Shown here: positions 1-44,990 of the stretch, piece after piece
Numbering within the stretch: the first letter of the stretch is position 1
Layout of the letters: each line of letters opens with the position of its first letter
Assembly: GCA_963557675.1 (NCBI GenBank)
Contig: CAUWEI010000028.1
Span: 1-44,990 of the forward strand
From: an uncultured Oscillospiraceae bacterium
Lineage (GTDB): Bacteria > Bacillota > Clostridia > Oscillospirales > Oscillospiraceae
Reading direction: 5' to 3'
DNA: 44,990 nucleotides
Made by a program: the position numbers and the translations under genes
The notes under the pieces: model-generated
The model's database searches: none
The model's input: only the letters and a program-made list of their open reading frames with translations
What the model was told of the DNA's origin: nothing

Positions 1-1
1 G

Positions 2-511
2 TATATGGCAGCGGGAATCGATACAGGCGATATGATTGAGATTCGGAAAACGCCCATTGACCCGGAAGAAAACTCCCAGGGCCTTTTGGACCGTCTGGCT
101 GTCATTGGAGCACAGCTTCTTGTAGATACCATGGACCATTTGGAGGCAGGTGATGTGGTTGCCACTCCTCAGGACCATGAGAAAGCAACCTTTGCCCCCA
201 TGCTGAGCAAAGAGATGAGCCCCATCGACTGGACCAAATCTGCCCAGGAAATCAAGAACCATGTCCGTGGTCTGGACCCCTGGCCTGTGGCTACCATGAC
301 CCTTGAGGGAAAGCGATTCCGGGTCTATACTGTGGCATTGACAGATAAGACCACCGACAAGGAACCCGGCACACCGTTGGAAGTCACAAAGAAGGGCCTT
401 TTGATGGCCTGCGGAAACGGAGAGGTTGTGGAAATCCGCACTCTTCAGGCAGACGGAGGCAAACGGATGGCGGCCCCCGACTATTTCCGGGGTCATCCTC
501 TCAAGGGGTGA
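2..511 (+). CDS. fmt: Methionyl-tRNA formyltransferase, 5'-truncated by the window edge
   Basis: MAAGIDTGD matches the Fmt MDxGxDTGD motif, and the C-terminal domain has IDW..VRGLDPWP. It lies directly upstream of rsmB, as in the conserved cluster. Confidence 0.95.
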   Translation, partial: YMAAGIDTGDMIEIRKTPIDPEENSQGLLDRLAVIGAQLLVDTMDHLEAGDVVATPQDHEKATFAPMLSKEMSPIDWTKSAQEIKNHVRGLDPWPVATMTLEGKRFRVYTVALTDKTTDKEPGTPLEVTKKGLLMACGNGEVVEIRTLQADGGKRMAAPDYFRGHPLKG

Positions 512-515
512 GCCA

Positions 516-1823
516 ATGGGAGCCAGAACCACTGCCCTTGGCGCACTGATTGCCTGCCGAAAGCAGAATGCCTGGTCGGACGGCATCTTGAAGGAATATG
601 TGAAGCGTGACCGATTGGACCGGCGGGATGCCGCTCTGGCCTCTCGGTTGTGCTATGGGGTGCTCCAGAATCGTCAGCTTCTGGACTACCATTTAAGCTC
701 CCTGGTAAAGGGAAAATTGAAAGATTTACAGCCTGTTGTTCTGGATATTCTCCGGCTGGGGCTGTATCAGATTTTGTTTATGGATAAAATCCCTGCCTCT
801 GCTGCTGTAAATGAGGCAGTCGAGCAGGGAAAGAAATATGCCAACCGGCGGGCATCCGGTCTCATCAATGGCGTTCTGCGTAATGCCATTCGTGGAAAGG
901 ACCAGTTGGTGCCTCCCGAAGATTTGGCAACCCGGTATTCTCATCCCCGGGAACTGGTGGAGCTTCTGTCTCACCAGATGACGAAGCAGGAATTGCAAGC
1001 CACCTTAGCTTCCAACAATGAGGCACCGGAGACCGTGCTTCAGGTGAACCGACTCAAAAAGACCACAGAGGAACTGACGGAGACTTTGGTGGAAGCAGGC
1101 GGTGAGGTGCAACCTCATCCCTGGCTCAAAGACTGTCTTTTGGTGTCCGGTGTGGGAAGCTTGGAACGTCTGGAAGCATTTCAGCAGGGACAGTTTTATG
1201 TGCAGGATGCAGCCTCTCGTCTGGCGGTGCACTGCGCCGGGATTCAGCCCGGAATGAAGGTGCTGGACTGCTGCGCTGCTCCGGGCGGAAAGAGCTTTGC
1301 TGCCGCTATGGAGCTTGGCAATGAAGGCTCGATTACTTCCTGTGACATTCATCCTCATAAGATTCAGTTGATTTCCAACGGAGCGCAGCGGCTGGGCTTT
1401 TCCTGTATCCATGCCATGGAGCACAGTGCCAAGGACTACGAGCAGATGTGGGATGGCGCAATGGATGTGGTGATTGTGGATGCCCCCTGTAGTGGATTGG
1501 GCATCATCCGCAAAAAGCCGGACATCCGTTATAAAGCTCTGAAACAGACAGAGGCCCTTCCTGCGTTGCAGTTGGAAATTTTGGAAAATCAGTGCCGGTA
1601 TGTAAAGCCCGATGGAGTCCTGCTGTATTCCACCTGTACGATTTTGCGCCGGGAAAATCAGGATGTAGTGCAGGCCTTTTTGCAGAATCATCCAGACTTT
1701 TCTCTGGAATCCCTGCCTCTACCGGAGGCAATTGCAAATGATGGTAGCGGAATGTTGACCCTCCTTCCCGGCAAGTACGGAACGGATGGATTCTTTATCA
1801 GTAAGATGCGGAGGCACAGATGA
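516..1823 (+). CDS. rsmB: 16S rRNA m5C967 methyltransferase RsmB (Sun)
   Basis: NusB-like N-terminus, DCCAAPGGKS SAM-binding motif, DAPCSGLG and YSTCT catalytic motifs. Start moved to the ATG at 516, just after the fmt stop. Confidence 0.95.
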   Translation: MGARTTALGALIACRKQNAWSDGILKEYVKRDRLDRRDAALASRLCYGVLQNRQLLDYHLSSLVKGKLKDLQPVVLDILRLGLYQILFMDKIPASAAVNEAVEQGKKYANRRASGLINGVLRNAIRGKDQLVPPEDLATRYSHPRELVELLSHQMTKQELQATLASNNEAPETVLQVNRLKKTTEELTETLVEAGGEVQPHPWLKDCLLVSGVGSLERLEAFQQGQFYVQDAASRLAVHCAGIQPGMKVLDCCAAPGGKSFAAAMELGNEGSITSCDIHPHKIQLISNGAQRLGFSCIHAMEHSAKDYEQMWDGAMDVVIVDAPCSGLGIIRKKPDIRYKALKQTEALPALQLEILENQCRYVKPDGVLLYSTCTILRRENQDVVQAFLQNHPDFSLESLPLPEAIANDGSGMLTLLPGKYGTDGFFISKMRRHR

Positions 1824-2860
1824 AAACCGATATTAAATCCATGACCCTGGAAGAAATCCAGGGAGAATTGAAGGCCATGGGCCAGAGTGCCTTCCGTGGC
1901 GGTCAGGTCTATACCTGGCTCCACCGAGGAGCAACGTCCTTTCAGGATATGACCAACCTGTCCAAGGATTTGCGGCAAGCTTTGGAGGAACGCTATGAGA
2001 TTACTGCCCCCAAGGTGGTACGCAAGCAGGAATCCCAAAGAGATGGTACCATTAAATATCTGTGGCAGCTGGCAGACGGCAACTGTGTGGAAACCGTCCT
2101 GATGCGCTACCACTATGGAAATACGGTCTGCATCTCCTCGGAAGTAGGCTGTCCCATGGGCTGTGCCTTTTGCGCCTCCACTATCGGTGGACTGGTGCGG
2201 CGGCTGAAGCCTTCGGAAATGCTGGATCAGGTGCTCTTTACCCAGTTGGATTCCGGTCTGCCCATTTCTCATATCGTACTCATGGGCATTGGAGAGCCTT
2301 TGGATAATTTTGATACCGTCATGCGCTTTTTAGAACTGGTGAACAGCCCTCAGGGTATGAACATCAGTATGCGCCATATCAGCTTGTCCACTTGCGGACT
2401 GGTGCCGAAAATTCGGATGCTAGCAGAAAAGAAGCTTCAGTTGACGCTGTCTGTGTCTCTTCATGCCCCCAGCGACGAGATTCGCAATACCATTATGCCG
2501 GTCAATAAAGCGTATAACGTGGAAACTCTTCTGGAAGCCTGCCGGGACTATTATGCTATGACAGGCCGGAGAATTTCCTTTGAGTATGCCATGATTCGGG
2601 ATGTCAACGATACAGAGAGCTGTGCAAAACTGCTTCTCAAGCGGCTCAAAGGTCTGCCCGCCCACATTAACCTCATTCCTCTGAATGAGGTGGCAGAAAG
2701 CCCTCTGCATCCCAGCACCCGACAGGCGGTGCAGAAATTCCAGAAAATTCTGGAAGATGGGGGCGTTACAGCAACGGTCCGTCGAACCCTGGGCGGCGAT
2801 ATTGATGCCTCCTGCGGTCAGCTTCGTCGGAACTACGAAAAGGCAACCAAACAGGGATAA
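1820..2860 (+). CDS. rlmN: Radical-SAM 23S rRNA/tRNA methyltransferase RlmN
   Basis: CPMGCAFC (CxxxCxxC), MGIGEPL and DIDASCGQL motifs. ATGA overlap with rsmB. Confidence 0.96.
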   Translation: MKTDIKSMTLEEIQGELKAMGQSAFRGGQVYTWLHRGATSFQDMTNLSKDLRQALEERYEITAPKVVRKQESQRDGTIKYLWQLADGNCVETVLMRYHYGNTVCISSEVGCPMGCAFCASTIGGLVRRLKPSEMLDQVLFTQLDSGLPISHIVLMGIGEPLDNFDTVMRFLELVNSPQGMNISMRHISLSTCGLVPKIRMLAEKKLQLTLSVSLHAPSDEIRNTIMPVNKAYNVETLLEACRDYYAMTGRRISFEYAMIRDVNDTESCAKLLLKRLKGLPAHINLIPLNEVAESPLHPSTRQAVQKFQKILEDGGVTATVRRTLGGDIDASCGQLRRNYEKATKQG

Positions 2861-2886
2861 TCCATAGGGGTTGTCTCATAGATTGA

Positions 2887-2915
2887 TTGCAATCTGTTCT
2901 AAAAACTGATACAAT
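2887..2915 (+). promoter_or_regulatory. SigmaA-type promoter for prpC-prkC-rsgA
   Basis: TTGCAA-17 nt-TACAAT with an extended -10 TG, followed by the RBS AAGGAGG. Confidence 0.65.
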
Positions 2916-2943
2916 ATAAAGATAGCGAAAGGAGGGGGGACCT

Positions 2944-3675
2944 ATGCAGGCGTGGGGACTGACAGACCCTGGTTGCGTCCGGCCTCAGAATCAGGATGCC
3001 TACCGTATTAAGCGGTACAGCGAAGACTGCTTTTTGTGTGTCGTTTGTGATGGCATGGGTGGGGCGAAATCCGGAAATATTGCCAGTGCTCTGGCACTGG
3101 ATGTCTTCGTGAGTGAAGTAGACCGGCATCATCGGCCGGGGATGACTTCCCAAGAGATGGAAGACTGTCTTCTGGGTGCGGTACAGTTGGCAAACAGTAC
3201 CGTGTATGACCAGTCACGGCAGTTTGTAGACTTTTCTGGAATGGGGACCACTCTGGTGGCGGTCTACCTCAATGGCGTTCACGCTGTTGTGGCCAATGTG
3301 GGAGACAGTCGGTGCTACCTTTTGAACCGAAGTGGCGTGCGATGCGTCACAACCGACCATTCTCTGGTTCAGTTTATGGTTCAGCGTGGGGACCTTACCC
3401 AGGAGCAGGCGAAGTCTTTCCCGGGAAAGAACTTCATTACCCGTGCCATTGGCACCGAGCCTGACGTGCGGTGTGACCTGTTTCCGCTGGTGTTGCAGAA
3501 TGGGGACAGCCTGCTTCTGTGCAGCGATGGCCTCTCCAATTTGCTGGATGACCAAGAAATTTTGTTTGAAGTTGTACACGGTGTCAACAAAGAGCTTTGT
3601 TGTCAGCGACTTTTGGGCATTGCCAAGGAGCGTGGGGCTCCGGACAACGTGACCAGTATTCTGGTGGTTGTCTGA
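2944..3675 (+). CDS. prpC: PP2C-family Ser/Thr protein phosphatase (Stp1/PrpC)
   Basis: NQDA, VCDGMGG, GMGTT, NVGDSR, LCSDGL and GAPDNVT motifs. It precedes a PASTA kinase. Confidence 0.93.
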   Translation: MQAWGLTDPGCVRPQNQDAYRIKRYSEDCFLCVVCDGMGGAKSGNIASALALDVFVSEVDRHHRPGMTSQEMEDCLLGAVQLANSTVYDQSRQFVDFSGMGTTLVAVYLNGVHAVVANVGDSRCYLLNRSGVRCVTTDHSLVQFMVQRGDLTQEQAKSFPGKNFITRAIGTEPDVRCDLFPLVLQNGDSLLLCSDGLSNLLDDQEILFEVVHGVNKELCCQRLLGIAKERGAPDNVTSILVVV

Positions 3676-3746
3676 TCCTGCAAGGCAGGATCTACCGTGG
3701 GCATTCCCACGAATCATTCTTTGCAATCGAGAAAGGAGTTCTCATA

Positions 3747-6059
3747 ATGGACAATTACATAGGCCGATTGTTGGATAACCGATATGAAATTCTCAGCGTT
3801 CTGGGAGTTGGCGGTATGGCCGTGGTTTATAAGGCCCGGTGCCATCGTCTGAATCGGCTGGTTGCGATTAAAATTTTGAAAGATGACTATTCCAACGACG
3901 CTGAGTTTCGCCGCCGGTTCCATGCGGAATCTCAGGCCGTTGCCATGCTGAACCACCCCAACATTGTCAATGTGTATGATGTATCTACCAATGGAGATGC
4001 AGACTATATTGTTATGGAGTTGGTGGACGGCATTACCCTGAAGCAATATATGGAACGGCGGGGTGGTTACCTCAACTGGAAAGAGTCTCTCCACTTTGCC
4101 GTGCAGATTGCCAAAGCACTGGAACACGCCCACAATCAGGGGATTGTTCACCGGGACATCAAGCCTCATAATGTGATGATTCTGAAAAACGGCTCTGCCA
4201 AGGTGACCGATTTTGGCATTGCCCGCATCATGTCTTCACAGAGCACCCTCACCAAGGAAGCGTTGGGTTCGGTTCACTATATTTCCCCGGAACAGGCCAA
4301 AGGCGGTCGGGTAGACAACCGCTCCGACATCTATTCTTTGGGTGCTGTGATGTATGAAATGCTCACAGGTCGGCCTCCCTATGATGGGGAATCTCCGGTA
4401 GCGGTGGCACTCAAGCACATCAATGGCGGTGCGCCCATGCCCTCTACGCTGAATCCCAATATTCCCGGCGGTCTGGAGCAGATTATTATGAAAGCCATGG
4501 CAGTGGACCCTGCCCAGCGATACTCCTCTGCTACAGAGATGCTCTACGATATGGAGGAATTCCGAAAGAATCCTGCCATTCTCTTCTTTGGAGCAACCCA
4601 AGAGGCTGCGGCCCCGGTTCAGGAGATTCCGTATCGTCCGGCCCCCAGCAGCAGTCCGGCCCGCACCGCAGCGGAGCGGGCGGCAAATGCGTCCGGTCAG
4701 CGTCCTGCGGAAAACCAACGGCCTCGTCCGGCAGAGGGAGCTCGTCCCCGAACGGCAGAGCCTCCCAAACCTGCACCCCGCATCTCGGAAGAGAAGGAGC
4801 AGAAACGCAGCAATAAAGGAATGATTGTGGCCATTGCAGCGGCAGGAGCCATGGTAGTTGTTGCAATTATTGTTCTGGTGGTGCTGCTGTCTGGCGGTTC
4901 CAAGTCTGAGACCTTGATCGAGGTTCCGGATTTGGTGGGACAGGTATTTAAGGACATTAACCCCAGCCGCTATGCAGATCTTACCTTGTTGGATGATGAA
5001 TATACCTTCCATGATAAATATGCTCCCGGTGAGATCATTTCTCAGGACCCGGAGGCCCATGAGCAGGTAGAGCCTGGCACGGTGGTGAAGCTGGTAATCA
5101 GCAATGGCCCGCAGACGGGACAGATGTTGGATTTAGTCAACCGCACCGAGGAAAAGGCGGAAGAGGCACTGGGAAGCCTCAGTGAATTGGGCCTCACCCT
5201 TCGCATCGAGCGAGAGTTCAGCAACGATGTGGAAGAAGGCCGGGTTACTCGGACGGAGCCTGCGGCCGATGCTACCTTGGGTAAGGGCCAGACCGTTACC
5301 CTGTGGATTAGTAAAGGCCCCAAAACCATGGTGATGGACAAACTGACAGGAGACCCCATTGAGGATGCGGAAGCCGTTCTCAGAGGCAAAGAGGGGATGA
5401 ACCTGAATGTCCAGATTGAGAAGGAATCCAGCGAAGAGATTGAAGAAGGCTGTGTCATCCGGACGAACCCTGGAAAGGGTAAGACCGTAAAGGCCGGCCA
5501 GACCGTTACGATTTACGTCAGCACCGGCAGTGATATTGTTATGACAAAGGTGCCTTTGGTGGTGGGCTTGGATATTAGTAAAGCTTCCAGCCTCCTGAGG
5601 GACAGAAACCTCAAGTGTGAGTATGATTTTGTAGACAGTGATGAGCCGAAGGATGTGGTCCTGACTCAGGATTTGGAGAAGGGAACCGAGGTTGCCGAAG
5701 GCTCTGTGGTGAAGCTCACTGTGTCGAAGGGCCCGGTGGAGACTGAGCCGCCAGAGACAGAGCCTGCCGAGACGAAGCCTGCGGAAACAAAGCCGCCGGT
5801 AGTCAATAAGGTAATTACCCTGCTTCTTCCCGGCGACATCAAGGTGGATTACAAGATTCAGGTGTATAACGGAAACACCCCCTGTGCCGATGAAATTCCG
5901 GTGCTTGCCGGTACGGCACAAATGCCAATCAATTTGGAAGGTTCTGGCGTACAGTATTTTGATTTCTATGTAAATGGTACTTGCGTTGACAGCTTTAAGG
6001 TGGATTTCACCAATACTACGGCGGAACAAATCCGTCTGCAATTTACGGTGACGGAATGA
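3747..6059 (+). CDS. prkC: PASTA-domain Ser/Thr protein kinase (PrkC/PknB/Stk1)
   Basis: GxGGMA, VAIK, HRDIKPHN, DFG and YISPEQ kinase motifs, one TM helix and about four PASTA repeats. The ATG at 3747 follows the RBS AAAGGAG. Confidence 0.95.
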   Translation: MDNYIGRLLDNRYEILSVLGVGGMAVVYKARCHRLNRLVAIKILKDDYSNDAEFRRRFHAESQAVAMLNHPNIVNVYDVSTNGDADYIVMELVDGITLKQYMERRGGYLNWKESLHFAVQIAKALEHAHNQGIVHRDIKPHNVMILKNGSAKVTDFGIARIMSSQSTLTKEALGSVHYISPEQAKGGRVDNRSDIYSLGAVMYEMLTGRPPYDGESPVAVALKHINGGAPMPSTLNPNIPGGLEQIIMKAMAVDPAQRYSSATEMLYDMEEFRKNPAILFFGATQEAAAPVQEIPYRPAPSSSPARTAAERAANASGQRPAENQRPRPAEGARPRTAEPPKPAPRISEEKEQKRSNKGMIVAIAAAGAMVVVAIIVLVVLLSGGSKSETLIEVPDLVGQVFKDINPSRYADLTLLDDEYTFHDKYAPGEIISQDPEAHEQVEPGTVVKLVISNGPQTGQMLDLVNRTEEKAEEALGSLSELGLTLRIEREFSNDVEEGRVTRTEPAADATLGKGQTVTLWISKGPKTMVMDKLTGDPIEDAEAVLRGKEGMNLNVQIEKESSEEIEEGCVIRTNPGKGKTVKAGQTVTIYVSTGSDIVMTKVPLVVGLDISKASSLLRDRNLKCEYDFVDSDEPKDVVLTQDLEKGTEVAEGSVVKLTVSKGPVETEPPETEPAETKPAETKPPVVNKVITLLLPGDIKVDYKIQVYNGNTPCADEIPVLAGTAQMPINLEGSGVQYFDFYVNGTCVDSFKVDFTNTTAEQIRLQFTVTE
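5739..5798 (+). repeat. Four degenerate 15-bp coding repeats (ETEPP ETEPA ETKPA ETKPP) in the PrkC extracellular linker
   Basis: gagactgagccgcca gagacagagcctgcc gagacgaagcctgcg gaaacaaagccgccg. Confidence 0.8.
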
Positions 6060-6931
6060 CAGGTAGAATTATTCGTTCATTGAGCGGCTTCTATGAAGTG
6101 CAGACGGAAAAAGGCACAGTGACCTGCCGTGCCAGAGGAAATTTCCGTAAACAGAAATGGGTTCCTCTTACGGGCGATTTGGTGGAAATCAGTGCAACGG
6201 GGAAAAAGGGAATGTTGGAGCAGATTTTGCCTCGGAAAAATCGCTTTGTCCGTCCAGCCGTTGCCAATCTGGATGCGCTGGTGGTGTTTGCCGCCAACGT
6301 CAATCCGGTGACGGAACCGTTCCTCATTGACCGGGTTGCTGCTATCGCAGGCAATCAGGAGGTTCCGGTTATCATCTGCATCAATAAGACAGACTTGGAC
6401 CCTGCCACAGACCTTGCAGAAATTTACCGGAAGGCAGGCTTTCCGGTCATCTGCACCAGTGCTCACGATGGCACTGGCGTGGAAGAACTGAGAGAAGCCA
6501 TTCAGGGAAAGTTTGTGGCCTTTACCGGAAATTCCGGTGTAGGAAAGAGCAGTATCTTAAACCGACTTCTGCCAGAGCTTGGACTTCAGACCGGAGAGGT
6601 TTCCGAAAAGCTGGGCCGTGGCCGTCATACCACCCGGCATGTGGAGATTTATGCTCTGGATAAAAGCACCTTTGTGGCAGATACACCGGGCTTTTCCTCC
6701 TTTGACACAGATAAGATGGAAGTGATTCTGAAAGAAAATCTTCAGTACGCATTTCCGGACTTTGCCCCCTATATTGGCAAGTGCCGGTTCCATGATTGCG
6801 CCCATCTCAAGGAGCCGGACTGTGCAGTGACGGCAGCTCTTCGGGCGGGAGAGATTCAGCAGAGCCGCTACGACAGCTATGTTCGCCTGTATGAAAAGGC
6901 CAAGGAAATCAAGACCTGGGAACTGGAATAA
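6056..6931 (+). CDS. rsgA: Ribosome small subunit-dependent GTPase A (RsgA/CpgA)
   Basis: Circularly permuted GTPase motifs NKTD, GNSGVGKSS, GRHTT and DTPG, plus a C-terminal Zn finger CRFHDCAHLKEPDC. Confidence 0.96.
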   Translation: MTGRIIRSLSGFYEVQTEKGTVTCRARGNFRKQKWVPLTGDLVEISATGKKGMLEQILPRKNRFVRPAVANLDALVVFAANVNPVTEPFLIDRVAAIAGNQEVPVIICINKTDLDPATDLAEIYRKAGFPVICTSAHDGTGVEELREAIQGKFVAFTGNSGVGKSSILNRLLPELGLQTGEVSEKLGRGRHTTRHVEIYALDKSTFVADTPGFSSFDTDKMEVILKENLQYAFPDFAPYIGKCRFHDCAHLKEPDCAVTAALRAGEIQQSRYDSYVRLYEKAKEIKTWELE

Positions 6932-6933
6932 GA

Positions 6934-6970
6934 TAAAATGCAGGAGTGGAAATTCCACTCCTGCATTTTT
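6934..6970 (+). terminator. Intrinsic terminator after rsgA
   Basis: Long perfect inverted repeat AAAATGCAGGAGTGGAA-A-TTCCACTCCTGCATTTT followed by T. Confidence 0.85.
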
Positions 6971-7000
6971 ATCATGTGTAAATTTTGTCAAAAACCAAAA

Positions 7001-7041
7001 GTGATAAAATCACAGAAGAGGGGAAAGACATATGGTAGAAT
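7001..7041 (+). promoter_or_regulatory. Putative Crp/Fnr-activated promoter of the first thioredoxin
   Basis: GTGA-TAAAA-TCAC (7001-7013), then 22 nt, then TAGAAT (7036-7041) with an extended TG. No recognisable -35. Confidence 0.65.
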
Positions 7042-7083
7042 CGAGCCATAAAACAAAACAAAAGACATCAAGGAGGAACAAAT

Positions 7084-7395
7084 ATGTCTGCAATTACGAT
7101 TACAAAAAACAACTTCCAGCAGGAAGTGATGGAAAGCGATAAGCCTGTTCTGTTGGATTTCTGGGCCAGCTGGTGCACCCCTTGCAAGATGGTTTCTCCC
7201 ATTATTGACGAGATTGCCAAGGAGCGGCCGGATATTAAGGTTTGCAAGGTGAACGTGGAGGAGCAGAAGGAGCTGGCTTCCGCTTTTCAGGTTATGAGCA
7301 TTCCTGCTCTCATGGTGATGCAAAATGGCGAGATTGTCAACGAGATGGTAGGCGCACGGCCCAAGAGCCGGATTCTGTCTATGCTGGAAAACTAA
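7084..7395 (+). CDS. trxA: Thioredoxin (active site WCTPC)
   Basis: LDFWASWCTPC, the SIP cis-proline motif, 103 aa, RBS AGGAGG. Confidence 0.92.
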   Translation: MSAITITKNNFQQEVMESDKPVLLDFWASWCTPCKMVSPIIDEIAKERPDIKVCKVNVEEQKELASAFQVMSIPALMVMQNGEIVNEMVGARPKSRILSMLEN

Positions 7396-7402
7396 GCAAT
7401 AC

Positions 7403-7440
7403 AAAAAGGAGCTGATTCCACAAGAAATCAGCTTCTTTTT
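7403..7440. terminator. Probably bidirectional terminator between trxA and the Crp/Fnr gene
   Basis: AAAAAGGAGCTGATT-loop-AATCAGCTTCTTTTT, with A and T tails on both sides. Confidence 0.75.
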
Positions 7441-7507
7441 CCATATGTACAATTTTTAGAGATTGCTGCAAAATGTGTCAGGGAGGTTCCACAGGGGGTG
7501 TGGAAGC

Positions 7508-8164
7508 TCAACCGTCCAGTGCTTTCAGACCTTCTATATCGGTAAGGGTGACCGCACCACGGGTCAGATTGACAAGACCTTCGTTTTGGAAATAACGAAG
7601 CATCCTGGTGACTACTTCTCGGGCCGTCCCCAAATGGTGGGCAATTTTTTCATGGGTGATTTTTAAGGTAGTTGTTTCTTCCAGCGTGCTTTCTTCCAGC
7701 AGAAACCCTGCCAGACGTTTATCGAAGCTCTTCCACATAATTTGTTCAATGAGCCACATGACGTCGGAAAACCGGCTGGCCATAAGCTGATTGGCATAGT
7801 TGGCAACAGCGGCAGACTCCTCGGAAAGAGACTTAAAAAGACTTGCAGGGATCACCCACAGGTCCGTATCCTTTTCTGCCTCGATGGTTACGTCAAATTG
7901 GATGTTTTTCATCATGCAGGAGGCGGAAAACAGGCAAATGTCCCGTTCAAAAAGTCGATATAATGTGATTTCCCGTCCATCTTCTGAGAGAATGTACACC
8001 CGAAGCTGACCGGAACGAATCAGAAGCAGGCCGAGACAGTGCATAGAGCCGTTATGAATGACGGTTCCTTTGGCGATCTTACGGCTGCTGCTGGAATTTT
8101 GAATGGTTTCCTGCTGACTGGGGGTCAGCTTGTCCCAAATAGGAAAATAGTTGGAAAAATCCAC
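7508..8164 (-). CDS. Crp/Fnr-family transcriptional regulator
   Basis: cNMP-binding-like beta-barrel (LIRSGQLRVY..EDGREITLY) and a C-terminal HTH, THEKIAHHLGTAREVVTRML. GTG start after GAGGAGG. Confidence 0.92.
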   Translation of the reverse strand: MDFSNYFPIWDKLTPSQQETIQNSSSSRKIAKGTVIHNGSMHCLGLLLIRSGQLRVYILSEDGREITLYRLFERDICLFSASCMMKNIQFDVTIEAEKDTDLWVIPASLFKSLSEESAAVANYANQLMASRFSDVMWLIEQIMWKSFDKRLAGFLLEESTLEETTTLKITHEKIAHHLGTAREVVTRMLRYFQNEGLVNLTRGAVTLTDIEGLKALDG

Positions 8165-8187
8165 AGTGATCCCTCCTCACCTACAAT

Positions 8188-8216
8188 AGTATAGGGGATA
8201 AAGGGGGCGGTGTCAA
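8188..8216 (-). promoter_or_regulatory. SigmaA promoter of the Crp/Fnr gene
   Basis: TTGACA-17 nt-TATACT on the minus strand. Confidence 0.75.
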
Positions 8217-8239
8217 ATCCTTTTTCCATCGGGGATTCG

Positions 8240-8280
8240 GTGACAATATCACGGAAAGAACGGAAGAAACTGGGTATACT
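8240..8280 (+). promoter_or_regulatory. Putative Crp/Fnr-activated promoter of the trx2-trxB operon
   Basis: GTGA-CAATA-TCAC (8240-8252), then 22 nt, then TATACT (8275-8280). Same geometry as 7001-7041. Confidence 0.65.
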
Positions 8281-8310
8281 AAAGAAAAACAACAGAAGGG
8301 AGCAAATAAT

Positions 8311-8631
8311 ATGGCTGCTATCGACATTAATCAGGAAGTATTTACCAAAGAGGTGGAGCAGGGAACCGGTATGGTTCTGGTCGACTTTTGGGCACCCTGG
8401 TGCATTCACTGCCGCCGCATCGCCCCTGCTCTGGACCAGGTAGCCCAGAAATATGAGGGCAAAGTACCTGTTCTGAAAGTAAACATTGACGAGGAGCCGG
8501 AACTGGCTCGGAAATATGAAATCAAGAGAATCCCCACTTTGACGGTATTCCGTGCCGGAGAAGCTCTGGGCAGCATCGAAGAGCCTGATTCCAAGGCCAA
8601 GATCGAGGCCCTGATCGAGGAGCATCTGTAA
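8311..8631 (+). CDS. Thioredoxin (active site WCIHC)
   Basis: VDFWAPWCIHC, the IPT motif, 106 aa, directly upstream of trxB. Confidence 0.9.
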   Translation: MAAIDINQEVFTKEVEQGTGMVLVDFWAPWCIHCRRIAPALDQVAQKYEGKVPVLKVNIDEEPELARKYEIKRIPTLTVFRAGEALGSIEEPDSKAKIEALIEEHL

Positions 8632-8643
8632 GGAGGAAATCCT

Positions 8644-9561
8644 ATGGAGCAGATTTATGATGTCATGGTCGTAGGCGGTGGCCCTGGTGGTTATACCGCT
8701 GCCATGTACTGTGCCAGGGCCGGTCTTCGGACTGTGGTTTTGGAAAAGCTTTCCGCAGGCGGTCAGGCAGCACTTACCGAGTGGATTGACAACTACCCCG
8801 GCTTCGAGGAAGGAATCGACGGCTTTACACTGGGCGATAAAATGCGTCTGGGTGCAGAACGGTTTGGAGCAGAAACGGTCTATGCAGAAGTAACGGCCTT
8901 GTCTCTGAAGGATAAGGTGAAGACAGCTCAGACCAGTGAGGGTGTATTTCAGGCCCGGGCGGTTATTTTCGCCACGGGAGCTAACCCCAGAAAGTTGAAC
9001 CTGCCGGAGGAAGAGGCCCTGCTGGGTCGAGGGGTACACTACTGCGCCACCTGTGATGGTATGTTCTACAAAGGAAAGACCGTTGCAGTAGTAGGCGGCG
9101 GCAACAGTGCCGCAGCAGAGGCACTGGTTCTGTCCCGAATTGCGAAAAAGGTTATCGTGGTTCATCGTCGGGACAGCCTTCGTGCTACCAAGATTTACCA
9201 TGAGCCTTTGATGCAGGCGGAAAATGTGGAGTTCCGTTGGAATTCCACCGTGGAAGAACTTCTGCATGACAAGACACTCACGGGAATCATCTTGAAGGAC
9301 GTCAACACCGGAGAGCGGACACAGGTGGACTGCGATGGCGTGTTTGTCAGCATTGGCAGAAACCCCAACACAGAGCTGGTGCAGGGAGTCGTTACTCTGG
9401 ACAGAGGCTATGTGGTGGCGGATGAGTCCACCCGGACCAACCTCCCCGGCGTGTTTGCTGTGGGCGATGTCCGGACCAAGGCATTGCGTCAGGTTGCCAC
9501 GGCAGTGGGGGACGGCGCAACAGCCAGCCACTATGTGGAAGAATATCTTGCAGAACAGTAA
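8644..9561 (+). CDS. trxB: Thioredoxin-disulfide reductase
   Basis: GGGPGG FAD motif, YCATCDG redox centre, GGGNSA and HRRD NADPH motifs, FAVGDV. Confidence 0.95.
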   Translation: MEQIYDVMVVGGGPGGYTAAMYCARAGLRTVVLEKLSAGGQAALTEWIDNYPGFEEGIDGFTLGDKMRLGAERFGAETVYAEVTALSLKDKVKTAQTSEGVFQARAVIFATGANPRKLNLPEEEALLGRGVHYCATCDGMFYKGKTVAVVGGGNSAAAEALVLSRIAKKVIVVHRRDSLRATKIYHEPLMQAENVEFRWNSTVEELLHDKTLTGIILKDVNTGERTQVDCDGVFVSIGRNPNTELVQGVVTLDRGYVVADESTRTNLPGVFAVGDVRTKALRQVATAVGDGATASHYVEEYLAEQ

Positions 9562-9566
9562 ATAAG

Positions 9567-9610
9567 AAAAATCCCACCGGGTTTCGGCTGAAATCCAGGT
9601 GGGATTTTTT
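9567..9610 (+). terminator. Intrinsic terminator after trxB
   Basis: AAAAATCCCACC...GGTGGGATTTTT stem followed by a T-tract. Confidence 0.8.
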
Positions 9611-9711
9611 CTGCCTGGGGACGTTTCTGCAAAAAATCCCTTTTTTTGCAGACCTAGTGACAAACGGTTCCTTTTGTGATACAATGGATAAAACTTCCAT
9701 AGGAGGTGCAG

Positions 9712-10473
9712 ATGAAACATAGAAAATTGTGGAAATTGCTATTTCTTGTATCCCTAATCCTCACAGGATTGGTCTTTTGGTTCCAAATTTTGCACTATCG
9801 GTATGCAGGACTGATTTTGCTTGGAATCGCAGTAGCCGTGGGAATCTACTGGATTCTGGATTGTGTGGCGGCTCGCCATCCCAGAAGAGCCAGATGGATG
9901 CGGCGGTGCTTTACGCTGCTTCTGTGCCTGAGTCTTTTGGTTATGGCAGTGACAGAAGTCCTGATTTTCACAGGCTCCAAAGGAGCAAAAGAGCCGGAAA
10001 GTGACTATGTGTTGGTTCTGGGAGCCGGAGTCAATGGAACGGAACCTTCTCGGGCCTTGACACAGCGGTTGCAGGCGGCCTATCAGTACCTTGAGGACCA
10101 TCCGAAAGCCCAGTGTATCGTCTCCGGCGGCATGGGGCAGGGGGAGAGCATCACAGAGGCTTTGTGTATGTTCAACTGGCTTACAGAAAAGGGAATTGCG
10201 CCCCATCGAATTTGGATGGAGGATCAGGCTACTTCCACCATGGAAAACATCCGCTTCACCCTGAATCTTATTGAGGAAAAGACGGGAAACCGTCCGCAGG
10301 AGCTTGCGGTTGTGTCCAGCGAATACCATCTCTACCGGGCTGGGCTTATGGCAGAGGATCAAGGAATCACAATGCTTGGGGTTCCTGCCCATACAGAACC
10401 GATTCTTTCTCGTGCTCATTACTATTTCCGAGAAATTTTTGGAGTCTGGTTTTATATACTATTTGGAAATTAA
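9712..10473 (+). CDS. YdcF/ElyC/SanA (DUF218) family membrane protein
   Basis: About three N-terminal TM segments, then VLVLGAG, VSGGMG..E..TEA, EDQATSTMEN and SSEYHLYRA. ATG at 9712 follows AGGAGG. Confidence 0.88.
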   Translation: MKHRKLWKLLFLVSLILTGLVFWFQILHYRYAGLILLGIAVAVGIYWILDCVAARHPRRARWMRRCFTLLLCLSLLVMAVTEVLIFTGSKGAKEPESDYVLVLGAGVNGTEPSRALTQRLQAAYQYLEDHPKAQCIVSGGMGQGESITEALCMFNWLTEKGIAPHRIWMEDQATSTMENIRFTLNLIEEKTGNRPQELAVVSSEYHLYRAGLMAEDQGITMLGVPAHTEPILSRAHYYFREIFGVWFYILFGN

Positions 10474-10495
10474 CATATTTTGGAGGTAATGCAAC

Positions 10496-11533
10496 ATGGA
10501 TTATTCTTATGCCCGTTATGCAGCAGAGAAGGCAGCTGAGCTTCTGGCTATTGACAGCCCTTCTGGTTTTACCGAGAGTGCAGCCAAATGGGTTCTGGAG
10601 GCCTTTGGCTCTCTGGGATTTGAGGCAAAGCTGACCCAGAAGGGCGGCGTTCTGATTGACTTGGGTGGTTTGGACGAAAAGGACGGACTGCTTCTGGAAG
10701 CTCACGGCGATACTCTGGGTGCTATGGTCTCTGACATTAAGGGCAATGGTCGTCTGAAGATCACCAATCTGGGTGGTCTCAACGCCAACAATGCCGAGGC
10801 AGAAAATGTTCGGGTCTACACTCGTTCCGGCCGTGTTCTGGAAGGCACTTGCCAGTTGGCAAATGCTTCGGTCCATGTAAACAAGGACTATTCTTCCTCT
10901 CCCCGTAATTTTGACACGGTGGAAATTGTGCTGGATGAAGATGTTCAGTCCGCTGAGGATACCAAGGCACTGGGGATTCGAGTAGGGGATATGGTCTGCT
11001 TTGAGCCTCGGACCCGGATTACCGAAAGCGGCTATATTAAGAGCCGATTCCTGGATGATAAGCTGTCTGTGGGCATTTTGCTGGGCTTTGCCAAGTACCT
11101 CAAGGATAACAACCTGACTCCTGCCCGGAAGACCTGGGTCCATGTGACAGTCTATGAGGAAGTGGGTCACGGTGGTTCCGCTTCGGTTCCTGCCGGTGTC
11201 ACAGAAGCCATTTCTGTGGATATGGGCTGTGTGGGTGACGGCCTGGCTTGTACGGAGCGGATGGTCTCCATCTGCGCCAAGGACTCCGGCGGCCCCTACT
11301 CCTACGATGTGGTAGGCAAGCTCATTGCCGCTGCTGAGGCAGAGGAAGCCGACTATGCCGTGGACATCTACCCCATGTATGGCAGCGATGTAGAAGCCAC
11401 TCTGCGGGCTGGCTATGACATCCGCCATGGCCTCATTGGTGCCGGTGTCTATGCTTCTCATGGCTACGAAAGAAGCCATATCGATGGTGTCTATCAGACC
11501 TTGAAGGTTTTGAAGGGCTACTTGGGCGTATAA
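10496..11533 (+). CDS. M42-family metallo-aminopeptidase
   Basis: SPSG near the N-terminus and the metal-ligand motifs AHGDT, LDDK, YEEVG, VDMG and SHGYE. Confidence 0.9.
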   Translation: MDYSYARYAAEKAAELLAIDSPSGFTESAAKWVLEAFGSLGFEAKLTQKGGVLIDLGGLDEKDGLLLEAHGDTLGAMVSDIKGNGRLKITNLGGLNANNAEAENVRVYTRSGRVLEGTCQLANASVHVNKDYSSSPRNFDTVEIVLDEDVQSAEDTKALGIRVGDMVCFEPRTRITESGYIKSRFLDDKLSVGILLGFAKYLKDNNLTPARKTWVHVTVYEEVGHGGSASVPAGVTEAISVDMGCVGDGLACTERMVSICAKDSGGPYSYDVVGKLIAAAEAEEADYAVDIYPMYGSDVEATLRAGYDIRHGLIGAGVYASHGYERSHIDGVYQTLKVLKGYLGV

Positions 11534-11576
11534 AAATTGTTCTGAGCGAACTACAAGATGAAAAGGAGAATGTCCC

Positions 11577-13277
11577 ATGAAATTTTCTGATCTTCCTTAT
11601 AGCCGCCCCGATTTAGAGGCAACCAAGAAGGAATTGAAAGAAGTTCTGGCTCGTTTCCAGAATGCAAAGACCTTTGAAGAGGCCGATGCGGCCTATGTGG
11701 ATATGGACCGGGTCAGCGGTAAGTTTTCAACGCAGAGAACCATTGCCAGCATCCGCCGGGATATTGATACCAGAGACAGCTTCTATGATGGAGAAAAGAC
11801 CTGGTACAATCAGGTTGGCCCGGAACTGCAGGAAACCTTCCAGGAATTTGACCTGGCAACACTCAAAAGCCCCTTCCGTAAGGAGCTGGAAGCCAAATAT
11901 GGCAATGTAAGCTTCCTTAATGCGGAACTGGGCCTCAAGACCTTCTCTCCTGAGATTATTGCGGACCTGCAAAAGGAAAATGAACTGGTAGCAAAGTATA
12001 CGAAGCTGCTGGCTTCTGCCCAGATTCCCTTTGAGGGCGGCGTGTATACCCTGGCTCAGATTGCCACATTCAAGGAAGAGTCCGACGATGCTCGCCGTCT
12101 GGCAGCCTGGAATGCGGAGGGTCAGTGGTATCTGGACCACGGCCAGGAGCTGGATGAGCTGTATGACCAGTTGGTAAAGATTCGCCATAAGATGGCTCAA
12201 AAGCTGGGCTTTGAGAACTATATCGGTCTGGGTTACTGCCGGATGCAGAGAAACTGCTATGACCAGAACGACATCGAAAAGTTCCGTGCTGCGGTTCGGA
12301 AGTACTTGGTTCCTGTGGCGGACCAGATTTACCGCACTCAGGCGGAGCGTTTGGGCAAGCAGTACCCCATGAACTTTGCGGACAATGCGCTGGAATTCCG
12401 TTCCGGCAACCCCCGTCCTGCCGGAGATCCCCAGCAGATTTTGGAGATGGGTTCTACCTTCTATCGGGAACTGAGCCCGGAGACCAACGAGTTCTGGACC
12501 TCCATGCGGGAAAATGAAATGATGGATGTGCTGGCCCGTACCGGCAAGGCTGGCGGCGGCTACTGCACCAACCTGTTTGCCTATCATACCCCCTTCATTT
12601 TTGCCAGCTTCAACGGTACCTCCCACGATGTCAAGGTCATTACCCACGAAGCCGGTCACGCCTTCGCCGGTTACATGAACCGGAACCGGGTTCCTTCGGA
12701 TACCTGCTGGCCCAGCATGGAGGGCTGCGAAGTTCACTCCATGTCCATGGAGTTCTTTGCAGACCAGTGGGCAGACGGATTCTTCGGCAAGGATGCCCGG
12801 AAGTTCTGCTATTCCCACCTGTCCAACGCACTGACCTTCATTCCCTATGGTACCATGGTGGATGACTTCCAGCATCGGGTTTATGAAAAGCCCGAAATGA
12901 CACCGCAGGAGCGTCACGACGTATGGCGTGAGCTGCTGGGAATCTATATGCCTTGGATGAAGCTGGACGAAATTCCCTTCTATGGTCAGGCTATGGGCTG
13001 GCAGAGACAGAGCCACATCTACAAGACTCCCTTCTACTACATTGACTACTGCCTTGCACAGACCGTGGCTTTGGAGTTCTGGGTCAAGATTCAGAAAGAT
13101 GTGAAGGAGGCTTTCCAGACCTACCTGCGTTACACCAAACTGGGTGGCAGCCAGGTGTTTACCGACCTGCTCAAGTCCGCTGGGCTGGATAGTCCCTTTG
13201 AAGAGAAGTGTCTCAAGACGGTATGTGATGCTGCTAAGACCTATCTGGAAAATTATGACCTGACTGGTATTGCCTAA
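11577..13277 (+). CDS. M3-family oligoendopeptidase (PepF-like)
   Basis: THEAGHAF zincin motif, EVHSMSME third ligand, and HIY..PFYYIDY. Confidence 0.92.
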   Translation: MKFSDLPYSRPDLEATKKELKEVLARFQNAKTFEEADAAYVDMDRVSGKFSTQRTIASIRRDIDTRDSFYDGEKTWYNQVGPELQETFQEFDLATLKSPFRKELEAKYGNVSFLNAELGLKTFSPEIIADLQKENELVAKYTKLLASAQIPFEGGVYTLAQIATFKEESDDARRLAAWNAEGQWYLDHGQELDELYDQLVKIRHKMAQKLGFENYIGLGYCRMQRNCYDQNDIEKFRAAVRKYLVPVADQIYRTQAERLGKQYPMNFADNALEFRSGNPRPAGDPQQILEMGSTFYRELSPETNEFWTSMRENEMMDVLARTGKAGGGYCTNLFAYHTPFIFASFNGTSHDVKVITHEAGHAFAGYMNRNRVPSDTCWPSMEGCEVHSMSMEFFADQWADGFFGKDARKFCYSHLSNALTFIPYGTMVDDFQHRVYEKPEMTPQERHDVWRELLGIYMPWMKLDEIPFYGQAMGWQRQSHIYKTPFYYIDYCLAQTVALEFWVKIQKDVKEAFQTYLRYTKLGGSQVFTDLLKSAGLDSPFEEKCLKTVCDAAKTYLENYDLTGIA

Positions 13278-13297
13278 TTTTATAGTTTTGATATGAG

Positions 13298-13332
13298 AAA
13301 AGGAGCTGTCTGATGTTCAGACAGCTCCTTTT
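13298..13332. terminator. Bidirectional terminator between the M3 peptidase and cadA
   Basis: Perfect inverted repeat AAAAGGAGCTGTCTGA-TGT-TCAGACAGCTCCTTTT between convergent genes. Confidence 0.88.
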
Positions 13333-13347
13333 GTATAATTGGATAGA

Positions 13348-15189
13348 TTATCGCCCGGCTCTTGTAGCGTTCAGAATGGCAAGAACTGCCACACCAACAT
13401 CTGCAAAGATAGCCAGCCACATGGAGGCATAGCCCAGAACACTCAAGAGTAGAACGGCAAATTTGATACCCAATGCAAACACAATGTTCTGATGTGCGAC
13501 CGCCATGGTCTTTCGTGCAATGGAAATGGCTTTGGGAAGACCTTTCAGATCGTCATTCAAAAGTACCAGGTCAGCAGCTTCTACAGCTGCATCGGAACCA
13601 ATGCCGCCCATAGCTACGCCAACCTCTGCAAGGGCCAACACAGGGGCATCATTGACACCGTCGCCCACAAAGATCACAGGGGAAGTACCGTCAATGAGGG
13701 AGCGAACCTTCTCCACCTTATCCTGAGGCAGCAGGCCGGAAAACCACTTGGTAAGACTCAGCTCTTTTGCCACAGACTGGGCAGCTTCTTCCCGGTCGCC
13801 TGTGAGCATGACCGTCTCCTGTACACCCAAATCATGAAGCTGCCTGAGAACCTGGGCTGCATCAGGCTTTAAGGTATCAGAAAGATGGATAGAACCTGCA
13901 TAGACACCGTCCACAGCGGCATAAACCGCAGTGCCTCCCACAGAGGGCAAAGAGGGGGTAAATCCGTTTTCTTCCATGAACAGAGCATTTCCTGCCAGTA
14001 CCTTGTGTCCGTCCACCAGAGCGCAGATACCACGGCCGGGAACCTCTTTAAGCTCCTCGACTGTCTGCGTACGATTCCCTGCGGCGGCAACAATGGCACG
14101 GCCAATGGGATGTGTAGAAGCACTTTCCGCTCCGGCTACAAAGGCTAGAAGCTTCTCTTTGTCCATGGTTTTGGCATCGATGGAGGTGACGGAAAAGGTT
14201 CCTGTGGTCAGGGTACCGGTTTTGTCAAAGACCGCAGTTTTGGCCTTGGCCAAATTCTCCAGTGCAATGCCGCCCTTTGCAATCATGCCGGCTTTGGATG
14301 TAGCACCCATGCCGCCGAAGAAGCTCAGGGGAACGGAAATAACCAGAGCGCAGGGGCAGGAGACAACCAGGAAGTTGAGGGCACGGGTAATCCATTTCAG
14401 AAATTGCCACCCGTCAAAGATGGGGGGAATCAGGGCCAGAGCCAGGGCACCAAAAACCACACAGGGGGTATAGACTCTGGCAAAGCGAGTAATAAGACTT
14501 TCGGTTTTGGATTTTCCTTCTGTGGCAGACTCCATAAGCTCCAGAATCCGGGCCACAGTGGAAGAGGCGTATTCACTTTGCGCCTCAATGATGAGAATAC
14601 CGCTGATGTTGATGCAGCCGGAGAGAATGGAGTCTCTCGGTCCCACATCACGGGGAACGGATTCTCCTGTGATTTTTGAGGTGTCAACGGAAGAGTTGCC
14701 GGAGAGGACCACACCGTCTACAGGTATCCGATGACCGGGCAGAACCTGAATCCGGTCGCCCACTTCAACCTCTTCCGGGTCACACTCCACGGCTTCCCCG
14801 TTTCGCAGCACCAGAGCTACATCAGGCCGCAAATCCATGAGAGAGGCAACCGATTTTCTGGAGCGTTCCACAGCCACACTCTGGAACAGCTCGCCCACCT
14901 GGAAAAACAGCATGACAGCGGCACCTTCTGTGAAGTCGCCTAAGGCAAAAGCACCGATGGTAGCCACGCTCATAAGAAAATTCTCGTCAAAGACCTGTCC
15001 GTGACCAATACTTCTAAATGCTTTCCGGGCAATTTCCAGACCGCACAGAAGCCAGGAGCCAAAGAGAAGGCCACGGGAAAGCCACAGCCCCAGAGCACCG
15101 GGAAGCGTATGCTCCAAAACAATTCCAACAATAAAGCATCCAAAACCCAGAAGAATCCGGGTCAAAAGTCGTTTTTGTTTCTTTGTCAT
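13348..15189 (-). CDS. cadA: Zn/Cd/Pb-translocating P1B-type ATPase (CadA/ZntA-like) lacking an N-terminal metal-binding domain
   Basis: TGES, SCPC, DKTGT, the HP motif and GDGVND, plus the P1B-2-type C-terminal K and ADVG. Confidence 0.9.
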   Translation of the reverse strand: MTKKQKRLLTRILLGFGCFIVGIVLEHTLPGALGLWLSRGLLFGSWLLCGLEIARKAFRSIGHGQVFDENFLMSVATIGAFALGDFTEGAAVMLFFQVGELFQSVAVERSRKSVASLMDLRPDVALVLRNGEAVECDPEEVEVGDRIQVLPGHRIPVDGVVLSGNSSVDTSKITGESVPRDVGPRDSILSGCINISGILIIEAQSEYASSTVARILELMESATEGKSKTESLITRFARVYTPCVVFGALALALIPPIFDGWQFLKWITRALNFLVVSCPCALVISVPLSFFGGMGATSKAGMIAKGGIALENLAKAKTAVFDKTGTLTTGTFSVTSIDAKTMDKEKLLAFVAGAESASTHPIGRAIVAAAGNRTQTVEELKEVPGRGICALVDGHKVLAGNALFMEENGFTPSLPSVGGTAVYAAVDGVYAGSIHLSDTLKPDAAQVLRQLHDLGVQETVMLTGDREEAAQSVAKELSLTKWFSGLLPQDKVEKVRSLIDGTSPVIFVGDGVNDAPVLALAEVGVAMGGIGSDAAVEAADLVLLNDDLKGLPKAISIARKTMAVAHQNIVFALGIKFAVLLLSVLGYASMWLAIFADVGVAVLAILNATRAGR

Positions 15190-15410
15190 TTTACAACCAG
15201 TCGGCAGTCAGCGTTGATCTTGGTAATGATCTGCTGACACTCGTTCAATAAGCCTTCCATATCAGTGCCCTCCGGAACCACCAGAGACAGGCGGGAGGTC
15301 AAGAAGCTGATGGTGGCCTTTTCTACTTGGGGGAGTTTGGAAATAGCAGCTTCCATTTTTGCTGCACAGTTGGCGCAATCCAGTTCTTCCAATGCGTAAG
15401 ATTTTCTCAT
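15186..15410 (-). CDS. Stand-alone heavy-metal-associated (HMA) domain protein
   Basis: ELDCANCAAKME motif, 74 aa, ATGA overlap with cadA. Confidence 0.85.
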   Translation of the reverse strand: MRKSYALEELDCANCAAKMEAAISKLPQVEKATISFLTSRLSLVVPEGTDMEGLLNECQQIITKINADCRLVVK

Positions 15411-15413
15411 GGT

Positions 15414-15710
15414 TCATTCCTCCAAATGATCTTTTGCCATCCCAAGGATGGTTTTTACATGGTCGTCGGCTAAGCTGTATCCCACCAGTTTTCCCTGGCG
15501 GCGGCTTTTTACCAGCTTGGCCTGCTTCAAAATGCGGAGCTGATGGGAAATGGCAGATTGACTGGCACCTACCTGGTCCGCCAGCTCCTGAACGTACTGT
15601 TCTCCCTGGAACAGACAGCACAGAATTTTGATTCGGGTGGAGTCTCCAAAGACTCTGAATAGCTCTGCCATATCAATTAGGTTGTCTTCATTTTTCAAGA
15701 AATTCTCCAT
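15414..15710 (-). CDS. ArsR/SmtB-family metal-sensing repressor (alpha5 site, CzrA/SmtB-like)
   Basis: FGDSTRIKIL, the SQSAISHQLRIL HTH and DxHx10HxxE (DDHVKTILGMAKDHLEE). ATG at 15710 follows AGGAG. Confidence 0.9.
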   Translation of the reverse strand: MENFLKNEDNLIDMAELFRVFGDSTRIKILCCLFQGEQYVQELADQVGASQSAISHQLRILKQAKLVKSRRQGKLVGYSLADDHVKTILGMAKDHLEE

Positions 15711-15744
15711 TCCATCACTCCTGTACAAGTTCTCATATCTTCAC

Positions 15745-15795
15745 ATGAACAACTGTTCATATATTCAGTATACACAATGCCGACGTCTCTGTCAA
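15745..15795 (-). promoter_or_regulatory. SigmaA promoter with an ArsR/CzrA-type operator for arsR-HMA-cadA
   Basis: TTGACA (15795-15790)-17 nt-TATACT (15772-15767). The palindrome ATGAACA-AC-TGTTCAT (15745-15760) lies just downstream. Confidence 0.8.
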
Positions 15796-15818
15796 GAGGG
15801 CGGCGGCAATTTTTTTGA

Positions 15819-16601
15819 TTATCCCAGAGCCACATCCATGGCCATCATAACCGTAAACCCCAAGGTGAAACAGAGGGTAGGCAAATCGGAATGAGGTTCT
15901 TGTGCCATTTCCGGAACCAATTCTTCTACCACTACATAAATCATAGCTCCTGCGGCAAAGCTTAGAAAGTAGGGAAGAATGGGGACGACCATAGAGGCGG
16001 CTAAAATGGTAACAATTGCACCCAGTGGTTCAATGACACCGGAACCAACGCCATAGAGAAAAGATTTGAAGATTCCTTTTCCCTGTGAACGCAAGGGCAT
16101 GGAAATAATGGCTCCTTCCGGGAAATTCTGAATGGCGATTCCCATAGACAGGGCCATAGCACCGGCTACCGTAATGCCTGCCTGCCCTGTCATCAGTCCG
16201 GCATAAATGACACCGACCGCCATTCCTTCCGGCAGGTTGTGCAGCGTAACCGCCAGCACCAGCATGGTACTGCGGCCCAGAGAGCTGGCAGGGCCTTCAC
16301 TGTGGGTACTGCCGGAATGAAGATGTGGGATGATGTGGTCGAGAAGCAGAAGAAACCCAACACCAAGCCAGAATCCTACAACGGCTGGGATAAACGCCCA
16401 TGGCCCCATATGTTCCGATTGCTCCATTGCAGGAATCAACAGACTCCATACCGAGGCAGCCACCATCACTCCGGCAGCAAACCCGGTAAGACTCCGCTGC
16501 AACAGAGCATTCAGACGACCTCTCATAAAAAATACACAGGCTGCTCCCAGAGAAGTTCCCAAAAAGGGAACTAAAATTCCTTTCCAAACTTCACTATTCA
16601 T
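15819..16601 (-). CDS. ZIP-family (ZupT/GufA) metal transporter
   Basis: TLHNLPEG and IQNFPEG motifs, a His-containing loop (IPHLHSGSTH) and multiple TM helices. ATG at 16601 follows AAAGGAG. Confidence 0.9.
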   Translation of the reverse strand: MNSEVWKGILVPFLGTSLGAACVFFMRGRLNALLQRSLTGFAAGVMVAASVWSLLIPAMEQSEHMGPWAFIPAVVGFWLGVGFLLLLDHIIPHLHSGSTHSEGPASSLGRSTMLVLAVTLHNLPEGMAVGVIYAGLMTGQAGITVAGAMALSMGIAIQNFPEGAIISMPLRSQGKGIFKSFLYGVGSGVIEPLGAIVTILAASMVVPILPYFLSFAAGAMIYVVVEELVPEMAQEPHSDLPTLCFTLGFTVMMAMDVALG

Positions 16602-16672
16602 GTAATACCACTCCTTTCGCAAACTATTTTCAGGCTATGCAAAAAAGATCAAATTGGTTCCCCAAAAAAGAC

Positions 16673-16726
16673 TTGACAAAAAAGAAGGGCAGGTATATAC
16701 TGTGAATATACCCCAGGGGGGTATAT
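16673..16726 (+). promoter_or_regulatory. SigmaA promoter with a CsoR operator
   Basis: TTGACA-17 nt-TATACT, followed by ATATACCCC-AGG-GGGGTATAT (16706-16726), the G/C-tract palindrome typical of CsoR operators. Confidence 0.85.
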
Positions 16727-16740
16727 GGAGGTACAACCGA

Positions 16741-17046
16741 ATGGAAGAAAAAACTTGTTGCTGCAATAAAAAGACAACTCAGCGACCGGAAGAACAGGTA
16801 AAAAAGCTAATGCATCGACTCAGTCGAATAGAAGGTCAGATTCGTGGAATCCGGTCTATGGTGGAAAATGGAGCATACTGCAATGACATTCTCATCCAGT
16901 CTGCTGCTGTAACGGCTGCCATGAACGCATTCAATCGAGAGCTTTTAGCCAGCCACATCCGCAGCTGTGTGGCTCGTGACATCCGAAATGGAGACGACCA
17001 GGTGATCGATGAGCTGGTAGAAACATTGCAAAGACTGATGAAATAA
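16741..17046 (+). CDS. csoR: Copper-sensing repressor CsoR
   Basis: [12 protein letters not shown] and the C-H-C fingerprint (YCND, SHIRSC). It lies upstream of copA. Confidence 0.9.
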
Positions 17047-17059
17047 GGAAGGAGAACAT

Positions 17060-19558
17060 ATGGAACAATATTCTGTAACCGGTATGAGCTGTGCGGCTTG
17101 CAGTGCCAGAGTGGAAAAGAGTGTAAAAAAGGTTCCGGGTGTCGATAAATGCGCTGTAAACCTTTTAACCAATTCCATGGGCATTGAAGGAACCGCAAAG
17201 CCCGAGGACATCATTGCGGCGGTTGAGTCCGCAGGCTATGGAGCTTCCCTGAAGGGAGCGGAAGGTCCGAAGCGCACCAATCAGGAAGATGCGCTGAAAG
17301 ATCGGCAGACTCCGATTCTGAAGCGGCGACTGTGGGTTTCCCTTGGATTCTTAATTGTACTCATGTATATTTCCATGGGTCATGTGATGTGGGGCTGGCC
17401 TGTACCTGCATTTTTAGCAGAAAACCCCGCATCTCTGGCACTGCTGCAGTGTTTGCTTGCCATTGTGATTATGGTAATCAATCAGAAGTTCTTTATCAGT
17501 GGCGTTCAGGGCTTGATCCACGGCGCACCGAATATGGACACGTTGGTAGCCCTTGGCTCTTCGGCTTCGTTCATCTATAGTACGGTGGTTTTGTTCCTCA
17601 TGCTTGGAGCAGACAAAGACGCTGCGGCCCATTATCTCCATGAGCTGTATTTTGAATCTGCCGCTATGATTCTGGTGCTCATTACAGTGGGAAAAATGCT
17701 GGAAGCCAAATCCAAGGGTAAGACCACGGATGCCATTAAGGGACTGATGAATCTTGCACCCAAGACCGCTCGTGTGCTGAGAAACGGGCAGGAAGTGGAG
17801 ATACCTGTGGAGCAGGTGCAAAAGGATGACCTGTTTATAGTGCGGCCCGGCGAAAGCATCCCGGTAGACGGTGTGGTAGTGGATGGACATAGTGCAGTCA
17901 ACGAATCCGCCCTGACCGGAGAAAGCCTTCCTGTGGACAAAGAAAAGGGAGATGCCGTATCTGCTGCCACCATTAACCAGTCCGGCCTTCTGCGATGCAG
18001 AGCCACCCGGGTGGGAGAGGACACCACCTTGTCCCAGATCATTCAGATGGTCAGTGACGCTGCTGCTACGAAGGCACCTATTGCGAAGGTGGCAGATAAA
18101 GTTTCCGGAATCTTCGTCCCAGTGGTCATTTCGATTGCTTTGATCACCACAGTGGTTTGGCTCCTTTTGGGCCATAGCATTGGATTTGCTCTGGCAAGAG
18201 GTGTTTCCGTTCTGGTTATCAGCTGCCCCTGTGCGTTGGGTCTGGCTACTCCCGTTGCCATTATGGTGGGAAGTGGCTCCGGTGCGAAAAACGGTATTCT
18301 CTTTAAGACTGCCCAGTCTCTGGAAGAGGCTGGCAAGGTGGAAATTGTGGCACTGGATAAAACCGGTACTATCACTTCCGGCGAACCTCGTGTAACAGAT
18401 ATTTTGCCTACAGGGGATGTGGAAGAATCCAGACTGCTTTCTCTGGCCAATGCGCTGGAAGCCAACAGTGAACACCCCTTGGCTCGTGCCATCTTGCAGC
18501 GGGCAGAGGAAGAAAAGCTGCCCAGAATGCAGGTGGAGAACTTCCAGGCGGTGCCGGGAAATGGTCTTACCGCCAACTTCGAGGGAAGCAGTCTTGCAGG
18601 AGGTAATGGAAGCTTTATTGAAAAAATCACCCAGATTCCGCAGCAGGCCAAAAAGCAGGCAGAAGAGCTAGCTCAGCAGGGAAAAACCCCTCTGTTCTTT
18701 GCCCTTGACGGAAGATTCCTGGGCACCATCGCTGTGGCGGATACCATGAAAGAGGACAGTCCTCAGGCTGTGGCGGAGCTGCAAAAGATGGGAATTCGTG
18801 TGGTCATGCTGACCGGCGACAATCCCCGTACTGCTCAGGCCATTGGTAAGGCAGTGGGCGTGGATGAAGTGATTGCAGGCGTCTTGCCTCAGGGAAAAGA
18901 GACTGTCATCCGGGGCCTTCGCCAGCAGGGTAAGGTGGCCATGGTTGGCGACGGTATCAACGATGCCCCAGCTCTTACCCGTGCAGATCTGGGTATTGCC
19001 ATTGGAGCGGGTACTGATGTAGCCATCGATGCCGCCGATGTGGTACTGATGAAGAACCGGCTTACCGATGTCCCTGCCGCCATTCGCCTCAGCCGGGCTA
19101 CACTGCGAAACATCCACGAAAATCTGTTCTGGGCGTTCTTGTATAATACCTTGGGAATTCCTCTGGCCGCAGGTGTACTGATTCCCTTGGGCCTGACCCT
19201 TAATCCCATGTTTGGCGCTGCTGCCATGAGTCTTTCCAGCTTCTGCGTGGTGAGTAATGCACTGCGCTTGAACCTATTCCGTTTGTATGACGGAAGACGG
19301 GATAAAAAGATCCATCATCATACTCATAAAAGAAAGGAGGTTCCTGCTATGACTAAGACCATGAAGATCGAAGGCATGATGTGCGGCCACTGCGAGGCCA
19401 GAGTGAAGAAGACTCTGGAAGCTCTGCCCGAAGTGGAAGCTGCTGAGGTTAGCCATGTGGAGGGCACGGCTGTCGTGACTCTCAATGCCCCTGTGGCAGA
19501 TGAAGTGCTGAAAAATGCCGTGGAGGCTCAGGATTACAAGGTTCTGGAAGTCCGCTAA
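17060..19558 (+). CDS. copA: Copper-exporting P1B-1 ATPase with N- and C-terminal HMA domains
   Basis: GMSCAAC, TGES, SCPC, DKTGT, SEHP, GDGIND, the Cu(I) motifs YN and MxxSS, and a C-terminal GMMCGHC domain. Confidence 0.95.
19349..19558 (+). CDS. Putative nested in-frame CopZ-like chaperone (69 aa) from an internal start in copA
   Basis: AAAGGAGG, 8 nt, then an in-frame ATG exactly at the start of the HMA domain ([15 protein letters not shown]). Confidence 0.5.
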
Positions 19559-19566
19559 AAACAAAG

Positions 19567-19655
19567 GGAGCTGTCTCGTTTACGAGACGGCTCCTGGTCA
19601 AACCGATCCCCCAAATCCTCTGAACAGCTGCTGCCGTAAAGGTAGCAGCTGTTTT
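19567..19655 (+). terminator. Two tandem hairpins after copA; the second has a short T-tract
   Basis: GGAGCTGTCTCG-TTTA-CGAGACGGCTCC and AACAGCTGCTGCC-GTAAA-GGTAGCAGCTGTTTT. Confidence 0.7.
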
Positions 19656-19710
19656 CTCCTTGCAACGGAGCTTATTCGGTGGTATACTGGAAAAAAGGAG
19701 GGTGATTTTT

Positions 19711-19887
19711 ATGGATTGCGACCTGTGCGAAAGCTGTTGGCACTTTGACTACGATGAGGAGTATGACGAATACTTCTGCAATATGGATTTGGATGAAGAC
19801 GAGGTCTATCGAATTTTTCATGCAAACCAAACTCGCTGTCCCTATTATCGGCAGGGAGATGACTATTATCTAGCCAGAAAACAGTGA
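19711..19887 (+). CDS. Small Cys/Asp/Tyr-rich protein (DUF6472-like)
   Basis: CxxC...C..LDEDE...CPYYR.GDDY..ARKQ pattern. RBS AAGGAGG, with TTGCAA-17 nt-TATACT (19660-19688) upstream. Confidence 0.75.
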   Translation: MDCDLCESCWHFDYDEEYDEYFCNMDLDEDEVYRIFHANQTRCPYYRQGDDYYLARKQ

Positions 19888-19972
19888 AAACGCTTGCGCC
19901 GGGAATATACTGGCCGGCGTTTTCTTTTTTCTCCTGCTTTTTCACTTTTCGGGGAAACGGGTGGAATCTCCC

Positions 19973-20001
19973 TTGATTCCAGAATGGTGTTCTGGTATAA
20001 T
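19973..20001 (+). promoter_or_regulatory. SigmaA promoter of the gdpP-rplI-dnaB operon
   Basis: TTGATT-17 nt-TATAAT with an extended TG. The spacer is palindromic. Confidence 0.7.
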
Positions 20002-20046
20002 AGAGCTATAACTGTGCCCTTTTTGAAATTTGGGAGGAGTGGTCCT

Positions 20047-22023
20047 GTGAATAAAAAGCTGGGTCGTTTGGTTGATCCTACCATGGGCTTATACTTTTTG
20101 GTCCTGCTAATCTTCGCCGGCGCATCATTTCTGATGAATCAGCCCCTGTTGGCGGCGTTGGAGGCAGGTACAACGGCACTGTTTCTGATTTTGTATCAGC
20201 TGCGCCGAGCCAGCCGGAGAAAGGCATTGGCTGCATATATTCAAAATGCGACCAGTAATCTGGAGAATGCGTCCCGAGGGGACATCCCCCTTCCCATGGC
20301 TCTGATTCGACTGGTAGACGAAGAAGTGTTCTGGGCCAATCAGCGGTTTGCAAAGCTGACCGGAATGAAGGAAAGCCTGTTTGAGCAGAAGCTCAGTAAG
20401 GTTTTACCGGGATTTTCCACCGATTGGCTGATTGCCGGAAACTTGGAATGTCCCAACGATTTGGACATTGGAGACCGCCGCTATCGGGTCTACGGCACGA
20501 CCTTCCATGAGAAGGCAACGGGAGGCGCTCTTTTGGGCTCCATTTATCTGATCGACCTTACAGAACTGTATCAGGTGCGGGATGAATACATCCGTTCTCG
20601 TCCTGTGGTGTCCATTATTTTGCTGGATAACTACGACGAACTTACCAAAAACCTGCCGGAAAATGCCATTTCTACGCTTAATGCGGAGCTGGATCAGGTG
20701 ATTACCCGCTGCATTGGAGGCTATCACGGTATGCTGCGCCGTTTGGAGCGGAACCGATACCTCTTTGTGTTTGAAGAGCGGGATTTGCAGCACTGTATAG
20801 AAAATAAATTTCCTCTTTTGGAGGAGATTCGGCAGGTGGAAAGCCCCACAGGTGTGGCAGCTACCATCTCTATGGGCATCGGTCAGGAAGGCATTACTTT
20901 TGAAGAGTCCTACAACTTTGCTGCCCTCAGCATTGAAATGGCCCTGTCTCGAGGCGGCGATCAGGTGGTAGTGAAGGGACGTTACAACTTCTCGTTCTAT
21001 GGCGGACGGAATAAAGAGACCGATCACCGTTCCAAGGTGCGTTCCCGTGTGACGGCAAACTCTTTGAGTGAATTGGTGGCCCAGTGCAGTCAGGTCTTTG
21101 TTATGGGCCATAAAAATGCGGATTTGGATGCCTTGGGGGCTGCCGTGGGTATCTGCTGCCTGTGCCGGAAAAAAGGAAAGAATGCGAAAATTGTCATTGA
21201 CTTGGAGCATAATGCAGCCGGAATGTTGCTGGAACAGCTCAGAGCGCATCCGGTGTATGAAAACTGCTTTATTTCCGGTCAGGAGGCACTGCTTCAGGCA
21301 GACCCCAAAAGCACGTTGATTGTGGTGGATACCAACCGCCCGGATCAGGTGGAATGTGTCCCCTTATTGGAAGCGATTTCCAAGGTCTGTGTGGTAGACC
21401 ATCACCGCAGGGCCGCAGACTATATCAATCCTGTGGTGGTAGAGCTTCACGAGCCTTATGCCTCTTCTGCATCGGAGCTGGTAACCGAGCTTCTGCAATA
21501 TGCGGTGGATAGTTCGGAGATCCTGCCCATTGAGGCTAAGGCACTGCTTGCCGGTATCATGCTGGATACGAAGAGCTTCAATGTCCGTACCGGTGAGCGT
21601 ACCTTTGAGGCAGCCGCTTTCCTGCGCCGTCTGGGTGCGGATACGGTGGATGTCAAAAAGCTGCTGCAAAGCGATTTGCAGGCAACGATGGCTCGATACC
21701 GGATTATACAAACCGCTCAGATGTATCGCAATAAGATTGCGATTGCGGCATTGAATGAAACCACAACCCGAGTCATTGCGGCGCAGGCAGCCGATGAGCT
21801 TTTGGGAATTCAGGGAATTCTGACTTCCTTTGTGATGTATCCACAAGACGATCAGGTGATTATTTCCGCCCGTTCCATTGGAGATGCCAATGTACAGATG
21901 ATTTTGGAGCCTCTGGGCGGCGGCGGAAATGCGGCTACAGCAGGAGCGCAGGTGAAAAATTGCGATGTAAAGACAGCCTTGGAACGGCTGACTATCTCCA
22001 TCGACAAATACTATGCCCAATAA
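20047..22023 (+). CDS. gdpP: Cyclic-di-AMP phosphodiesterase GdpP (TM-PAS-degenerate GGDEF-DHH-DHHA1)
   Basis: Two TM helices, LDNYDE, ALSRGGDQ, MGHKNADLDALG, DHHRR and SARS. It precedes rplI-dnaB. GTG start after GGAGGAG. Confidence 0.92.
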   Translation: MNKKLGRLVDPTMGLYFLVLLIFAGASFLMNQPLLAALEAGTTALFLILYQLRRASRRKALAAYIQNATSNLENASRGDIPLPMALIRLVDEEVFWANQRFAKLTGMKESLFEQKLSKVLPGFSTDWLIAGNLECPNDLDIGDRRYRVYGTTFHEKATGGALLGSIYLIDLTELYQVRDEYIRSRPVVSIILLDNYDELTKNLPENAISTLNAELDQVITRCIGGYHGMLRRLERNRYLFVFEERDLQHCIENKFPLLEEIRQVESPTGVAATISMGIGQEGITFEESYNFAALSIEMALSRGGDQVVVKGRYNFSFYGGRNKETDHRSKVRSRVTANSLSELVAQCSQVFVMGHKNADLDALGAAVGICCLCRKKGKNAKIVIDLEHNAAGMLLEQLRAHPVYENCFISGQEALLQADPKSTLIVVDTNRPDQVECVPLLEAISKVCVVDHHRRAADYINPVVVELHEPYASSASELVTELLQYAVDSSEILPIEAKALLAGIMLDTKSFNVRTGERTFEAAAFLRRLGADTVDVKKLLQSDLQATMARYRIIQTAQMYRNKIAIAALNETTTRVIAAQAADELLGIQGILTSFVMYPQDDQVIISARSIGDANVQMILEPLGGGGNAATAGAQVKNCDVKTALERLTISIDKYYAQ

Positions 22024-22048
22024 TCTATTATAAGGAGTATATATCGAT

Positions 22049-22495
22049 ATGAAAGTAATTCTGTTACAGGACGTTCGTGGAAAAGGAAAGAAGGGCCAGA
22101 TGCTGGAGGTTTCCGACGGCTACGCCCGGAACTATATGCTGCCTCGGAAGCTGGCTATGGAAGCAACGCCCGATGCCATTAACACCATGCGTATGAATGA
22201 TAAGGCCACTCAGGAGCGTCAGGCCAAGGAGCGTGCCGAGGCCATGGAGCTGTCCAAGAAGATGAAGGAAATGACCCTTACCGTTTTTGCAAAGGGCGGT
22301 GGCGCAGGCCGTCTGTTTGGTTCTGTGACCAACCAGGAAATTGCAGAGGCTTTGAAGGGCCAGGGCATTACGCTGGACAAGCGGAAAATTGTGGTAGACG
22401 AGCCCATTAAGAGCGTAGGTACCTACACCGTCCGGTGCAAGCTGGGCTATGAAATCGTGGGAGAGCTCACGGTAAAGATTGAAGAGAAAAACTAA
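22049..22495 (+). CDS. rplI: 50S ribosomal protein L9
   Basis: MKVILLQDV.GKGKKG..VSDGYARNY and GRLFGSVT. Confidence 0.97.
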   Translation: MKVILLQDVRGKGKKGQMLEVSDGYARNYMLPRKLAMEATPDAINTMRMNDKATQERQAKERAEAMELSKKMKEMTLTVFAKGGGAGRLFGSVTNQEIAEALKGQGITLDKRKIVVDEPIKSVGTYTVRCKLGYEIVGELTVKIEEKN

Positions 22496-22505
22496 GGAGA
22501 ACACC

Positions 22506-22790
22506 ATGGACGAACAGATGAACAATGTATTCCCTCTACAGGACGAGAACGGCAACGATGTGTTTTTTGAGCTCATGGACTACATCGCCTACGAGGGAAA
22601 CGATTACGCCGTTATGCTTCCGGTGGATGACCCCGAGGACGAAGGCGGCGTGGTGATTCTGCGGGTAGAGCCTCTGGATGAGGACACGGACAACTTCCTG
22701 GGAGTCAAGGACGAGGCAATTCTGGATGCGGTTTTTGCACTGTTCCAGGAGAGAAACCCGGAGCTGTTTGAGGAAGCAGAAGAGGAATAA
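22506..22790 (+). CDS. Acidic DUF1292-family protein
   Basis: LQDENGNDVFFE..YEGNDYAVMLP..VILRVE pattern. ATG at 22506 follows AAGGAG. Confidence 0.8.
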   Translation: MDEQMNNVFPLQDENGNDVFFELMDYIAYEGNDYAVMLPVDDPEDEGGVVILRVEPLDEDTDNFLGVKDEAILDAVFALFQERNPELFEEAEEE

Positions 22791-22798
22791 AGAATTGT

Positions 22799-22869
22799 GG
22801 CGTGCGGTGCACGCCCTGGGAGCCGGAAAGCGGCTCTGGGGCCAGGGTGCCTTCTGGGTGCCCTGGCCC
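22799..22869 (+). other. GC-rich three-hairpin intergenic element before dnaB (possible structured RNA)
   Basis: Three adjacent stems of 7, 6 and 13 bp, with no U-tract. Confidence 0.5.
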
Positions 22870-22900
22870 ATATTGACAAGAGTACGAAAGGAGAAGGAAG

Positions 22901-24244
22901 ATGGAAGGAGAAGAAATCTTAGGCCGGCAGATGCCCCAGTCCCTGGAGGCGGAACAGTCTGTTTTAGGCTCCATGCTGATTGACAGCCGGTGTATTCCCG
23001 ATGTGATTGGACTTTTGAAGCCGGAGGACTTTTATCTCCAGCAAAACCGGGAAATTTACGAGACCATCTACGCCATGTTCAACTTCTCCCAGGCGGTTGA
23101 CCCGGTGACGGTGCTCTCCACCATGCAGGAGCGTGGTGTGTGGCAGGAGGCTACCACCAACTATATTAAGCAGCTCATGGAGATTACCCCCACAACAACC
23201 AATGTGCTGCGTTATGCAGAGATCGTAAGGGATAAGGCCATGCTTCGCAGTCTGGCTGCGGCTGCAACGGACATTTTCAATACGGTCTATGACGGAGTGG
23301 GAACCCCGGCGGAAATTCTGGAGTCGGCAGAGAAAAAAATCTTTGCTCTTCGGAAGGGAGACCGAGGAGAGAGCTTGCAGCACATTGGCATGGTGCTGCA
23401 TCGGGTGTATGACCATCTGACGGAATTGAGTGCGTCGGACAGTGCCATTCCCGGCCTTTCTACCGGCCTGATGGACTTGGATAAGAAAATCAACGGTCTG
23501 AATCGGTCGGACTTGCTGCTGATTGCTGCCCGTCCTGCCATGGGTAAAACCTCGTTTGCCCTGAATATTGCGCTGAATGTTGCCAAAAAGTACAAGTCCT
23601 GTGTGGCCTTTTTCTCCTTGGAAATGTCCCGGGAACAGTTGGCAATGCGACTTTTGGCAGGCGAAAGCTTTGTAGACAGCCAAAAGATGGCGACGGGCAA
23701 GTTGGAGGACGAGGAGTGGGCCAAGCTGGCAATGGCCTCTGCCTCTTTGAGCCAGACGGACATTCGGGTAGATGATAACCCGTCTATTACAGTGGCAGAA
23801 ATGAACGCAAAGCTTCGCCGGGTGGAAAATTTGGGCCTGGTGGTCATTGACTACCTTCAGTTGATGACTGGTTCCGGCTATGGAAAAGGCGGCGAAAACC
23901 GTGTAAACGTGGTTTCCGAAATCTCTCGTTCGTTGAAGATTATGGCCAAGGAACTGAATGTGCCCGTAATCTGTTTGAGCCAGCTTTCCCGTGCCAATGA
24001 AAGCCGAACTGATAAGCGGCCTATTTTGTCCGACTTGCGTGAATCCGGTGCTATCGAGCAGGACGCAGATGAAGTGCTGTTTTTGTACCGAGACGATTAC
24101 TATAATGAAGACTCCCCGGAGAAAAACGTGGCAGAGTGCATTGTCTCTAAAAACCGTCATGGTGAGACGGGAACGGTAAAGCTTCAGTGGCTGCCCCAGT
24201 ACACGACCTTTGCCGACCGGGAATGGCGGCATCAGGAGGGCTAA
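22901..24244 (+). CDS. dnaB: Replicative DNA helicase
   Basis: EAEQSVLG, the ARPAMGKT Walker A, FSLEM, IDYLQL, LSQLSR, DLRESGAIEQDAD and KNRHG. No intein is visible. Confidence 0.97.
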   Translation: MEGEEILGRQMPQSLEAEQSVLGSMLIDSRCIPDVIGLLKPEDFYLQQNREIYETIYAMFNFSQAVDPVTVLSTMQERGVWQEATTNYIKQLMEITPTTTNVLRYAEIVRDKAMLRSLAAAATDIFNTVYDGVGTPAEILESAEKKIFALRKGDRGESLQHIGMVLHRVYDHLTELSASDSAIPGLSTGLMDLDKKINGLNRSDLLLIAARPAMGKTSFALNIALNVAKKYKSCVAFFSLEMSREQLAMRLLAGESFVDSQKMATGKLEDEEWAKLAMASASLSQTDIRVDDNPSITVAEMNAKLRRVENLGLVVIDYLQLMTGSGYGKGGENRVNVVSEISRSLKIMAKELNVPVICLSQLSRANESRTDKRPILSDLRESGAIEQDADEVLFLYRDDYYNEDSPEKNVAECIVSKNRHGETGTVKLQWLPQYTTFADREWRHQEG

Positions 24245-24246
24245 AG

Positions 24247-25569
24247 ATGGAATTTGCCAACAAACTCTGGGCTTTCTGCCAGGAAAATCACCTGCTGTCC
24301 GATGGGGAGCAGGTGGTTTGTGCAGTGTCCGGCGGGGCAGATTCTATGGCTCTGCTGTGGGCCATGTACCTGTTGCGGGAAGAAAAGGGGCTTGCTTTGT
24401 CCGCTGCTCATTTTAATCACGGCTTGCGTGGGGAAGAATCTGACCGAGATGAGGACTTTGTCCGAGAATTCTGCGAGCAGTACCAGATTGCTCTTTCTGT
24501 GGGAAGGGGGCAGGTCCAGTCCTGTGGAAAGGGATTGGAGGATGCAGCCAGACGGGCCAGATATGGCTTTTTGGAGAGCTTGGATTCTGGGACAAAGATT
24601 GCAACGGCTCACACAGCCGATGACAATGCAGAGACCATTTTGCTGCATATGCTGCGAGGGACAGGCCTCAAAGGATTGGGAGGAATTGCACCGCAAAGGG
24701 GCCGGATTATTCGTCCTATGCTGGGCTGTAGCCGCAAAGAGGTGGAACAGTTTCTTTTCCGTTGGGGGATCTCCCATATTGAAGACAGCAGCAACGGAGC
24801 GGACCACTTTCTCAGAAACCGTCTGCGTCATGAGGTAATGCCCGTTTTGAAACGGGAAAATCCATCCATTTCTGAAAACACCAGTGCAATGGCTCTTCGT
24901 CTGCGAATGGATCAGGAGTTTCTGAATCAGACAGCACAGGAAGCCCTTTGCAGCATATGGGAGGAAAAGGGAATTCGAGTGGATGGACTGCTGAAGCTGC
25001 ACCCTGCCATGCAGGCCCGGGTGATTTCTATGCTTTTGCAGAAGGTTGGCGTTCGGGAACCGGAAGCTGTTCATATAAAGCAGGCGTTGGAGCTGGCAGA
25101 ATCTCAAAATCCTTCGGCTAGAAAAGAATTTCCACAGGGAGTGGTCCTCCGCCGAGAATACCAGTATCTGGTGACAGGGCAGGAAGTGCCTGCTTTGGAC
25201 TCGGTGGAACTGAAAATTCCCGGCGTAACCAGGGTGGGGCCTTGGGAAATTCAATGTAGATATTTGAATCCAGAAGAGAAAATTCAAAATTCACCGTTCA
25301 CTTTTACGGTTGCTTATGATAGAATAGGGGAATCACCAGTTTTTCTCCGAAAAAGGCAGACAGGAGACCGACTTCGACTGTCTGGTGGCTCGAAGTCTGT
25401 AAAGAAACTGTTCATTGACCGAAAAATTCCGGCCCATCTCCGGGACACCTTACCGGTTGTAACGGTGCGTGGTGGAATTTTAGGTGTAGCAGGTCTGGGA
25501 GCCAATTTGGAGGATCGTGCAATTTCCAGTGCACAGGCACTGCAAATCATATTCACTTACAATGCTTAG
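24247..25569 (+). CDS. tilS: tRNA(Ile)-lysidine synthase
   Basis: SGGADS PP-loop, NHGLRG, AHTADDNAET, EDSSN and RNRLR. Confidence 0.95.
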   Translation: MEFANKLWAFCQENHLLSDGEQVVCAVSGGADSMALLWAMYLLREEKGLALSAAHFNHGLRGEESDRDEDFVREFCEQYQIALSVGRGQVQSCGKGLEDAARRARYGFLESLDSGTKIATAHTADDNAETILLHMLRGTGLKGLGGIAPQRGRIIRPMLGCSRKEVEQFLFRWGISHIEDSSNGADHFLRNRLRHEVMPVLKRENPSISENTSAMALRLRMDQEFLNQTAQEALCSIWEEKGIRVDGLLKLHPAMQARVISMLLQKVGVREPEAVHIKQALELAESQNPSARKEFPQGVVLRREYQYLVTGQEVPALDSVELKIPGVTRVGPWEIQCRYLNPEEKIQNSPFTFTVAYDRIGESPVFLRKRQTGDRLRLSGGSKSVKKLFIDRKIPAHLRDTLPVVTVRGGILGVAGLGANLEDRAISSAQALQIIFTYNA

Positions 25570-25585
25570 AAAGAGGTATCGTGCG

Positions 25586-26122
25586 ATGCAAAATTCTATT
25601 GAACGTGTTCTTATCACCGAAGAACAGATCCGCAACCGTATCCAGGAGCTGGGTCAGCAGTTAACCGCAGACTATGAAGGCAAAAACCCCATTTTTGTGG
25701 GTGTTCTGAAAGGTGTGGTTGTGTTCTTCTCTGACATGATCCGTGCGGTTCCCATTCCCTGTCAGATCGATTTTATGTCTGTGTCTTCTTATAATGGTGC
25801 CAACTCCACCGGTACTATTAAGATGAAGCAGGATCTGTCTGCGAATATTGAGGGCCGCCATGTCGTCATTCTGGAGGATATTTTGGACTCTGGCCTGACG
25901 CTCAAGCACACTGTAGAGTATTTGAAGACCAAAAATCCCGCTTCTGTGAAGATTTGCACCTTCCTGGACAAGCCTGAGGGCCGGAAGGCGGATATTGAGG
26001 CAGACTATGTGGGCTTTACTGTGCCAAATGCATTTGTGGTAGGTTATGGACTGGACTACAATGAAAAATTCCGCAACCTGCCTTATATTGGTATTTTGAA
26101 GCCTGAGGTATATTCTAAGTAA
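25586..26122 (+). CDS. hpt: Hypoxanthine phosphoribosyltransferase
   Basis: VLKG, the [15 protein letters not shown] motif and FVVGYGLDY. It sits between tilS and ftsH. Confidence 0.95.
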
Positions 26123-26135
26123 GGAGAACCCCGAT

Positions 26136-27953
26136 TTGAAAGCAGTACGTACAAGGAGTATTATACTCTATTTGCTCCTGGGCTTTCTGCTGATTTCCAC
26201 CATCAGCGGATTTTTTACCGCCTTGGGGCCGAGGAAAATTGATTATTCGGAAGCATTGCAGCAGTTCCAAAAAGGAACGGTGGAAACGTTTGAAGTTTAC
26301 GACAATGTCTTGCAGATGCAGTATCTGAAAGACGGAAAACATGTGGAAGTGAAGTCCTATATTCCAAGTAAGGAAGCATTTCTGGAGGATGTAGGGGAGT
26401 TGCTTCCCGGCTTGCAGGAGCAAGGCACCTTAAAGTCCTATCGCTTTCGCCCGGACTCTAAGCCCGGCATTTTGGAAAAGACAGCTCCTTATCTTTTGGC
26501 AGGCAGTGTGCTTTTGATTGTGTGGGCCTATATGGGAAGCCGGGCTGCCGGCAGCAATCCCGGTGCCTTCACCAAGGCCAAAGCCAACCTGGGTGTCAAA
26601 GGAGATCCTGTGGACTTTTCCAGTGTGGCTGGTGCAGAGGAAGAGAAGGAAGAGCTGCGTGAGGTTGTGGAATTCCTCCAGAATCCTCAGAAGTACAAGG
26701 ATATGGGAGCCAAGGTGCCTAAGGGTATTTTGTTGGTAGGCCCTCCCGGTACCGGTAAGACCTTGCTTGCACAGGCTGTGGCAGGAGAGGCTGGTGTGCA
26801 GTTTTTGTCCATCTCCGGCTCCGACTTTGTAGAGCTGTATGTGGGCGTTGGTGCAGGACGTGTCCGTGACCTCTTCGAGCAGGCAAAGAAAATTGCACCT
26901 GCCATTATCTTCATCGACGAAATCGACGCAGTGGGTCGGCGCAGAGGCGCAGGCATGGGCGGCGGTCATGATGAACGGGAGCAGACCCTTAATCAGCTCC
27001 TGGTAGAAATGGACGGTTTCCAGAAGACCGAAGGTGTGATTGTTCTGGCAGCTACCAACCGTCAGGACATTCTGGACCCGGCTCTTCTTCGCCCCGGTCG
27101 TTTTGACCGTCAGATTTATGTGGGCGCACCGGATGCCAAGGGCCGTCAGGAAATTCTGAAGGTTCATTCCAAGAATAAGCGTCTGGGTCAGGATGTAGAT
27201 TTGCAGAAGGTGGCAATGGGTACCGCAGGCTTTACGGGTGCGGATCTGTCCAACCTCTTGAACGAGGCTGCCATTCTGGCAGTCCGGGAGAACCGAAAGG
27301 TCATTGAATCCAAGGATTTGGACGAGGCCATGATGAAGGTCATTGCAGGCCCTCAGAAGCGCAGCCGGATGCAGCTTCAGCGGGATTTGAAAATTACCGC
27401 TATCCATGAGGCGGGTCATGCTGTAGCGGCATACTTCCTGCCGACACAGGACCCGGTTCACCAGATTACCATTATTCCCAGAGGAAACGCCTTGGGTATG
27501 ACGGTAAATCTTCCCACAGAGGATACGCTGCACCGTACCCGCAATGAGATGTACGAGAGCATCGTTATGCTTCTGGGCGGACGTGTGGCAGAGTCTCTGT
27601 ACTGTGGCGATATTACCACAGGTGCATCCAATGACATTGAGCGGGCAACCCATCTGGCAAGAGAAATGGTGGCCCGGTATGGCATGAGCGAGCGGGTTGG
27701 TACCATCTGCTATGAGGACGATCAGGAAATTTTCGTGGGTCGTGACTACGAAAAGACTCGTTCTTATTCGGAGCAGGTGGCTGGCACGTTGGATGCTGAG
27801 GTGAAGGCATTGGTCGATCGTGCGTATGACCACTGTGTAAAGCTTCTTCGTGAAAACGAAAGCAAACTCTTAAAGGTGTCGGATTATCTTCTGGCCCATG
27901 AAACCATGACCGGAGAGGACTTCCGTGCTTCTATGGAAGGAAAGGAACTCTAA
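26136..27953 (+). CDS. ftsH: ATP-dependent zinc metalloprotease FtsH
   Basis: Two TM helices, [14 protein letters not shown], the [13 protein letters not shown] and HEAGH. TTG start after AAGGAG. Confidence 0.96.
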
Positions 27954-27963
27954 GGTAAAAAAT

Positions 27964-28003
27964 AACCGGAACTGTTTCCAATCAGGAGACAGTTCCGGTT
28001 TTT
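27964..28003. terminator. Terminator between ftsH and the convergent amidohydrolase
   Basis: AACCGGAACTGTTTCC-AATCA-GGAGACAGTTCCGGTT followed by a T-tract. Confidence 0.8.
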
Positions 28004-28005
28004 GC

Positions 28006-28860
28006 TTAGAATCGGTCTTTGATAGCGGCAATGCCTTCGGATAAAGCAGTTTCTGTGTCTTTGCCGAGAACTTGCTTTAGATGTTGGTATTCATCCAAAC
28101 CGCCTTCTCCATGGAAAACGGCATAAGCTCCGGCATCGGAACCGGGAGCGATGATACCACCCATGCAGTGAAAATCGTGCAGATTTTTCTGCGCCGAAGA
28201 AAGAATCTGTGACACGGCATTGCAATCAAACCGTGTGGTTCTCAGAAGATTTGCGATGGTAGAGAGAGTCGGGACCCAGACCGCTCCGGCCTCTTTCATG
28301 GCGTGCAAGGCTTCGGTGTTTAGAAATGCGCCATGTTCTACGGAATCAACCTTGCTTTCTGCGGCAGGAATTACGGTTTCCGGTCCATTGGCGTGGACCA
28401 TGACCGAAAAGCCCATATCGTGGGCCCGATCCACCAAATCCCGGATTTCCTGTGCCTCCAAAGGGGCCCCTAGAATGGTGCCATAGTGGTCAAAGTCCAT
28501 AAGTCCGGAAATCATAATCTTAATGAAGTCTGCGCCCTTTTCTTTTGCTTCCTGCAAAAGTGCCTTGTATTCTTCCGGGGTGTCATAGGTTCTGCCAATG
28601 AAGCCGCCGTAATGTCCTTTTTTGTGGATGGGGAAAATGGGACTGCGGTAGGTGATACCGTATTGAGGGGCCAAACGTTTGGCAGTGGCACCCACGTCCC
28701 AACGGTCGCCGCCATCTCGCAGGTAGTCAAATCCCAGTGCCTGATAATGAGACAGGGTTTTGTGAATCCAGTCCAGATTGGGCCGCTCTTTGTGGATGGC
28801 CATGGCATCTTTGTAGTAGACTCCGTCTAAAATCATGTGAATGTGACAATCAGCGTACAT
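28006..28860 (-). CDS. Amidohydrolase-superfamily metalloprotein
   Basis: DCHIH, LRDGG, FIKIM, MVHANG, SVEHG, VPTL and GSDAG motifs. Confidence 0.85.
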   Translation of the reverse strand: MYADCHIHMILDGVYYKDAMAIHKERPNLDWIHKTLSHYQALGFDYLRDGGDRWDVGATAKRLAPQYGITYRSPIFPIHKKGHYGGFIGRTYDTPEEYKALLQEAKEKGADFIKIMISGLMDFDHYGTILGAPLEAQEIRDLVDRAHDMGFSVMVHANGPETVIPAAESKVDSVEHGAFLNTEALHAMKEAGAVWVPTLSTIANLLRTTRFDCNAVSQILSSAQKNLHDFHCMGGIIAPGSDAGAYAVFHGEGGLDEYQHLKQVLGKDTETALSEGIAAIKDRF

Positions 28861-28876
28861 TGTGACACCTTCCCTT

Positions 28877-28909
28877 AAAAAATTCCTGGGGCAACAGCTC
28901 CCAGGAATT
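28877..28909 (-). terminator. Terminator-like hairpin after degV
   Basis: Minus strand AATTCCTGGG-agctgttgc-CCCAGGAATT followed by TTTT. Confidence 0.65.
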
Positions 28910-28914
28910 AAATG

Positions 28915-29763
28915 TTATTTACTGCGAATGAACAGAACTCCGAGAGTACCGGGTCCGCAGTGACAGGAAACCGTGCATCCTGCGGTGGTTTCGTAGATGT
29001 TGGAAAATCCATTGTTGCATTGGGCCACGGTATGTCGGACAGCGGAAAGAGCTTCGTCTGAAACGGGGGTATAGGTAATAAACAGCCGGTCCGTTTCAAT
29101 ATCGTCTCTGTTTTCCAAGCGATCCTGTACATAGTGCTGTAGGCATTTGGTGTAATTACCACGGTACTTTTTGACCACCTGCATCTTACCATCCTTGACT
29201 TCAATACAAGGCTTGAGACTTAGCAGGTTGGCACCCAATGCAGTAGCGGAAGAACAGCGTCCGCCTTTCACCATATATTCCAGACGGTTTAGCACAAAGC
29301 TTGCTTCCACACGTCCGGTAAGATCCTGAAGCTTTTCACAGATTTCGTCCAGATCCTCGCAGGTCTTAGCCAAGCGGCAGGCTTCCAACACAATATGGCC
29401 CTGTCCGGTAGACAGGTTTCGAGAGTCGATCACTCGGACATTGGGGAATCCCTGGGCAGCAATGCAGGCATTCTGATAACAACTGGAAAATTCGGCACTG
29501 ATGTTAATGTGAATGACTGCGTCGTATTTCGGGGAAAATTCGGCAAACAGTTCCTGATATTCTCCAATGCTGAGGGCTGAGGTTGTACACAGAGCTCCGC
29601 CGGCAGCTACATGGGCGAAGATGTCTTCTGGTGTTATGGTCACCCCGTCCAGAAAGTTTTGTTCGTTTTTTACCACGGTGAGGTGAGCCAGCGTAATATC
29701 ATGTTCCTGCAAGAGAGCAGGAGAAAGGTCACAGGTACTGTCCGATATAATTTTAATTCGCAT
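28915..29763 (-). CDS. DegV-family fatty acid-binding protein (FakB-like)
   Basis: ISDSTCDL, ISAEFSSCYQ, IDSRNLS, KGGR and HCGPGTLG. ATG at 29763 follows AAAGGAG. Confidence 0.92.
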   Translation of the reverse strand: MRIKIISDSTCDLSPALLQEHDITLAHLTVVKNEQNFLDGVTITPEDIFAHVAAGGALCTTSALSIGEYQELFAEFSPKYDAVIHINISAEFSSCYQNACIAAQGFPNVRVIDSRNLSTGQGHIVLEACRLAKTCEDLDEICEKLQDLTGRVEASFVLNRLEYMVKGGRCSSATALGANLLSLKPCIEVKDGKMQVVKKYRGNYTKCLQHYVQDRLENRDDIETDRLFITYTPVSDEALSAVRHTVAQCNNGFSNIYETTAGCTVSCHCGPGTLGVLFIRSK

Positions 29764-29904
29764 ACTTACGCTCCTTTGTATGTGCATGTTTGCACAATAA
29801 TGCCACTTCGTTATTTAGTATATTGGCTTTTTGGGAGATGTCAACTGGACATCCTTGCGAAATTGGGTAAAGTGTGGTAAACTGAACAAAAAGGAGACGA
29901 AATT

Positions 29905-30351
29905 ATGGATTATGTACAGAAAGCGGTAGAATTATTCAACAGTGGGTGCAACTGCGCCCAGGCTGTATTTGTGGCTTATTGCGATGTGACTGGGATTCCG
30001 GAAAAGGATGCCATGCGCCTGTCCTCTTCCTTTGGCGGCGGTTTTGGCCGTCTGCGGGAAGTCTGCGGTGCGGTGTCCGGTGCTTGCATGGTGCTGGGCT
30101 GGCTTTATGGCTATGACACCCCCGGCGACGATGAGGTGAAAAAGGCACACTATGCCAGAATTCAGGAAATGGCGGAGGAATTCCGCAAGACCAATGGCAG
30201 CATTATCTGTCGGGAACTGTTGGGCAATCCGGATCATACACCAACTCCAAGCCCAAGAACGAAGGAATATTATGCCAAGCGGCCCTGTGCCGGCTTTGTA
30301 GCCAAGGCCACAGAGTGGGTAGAAGAGTATATTGAAAAGTATCCCAGATAA
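29905..30351 (+). CDS. C-GCAxxG-C-C family putative redox-active protein
   Basis: NCAQAV, FGGG.GR..EVCGAVSG, ICRELL and a final Cys. TTGCGA-17 nt-TAAACT lies upstream. Confidence 0.88.
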   Translation: MDYVQKAVELFNSGCNCAQAVFVAYCDVTGIPEKDAMRLSSSFGGGFGRLREVCGAVSGACMVLGWLYGYDTPGDDEVKKAHYARIQEMAEEFRKTNGSIICRELLGNPDHTPTPSPRTKEYYAKRPCAGFVAKATEWVEEYIEKYPR

Positions 30352-30377
30352 TCGTGGAAACCCTAGACATTGCGCCT

Positions 30378-31082
30378 TTATTTGCAGGAAACTCCGGTTG
30401 ATTCTGGCCTCTGATATAAGCCGGAAGCAGCCATAGAAACAAAGTCATCATCCGCTACAATGATATGGTCTGCTAAAAGAACGCCCACCGCATCCAAGGC
30501 GGTGGCCAGACGTTGGGTGGTGTCGATGTCCTCTTGAGAGGGCAAAGCAATACCGCTCGGGTGGTTATGGGCCAGCACTAAGGAGGTTGCGCCGGAAGAT
30601 AGTGCATACTCTACGATGGTTCGCAGAGGAACTCCAGTGGAATTGATGGTGCCTTGCCCCAGAAGCTTACAGGCCAAAACTTTGCATCTGGCATCCAAAC
30701 TGAGAGCATAGACGGTTTCTTCTCTCCGGCCAAAAAACCTTGGGAGCAGATAAGCACCACAACTGTTGACTGTGGGTAAGATGGTATGGGAGGCTGTGCG
30801 GTGAACCATATAGTATCGACTCATGGCTGTGATTAACTGAATAAGGGTGGCAGCATTTTTCCCGATGCCGGGAATCGCCTCCAGTGCAGAGACAGGAGCC
30901 TCTAAAACGCCGGTAATGGAACCAAAATGCTCCAGAAGTGCATGGGCCATTGGGGCAGTGTCTTTCTGGGGAACGGCGTAAAACAGGAGCAGCTCCAAAG
31001 CGTGGGCTTCGGTGAAAGAGTCAAGCCCTTCTTCGAGAAACCGCTCTTTCAGCCGTTGACGATGGCCTGCATGAATGGACAT
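30378..31082 (-). CDS. radC: RadC/JAB-domain protein (UPF0758)
   Basis: HAGHRQRLK, ELLLFYA.P..D, the HhH GIG motif, HNHPSG..PS.ED and DHII. Confidence 0.92.
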   Translation of the reverse strand: MSIHAGHRQRLKERFLEEGLDSFTEAHALELLLFYAVPQKDTAPMAHALLEHFGSITGVLEAPVSALEAIPGIGKNAATLIQLITAMSRYYMVHRTASHTILPTVNSCGAYLLPRFFGRREETVYALSLDARCKVLACKLLGQGTINSTGVPLRTIVEYALSSGATSLVLAHNHPSGIALPSQEDIDTTQRLATALDAVGVLLADHIIVADDDFVSMAASGLYQRPESTGVSCK

Positions 31083-31227
31083 AAAATACCTCCATAAAAA
31101 TACTTGCTATTTTGTAGAATGATATATATAATGGGTGAATCATTGGAAGATACACCCTGTAGTGGAAATAGTTTTCAGGGTGTAAAGAGAAAAATGGTAC
31201 ACCCTATGGAAGAAGGGGGGAGACATC

Positions 31228-32313
31228 ATGGCAAACACAAAGGAGTGGAAAGCATTGCTGAATATTGTACCGATGCCAGCCTTTGCGGTGGAGCACGGTG
31301 TAGTAGTCAGTGTCAATCGAGAAAGTTTGGCAGCAAATCTGCCCGTAGGGAGCCAAGTGAAACCCATACTGTTGACTGGTGAACAGGAGTATGACTCTTT
31401 GGAGGAAGGCAGCCTGTGCCTGACCATCGACGTGGGAGGCTGTCCCCAAGGGGTGGCAATGTGCCGCTTCAAAGATGATGTAGATCTGTTTCTTCTGGAC
31501 CAGGAGGCAAAGCGGGAAAGCTTGCGAATTCTGGCTCTGGCAGCGCAAAAGCTTCGAGATCCTCTAAATGCCATCATGGGAGCTATGGACCACTTGATCC
31601 CGGAACTGAATCTGGATGAAGCTCCTTTCCTGCAAAGTGATGTGGCCAGTATCAATCGTGGAGCCTATCAGATTTTGCGATTGGTGGGAAATATGTCGGA
31701 TGCAGTGGGCTACTTGACTGTGGGAAATGTGAACCGTGAAAAAACGGAAGTAGGAGCCTATTTTGGTCAGATGTTTGAAAAAGCAGGAATATTGGCGGAA
31801 CAAATGGGGATTACGGTCACCTTTAAGCCGCTCAAGGAAGAAGTGATGTGCTACATTGACCGCCAAAAAATGGAGCGGGCCGTGTACAATCTCCTGTCCA
31901 ATGCTCTCCGTTTTACCCCCAAAGGCGGCACCATTAGTTGCTGGCTGACTGCTGATACAAAGCAGGTAGTGCTGCATATTCAGGACGACGGAGAAGGGTT
32001 GGCAGAGGAAATTCGTGATACCCTGTTTACACGCTACCTTCGTGAGCCTACGGTAGAAGACAACCGTTATGGCATGGGCCTGGGCCTGTTGCTGGTGCGT
32101 CAGATTGCAAGCCAGCATGGAGGGACTATTTTAATTAGCCCGGAGCAGCAAGGAACCACAGCAGCCTTGTCGATGGAACGAAAGGCGGTAGAAGAATCCC
32201 AGCTTCGGTCTCCTATTAAGGAACTGGATTATGCAGGTAACTTGGATCATAGCTTACTGGAGCTGTCCGGAGAACTTCCGGCGGGTTCCTATTGCTTTGG
32301 TGCAAATTGGTAA
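31228..32313 (+). CDS. Orphan cytoplasmic histidine-kinase-like protein with a degenerate H-box
   Basis: N box NLLSNALRF, G1 DDGEG and G2 GMGLGL. The HisKA helix reads AQKLRDPL. TTGCTA-17 nt-TATAAT lies upstream (31104-31132). Confidence 0.85.
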   Translation: MANTKEWKALLNIVPMPAFAVEHGVVVSVNRESLAANLPVGSQVKPILLTGEQEYDSLEEGSLCLTIDVGGCPQGVAMCRFKDDVDLFLLDQEAKRESLRILALAAQKLRDPLNAIMGAMDHLIPELNLDEAPFLQSDVASINRGAYQILRLVGNMSDAVGYLTVGNVNREKTEVGAYFGQMFEKAGILAEQMGITVTFKPLKEEVMCYIDRQKMERAVYNLLSNALRFTPKGGTISCWLTADTKQVVLHIQDDGEGLAEEIRDTLFTRYLREPTVEDNRYGMGLGLLLVRQIASQHGGTILISPEQQGTTAALSMERKAVEESQLRSPIKELDYAGNLDHSLLELSGELPAGSYCFGANW

Positions 32314-32323
32314 TATGCAGTTG

Positions 32324-32359
32324 AGCACTGCCTCGTCACAGGACGAGACAGTGCTTTTT
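32324..32359 (+). terminator. Terminator between the kinase-like gene and the convergent uvrA
   Basis: AGCACTGCCTCGTC-ACAG-GACGAGACAGTGCT-TTTT. Confidence 0.75.
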
Positions 32360-32363
32360 GCAT

Positions 32364-35192
32364 TTATAGAGAGAGCATGGGTTTTAGATACTGGCCTGTG
32401 AAGCTGCCTTCTGTGGCGGCGACTTCTTCCGGGGTACCTTGCGCCACAATGGTACCGCCGCCGTCACCGCCCTCAGGGCCAAGGTCAATGATATAGTCGG
32501 CGGTTTTAATAACATCCAGATTGTGTTCAATGACCAAGACGGTATTTCCGCTTTCTACCAGAAGCTGAAGTACATCAATGAGCTTGTGGACATCGGCGGT
32601 GTGAAGGCCGGTAGTAGGCTCATCCAGAATATAAATGGTAGAGCCAGTGGAACGCTTTGCCAGCTCTGTGGCCAGCTTTACACGCTGGGCCTCACCGCCG
32701 GACAGGGTGGTGGAGGACTGGCCCAGCTTCACATATCCCAGACCTACATCCACCAAGGTTTTTGCTTTTCGGTAGATTTTGGGCAGGTTTTCAAAAAAGG
32801 AAACGGCTTCCTCAGCGGTCATATCCAATACATCCGAAATGCTCTTTCCCTTGTAGAGAACTTCCAGAGTCTCTCGGTTATACCGGCGACCGTGACAGAC
32901 CTCGCAGGGGACGTAAACATCGGGGAGAAAGTGCATTTCGATTTTAACAAGTCCGTCACCGCAACATGCTTCACACCGTCCGCCCTTCACATTGAAGGAG
33001 AAGCGGCCGGGGCCGTAGCCACGCATCTTTGCATCGGTAGTGGCGGCAAAGAGGTCTCGAATATCGTTGAAAAGACCGGTATAAGTGGCGGGATTGGAAC
33101 GGGGCGTTCTGCCAATGGGACTTTGGTCAATGGCAATGACCTTGTCTAGATGCTCCATTCCTTCTATGGCTTCACAGGCACCGGGATGGGTTCTGGCTTT
33201 ATTGAGGGTGCTGGCCAGGGCTTTATAAAGAACCTCGTTGACCAGACTGGATTTACCGGAGCCAGAGACACCGGTGACACAGGTAAAGGTTCCCAGAGGA
33301 ATAGAAACATCCACATGTTGCAGATTGTTTTCTGTAGCTCCCTTTACCCGAAGAAACTTTCCATTTCCGGGCCTTCTTGTGGCAGGCACCGGGATTTTCT
33401 TTACGCCGGACAGATACTGACCGGTGAGGGAGTTAGGACAGGCCAGAATGTCCTCCAAAGTGCCGGCAGCTACCACTTCACCGCCGTGAACGCCGGCACC
33501 GGGGCCAATGTCCACAATATAGTCCGCAGTTCGCATGGTGTCCTCATCGTGTTCTACCACAATCAACGTGTTTCCGATGTCTCGCAGGTGTTGGAGCGTT
33601 TCCAGAAGCTTGGCGTTGTCACGCTGATGCAGACCAATGGACGGTTCATCCAGAATATACAGGACTCCCATGAGAGAAGAACCGATCTGGGTTGCCAACC
33701 GAATCCGCTGGCTTTCGCCGCCGGAAAGTGTACCGGCGGAACGACTCAGGGTGAGATACTGTAAGCCAACATCCTGTAAAAAGCGAAGCCGGGCTGTAAT
33801 TTCCTTTACGATAGGTGCAGCGATGACGGCTTGATTTCCCTCTAATTTCAGGTCCTTAACGAAGTCTAAGGCATTACTGACGGACAGACGACAAAAGTCT
33901 GCAAGACCCAGACCGCCTACGGTGACAGCTCTGGCAATATCAGAAAGACGGTCTCCGTGACAACGTGGGCAGGGGGAATCGGTCATACATTCTTCCAGCT
34001 CTTTACGCATGGACTCCGAGGTGGTTTCGTGGTAGCGGCGTTCCAGGTTCGGAATGATGCCCTCAAAGGGCTGCTCAAAGGTTCCGGTACTGGTTCCGCG
34101 ATTATAAGAAATGTGCAGCTTTTCCTTTCCGGTGCCATAGAGAATCACACGCTGTGCCTCTTTGGACAGGGATTCAAAGGGTTCGGTGAGGGAGAAGTTG
34201 TATTTTTCAGACAAAGCCAGCAGATACATTCCGAAAATGGATTCCGGACGGGGACTACTCCAACCGGAAACCTGAATGGCACCGTCTTTCAGAGACTTTG
34301 CAGGGTCCTGCACCACCATTCGAGGGTCTACCGTTCGGCGGAAGCCGAGGCCCGTGCAATCGGGACAGGCACCATAGGGGGTGTTGTAAGAAAACATCCG
34401 AGGTTCCAGCTCCGCCAGACTGATGCCGCAGTCCGGGCAGGCATAATTTTGAGAGAATTCCAAATCCTGATCTTCCTTGGGCAGGTGAATGACCACCAGA
34501 CCATCTGCATGGGAGCAGGCAGTTTCCAGAGAGTCTGCCAGTCTGCGGCGAAGGTCGGGACGGAGAATCAAACGGTCTACTACCAATTCAATGGTGTGCT
34601 TTTTGTTTTTCTCCAGAGGAATTTCTTCGTTGAGATCATATAGAATCCCATCGGCCCGCACTCTGGCAAAACCGGCCTTCCGGGAGTCCTCCAAAAGCTT
34701 TTTGTGCTCACCCTTTTTGCCCCGAATGACGGGAGCCAGAATGAGGAACCGGGTTCCTTCCGGCAGGGCCATGACCTGATCTACAATCTGATCGATGGTT
34801 TGCCGCTTAATTTCCCGGCCGCACTTGGGGCAGTGGGGTACGCCCACTCGAGCCCAAAGAAGACGGAGATAATCATAAATCTCCGTCACGGTTCCCACGG
34901 TGGAACGTGGGTTTTTGGAGGTGGTTTTCTGGTCGATGGAGATGGCAGGAGAGAGACCGTCGATGGAGTCCACATCGGGCTTGTCCATCTGACCCAAAAA
35001 CTGCCGGGCGTAGGAAGACAGGGATTCCACATACCGCCGCTGACCCTCCGCATAGATGGTGTCGAAGGCCAGAGAGGACTTGCCGGAACCGGAAAGTCCG
35101 GTAAATACTACCAGTTTATTCCGGGGAATGGTAAGATCGATATTTTTTAAATTGTTTTCTCTGGCACCGTGAATGTGTAGCTTGTCATTCAT
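32364..35192 (-). CDS. uvrA: Excinuclease ABC subunit A
   Basis: Two ABC ATPase modules ([34 protein letters not shown]) and Zn fingers, 942 aa. Confidence 0.97.
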
Positions 35193-35346
35193 AATTGATC
35201 CTCGTATCCTTAGAGAAATGAAAATATATACTGTTATTATACCATATTTTCATTAAATCGCAACATCATACAAAAAATAATAGCAAATTGGAGAAAAGAT
35301 TTCCAATATAAAAAATTGGGAAGACACCTAGCAGCTTCCCAATTCA

Positions 35347-35982
35347 TTAACCCTGATTTACATAGTCGCAATAGGGGGCCAGTGTACAATTTTGACACTG
35401 GGGCCTTCTGGCAATACACACCGCTCTGCCATGCAAAACAATGCGGTGACAGAAGTCGGAGCTTTCCTCCGGGGGGAGGATTTGCCGCAGTTGCCGTTCC
35501 ACCTTTTCCGGCTCCTTGCCGTGGCTTAGTCCCAGAAGACCACAGATGCGGATGCAATGGGTGTCACAGACCACAACGCCGGGGGTCTTATACAGGTCGC
35601 CCAGCAGCAGATTAGCGGTTTTTCGGCCCACACCGGGCAGTTTTAGCAGAGCTTCCATGGTGTCGGGAACCTTGCCGCCGTACTCTGTCAGCAGCATCTG
35701 ACAGGCCAACACAATGTCTTTGGCCTTGTGTTTGTAAAAGCCGCAGGAGCGAACCAGCTCCTCCACGTCGGCAATGTCTGCCTGTGCCATAGCTTCCAGC
35801 GTTGGATAAGCGGCAAAAAGAGCTGGGGTGATTTCGTTGACCCGCTTATCGGTACACTGTGCAGACAAACGAACGGCAATCATCAGCTCATAATCCTTTT
35901 TGTAGTGCAGGGCACACTGGGGATCGGGGTAGGCTTCCTTCAGTGCCTCTACAATAGCCCGAACCTTCTCTTCACGCTCCAT
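35347..35982 (-). CDS. nth: Endonuclease III
   Basis: LSAQCTD, the HhH LPGVGRKTAN, DTH and the 4Fe-4S motif Cx6Cx2Cx5C. Confidence 0.95.
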   Translation of the reverse strand: MEREEKVRAIVEALKEAYPDPQCALHYKKDYELMIAVRLSAQCTDKRVNEITPALFAAYPTLEAMAQADIADVEELVRSCGFYKHKAKDIVLACQMLLTEYGGKVPDTMEALLKLPGVGRKTANLLLGDLYKTPGVVVCDTHCIRICGLLGLSHGKEPEKVERQLRQILPPEESSDFCHRIVLHGRAVCIARRPQCQNCTLAPYCDYVNQG

Positions 35983-36121
35983 ATTAGCCTCCTGAATCTC
36001 ATTTTTCTACATTATACCACAAAAAAACAGGGCTGCAAAGAGGGAAAATGTTAGGAAAAGAAAGAGTGCATTTTGAAGGAACCTGTGTTATACTTAGAAG
36101 AAAACGAAGGGAGGCAGAAAC

Positions 36122-37390
36122 ATGTATCAGCCTTTGGCGGACCTGATTCGCCCCAAGACGCTGGATGATGTAGTGGGACAGGAGCATATTCTGGGCCAGG
36201 GGGCCGTGCTTCGGCGGCTTATCGACTCCGGCAATATCCCCAACCTCATTTTCTATGGACCCTCTGGAACCGGTAAAACCACCGTGGCCAATATCATCGC
36301 AGAAAAGACCCACAGAAAGCTGTGCCGTCTCAATGCGACTACGGCTTCTACCGCAGATATTAAAGAAATTGCATCCCAACTGGACACCTTTTTAGCACCC
36401 AATGGAATCCTTTTATACTTGGATGAGATTCAGTCTTTTAATAAAAAACAGCAGCAGGTTCTGCTGGAACACATCGAAAACGGTAAAATTACGCTAATTG
36501 CTTCCACAACCGAAAATCCGTATTTTTATGTTTTTAACGCCATTTTGAGCCGTTCTACCATCTTTGAGTTCAAGCAGCTTACGCCACAGGCCGTATCCAA
36601 GGCCATGGACCGGGCTGTGGATTTTTTAGCAAAACGCAATGCGGTGGAGGTTACAGCAGAACCCGGCGCACTGGAATATGCGGCAAGTGCCTGCGGGGGA
36701 GATTTGAGAAAGGCTTTGAATGCGGTAGAGGTGCTGTTCTCTGCGGCGGACCCCAGCAAAGCAGAGCTGAATATCACCCTTGCCGATGTGAAGGCTGTGA
36801 CCCAAAGCTCTTCCATGCGCTATGACCGGGATGGAGATAACCACTATGATCTTCTTTCTGCACTGCAAAAATCCATCCGTGGCTCAGACCCGGATGGTGC
36901 CTGCCACTATCTGGCACGGCTATTGGAGGCAGGGGACATGATTTCAGCCTGCCGCCGTCTTATGGTCATTGCGGCAGAGGATGTGGGCCTTGCCTATCCT
37001 CAAATTCTGCCCATTGTGAAATCCTGTGTGGATATGGCCCATATGCTGGGTATGCCGGAGGCTCGGATTCCGCTGGCGGATGCGGCCATTTTGATGGCAA
37101 CCGCTCCAAAGTCCAATTCTGGCTATATGGCCATAGGCTCCGCACTGGAAGATGTGCGAAAGGGCAAGGGCGGCACATTCCCCCGTCATTTGCAGAATAT
37201 GCACGCCGACAGCTACACCATGGAGCGGGAACAGGGATACTTATATCCCCACGATTTCCCGAATCACTGGGTCAAGCAGCAATATCTGCCGGATGACCTG
37301 GTGGGTACGACCTATTATACCTATGGCCCAAACAAGATGGAGCAGGCGGCAAAGGCCTATTGGGAGCAGGTCAAAGGTCAAACACCGTAG
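36122..37390 (+). CDS. rarA: Replication-associated recombination protein A (RarA/MgsA)
   Basis: PLAD.IRPKTL, GPSGTGKTT, DEI, TTENP, SALQKSIRGSDPD, EDVGLA and YPHD. Confidence 0.94.
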   Translation: MYQPLADLIRPKTLDDVVGQEHILGQGAVLRRLIDSGNIPNLIFYGPSGTGKTTVANIIAEKTHRKLCRLNATTASTADIKEIASQLDTFLAPNGILLYLDEIQSFNKKQQQVLLEHIENGKITLIASTTENPYFYVFNAILSRSTIFEFKQLTPQAVSKAMDRAVDFLAKRNAVEVTAEPGALEYAASACGGDLRKALNAVEVLFSAADPSKAELNITLADVKAVTQSSSMRYDRDGDNHYDLLSALQKSIRGSDPDGACHYLARLLEAGDMISACRRLMVIAAEDVGLAYPQILPIVKSCVDMAHMLGMPEARIPLADAAILMATAPKSNSGYMAIGSALEDVRKGKGGTFPRHLQNMHADSYTMEREQGYLYPHDFPNHWVKQQYLPDDLVGTTYYTYGPNKMEQAAKAYWEQVKGQTP

Positions 37391-38258
37391 GTGCGGCGGC
37401 ATTGTTATAACGCCAACTGTCTAAATGCCCTCCTGTGCGGTAGTAGCGTAGAGGTGTTTTTGGCAGGGTAGGCAGTTTTTCTAGAACGCTGAGCTTGATT
37501 TTCTGATTTTGCGCCTGAATGGAACGAATGTACACGCTGACCGCCTGCCCGGGCTCTAAATCCTGTCCCGGCTCCGCAAGGCCGGAAAGATTGGGAGTCA
37601 GCTCAATAAAGGTGCCATAGGGCCGCACACTGCGGACAATTCCGGTAACGGTTTGCCCCGGTCGGAAAAGCTGTGCATTTTCTTCCCAGGTACCCAGAAG
37701 CTCCCGATGCGTCAGAGTAATCTGTCCGGCTTCCGGGTCCTTTTCCCAGATAACCACATATAGCTGCTGCCCTGGGGAAAATCGCTGGCTGCAATGGCTG
37801 ATTCGGGAAATCGAACAGCGTTCAATAGGGAGCAGTGCAGTGAAACCACAGCCAATGTCACAGAAGACCCCAAAGCTGGCCACATTTTGTACGACAGCAG
37901 GCAGAATCTGTCCGGTGGGAACGGACTCCATGAGATAATCCCGGGCCTCTTCCTGAGCACTGCGGCGGCTCAACAGGGCGGTTCCCTCTGAGGTGAAGCC
38001 CAGCACCTGAAAACAAAGAGGTTTTCCCACTCTGGACAGAATTGCAATTTCCCTTGCTTTTCCCTGAGCGATGCCCAGGGCGGTTTCCTCACGGGGGATT
38101 ACCCCACGCAGAGAACCAAGATCTACAATCAAATTGTGATACTCGTCACATTTCATGCACATGGCCTGAAAGATTTCCCCAGTGCCTGCGGCTTTTCGCA
38201 GGGCCTCCGGGGATGGCAGTACGGTGGGGTAAAGCCCCTCCGGCGGATGGTGTGACAT
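37371..38258 (-). CDS. Multi-S1-domain RNA-binding protein (ribosomal S1-like paralogue)
   Basis: Three S1-like repeats (FGVFCDIG, YGTFIEL.PNLSGL, LSRR..Q), 295 aa. Its 3' end overlaps the end of rarA. Confidence 0.8.
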   Translation of the reverse strand: MSHHPPEGLYPTVLPSPEALRKAAGTGEIFQAMCMKCDEYHNLIVDLGSLRGVIPREETALGIAQGKAREIAILSRVGKPLCFQVLGFTSEGTALLSRRSAQEEARDYLMESVPTGQILPAVVQNVASFGVFCDIGCGFTALLPIERCSISRISHCSQRFSPGQQLYVVIWEKDPEAGQITLTHRELLGTWEENAQLFRPGQTVTGIVRSVRPYGTFIELTPNLSGLAEPGQDLEPGQAVSVYIRSIQAQNQKIKLSVLEKLPTLPKTPLRYYRTGGHLDSWRYNNAAAPTVFDL

Positions 38259-38289
38259 AATAATCCCTCGCTTTCCACGGTCTTATGGT

Positions 38290-38318
38290 ATCCTATGACC
38301 GGAAGAGAGCAGGTATAC
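38290..38318 (-). promoter_or_regulatory. Putative sigmaE-type sporulation promoter of the S1-domain gene
   Basis: Minus strand GTATA-16 nt-CATAGGAT. Confidence 0.5.
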
Positions 38319-38334
38319 CGGAAGGAGAAAGAAC

Positions 38335-38532
38335 ATGGACATTCATCTGGGGGACGTGTTACAAATGAAAAAGGCCCACCCCTGTGGAGAAAGCCGCTGG
38401 ACGGTTCTCCGGATCGGGGCGGACTTCCGTCTCAAATGTCAGGGCTGCGGCCATGAGGTGATGATTACCCGGCAGAAGGCGGAAAAAAATCTTCGTGCGG
38501 TTTACCGAAACGGAGAAAAAGTAGCCCCTTAA
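38335..38532 (+). CDS. DUF951-family small protein
   Basis: GDVLQMKKAHPCG..W.VLRIGADFRLKC.GCGHEVM. Confidence 0.88.
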   Translation: MDIHLGDVLQMKKAHPCGESRWTVLRIGADFRLKCQGCGHEVMITRQKAEKNLRAVYRNGEKVAP

Positions 38533-38723
38533 AAATCCTTCGACGATTCTGGGGGCACCTTCCTTTCCTTCGCCCTGTGGGGAGGTTTGGATGCTGTTGG
38601 CAGGAGGGCTATTTTGTGTGACAAGCCCAGATTCTGAGAAAAGACGGTTGCAGTTCCCTGTGGGAATTGCGACCGCTTTTTTATTGCCCTCAGGGTATAC
38701 TGACAGGGAAGGGAGGCTTGCCT

Positions 38724-39509
38724 ATGCGGGTATATCTGGACTTGGTGATTTTGCTGAACTTTGCGGTGAATTATGGCCTTCTGGGGGCTGCGGCTCGTCT
38801 GACCGGAGTCCATCCCGGCCCCTGGCGGCTGGGATTGGGGGCCGGAGTCGGGGCGGCCTATGCAGGACTGTGTGTGCTGCCGGGATTGACGTTCCTGGCA
38901 GGAAATCTATGGAAGGTGGTGTTTCTGGGGCTTATGGTAATTGCCACCTTTGGAGTTGGGTGGCAGCAGTTGCGGCAGGGAGTCGTGGTTTTGGGTCTCA
39001 GTCTTGCCATGGGTGGAGCATTGTTGTGTTTGGGTTTGGGTGGTGTCTGGTGCATTTTATTGGGAGTGCTGGCGACATTTCTTGTGGTGGTACTCTTTTG
39101 CTCCGGTGCTATGACACATGCAGGGCAACTGGTTCCTGTGACAATTTCTCTGAGAGGAAAGCAGGTTGCGCTTACGGCACTGCGAGACTCTGGCAATACC
39201 TTAAAAGACCCCTTCAGCGGAAGAAGCGTATTGGTGGCTCAGGCCGATGCAGCGTCACGACTTCTGTCGGTGGAGGAAGGAGCTTTGAAGGACCCGGCAG
39301 GAGCCATGGAACGACTGCTGGCCCTTGGACATCGGTGCAGGCTCATTCCCTATCGAGTTCTGGGAGGGGAGGGAATGTTGCTGGCGGTGCAGTGTGACCG
39401 GGTAACGGTAGACGGAAAGGGTGCGGCTCCCATGGTGGCCTTTGCACCCGGTCAGTTATCTCCCCAAAATACATATCAGGCTTTGACAGGAGGAGGACAA
39501 TATGAATAA
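38724..39509 (+). CDS. spoIIGA: Pro-sigmaE processing aspartic protease SpoIIGA
   Basis: [12 protein letters not shown]-terminus, multiple TM helices, catalytic DSGN.LKDP and RLIPYR. It overlaps the start of sigE. Confidence 0.9.
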
Positions 39510-40206
39510 TTGGATTAAGCTTTTATTGCGGCACCTGGGACTTTTGGAACCGGAAAGCGTTTATTACATAGGCGGTACGGACGTTCTTCCTCCCCCGTTG
39601 AAGCCGGAGGAAGAAAGCGAGACACTGGAGCTGTTAGAGCAGGGGGATGCAGGAGCCAAAAGTCGGCTGATTGAACGGAATTTACGGTTGGTGGTTTACA
39701 TTGCAAGGCGATTTGAAAATACGGGGGTGAATATTGAGGATTTGATTTCCATTGGCACCATTGGTCTGATTAAGGCGGTGGGAACCTACAGGCGGGATAA
39801 GAACATCAAGCTTGCTACTTACGCCTCCCGGTGCATTGAAAATGAAATTCTCATGCACATCCGGAAGATTGCCAATCAAAAGACAGAAATTTCTCTGGAT
39901 GAACCCATCAACACGGACTGGGACGGAAACGAATTGCTGCTGTCGGATGTGTTGGGAACGGACAGTGACCTTATCATGCGACCGCTGGAGGATGAGGTGG
40001 ACCATCAACTTTTGCATGATGCCCTTTCCAAACTGCCGGAGCGGGAAAAGAACATCATGGTATTGCGTTATGGTCTACAGGGAAAAAAGGAGCGGACCCA
40101 GAAGGAAGTGGCCGACCTTATGGGGATTTCTCAATCCTATATTTCCCGGCTGGAAAAGCGAATCATGGGCCGATTGCGCCAGGAAATCCTGAAACAGACC
40201 TCCTGA
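39502..40206 (+). CDS. sigE: Sporulation sigma factor pro-sigmaE
   Basis: Short pro-peptide, then [37 protein letters not shown] and [12 protein letters not shown]. Confidence 0.96.
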
Positions 40207-40240
40207 TTTTCGATGTTGCGGAAGTTATGAAGGAAAGACA

Positions 40241-40269
40241 TTGCAAAAGCATAAAAATTGTGCTATAAT
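40241..40269 (+). promoter_or_regulatory. SigmaA promoter of rex
   Basis: TTGCAA-17 nt-TATAAT with an extended TG. Confidence 0.75.
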
Positions 40270-40297
40270 AACGAAAAAAGTTGTGGAGAGAAAACGT

Positions 40298-40933
40298 ATG
40301 AAACTCAATGAGATTTCAAAGCCCGTACTGAAACGCCTTCCCAGCTATCTGGCGTATCTAAAGGCTCTGCCGGAAGACGGCCCTGCTAATATTTCTGCTA
40401 CCGCCTTGGCCGCCGCCCTTAATATGGGTGAGGTGCAGGTTCGTAAGGATCTGGCACTGGTTTCGGATGGAGGACGTCCCAAGGTGGGGTATCTGCGTGA
40501 GAGTCTCATTGCAGATTTGGAGCAGTTTTTGGGCTATGACAACACTACCGAGGCCGTTTTGATCGGTGCAGGTAAGCTGGGACAGGCTTTGCTTGGCTAC
40601 AGTGGTTTTGATGAATATGGTTTGGAGATTGTGGCAGCTTTTGATGCCAATGAAGAGTTGGACGGGAAAACGGAATCCGGAAAGCCCATTTATTCCATTT
40701 CTCGTTTGCCGGAGTTCTGCAAGGAGCGAAAGGTGCTTATGGGCATCATTACAGTGCCTGCTGCTGCGGCACAGGAGGTCTGTGACCTGCTGATTGCCAA
40801 TGGAATCAAGGCAGTGTGGACCTTTGCGCCTACCCATTTGGACGTACCGCCTCAGATTCTGGTGCAGTATGAGAATATGGCAACTTCTCTTGCGGTTCTG
40901 TCTATGCATTTGTCTGCACAGATGCGTGGTTAA
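40298..40933 (+). CDS. rex: Redox-sensing repressor Rex
   Basis: RLPSY, QVRKDL, G.PKVGY, the Rossmann motif GAGKLG.AL, ITVP and FAP. Confidence 0.93.
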   Translation: MKLNEISKPVLKRLPSYLAYLKALPEDGPANISATALAAALNMGEVQVRKDLALVSDGGRPKVGYLRESLIADLEQFLGYDNTTEAVLIGAGKLGQALLGYSGFDEYGLEIVAAFDANEELDGKTESGKPIYSISRLPEFCKERKVLMGIITVPAAAAQEVCDLLIANGIKAVWTFAPTHLDVPPQILVQYENMATSLAVLSMHLSAQMRG

Positions 40934-40957
40934 AAGTTGAATAATTGTGGTAAGATT

Positions 40958-40993
40958 GCACTGCGGATCCGTTGATTCGCAGTGCTTTTTCTT
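40958..40993 (+). terminator. Intrinsic terminator after rex
   Basis: GCACTGCGGATC-CGTT-GATTCGCAGTGC-TTTTT. Confidence 0.8.
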
Positions 40994-41223
40994 GTGCAAA
41001 ATTATGAAAAAATTGTGAATTAGGAAAACCAATTTTGAAAAATGTTCTTGCTGCAAGCACATTGGCAAGAAAAAACTGTTGCATTTGTTGAAGGAATGGA
41101 AGAACAAACGGTGGTAATTTGTCCTATTTGTAGGAAATGAAAAAAAGTGTTGTTTCTGGTCGGAAAATGATGTAAAATAATACGGATGGTTAAGAAAACA
41201 TACTCTATCTGGAGGTTACTAAT

Positions 41224-42789
41224 ATGAAAAAACCCATTGTTTTGGTAATTATGGATGGTGTTGGCCGTGGCGACGGCGGTGCCGGCGATGCGGTTAAGAT
41301 CGCTAAGACTCCTACTTTGGATCATCTGCTGGAAACCTGCCCCCATACCTGGCTGAAGGCCCATGGTACTGCGGTCGGTCTGCCCTCCGATGATGATATG
41401 GGTAACTCTGAGGTTGGCCACAATGCTCTTGGCTGCGGTCAGGTTTATTCCCAGGGTGCCAAGCTGGTAGAAGAGTCCATCGAGTCCGGCAAGCTGTTTG
41501 CTTCCGCTACCTGGACCAGCCTGGTTTCCAACTGCCAGGAAAACGGCAAGGCTATGCACTTCCTGGGCCTGCTGTCCGACGGCAATGTGCATTCTAACAT
41601 TTCTCACCTCTTTGCAATGCTGAAGCAGGCAAAGGCCGCCGGCCTCAAGAAGGTCTACTGCCACATCCTGCTGGATGGCCGTGATGTGCCTGCTACTTCC
41701 GCTCTGGAGTATGTGGCACAGCTGGAAGAGGTTCTGTCCTCCCTGCGGGAAGAGGGCTTTGATTACGCTATCGCTTCCGGCGGTGGCCGTATGGCAATCA
41801 CCATGGACCGCTACGAGGCCAACTGGAGCATGGTTGAGGCTGGTTGGCGCACCCATGTCCAGGGTCAGGGCCGTCAGTTCGCTTCTGCACAGGAGGCCAT
41901 TGAGACCTACCGTGCGGAGACCGGCTGCATCGATCAGGACCTGCCTGCCTTTGTGGTGGCAAGAAACGGCGAGCCTGTGGCAAAGATTGCAAACGGCGAC
42001 AGCGTGATTCTCTTCAACTTCCGTGGCGACCGTGCCCAGGAAATTTCTCTGGCTTTCGATCGTGCCGACTTTGATAAGTTCGACCGTGGCGACTATACCG
42101 GTGTGAAGTTTGCCGGTATGCTGGAGTACGACGGCGACCTGAAGATTCCTCAGAACTATCTGGTGCAGCCTCCTGTGATTCGCAACACCCTGACAGAAGT
42201 CCTGTGCGCCCATGATGTTCGGGAGTACGCTGTGTCCGAGACACAGAAGTATGGCCATGTGACCTATTTCTGGAACGGTAACCGCTCCGGCAAGGTAGAC
42301 GAGGCTCTGGAAGATTATGAGGAAATCCCCTCTGACGTGATTCCTTTCGAGCAGGCTCCTGCTATGAAGTCTCGTGAAATCACCGATGCTATGGTGAAGG
42401 CTATGGCTTCCAAGAAGTACGATTTCCTGCGCTGCAACTTCCCCAACGGCGATATGGTGGGTCATACCGGCGTTATGGATGCGGTGGTTACCGCTATGGA
42501 GTGCGTGGACAATGGCCTGAAGGAGATTCTGGAGGCTGCCGACCAGTATGGCTATGCTGTTCTGGTAACTGCGGACCACGGCAACGCCGATCAGATGACC
42601 GAGACCAAGAAGGGCAAGACCTCTGTCCGTACTGCACATAGCCTGAACCCTGTGCCTTTCATCATTTACGACAAGGACAATGCTTACACCCTGAAGGAAG
42701 GCAACTTCGGCCTGGCTAATGTTGCCCCCACTGTGGTGAAGATGATGGACATTATGGCTCCTCAGTGCTGGGAAGAGTCTATGATCTGA
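41224..42789 (+). CDS. gpmI: 2,3-bisphosphoglycerate-independent phosphoglycerate mutase
   Basis: IMDG, MGNSEVGH, SDGNVHS, DGRD, NFRGDRA, ETQKYGHVT, DMVGHTG and TADHGN. Confidence 0.97.
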   Translation: MKKPIVLVIMDGVGRGDGGAGDAVKIAKTPTLDHLLETCPHTWLKAHGTAVGLPSDDDMGNSEVGHNALGCGQVYSQGAKLVEESIESGKLFASATWTSLVSNCQENGKAMHFLGLLSDGNVHSNISHLFAMLKQAKAAGLKKVYCHILLDGRDVPATSALEYVAQLEEVLSSLREEGFDYAIASGGGRMAITMDRYEANWSMVEAGWRTHVQGQGRQFASAQEAIETYRAETGCIDQDLPAFVVARNGEPVAKIANGDSVILFNFRGDRAQEISLAFDRADFDKFDRGDYTGVKFAGMLEYDGDLKIPQNYLVQPPVIRNTLTEVLCAHDVREYAVSETQKYGHVTYFWNGNRSGKVDEALEDYEEIPSDVIPFEQAPAMKSREITDAMVKAMASKKYDFLRCNFPNGDMVGHTGVMDAVVTAMECVDNGLKEILEAADQYGYAVLVTADHGNADQMTETKKGKTSVRTAHSLNPVPFIIYDKDNAYTLKEGNFGLANVAPTVVKMMDIMAPQCWEESMI

Positions 42790-42794
42790 TTTTC

Positions 42795-42827
42795 AATGCT
42801 GTGGCAAAGCTGCTTTGCCACAGCATT
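42795..42827 (+). terminator. Strong hairpin after gpmI (terminator-like, weak U-tract)
   Basis: AATGCTGTGGCAAAGC-T-GCTTTGCCACAGCATT. Confidence 0.65.
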
Positions 42828-42963
42828 ACAACTTTTCAACGGTTAGAACCTACCCAAACCGATTTTTGCACGGGTTAAAAAATCCCTCTTGTACTTTTGC
42901 TTGAAATCGGGTAAAATAGAGGCACACAATCTGCCGGTTTGATCGGCAAAGGAGGTACTCTTT

Positions 42964-43317
42964 ATGACTTCTCAGAAAACAGATAAGGGAACTGTCGTGA
43001 TCGACAGCAACGTGTATACCAATATTGCCGGCGTGGCAGCTTCCAACTGCTTTGGTGTGAAGGGCATGGCCATGCGCTCCATGAGTGATGGTCTGGTTCA
43101 CCTTCTGCGGAAGGAGTCCATGCGCAAGGGTGTCAAGGTGGAGTTCCATGAGGACAATTCCATCACGATTGAACTGCATATCATGGTAGATCATGGTGTC
43201 AACCTGTCTGCTGTAGGCAGTTCTATTATTTCTGAGGTTCGCTATGTGGTGAGCCAGTGTACCGGTACCGAGGTTCGGGCCGTCAACGTGTTTATTGATT
43301 CCATGATGATTGGGTAA
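42964..43317 (+). CDS. Asp23/Gls24-family protein (YloU-like)
   Basis: AG.AA..CFGVKGM, LL.KE...KGVKV and VNVFI, directly upstream of a DAK2 gene. TTGTAC-17 nt-TAAAAT lies upstream. Confidence 0.9.
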   Translation: MTSQKTDKGTVVIDSNVYTNIAGVAASNCFGVKGMAMRSMSDGLVHLLRKESMRKGVKVEFHEDNSITIELHIMVDHGVNLSAVGSSIISEVRYVVSQCTGTEVRAVNVFIDSMMIG

Positions 43318-43371
43318 GCCCAATCTGTTCACAATGGGCTAGTCCCGATTATTTTGGAGGTGTGATATCTA

Positions 43372-44990
43372 TTGAGGCAGACCATCAACGGGGCCGACCT
43401 TCGCAGACTGATCATCAGCGCGGCCGCCTCTATTGAGATCCATAAGCAACCGATCAACGAATTGAATGTATTTCCTGTGCCCGATGGCGACACCGGCACA
43501 AATATGTCTATGACCATTAACGCTGCTGTGGCAGACCTGAAAAAAGCCGAAGATCCTTCTTTGGAGAAGGCTGCCAACATTGCCGCTTCTGCTATGCTCC
43601 GTGGTGCCCGTGGTAACTCCGGCGTCATTTTGAGCCTGCTGTTCCGTGGTATGTCCAAGGCTATGAAGGGCCATGAGGAGTGCGACGGCGTTCTGTGGGC
43701 CAAGGCCTTGCAGGAAGGCGTAGATGCTGCCTATAAGGCAGTTATGAAGCCTGCCGAAGGCACGATCTTGACGGTGGCCCGTCTGTCTGCTGCCAAGGCA
43801 GTTCATGCAGCACAGGAAAACAACTACTTTGAGTTTGTTCATGAGGCTGCCATTGAAGAGGCAAAGGAAGCCTTGGCCAACACTGTGAACCAGAACCCCG
43901 TCCTCAAGAAGGCTGGCGTTGTGGATGCCGGCGGTAAGGGCTGGCTCTTGGCTCTGGAAGCCATGATGCAGGCCCTCCACGGCGAAGATGTTGTGGTTCC
44001 CGAGGGCTTTGTGGCAGAGAAACCCAAGGAGCAGGCGGATTTCTCCGACTTTAACGAGGAAGACATTACCTTTACCTACTGTACCGAGTTTATCGTCTCC
44101 CGGGAGAGCGATAAGGACCCTGAGGACCTGCGTGCTTTCCTTCATGAGCTGGGCGACAGCCTGGTGCTGGTGGACGACGATGAGATCATTAAGGTTCATG
44201 TCCATACCAATGACCCCGGCATTGCATTGCAGGAGGCTCTGAAATACGGTTCTTTTGTTACCGTAAAGATTGAGAATATGCGTTTGCAGCACACCGAGAA
44301 GGTCATGAGCGAGCAGGAGCTTCAGCCTCAGGTGGCAGCTCCCGAAAAGAAGTTCGGTGTCGTCACGGTCTGTGCTGGTGACGGTATCGCCTCTGTCTTT
44401 AAGGATTTGGGCGTGGATGGCATCATCTCCGGCGGTCAGACCATGAACCCCTCCACGCAGGATATTCTCACTGCGGTGAACAAGGTTCCTGCTGAGGTGG
44501 TCTTTGTGTTCCCCAACAACAAGAACATCATCATGGCTGCCGAGCAGGTAGATCCTCTTACCGAAAAGAAGGTTGTGGTGATCCCCTCCAAGACCGTTCC
44601 TCAGGGCATTACGGCCATGTTGAGCTACGATCCCGAGGGCAGCGAGGAAAGTAATGTAGAGGCTATGACCGAGGCTCTGAGCAGCGTGGAGACCATGCAG
44701 ATCACATATGCTGCCCGGGATGCTGACTTCGATGGCTATGACATCCGTCAGGGTGACTACATGGGCATCTTCGGCAAGTCTCTGTTCTCCACTTCCCGGG
44801 ATATTAACGCTGTGCTTAAGAGCCTGGCCGAGAAGGTTCGGGATTTGGGCAAGGAGTACATCACCATTTTCTATGGTGAGGACATTACGGAGAAGCAGGC
44901 TTCTAAGGCAGCTGACATTTTCAGCGACATTTGCCCCAAGGCAGATGTCAACCTGATTTCCGGTGGTCAGCCTGTGTACTACTACCTGAT
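43372..44990 (+). CDS. fakA: DAK2-domain fatty acid kinase subunit FakA (YloV), 3'-truncated by the window; absent from the ORF track
   Basis: TTG at 43372 follows GGAGGTG. The frame reads MRQTING..INELNVFPVPDGDTGTNM, GARGNSG, VDAGG, YCTEF, KVHVHT and GGQTMNPS, and stays open to the window end. Confidence 0.93.
   Translation, partial: MRQTINGADLRRLIISAAASIEIHKQPINELNVFPVPDGDTGTNMSMTINAAVADLKKAEDPSLEKAANIAASAMLRGARGNSGVILSLLFRGMSKAMKGHEECDGVLWAKALQEGVDAAYKAVMKPAEGTILTVARLSAAKAVHAAQENNYFEFVHEAAIEEAKEALANTVNQNPVLKKAGVVDAGGKGWLLALEAMMQALHGEDVVVPEGFVAEKPKEQADFSDFNEEDITFTYCTEFIVSRESDKDPEDLRAFLHELGDSLVLVDDDEIIKVHVHTNDPGIALQEALKYGSFVTVKIENMRLQHTEKVMSEQELQPQVAAPEKKFGVVTVCAGDGIASVFKDLGVDGIISGGQTMNPSTQDILTAVNKVPAEVVFVFPNNKNIIMAAEQVDPLTEKKVVVIPSKTVPQGITAMLSYDPEGSEESNVEAMTEALSSVETMQITYAARDADFDGYDIRQGDYMGIFGKSLFSTSRDINAVLKSLAEKVRDLGKEYITIFYGEDITEKQASKAADIFSDICPKADVNLISGGQPVYYYL

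Follow-up and report, generated by a model that had tools for sequence, protein, structure and literature searches.

The window, the whole 44,990-nucleotide stretch of DNA that was analysed, comes from an uncultured Oscillospiraceae bacterium. It contains a gene for a Crp/Fnr-family regulator (crp) lying between two thioredoxin promoters, each with a GTGA-N5-TCAC box:

6935–6969, no strand assigned: 16-bp terminator-like hairpin 3' of rsgA, insulating the first thioredoxin promoter
7001–7013, + strand: box 1, centre about -41, kept in two close relatives with a variable linker
7013–7018, + strand: vestigial -35 hexamer CAGAAG, separated from the -10 by 17 nt and sharing the last base of box 1
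7033–7041, + strand: extended -10, TG-G-TAGAAT, serving thioredoxin 1
7084–7395, + strand: thioredoxin 1, 103 aa, WCTPC (TIGR01068 above cut-off)
7410–7433, no strand assigned: terminator-like hairpin where trxA and crp converge
7508–8164, - strand: crp, encoding the 218-aa regulator of the Crp/Fnr family; 64% identity to PDB 3DV8 (EUBREC_1222 of Eubacterium rectale)
7604–7621, - strand: recognition helix R182-E-V-V-T-R187 (R182, E183, V184 and R187 in 160/160 homologues)
7916–7936, - strand: candidate pair of sensing cysteines, C77-x5-C83, in the region of the effector pocket (C77 in 160/160, C83 in 157/160)
8036–8038, - strand: C43, clostridial branch only (80/80 versus 5/80 proteobacterial-type homologues)
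8188–8216, - strand: crp promoter, near-consensus sigma-70-type, TTGACA-17-TATACT
8240–8252, + strand: box 2, centre about -41, highest-scoring site of the genome
8252–8257, + strand: vestigial -35 hexamer CGGAAA
8275–8280, + strand: -10 hexamer TATACT of the trxA2-trxB promoter
8311–8631, + strand: thioredoxin 2, 106 aa, WCIHC (TIGR01068 above cut-off)
8644–9561, + strand: thioredoxin-disulfide reductase TrxB, 305 aa (TIGR01292 above cut-off)

Box 1 (GTGATAAAATCAC, GTGA-TAAAA-TCAC) and box 2 (GTGACAATATCAC, GTGA-CAATA-TCAC) are 13 bases long, one fewer than in the classic CRP site. An earlier note on this DNA had placed each of them exactly 22 nt before a -10 and centred near -41. The distance holds at both promoters (TAGAAT, 7036–7041; TATACT, 8275–8280), and the centring is borne out when the -10 hexamer is set at -12 to -7, the starts inferred from the -10 falling near 7048 and 8287. 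The same note saw no recognisable -35, which is only partly right: both hexamers are weak, but they are not random, as G and A at hexamer positions 3 and 4 are kept in 43/45 and 41/45 dereplicated orthologous promoters (G at -14 is kept in 34/45). With the start so placed, the site near -41, its overlap with a weak -35 and the fixed spacing are those of a class II promoter. Box 2 also precedes the start of crp by ~65 nt, on the opposite strand; crp has a near-consensus promoter of its own, and we found no evidence that the box controls it. RNA contigs from four gut metatranscriptome runs of one study, possibly DNA-containing and carrying no starts, strands or levels, span all three genes.

We scanned the genome for the box followed by a -10 at 22 nt, as the earlier note had proposed: counting -10 matches of at least 5/6, six of 70 oriented N5 sites qualified against 0.26 expected (Poisson P ~1e-4 with the two discovery sites excluded). 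The bare box shows no genome-wide enrichment (N5 35 sites versus N6 40). Two of 80 N6 sites had a -10 at 22 nt, both without the conserved flank, one inside a coding sequence and one without a downstream ATG-started ORF. A matrix trained on other loci, leaving out the window along with the two relatives nearest to it, found eight promoters at 20–39 bits, where the reversed genome reached at most 14.7. These lie on seven contigs, two in the window and six on other contigs, the latter serving a third thioredoxin, a rubredoxin, a ferredoxin-membrane-rhodanese unit, CcdA-TlpA, an SDR and an IS-interrupted unit. The 'self-contained' regulon of the earlier note is thus too narrow, the more so as the box–regulator pair extends to Proteobacteria.

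Phylogenetic footprinting at 80 clostridial orthologue loci showed that the box recurs with a strict 5-bp spacer. N5 sites numbered 117 in 65 of the 80 loci, against six N6, two N4 and four N7 sites, with 19 matches each for N3 and N9; among DNA-independent clusters, N5 was found in 35/46 versus 6 for N6. A -10 stood at 22 nt from 89 of the 117 N5 sites and from none of the 12 N4, N6 or N7 sites, and the distances from box to -10 were concentrated at 22 nt (72 sites) and 21 nt (16), with eight or fewer at any other. The exact box was missing in 15/80 of these loci. It was also not found at the Pusillibacter, Persicobacter and Fusobacterium loci, and a Bacillus homologue that lacks C83 has a near-box. 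Rhodaneses and fusions of CoA-disulfide reductase with rhodanese (CoADR-rhodanese, in some cases with TusA-DsrE) recur in clostridia. The CoADR-rhodanese fusion, related to the CoA-persulfide reductase 8A56, occurs at 31/80 loci (10/46 clusters); the source genome has one rhodanese and no CoADR-rhodanese among its boxed targets. Clostridial targets also take in rubredoxin, rubrerythrin, desulfoferrodoxin and flavodiiron protein genes, so that oxygen or peroxide is indicated as much as sulfur.

Proteobacterial homologues are only ~30% identical to the clostridial regulator and have the same box. In 80 proteobacterial-type loci we counted 72 N5 sites (63 loci; 59/75 clusters) and eight N6 sites, the exact box missing in 17/80. 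These tallies, 6 N6 versus 117 N5 and 8 versus 72, rule out the CRP site TGTGA-N6-TCACA, and no N6 site with a -10 at 22 nt exists across the 160 loci, which rules out N6 tolerance. The first gene after the box in the 63 loci is YgaP-like/DUF2892 in 36, persulfide dioxygenase-like in seven, a peroxiredoxin in four, YeeE in three and TsoY in three. SQR is among the genes behind these boxes, and PDO, Blh-SQR, YeeE/DUF6691 or SulP is present in 48/80 loci. No ArsR-type sensor was seen near the Rhodobacterales pdo-sqr operons.

The promoter pattern and the regulator also travel together. Thirteen genus genomes have both, two the regulator alone, two the pattern alone and 19 neither, and many of the pattern sites are on contigs other than that of crp; in the two pattern-only MAGs (91% and 77% complete) the regulator search gave no match. 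In a phylum-wide sample, 15 of the 31 regulator-bearing genomes (seven families) had the pattern, as did two of the 269 others, both of which contain a full-length weaker homologue; the strict pattern was missing in the remaining 16 of the 31. We used this stricter pattern because a relaxed one lacking the 3' flank was too noisy (144/301 genomes), and the co-occurrence P values are overstated because the genomes are related. Taken together, the comparative evidence supports the earlier note in its central idea, a box tied to the Crp/Fnr protein, before thiol-redox genes, at a class II activator position.

The regulator belongs to the Crp/Fnr superfamily (PF00027, PF13545 and PF00325 all above cut-off); no NCBIfam model scored above its cut-off against it. 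The Foldseek matches listed for its predicted structure (pLDDT 93.5) were Crp/Fnr proteins, and an ESM Atlas search returned unnamed Crp/Fnr clusters only. The recognition helix REVVTR (residues 182–187) and exactly three cysteines (43, 77 and 83) are present as the earlier note reported; of these, C77 and C83 are conserved family-wide, but C43 is clostridial only. The protein shares the D-x-C-x5-C and G-x-x-REV motifs of the 3DV8/EUBREC_1222 subfamily (E 8e-96), and at a TM-score of 0.91 it is far closer to 3DV8 than to any other solved Crp/Fnr protein, all three cysteines being kept in the alignment. The entry is titled only 'putative transcriptional regulator', and our literature search turned up neither a site nor a regulon or ligand for EUBREC_1222. 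A tree rooted on E. coli CRP, FNR and an HcpR-like protein groups the clostridial and proteobacterial regulators weakly (71/98), with long branches and a poorly placed Fusobacterium row.

E. coli CRP shares with the regulator the fold, the RExxxR helix (RETVGR versus REVVTR), the GTGA half-site and a promoter-proximal half-site at -38 to -35. In contrast, CRP sites have a 6-bp spacer and even symmetry, and the regulator is not a CRP orthologue (PRK11753, 44 bits versus a cut-off of 266). The cAMP contacts of CRP, E72, R82, T127 and S128 (mature numbering), are replaced by S80, F90, V135 and M136. The CRP loop that carries activating region 1 is 6–7 residues shorter in six aligned family members. 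FNR was rejected as well, since no cysteines align with its N-terminal [4Fe-4S] cluster, the helix differs from ExxSR and PRK11161 gives 39 bits versus 228. HcpR, which has a non-CRP recognition helix and lies divergent from hcp, was rejected too: it is the genome's other Crp/Fnr protein, 15% identical to the regulator, that is divergent from a gene we call hcp-like on its sequence and not on a family search. CooA, also rejected as a match, binds haem through Cys75/His77 and an N-terminal Pro; the Cys/His positions of 1FT9 align to L78 and S80, with no His there. FLP/FlpA of lactic acid bacteria and Cmr of Mycobacterium tuberculosis are Crp/Fnr proteins reported to use a dithiol–disulfide switch, on even-symmetry sites, and Cmr is a distant structural match to the regulator (16% identity, TM-score 0.66). 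The persulfidated Crp of A. baumannii is CRP/Vfr-like and of another subfamily (PMC7315123). Thermus thermophilus SdrP/TTHA1359 belongs to the CRP/FNR family and activates oxidative-stress genes in class II fashion, but matches weakly in sequence (PRK13918, 35 bits versus a cut-off of 274); its consensus is AWTGTRA-N6-TYACAWT, and a 5-bp spacer abolishes binding (PMC8465061), so that an N5 site would need a changed dimer geometry.

Established persulfide sensors are of other kinds. CstR (CsoR), SqrR/BigR (ArsR) and FisR (Fis) control SQR, PDO, CoA-persulfide reductase, sulfurtransferases and YeeE/YedE via a cysteine pair, according to the accessible parts of two reviews (PMC13467558, PMC9774590), in which no Crp/Fnr primary persulfide sensor appears. 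Their folds are unrelated to that of the regulator and they are mostly repressors, or a sigma-54 activator; the regulator, having the Crp/Fnr fold only, belongs to none of these families. The gene set that a 2026 review gives for persulfide-sensor regulons matches the genes at regulator loci (PMC13467558), and the regulator has, like those sensors, a conserved cysteine pair.

Our preferred reading, held with moderate confidence, is that the box, GTGAY-NWN-RTCAC at -41, is the likely site of a 3DV8-type class II activator of thiol-repair and sulfur-detoxification genes, whose C77 and C83 are likely modified by reactive sulfur (persulfide or polysulfide); binding, activation and signal we infer from sequence comparison. 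A dimer would read the two GTGA half-sites through its CRP-type RExxxR helices, 1 bp closer together than in CRP. CRP class II sites are centred at -41.5, and the promoter-proximal TCAC at -38 to -35 would keep the same register; hence the polymerase-contacting subunit would be unmoved and only the upstream half-site shifted. The weak -35 hexamers would make these promoters activator-dependent. The signal would be cysteine chemistry, most likely by sulfane sulfur, and disulfide or oxygen stress may feed the same switch in anaerobic gut clostridia. More generally, the regulator is best read as one of a widespread Crp/Fnr subfamily whose members would act as class II activators at odd-symmetry sites and probably sense persulfide or disulfide stress.

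The most serious alternative, unlikely though far from negligible, keeps the regulator, site and activation but has the signal come from disulfide, oxygen or peroxide stress in general, or from a haem or metal cofactor held by the cysteines, in place of sulfane sulfur, as in an Spx-like thiol-stress activator. Most of the source-genome targets, namely thioredoxins, TrxB, CcdA-TlpA, rubredoxin and a ferredoxin, would suit such a signal, as would the rubrerythrin, desulfoferrodoxin and flavodiiron genes boxed in other genomes. So would the closeness of the CooA cysteine region to C77 in the alignment, and PgRsp of Porphyromonas gingivalis, modelled on 3DV8 and described as a possible novel Crp/Fnr family linked to redox stress, which is reported to bind haem and whose mutant has sod, rbr and tpx up (PMC6955866). 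The paper leaves the PgRsp binding site undefined ('binding site', 'consensus' and 'palindrom' have 0 occurrences). As read from its primers, PgRsp has the G-E-S-C motif at C76 as in the regulator and lacks the second cysteine, and C76A left the haem spectra unaltered (PMC6955866); the last two points count against this alternative. Also against a general stress signal, proteobacterial targets are mostly sulfide-oxidation genes, and the rhodanese and CoADR-rhodanese genes recur in clostridia.

The remaining alternatives question the action or the identity of the bound protein. It is improbable that the regulator is a repressor covering the -35 region and released on oxidation, in the manner of CstR, SqrR and BigR. 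Most known persulfide sensors act by derepression (PMC13467558), and the box and -35 hexamer overlap by one base, both of which would suit a repressor; the nearly fixed spacing and the weak -35 hexamers lead us to expect a polymerase-contacting activator and not a steric repressor. Still less probable is that the box belongs to another factor co-inherited with the gene set, the Crp/Fnr protein being a bystander or binding elsewhere. The intolerance of TTHA1359 to N5, the two MAGs with the pattern alone and an Rrf2 regulator in 13/80 proteobacterial-type loci lean that way; however, the regulator is the only shared element found between clostridial and proteobacterial loci, where targets differ and the box stays, the GTGA half-site suits the invariant RExxxR helix, and neither set has a second regulator cluster in the majority of its loci. 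Finally, two short palindromes arising by chance, as the unenriched bare box might suggest, we can hardly credit: conservation in two phyla refutes it, and the spacer bias, -10 spacing, matrix scores and co-occurrence all run counter to it.

Returning to the preferred reading of a sulfur-responsive activator, a broader proposal, which we advance only tentatively, is that the subfamily may add a fourth structural class to the primary persulfide sensors of bacteria: an activator of sigma-70-type promoters with the Crp/Fnr fold, ranging from clostridia of the gut to proteobacteria of sea and soil. Its cAMP pocket would have been rebuilt as a cysteine-pair sulfur switch and its dimer reshaped for an odd-symmetry 13-bp site of a kind to which a tested relative fails to bind. 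In gut anaerobes it may ride on a mobile stress cassette that ties tolerance of sulfide to defence against oxygen and possibly to the oxidation of bile acids. In limited searches of the openly available literature we found no description of the box or regulon; Matsui and colleagues (PMC3590769) have nothing on spacers, thioredoxin or Clostridia, and a C. difficile thioredoxin paper (PMC10880999) does not mention Crp or Fnr.

For a widespread subfamily whose crystal structure dates from 2008 and for which we found no function, these results propose a DNA site and a regulon, together with a signal that can be tested. The 5-bp spacer, which violates the usual CRP-family rule, poses a direct structural question. 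The regulator is a candidate for induction of thioredoxin, rubredoxin and persulfide reductase in oxygen-sensitive clostridia of the sulfide-rich gut, and its homologues for control of the Rhodobacterales pdo-sqr operons. The pattern is specific enough for regulon members to be predicted straight from genomes.

The regulator gene lies between two thioredoxin loci, with the following features.

6935-6969: terminator-like hairpin
7001-7013: box 1, GTGA-N5-TCAC
7084-7395: thioredoxin, scoring above the NCBIfam cut-off
7410-7433: terminator-like hairpin
7508-8164, minus strand: crp, 218-aa Crp/Fnr regulator carrying a cNMP-binding domain and a Crp-HTH
8216-8188: near-consensus promoter of crp itself
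8240-8252: box 2, GTGA-N5-TCAC
8311-8631: second thioredoxin, above the NCBIfam cut-off
8644-9561: thioredoxin reductase, above the NCBIfam cut-off

An earlier note had reported two boxes, each 22 nt before a -10 hexamer, and a regulator with recognition helix REVVTR and three cysteines. Boxes, hexamers and distances match the sequence exactly, the helix occupies residues 182-187, and the cysteines are C43, C77 and C83.

Footprinting around clostridial orthologues bore out the 5-bp spacer. We examined 80 loci, the best among at least 576 that encode relatives (67-94% identity). They contain 117 N5 boxes, spread over 65 of the 80, with other spacers at 6 (N6), 2 (N4), 4 (N7), 19 (N3) and 19 (N9) sites. 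A -10 followed at exactly 22 nt in 89 of the 117 N5 sites, as opposed to none of the 12 N4, N6 or N7 sites. Grouping at 90% DNA identity left 46 clusters, one of them holding 20 loci from several genera; N5 occurred in 35 clusters and N6 in 6. The consensus is GTGAY-NWN-RTCAC-RGAA. Because the one-sided RGAA coincides with the -35 hexamer at 17-nt spacing, its G and A being positions 3-4 of TTGACA, we infer that it is a remnant -35 and not part of the palindrome. We also looked at which ORF comes first downstream of 132 oriented candidates (loci L001-L088, eight from the host genome). Thioredoxin- or reductase-like ORFs made up 47 cases, ORFs with a rubredoxin domain 18, a short-chain dehydrogenase (SDR) 14 and rhodanese-like ORFs 7; ferredoxin or the membrane protein paired with it accounted for 5, CcdA for 2 and flavodiiron for 1. 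No ORF was called for 23, and small clusters, mostly spurious opposite-strand calls, made up 15. A CoA-disulfide reductase-rhodanese fusion, whose nearest structures are 3ICR, 3NTA and the CoA-persulfide reductase 8A56, is present in 31 of the 80 loci (10/46 clusters), and in L083 immediately follows a boxed thioredoxin.

By itself the palindrome shows no enrichment in the host genome of 2.47 Mb (N5, 35; N6, 40). Coupled to a -10 at 22 nt it is enriched: 0.26 of the 70 oriented sites would be expected to have this -10, and six do (P ~1e-4, excluding the two discovery sites). A promoter matrix was derived from orthologous loci, whose 85 sites were dereplicated to 45 promoters; neither the window nor its two closest relatives contributed. 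It placed eight promoters on top at 20.2-39.4 bits; the next match was box 2 in reverse orientation (19.1 bits), and the reversed genome reached 14.7. Six of the eight boxed promoters lie outside the window.

C53: rubredoxin
C137: third thioredoxin
C32: SDR
C170: ferredoxin-membrane protein-rhodanese lipoprotein unit
C212: CcdA with a TlpA/ResA-like partner, at 23-nt distance
C18: IS110 element

Since these promoters sit on further contigs, the unit is not self-contained, contrary to what the earlier note had inferred. Of the four genes of thioredoxin length found in the genome, three carry a box, as does the sole rhodanese found. The C18 promoter keeps box and -10 in two close relatives, with a variable linker and an AAA+ ATPase gene downstream.

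Presence of the regulator and of the pattern (box, flank and -10 at fixed distance) also go together, with P values that are overstated because kin genomes are not independent. Among 36 genus genomes, both occurred in 13, regulator only in 2, pattern only in 2 and neither in 19; for the order (24 genomes) these figures were 3, 5, 0 and 16. The reversed pattern gave no hit in either set. Three of the five order genomes with the regulator only show a near-variant box beside the gene, and the two genus genomes with the pattern only (91% and 77% complete) had no regulator match. At least one site lies on a contig other than that of the regulator gene in 8 of the 13 genus genomes with both. The phylum was sampled with 300 genomes, each at least 95% complete. 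Of these, 31 have the regulator, and 15 of the 31 (7/16 families) show the strict pattern; of the 269 without the regulator only two show it, and these two encode full-length homologues slightly below the cut-off (E 9e-25 and 3e-28).

Plasmid-borne homologues outside the phylum are 28-34% identical to the regulator. A DUF2892 gene lies directly downstream in all six proteobacterial records examined, followed in four by persulfide dioxygenase (PDO)-like, Blh/SQR and SulP genes; two of the four records add YeeE/DUF6691. The intervening gap holds an exact N5 box in five of the six and one with a single mismatch in the sixth. A Bacillus record has an N5 box with one mismatch; none was found in the Persicobacter, Pusillibacter and Fusobacterium records searched. 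Metagenomes supplied at least 588 loci of the proteobacterial type; the best 80 contain 72 N5 sites over 63 loci against 8 N6 sites (59 versus 7 of 75 clusters), TA stands at 22 nt in 45 of the 72, and the consensus is GTGAC-NWN-GTCAC-NGA. The first downstream ORF (n = 63) was YgaP-like/DUF2892 in 36, PDO-like in 7, peroxiredoxin in 4 (L177, L183, L191, L194), YeeE in 3, TsoY-family in 3 (L175, L176, L186; (seleno)proteins) and other or spurious in 10. PDO, Blh-SQR, YeeE, DUF6691 or SulP is present in 48 of the 80 loci and an Rrf2 regulator gene in 13; no recurrent ArsR-type cluster stood out among them. Between phyla the targets differ while box and regulator stay constant, and no other finding speaks as strongly for the regulator being the protein that binds the box. 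The observation is real, and the pattern is conserved across two phyla.

The closest solved relative of the regulator is EUBREC_1222 (3DV8; 64% identity, TM-score 0.91). R182, E183, V184, R187 and C77 occur in all 160 homologues and C83 in 157 of them, while C43 is found in 80/80 clostridial but 5/80 proteobacterial-type proteins. C77 and C83 align with the cAMP-phosphate-binding stretch of CRP, whose cAMP contacts E72, R82, T127 and S128 line up with S80, F90, V135 and M136; the cluster cysteines of FNR have no counterpart. A tree supports a joint clostridial-proteobacterial group only weakly, and the common motifs and box are better evidence of kinship. The other Crp/Fnr protein of the host genome above the Pfam cut-off (L090:1-1689, C126), 15% identical to the regulator and divergent from an hcp-like gene, is probably the nitrosative-stress regulator HcpR.

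The regulator very probably binds the box and, if it does, most likely activates: both the constant distance to the -10 and the weakness of the -35 hexamers point that way. With the -10 set to -12..-7, the downstream TCAC falls at -38..-35 relative to the predicted start, the place of the downstream half-site in a CRP class II site at -41.5. The polymerase-facing subunit would thus keep its register and the upstream half-site would shift 1 bp closer. The whole is a putative class II regulon of the Crp/Fnr kind, read through an odd site of 13 bp. The activating-region-1 loop of E. coli CRP is 6-7 residues longer than in aligned family members (crp residues about 155-165, window 7680-7720), and the shorter loop may explain why sites occur solely at the class II position.

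As to the signal, the targets match the regulons of known persulfide sensors (PMC13467558), most clearly in PDO, SQR, YeeE, rhodaneses and proteins resembling CoA-persulfide reductase; such sensors usually detect their signal through a conserved cysteine pair. Given this match and the pair in the regulator, our best guess is sulfane sulfur. General oxidative or disulfide stress is a serious rival, as rubredoxin, rubrerythrin, desulfoferrodoxin and flavodiiron genes are also among the targets. Once binding and activation are granted, persulfide takes the larger share of what remains, as the likelier main signal. There is a fair chance that the regulator is a new class of persulfide sensor, those listed in the portions available of PMC13467558 and PMC9774590 being of CsoR, ArsR and Fis types. 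In the available text of PMC8465061, TTHA1359/SdrP has an N6 consensus, and a 5-bp spacer abolishes binding; the Porphyromonas gingivalis protein PgRsp is described in PMC6955866, likewise available in part. No description of box or regulon was found in the literature searched, which comprised few subscription journals and supplements and no curated regulon databases, and included accessible parts of PMC7662524, PMC7315123, PMC3590769, PMC10880999 and PMC13188914; an earlier description elsewhere seems rather unlikely.

Several further observations concern the boxed genes and their surroundings. The best solved relative of the boxed SDR (L002:1978-2739, C32) is 4IS2, a bile-acid 3-alpha-hydroxysteroid dehydrogenase (E 1e-68), which outranks FabG-like proteins; this SDR is boxed in many genomes, and could possibly link thiol stress to bile-acid oxidation. 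At C18 an IS110 transposase lies just 3' of the boxed promoter (L001:141-1623), and because in two close relatives (L203 and L219:584-1541) this promoter stands before a gene for a 281-aa AAA+ ATPase, the insertion seems to have separated that gene from its promoter in the host genome. NifX-like and MinD-ferredoxin ATPase genes (an orange-protein-like cluster) lie just 5' of the boxed rubredoxin (L003:4865-6495, C53), and 13 of the 80 loci have a DUF134-NifX fusion close to the regulator (for example L047:3184-3876). Several genera of Lachnospiraceae and Oscillospiraceae contribute to a group of twenty loci (L020, L036, L041, L042, L046, L050, L052, L053, L057-L059, L062, L064, L067, L072, L074, L077, L079, L082, L083) joined by shared segments no shorter than 1 kb and no less than 90% identical, with genes for rubrerythrins, the regulator, CoA-disulfide reductase-rhodanese, thioredoxin and SDR; this is likely a mobile stress cassette. 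L098:1352-3871 is a boxed gene whose 839-aa product fuses CoA-disulfide reductase, rhodanese, TusA and DsrE domains. Finally, a few kb from the thioredoxin locus, window positions 13348-19558 hold what by ORF appearance is a metal-resistance-like cluster, with two heavy-metal P-type ATPases and ArsR-like, ZIP-like and CsoR-like ORFs.
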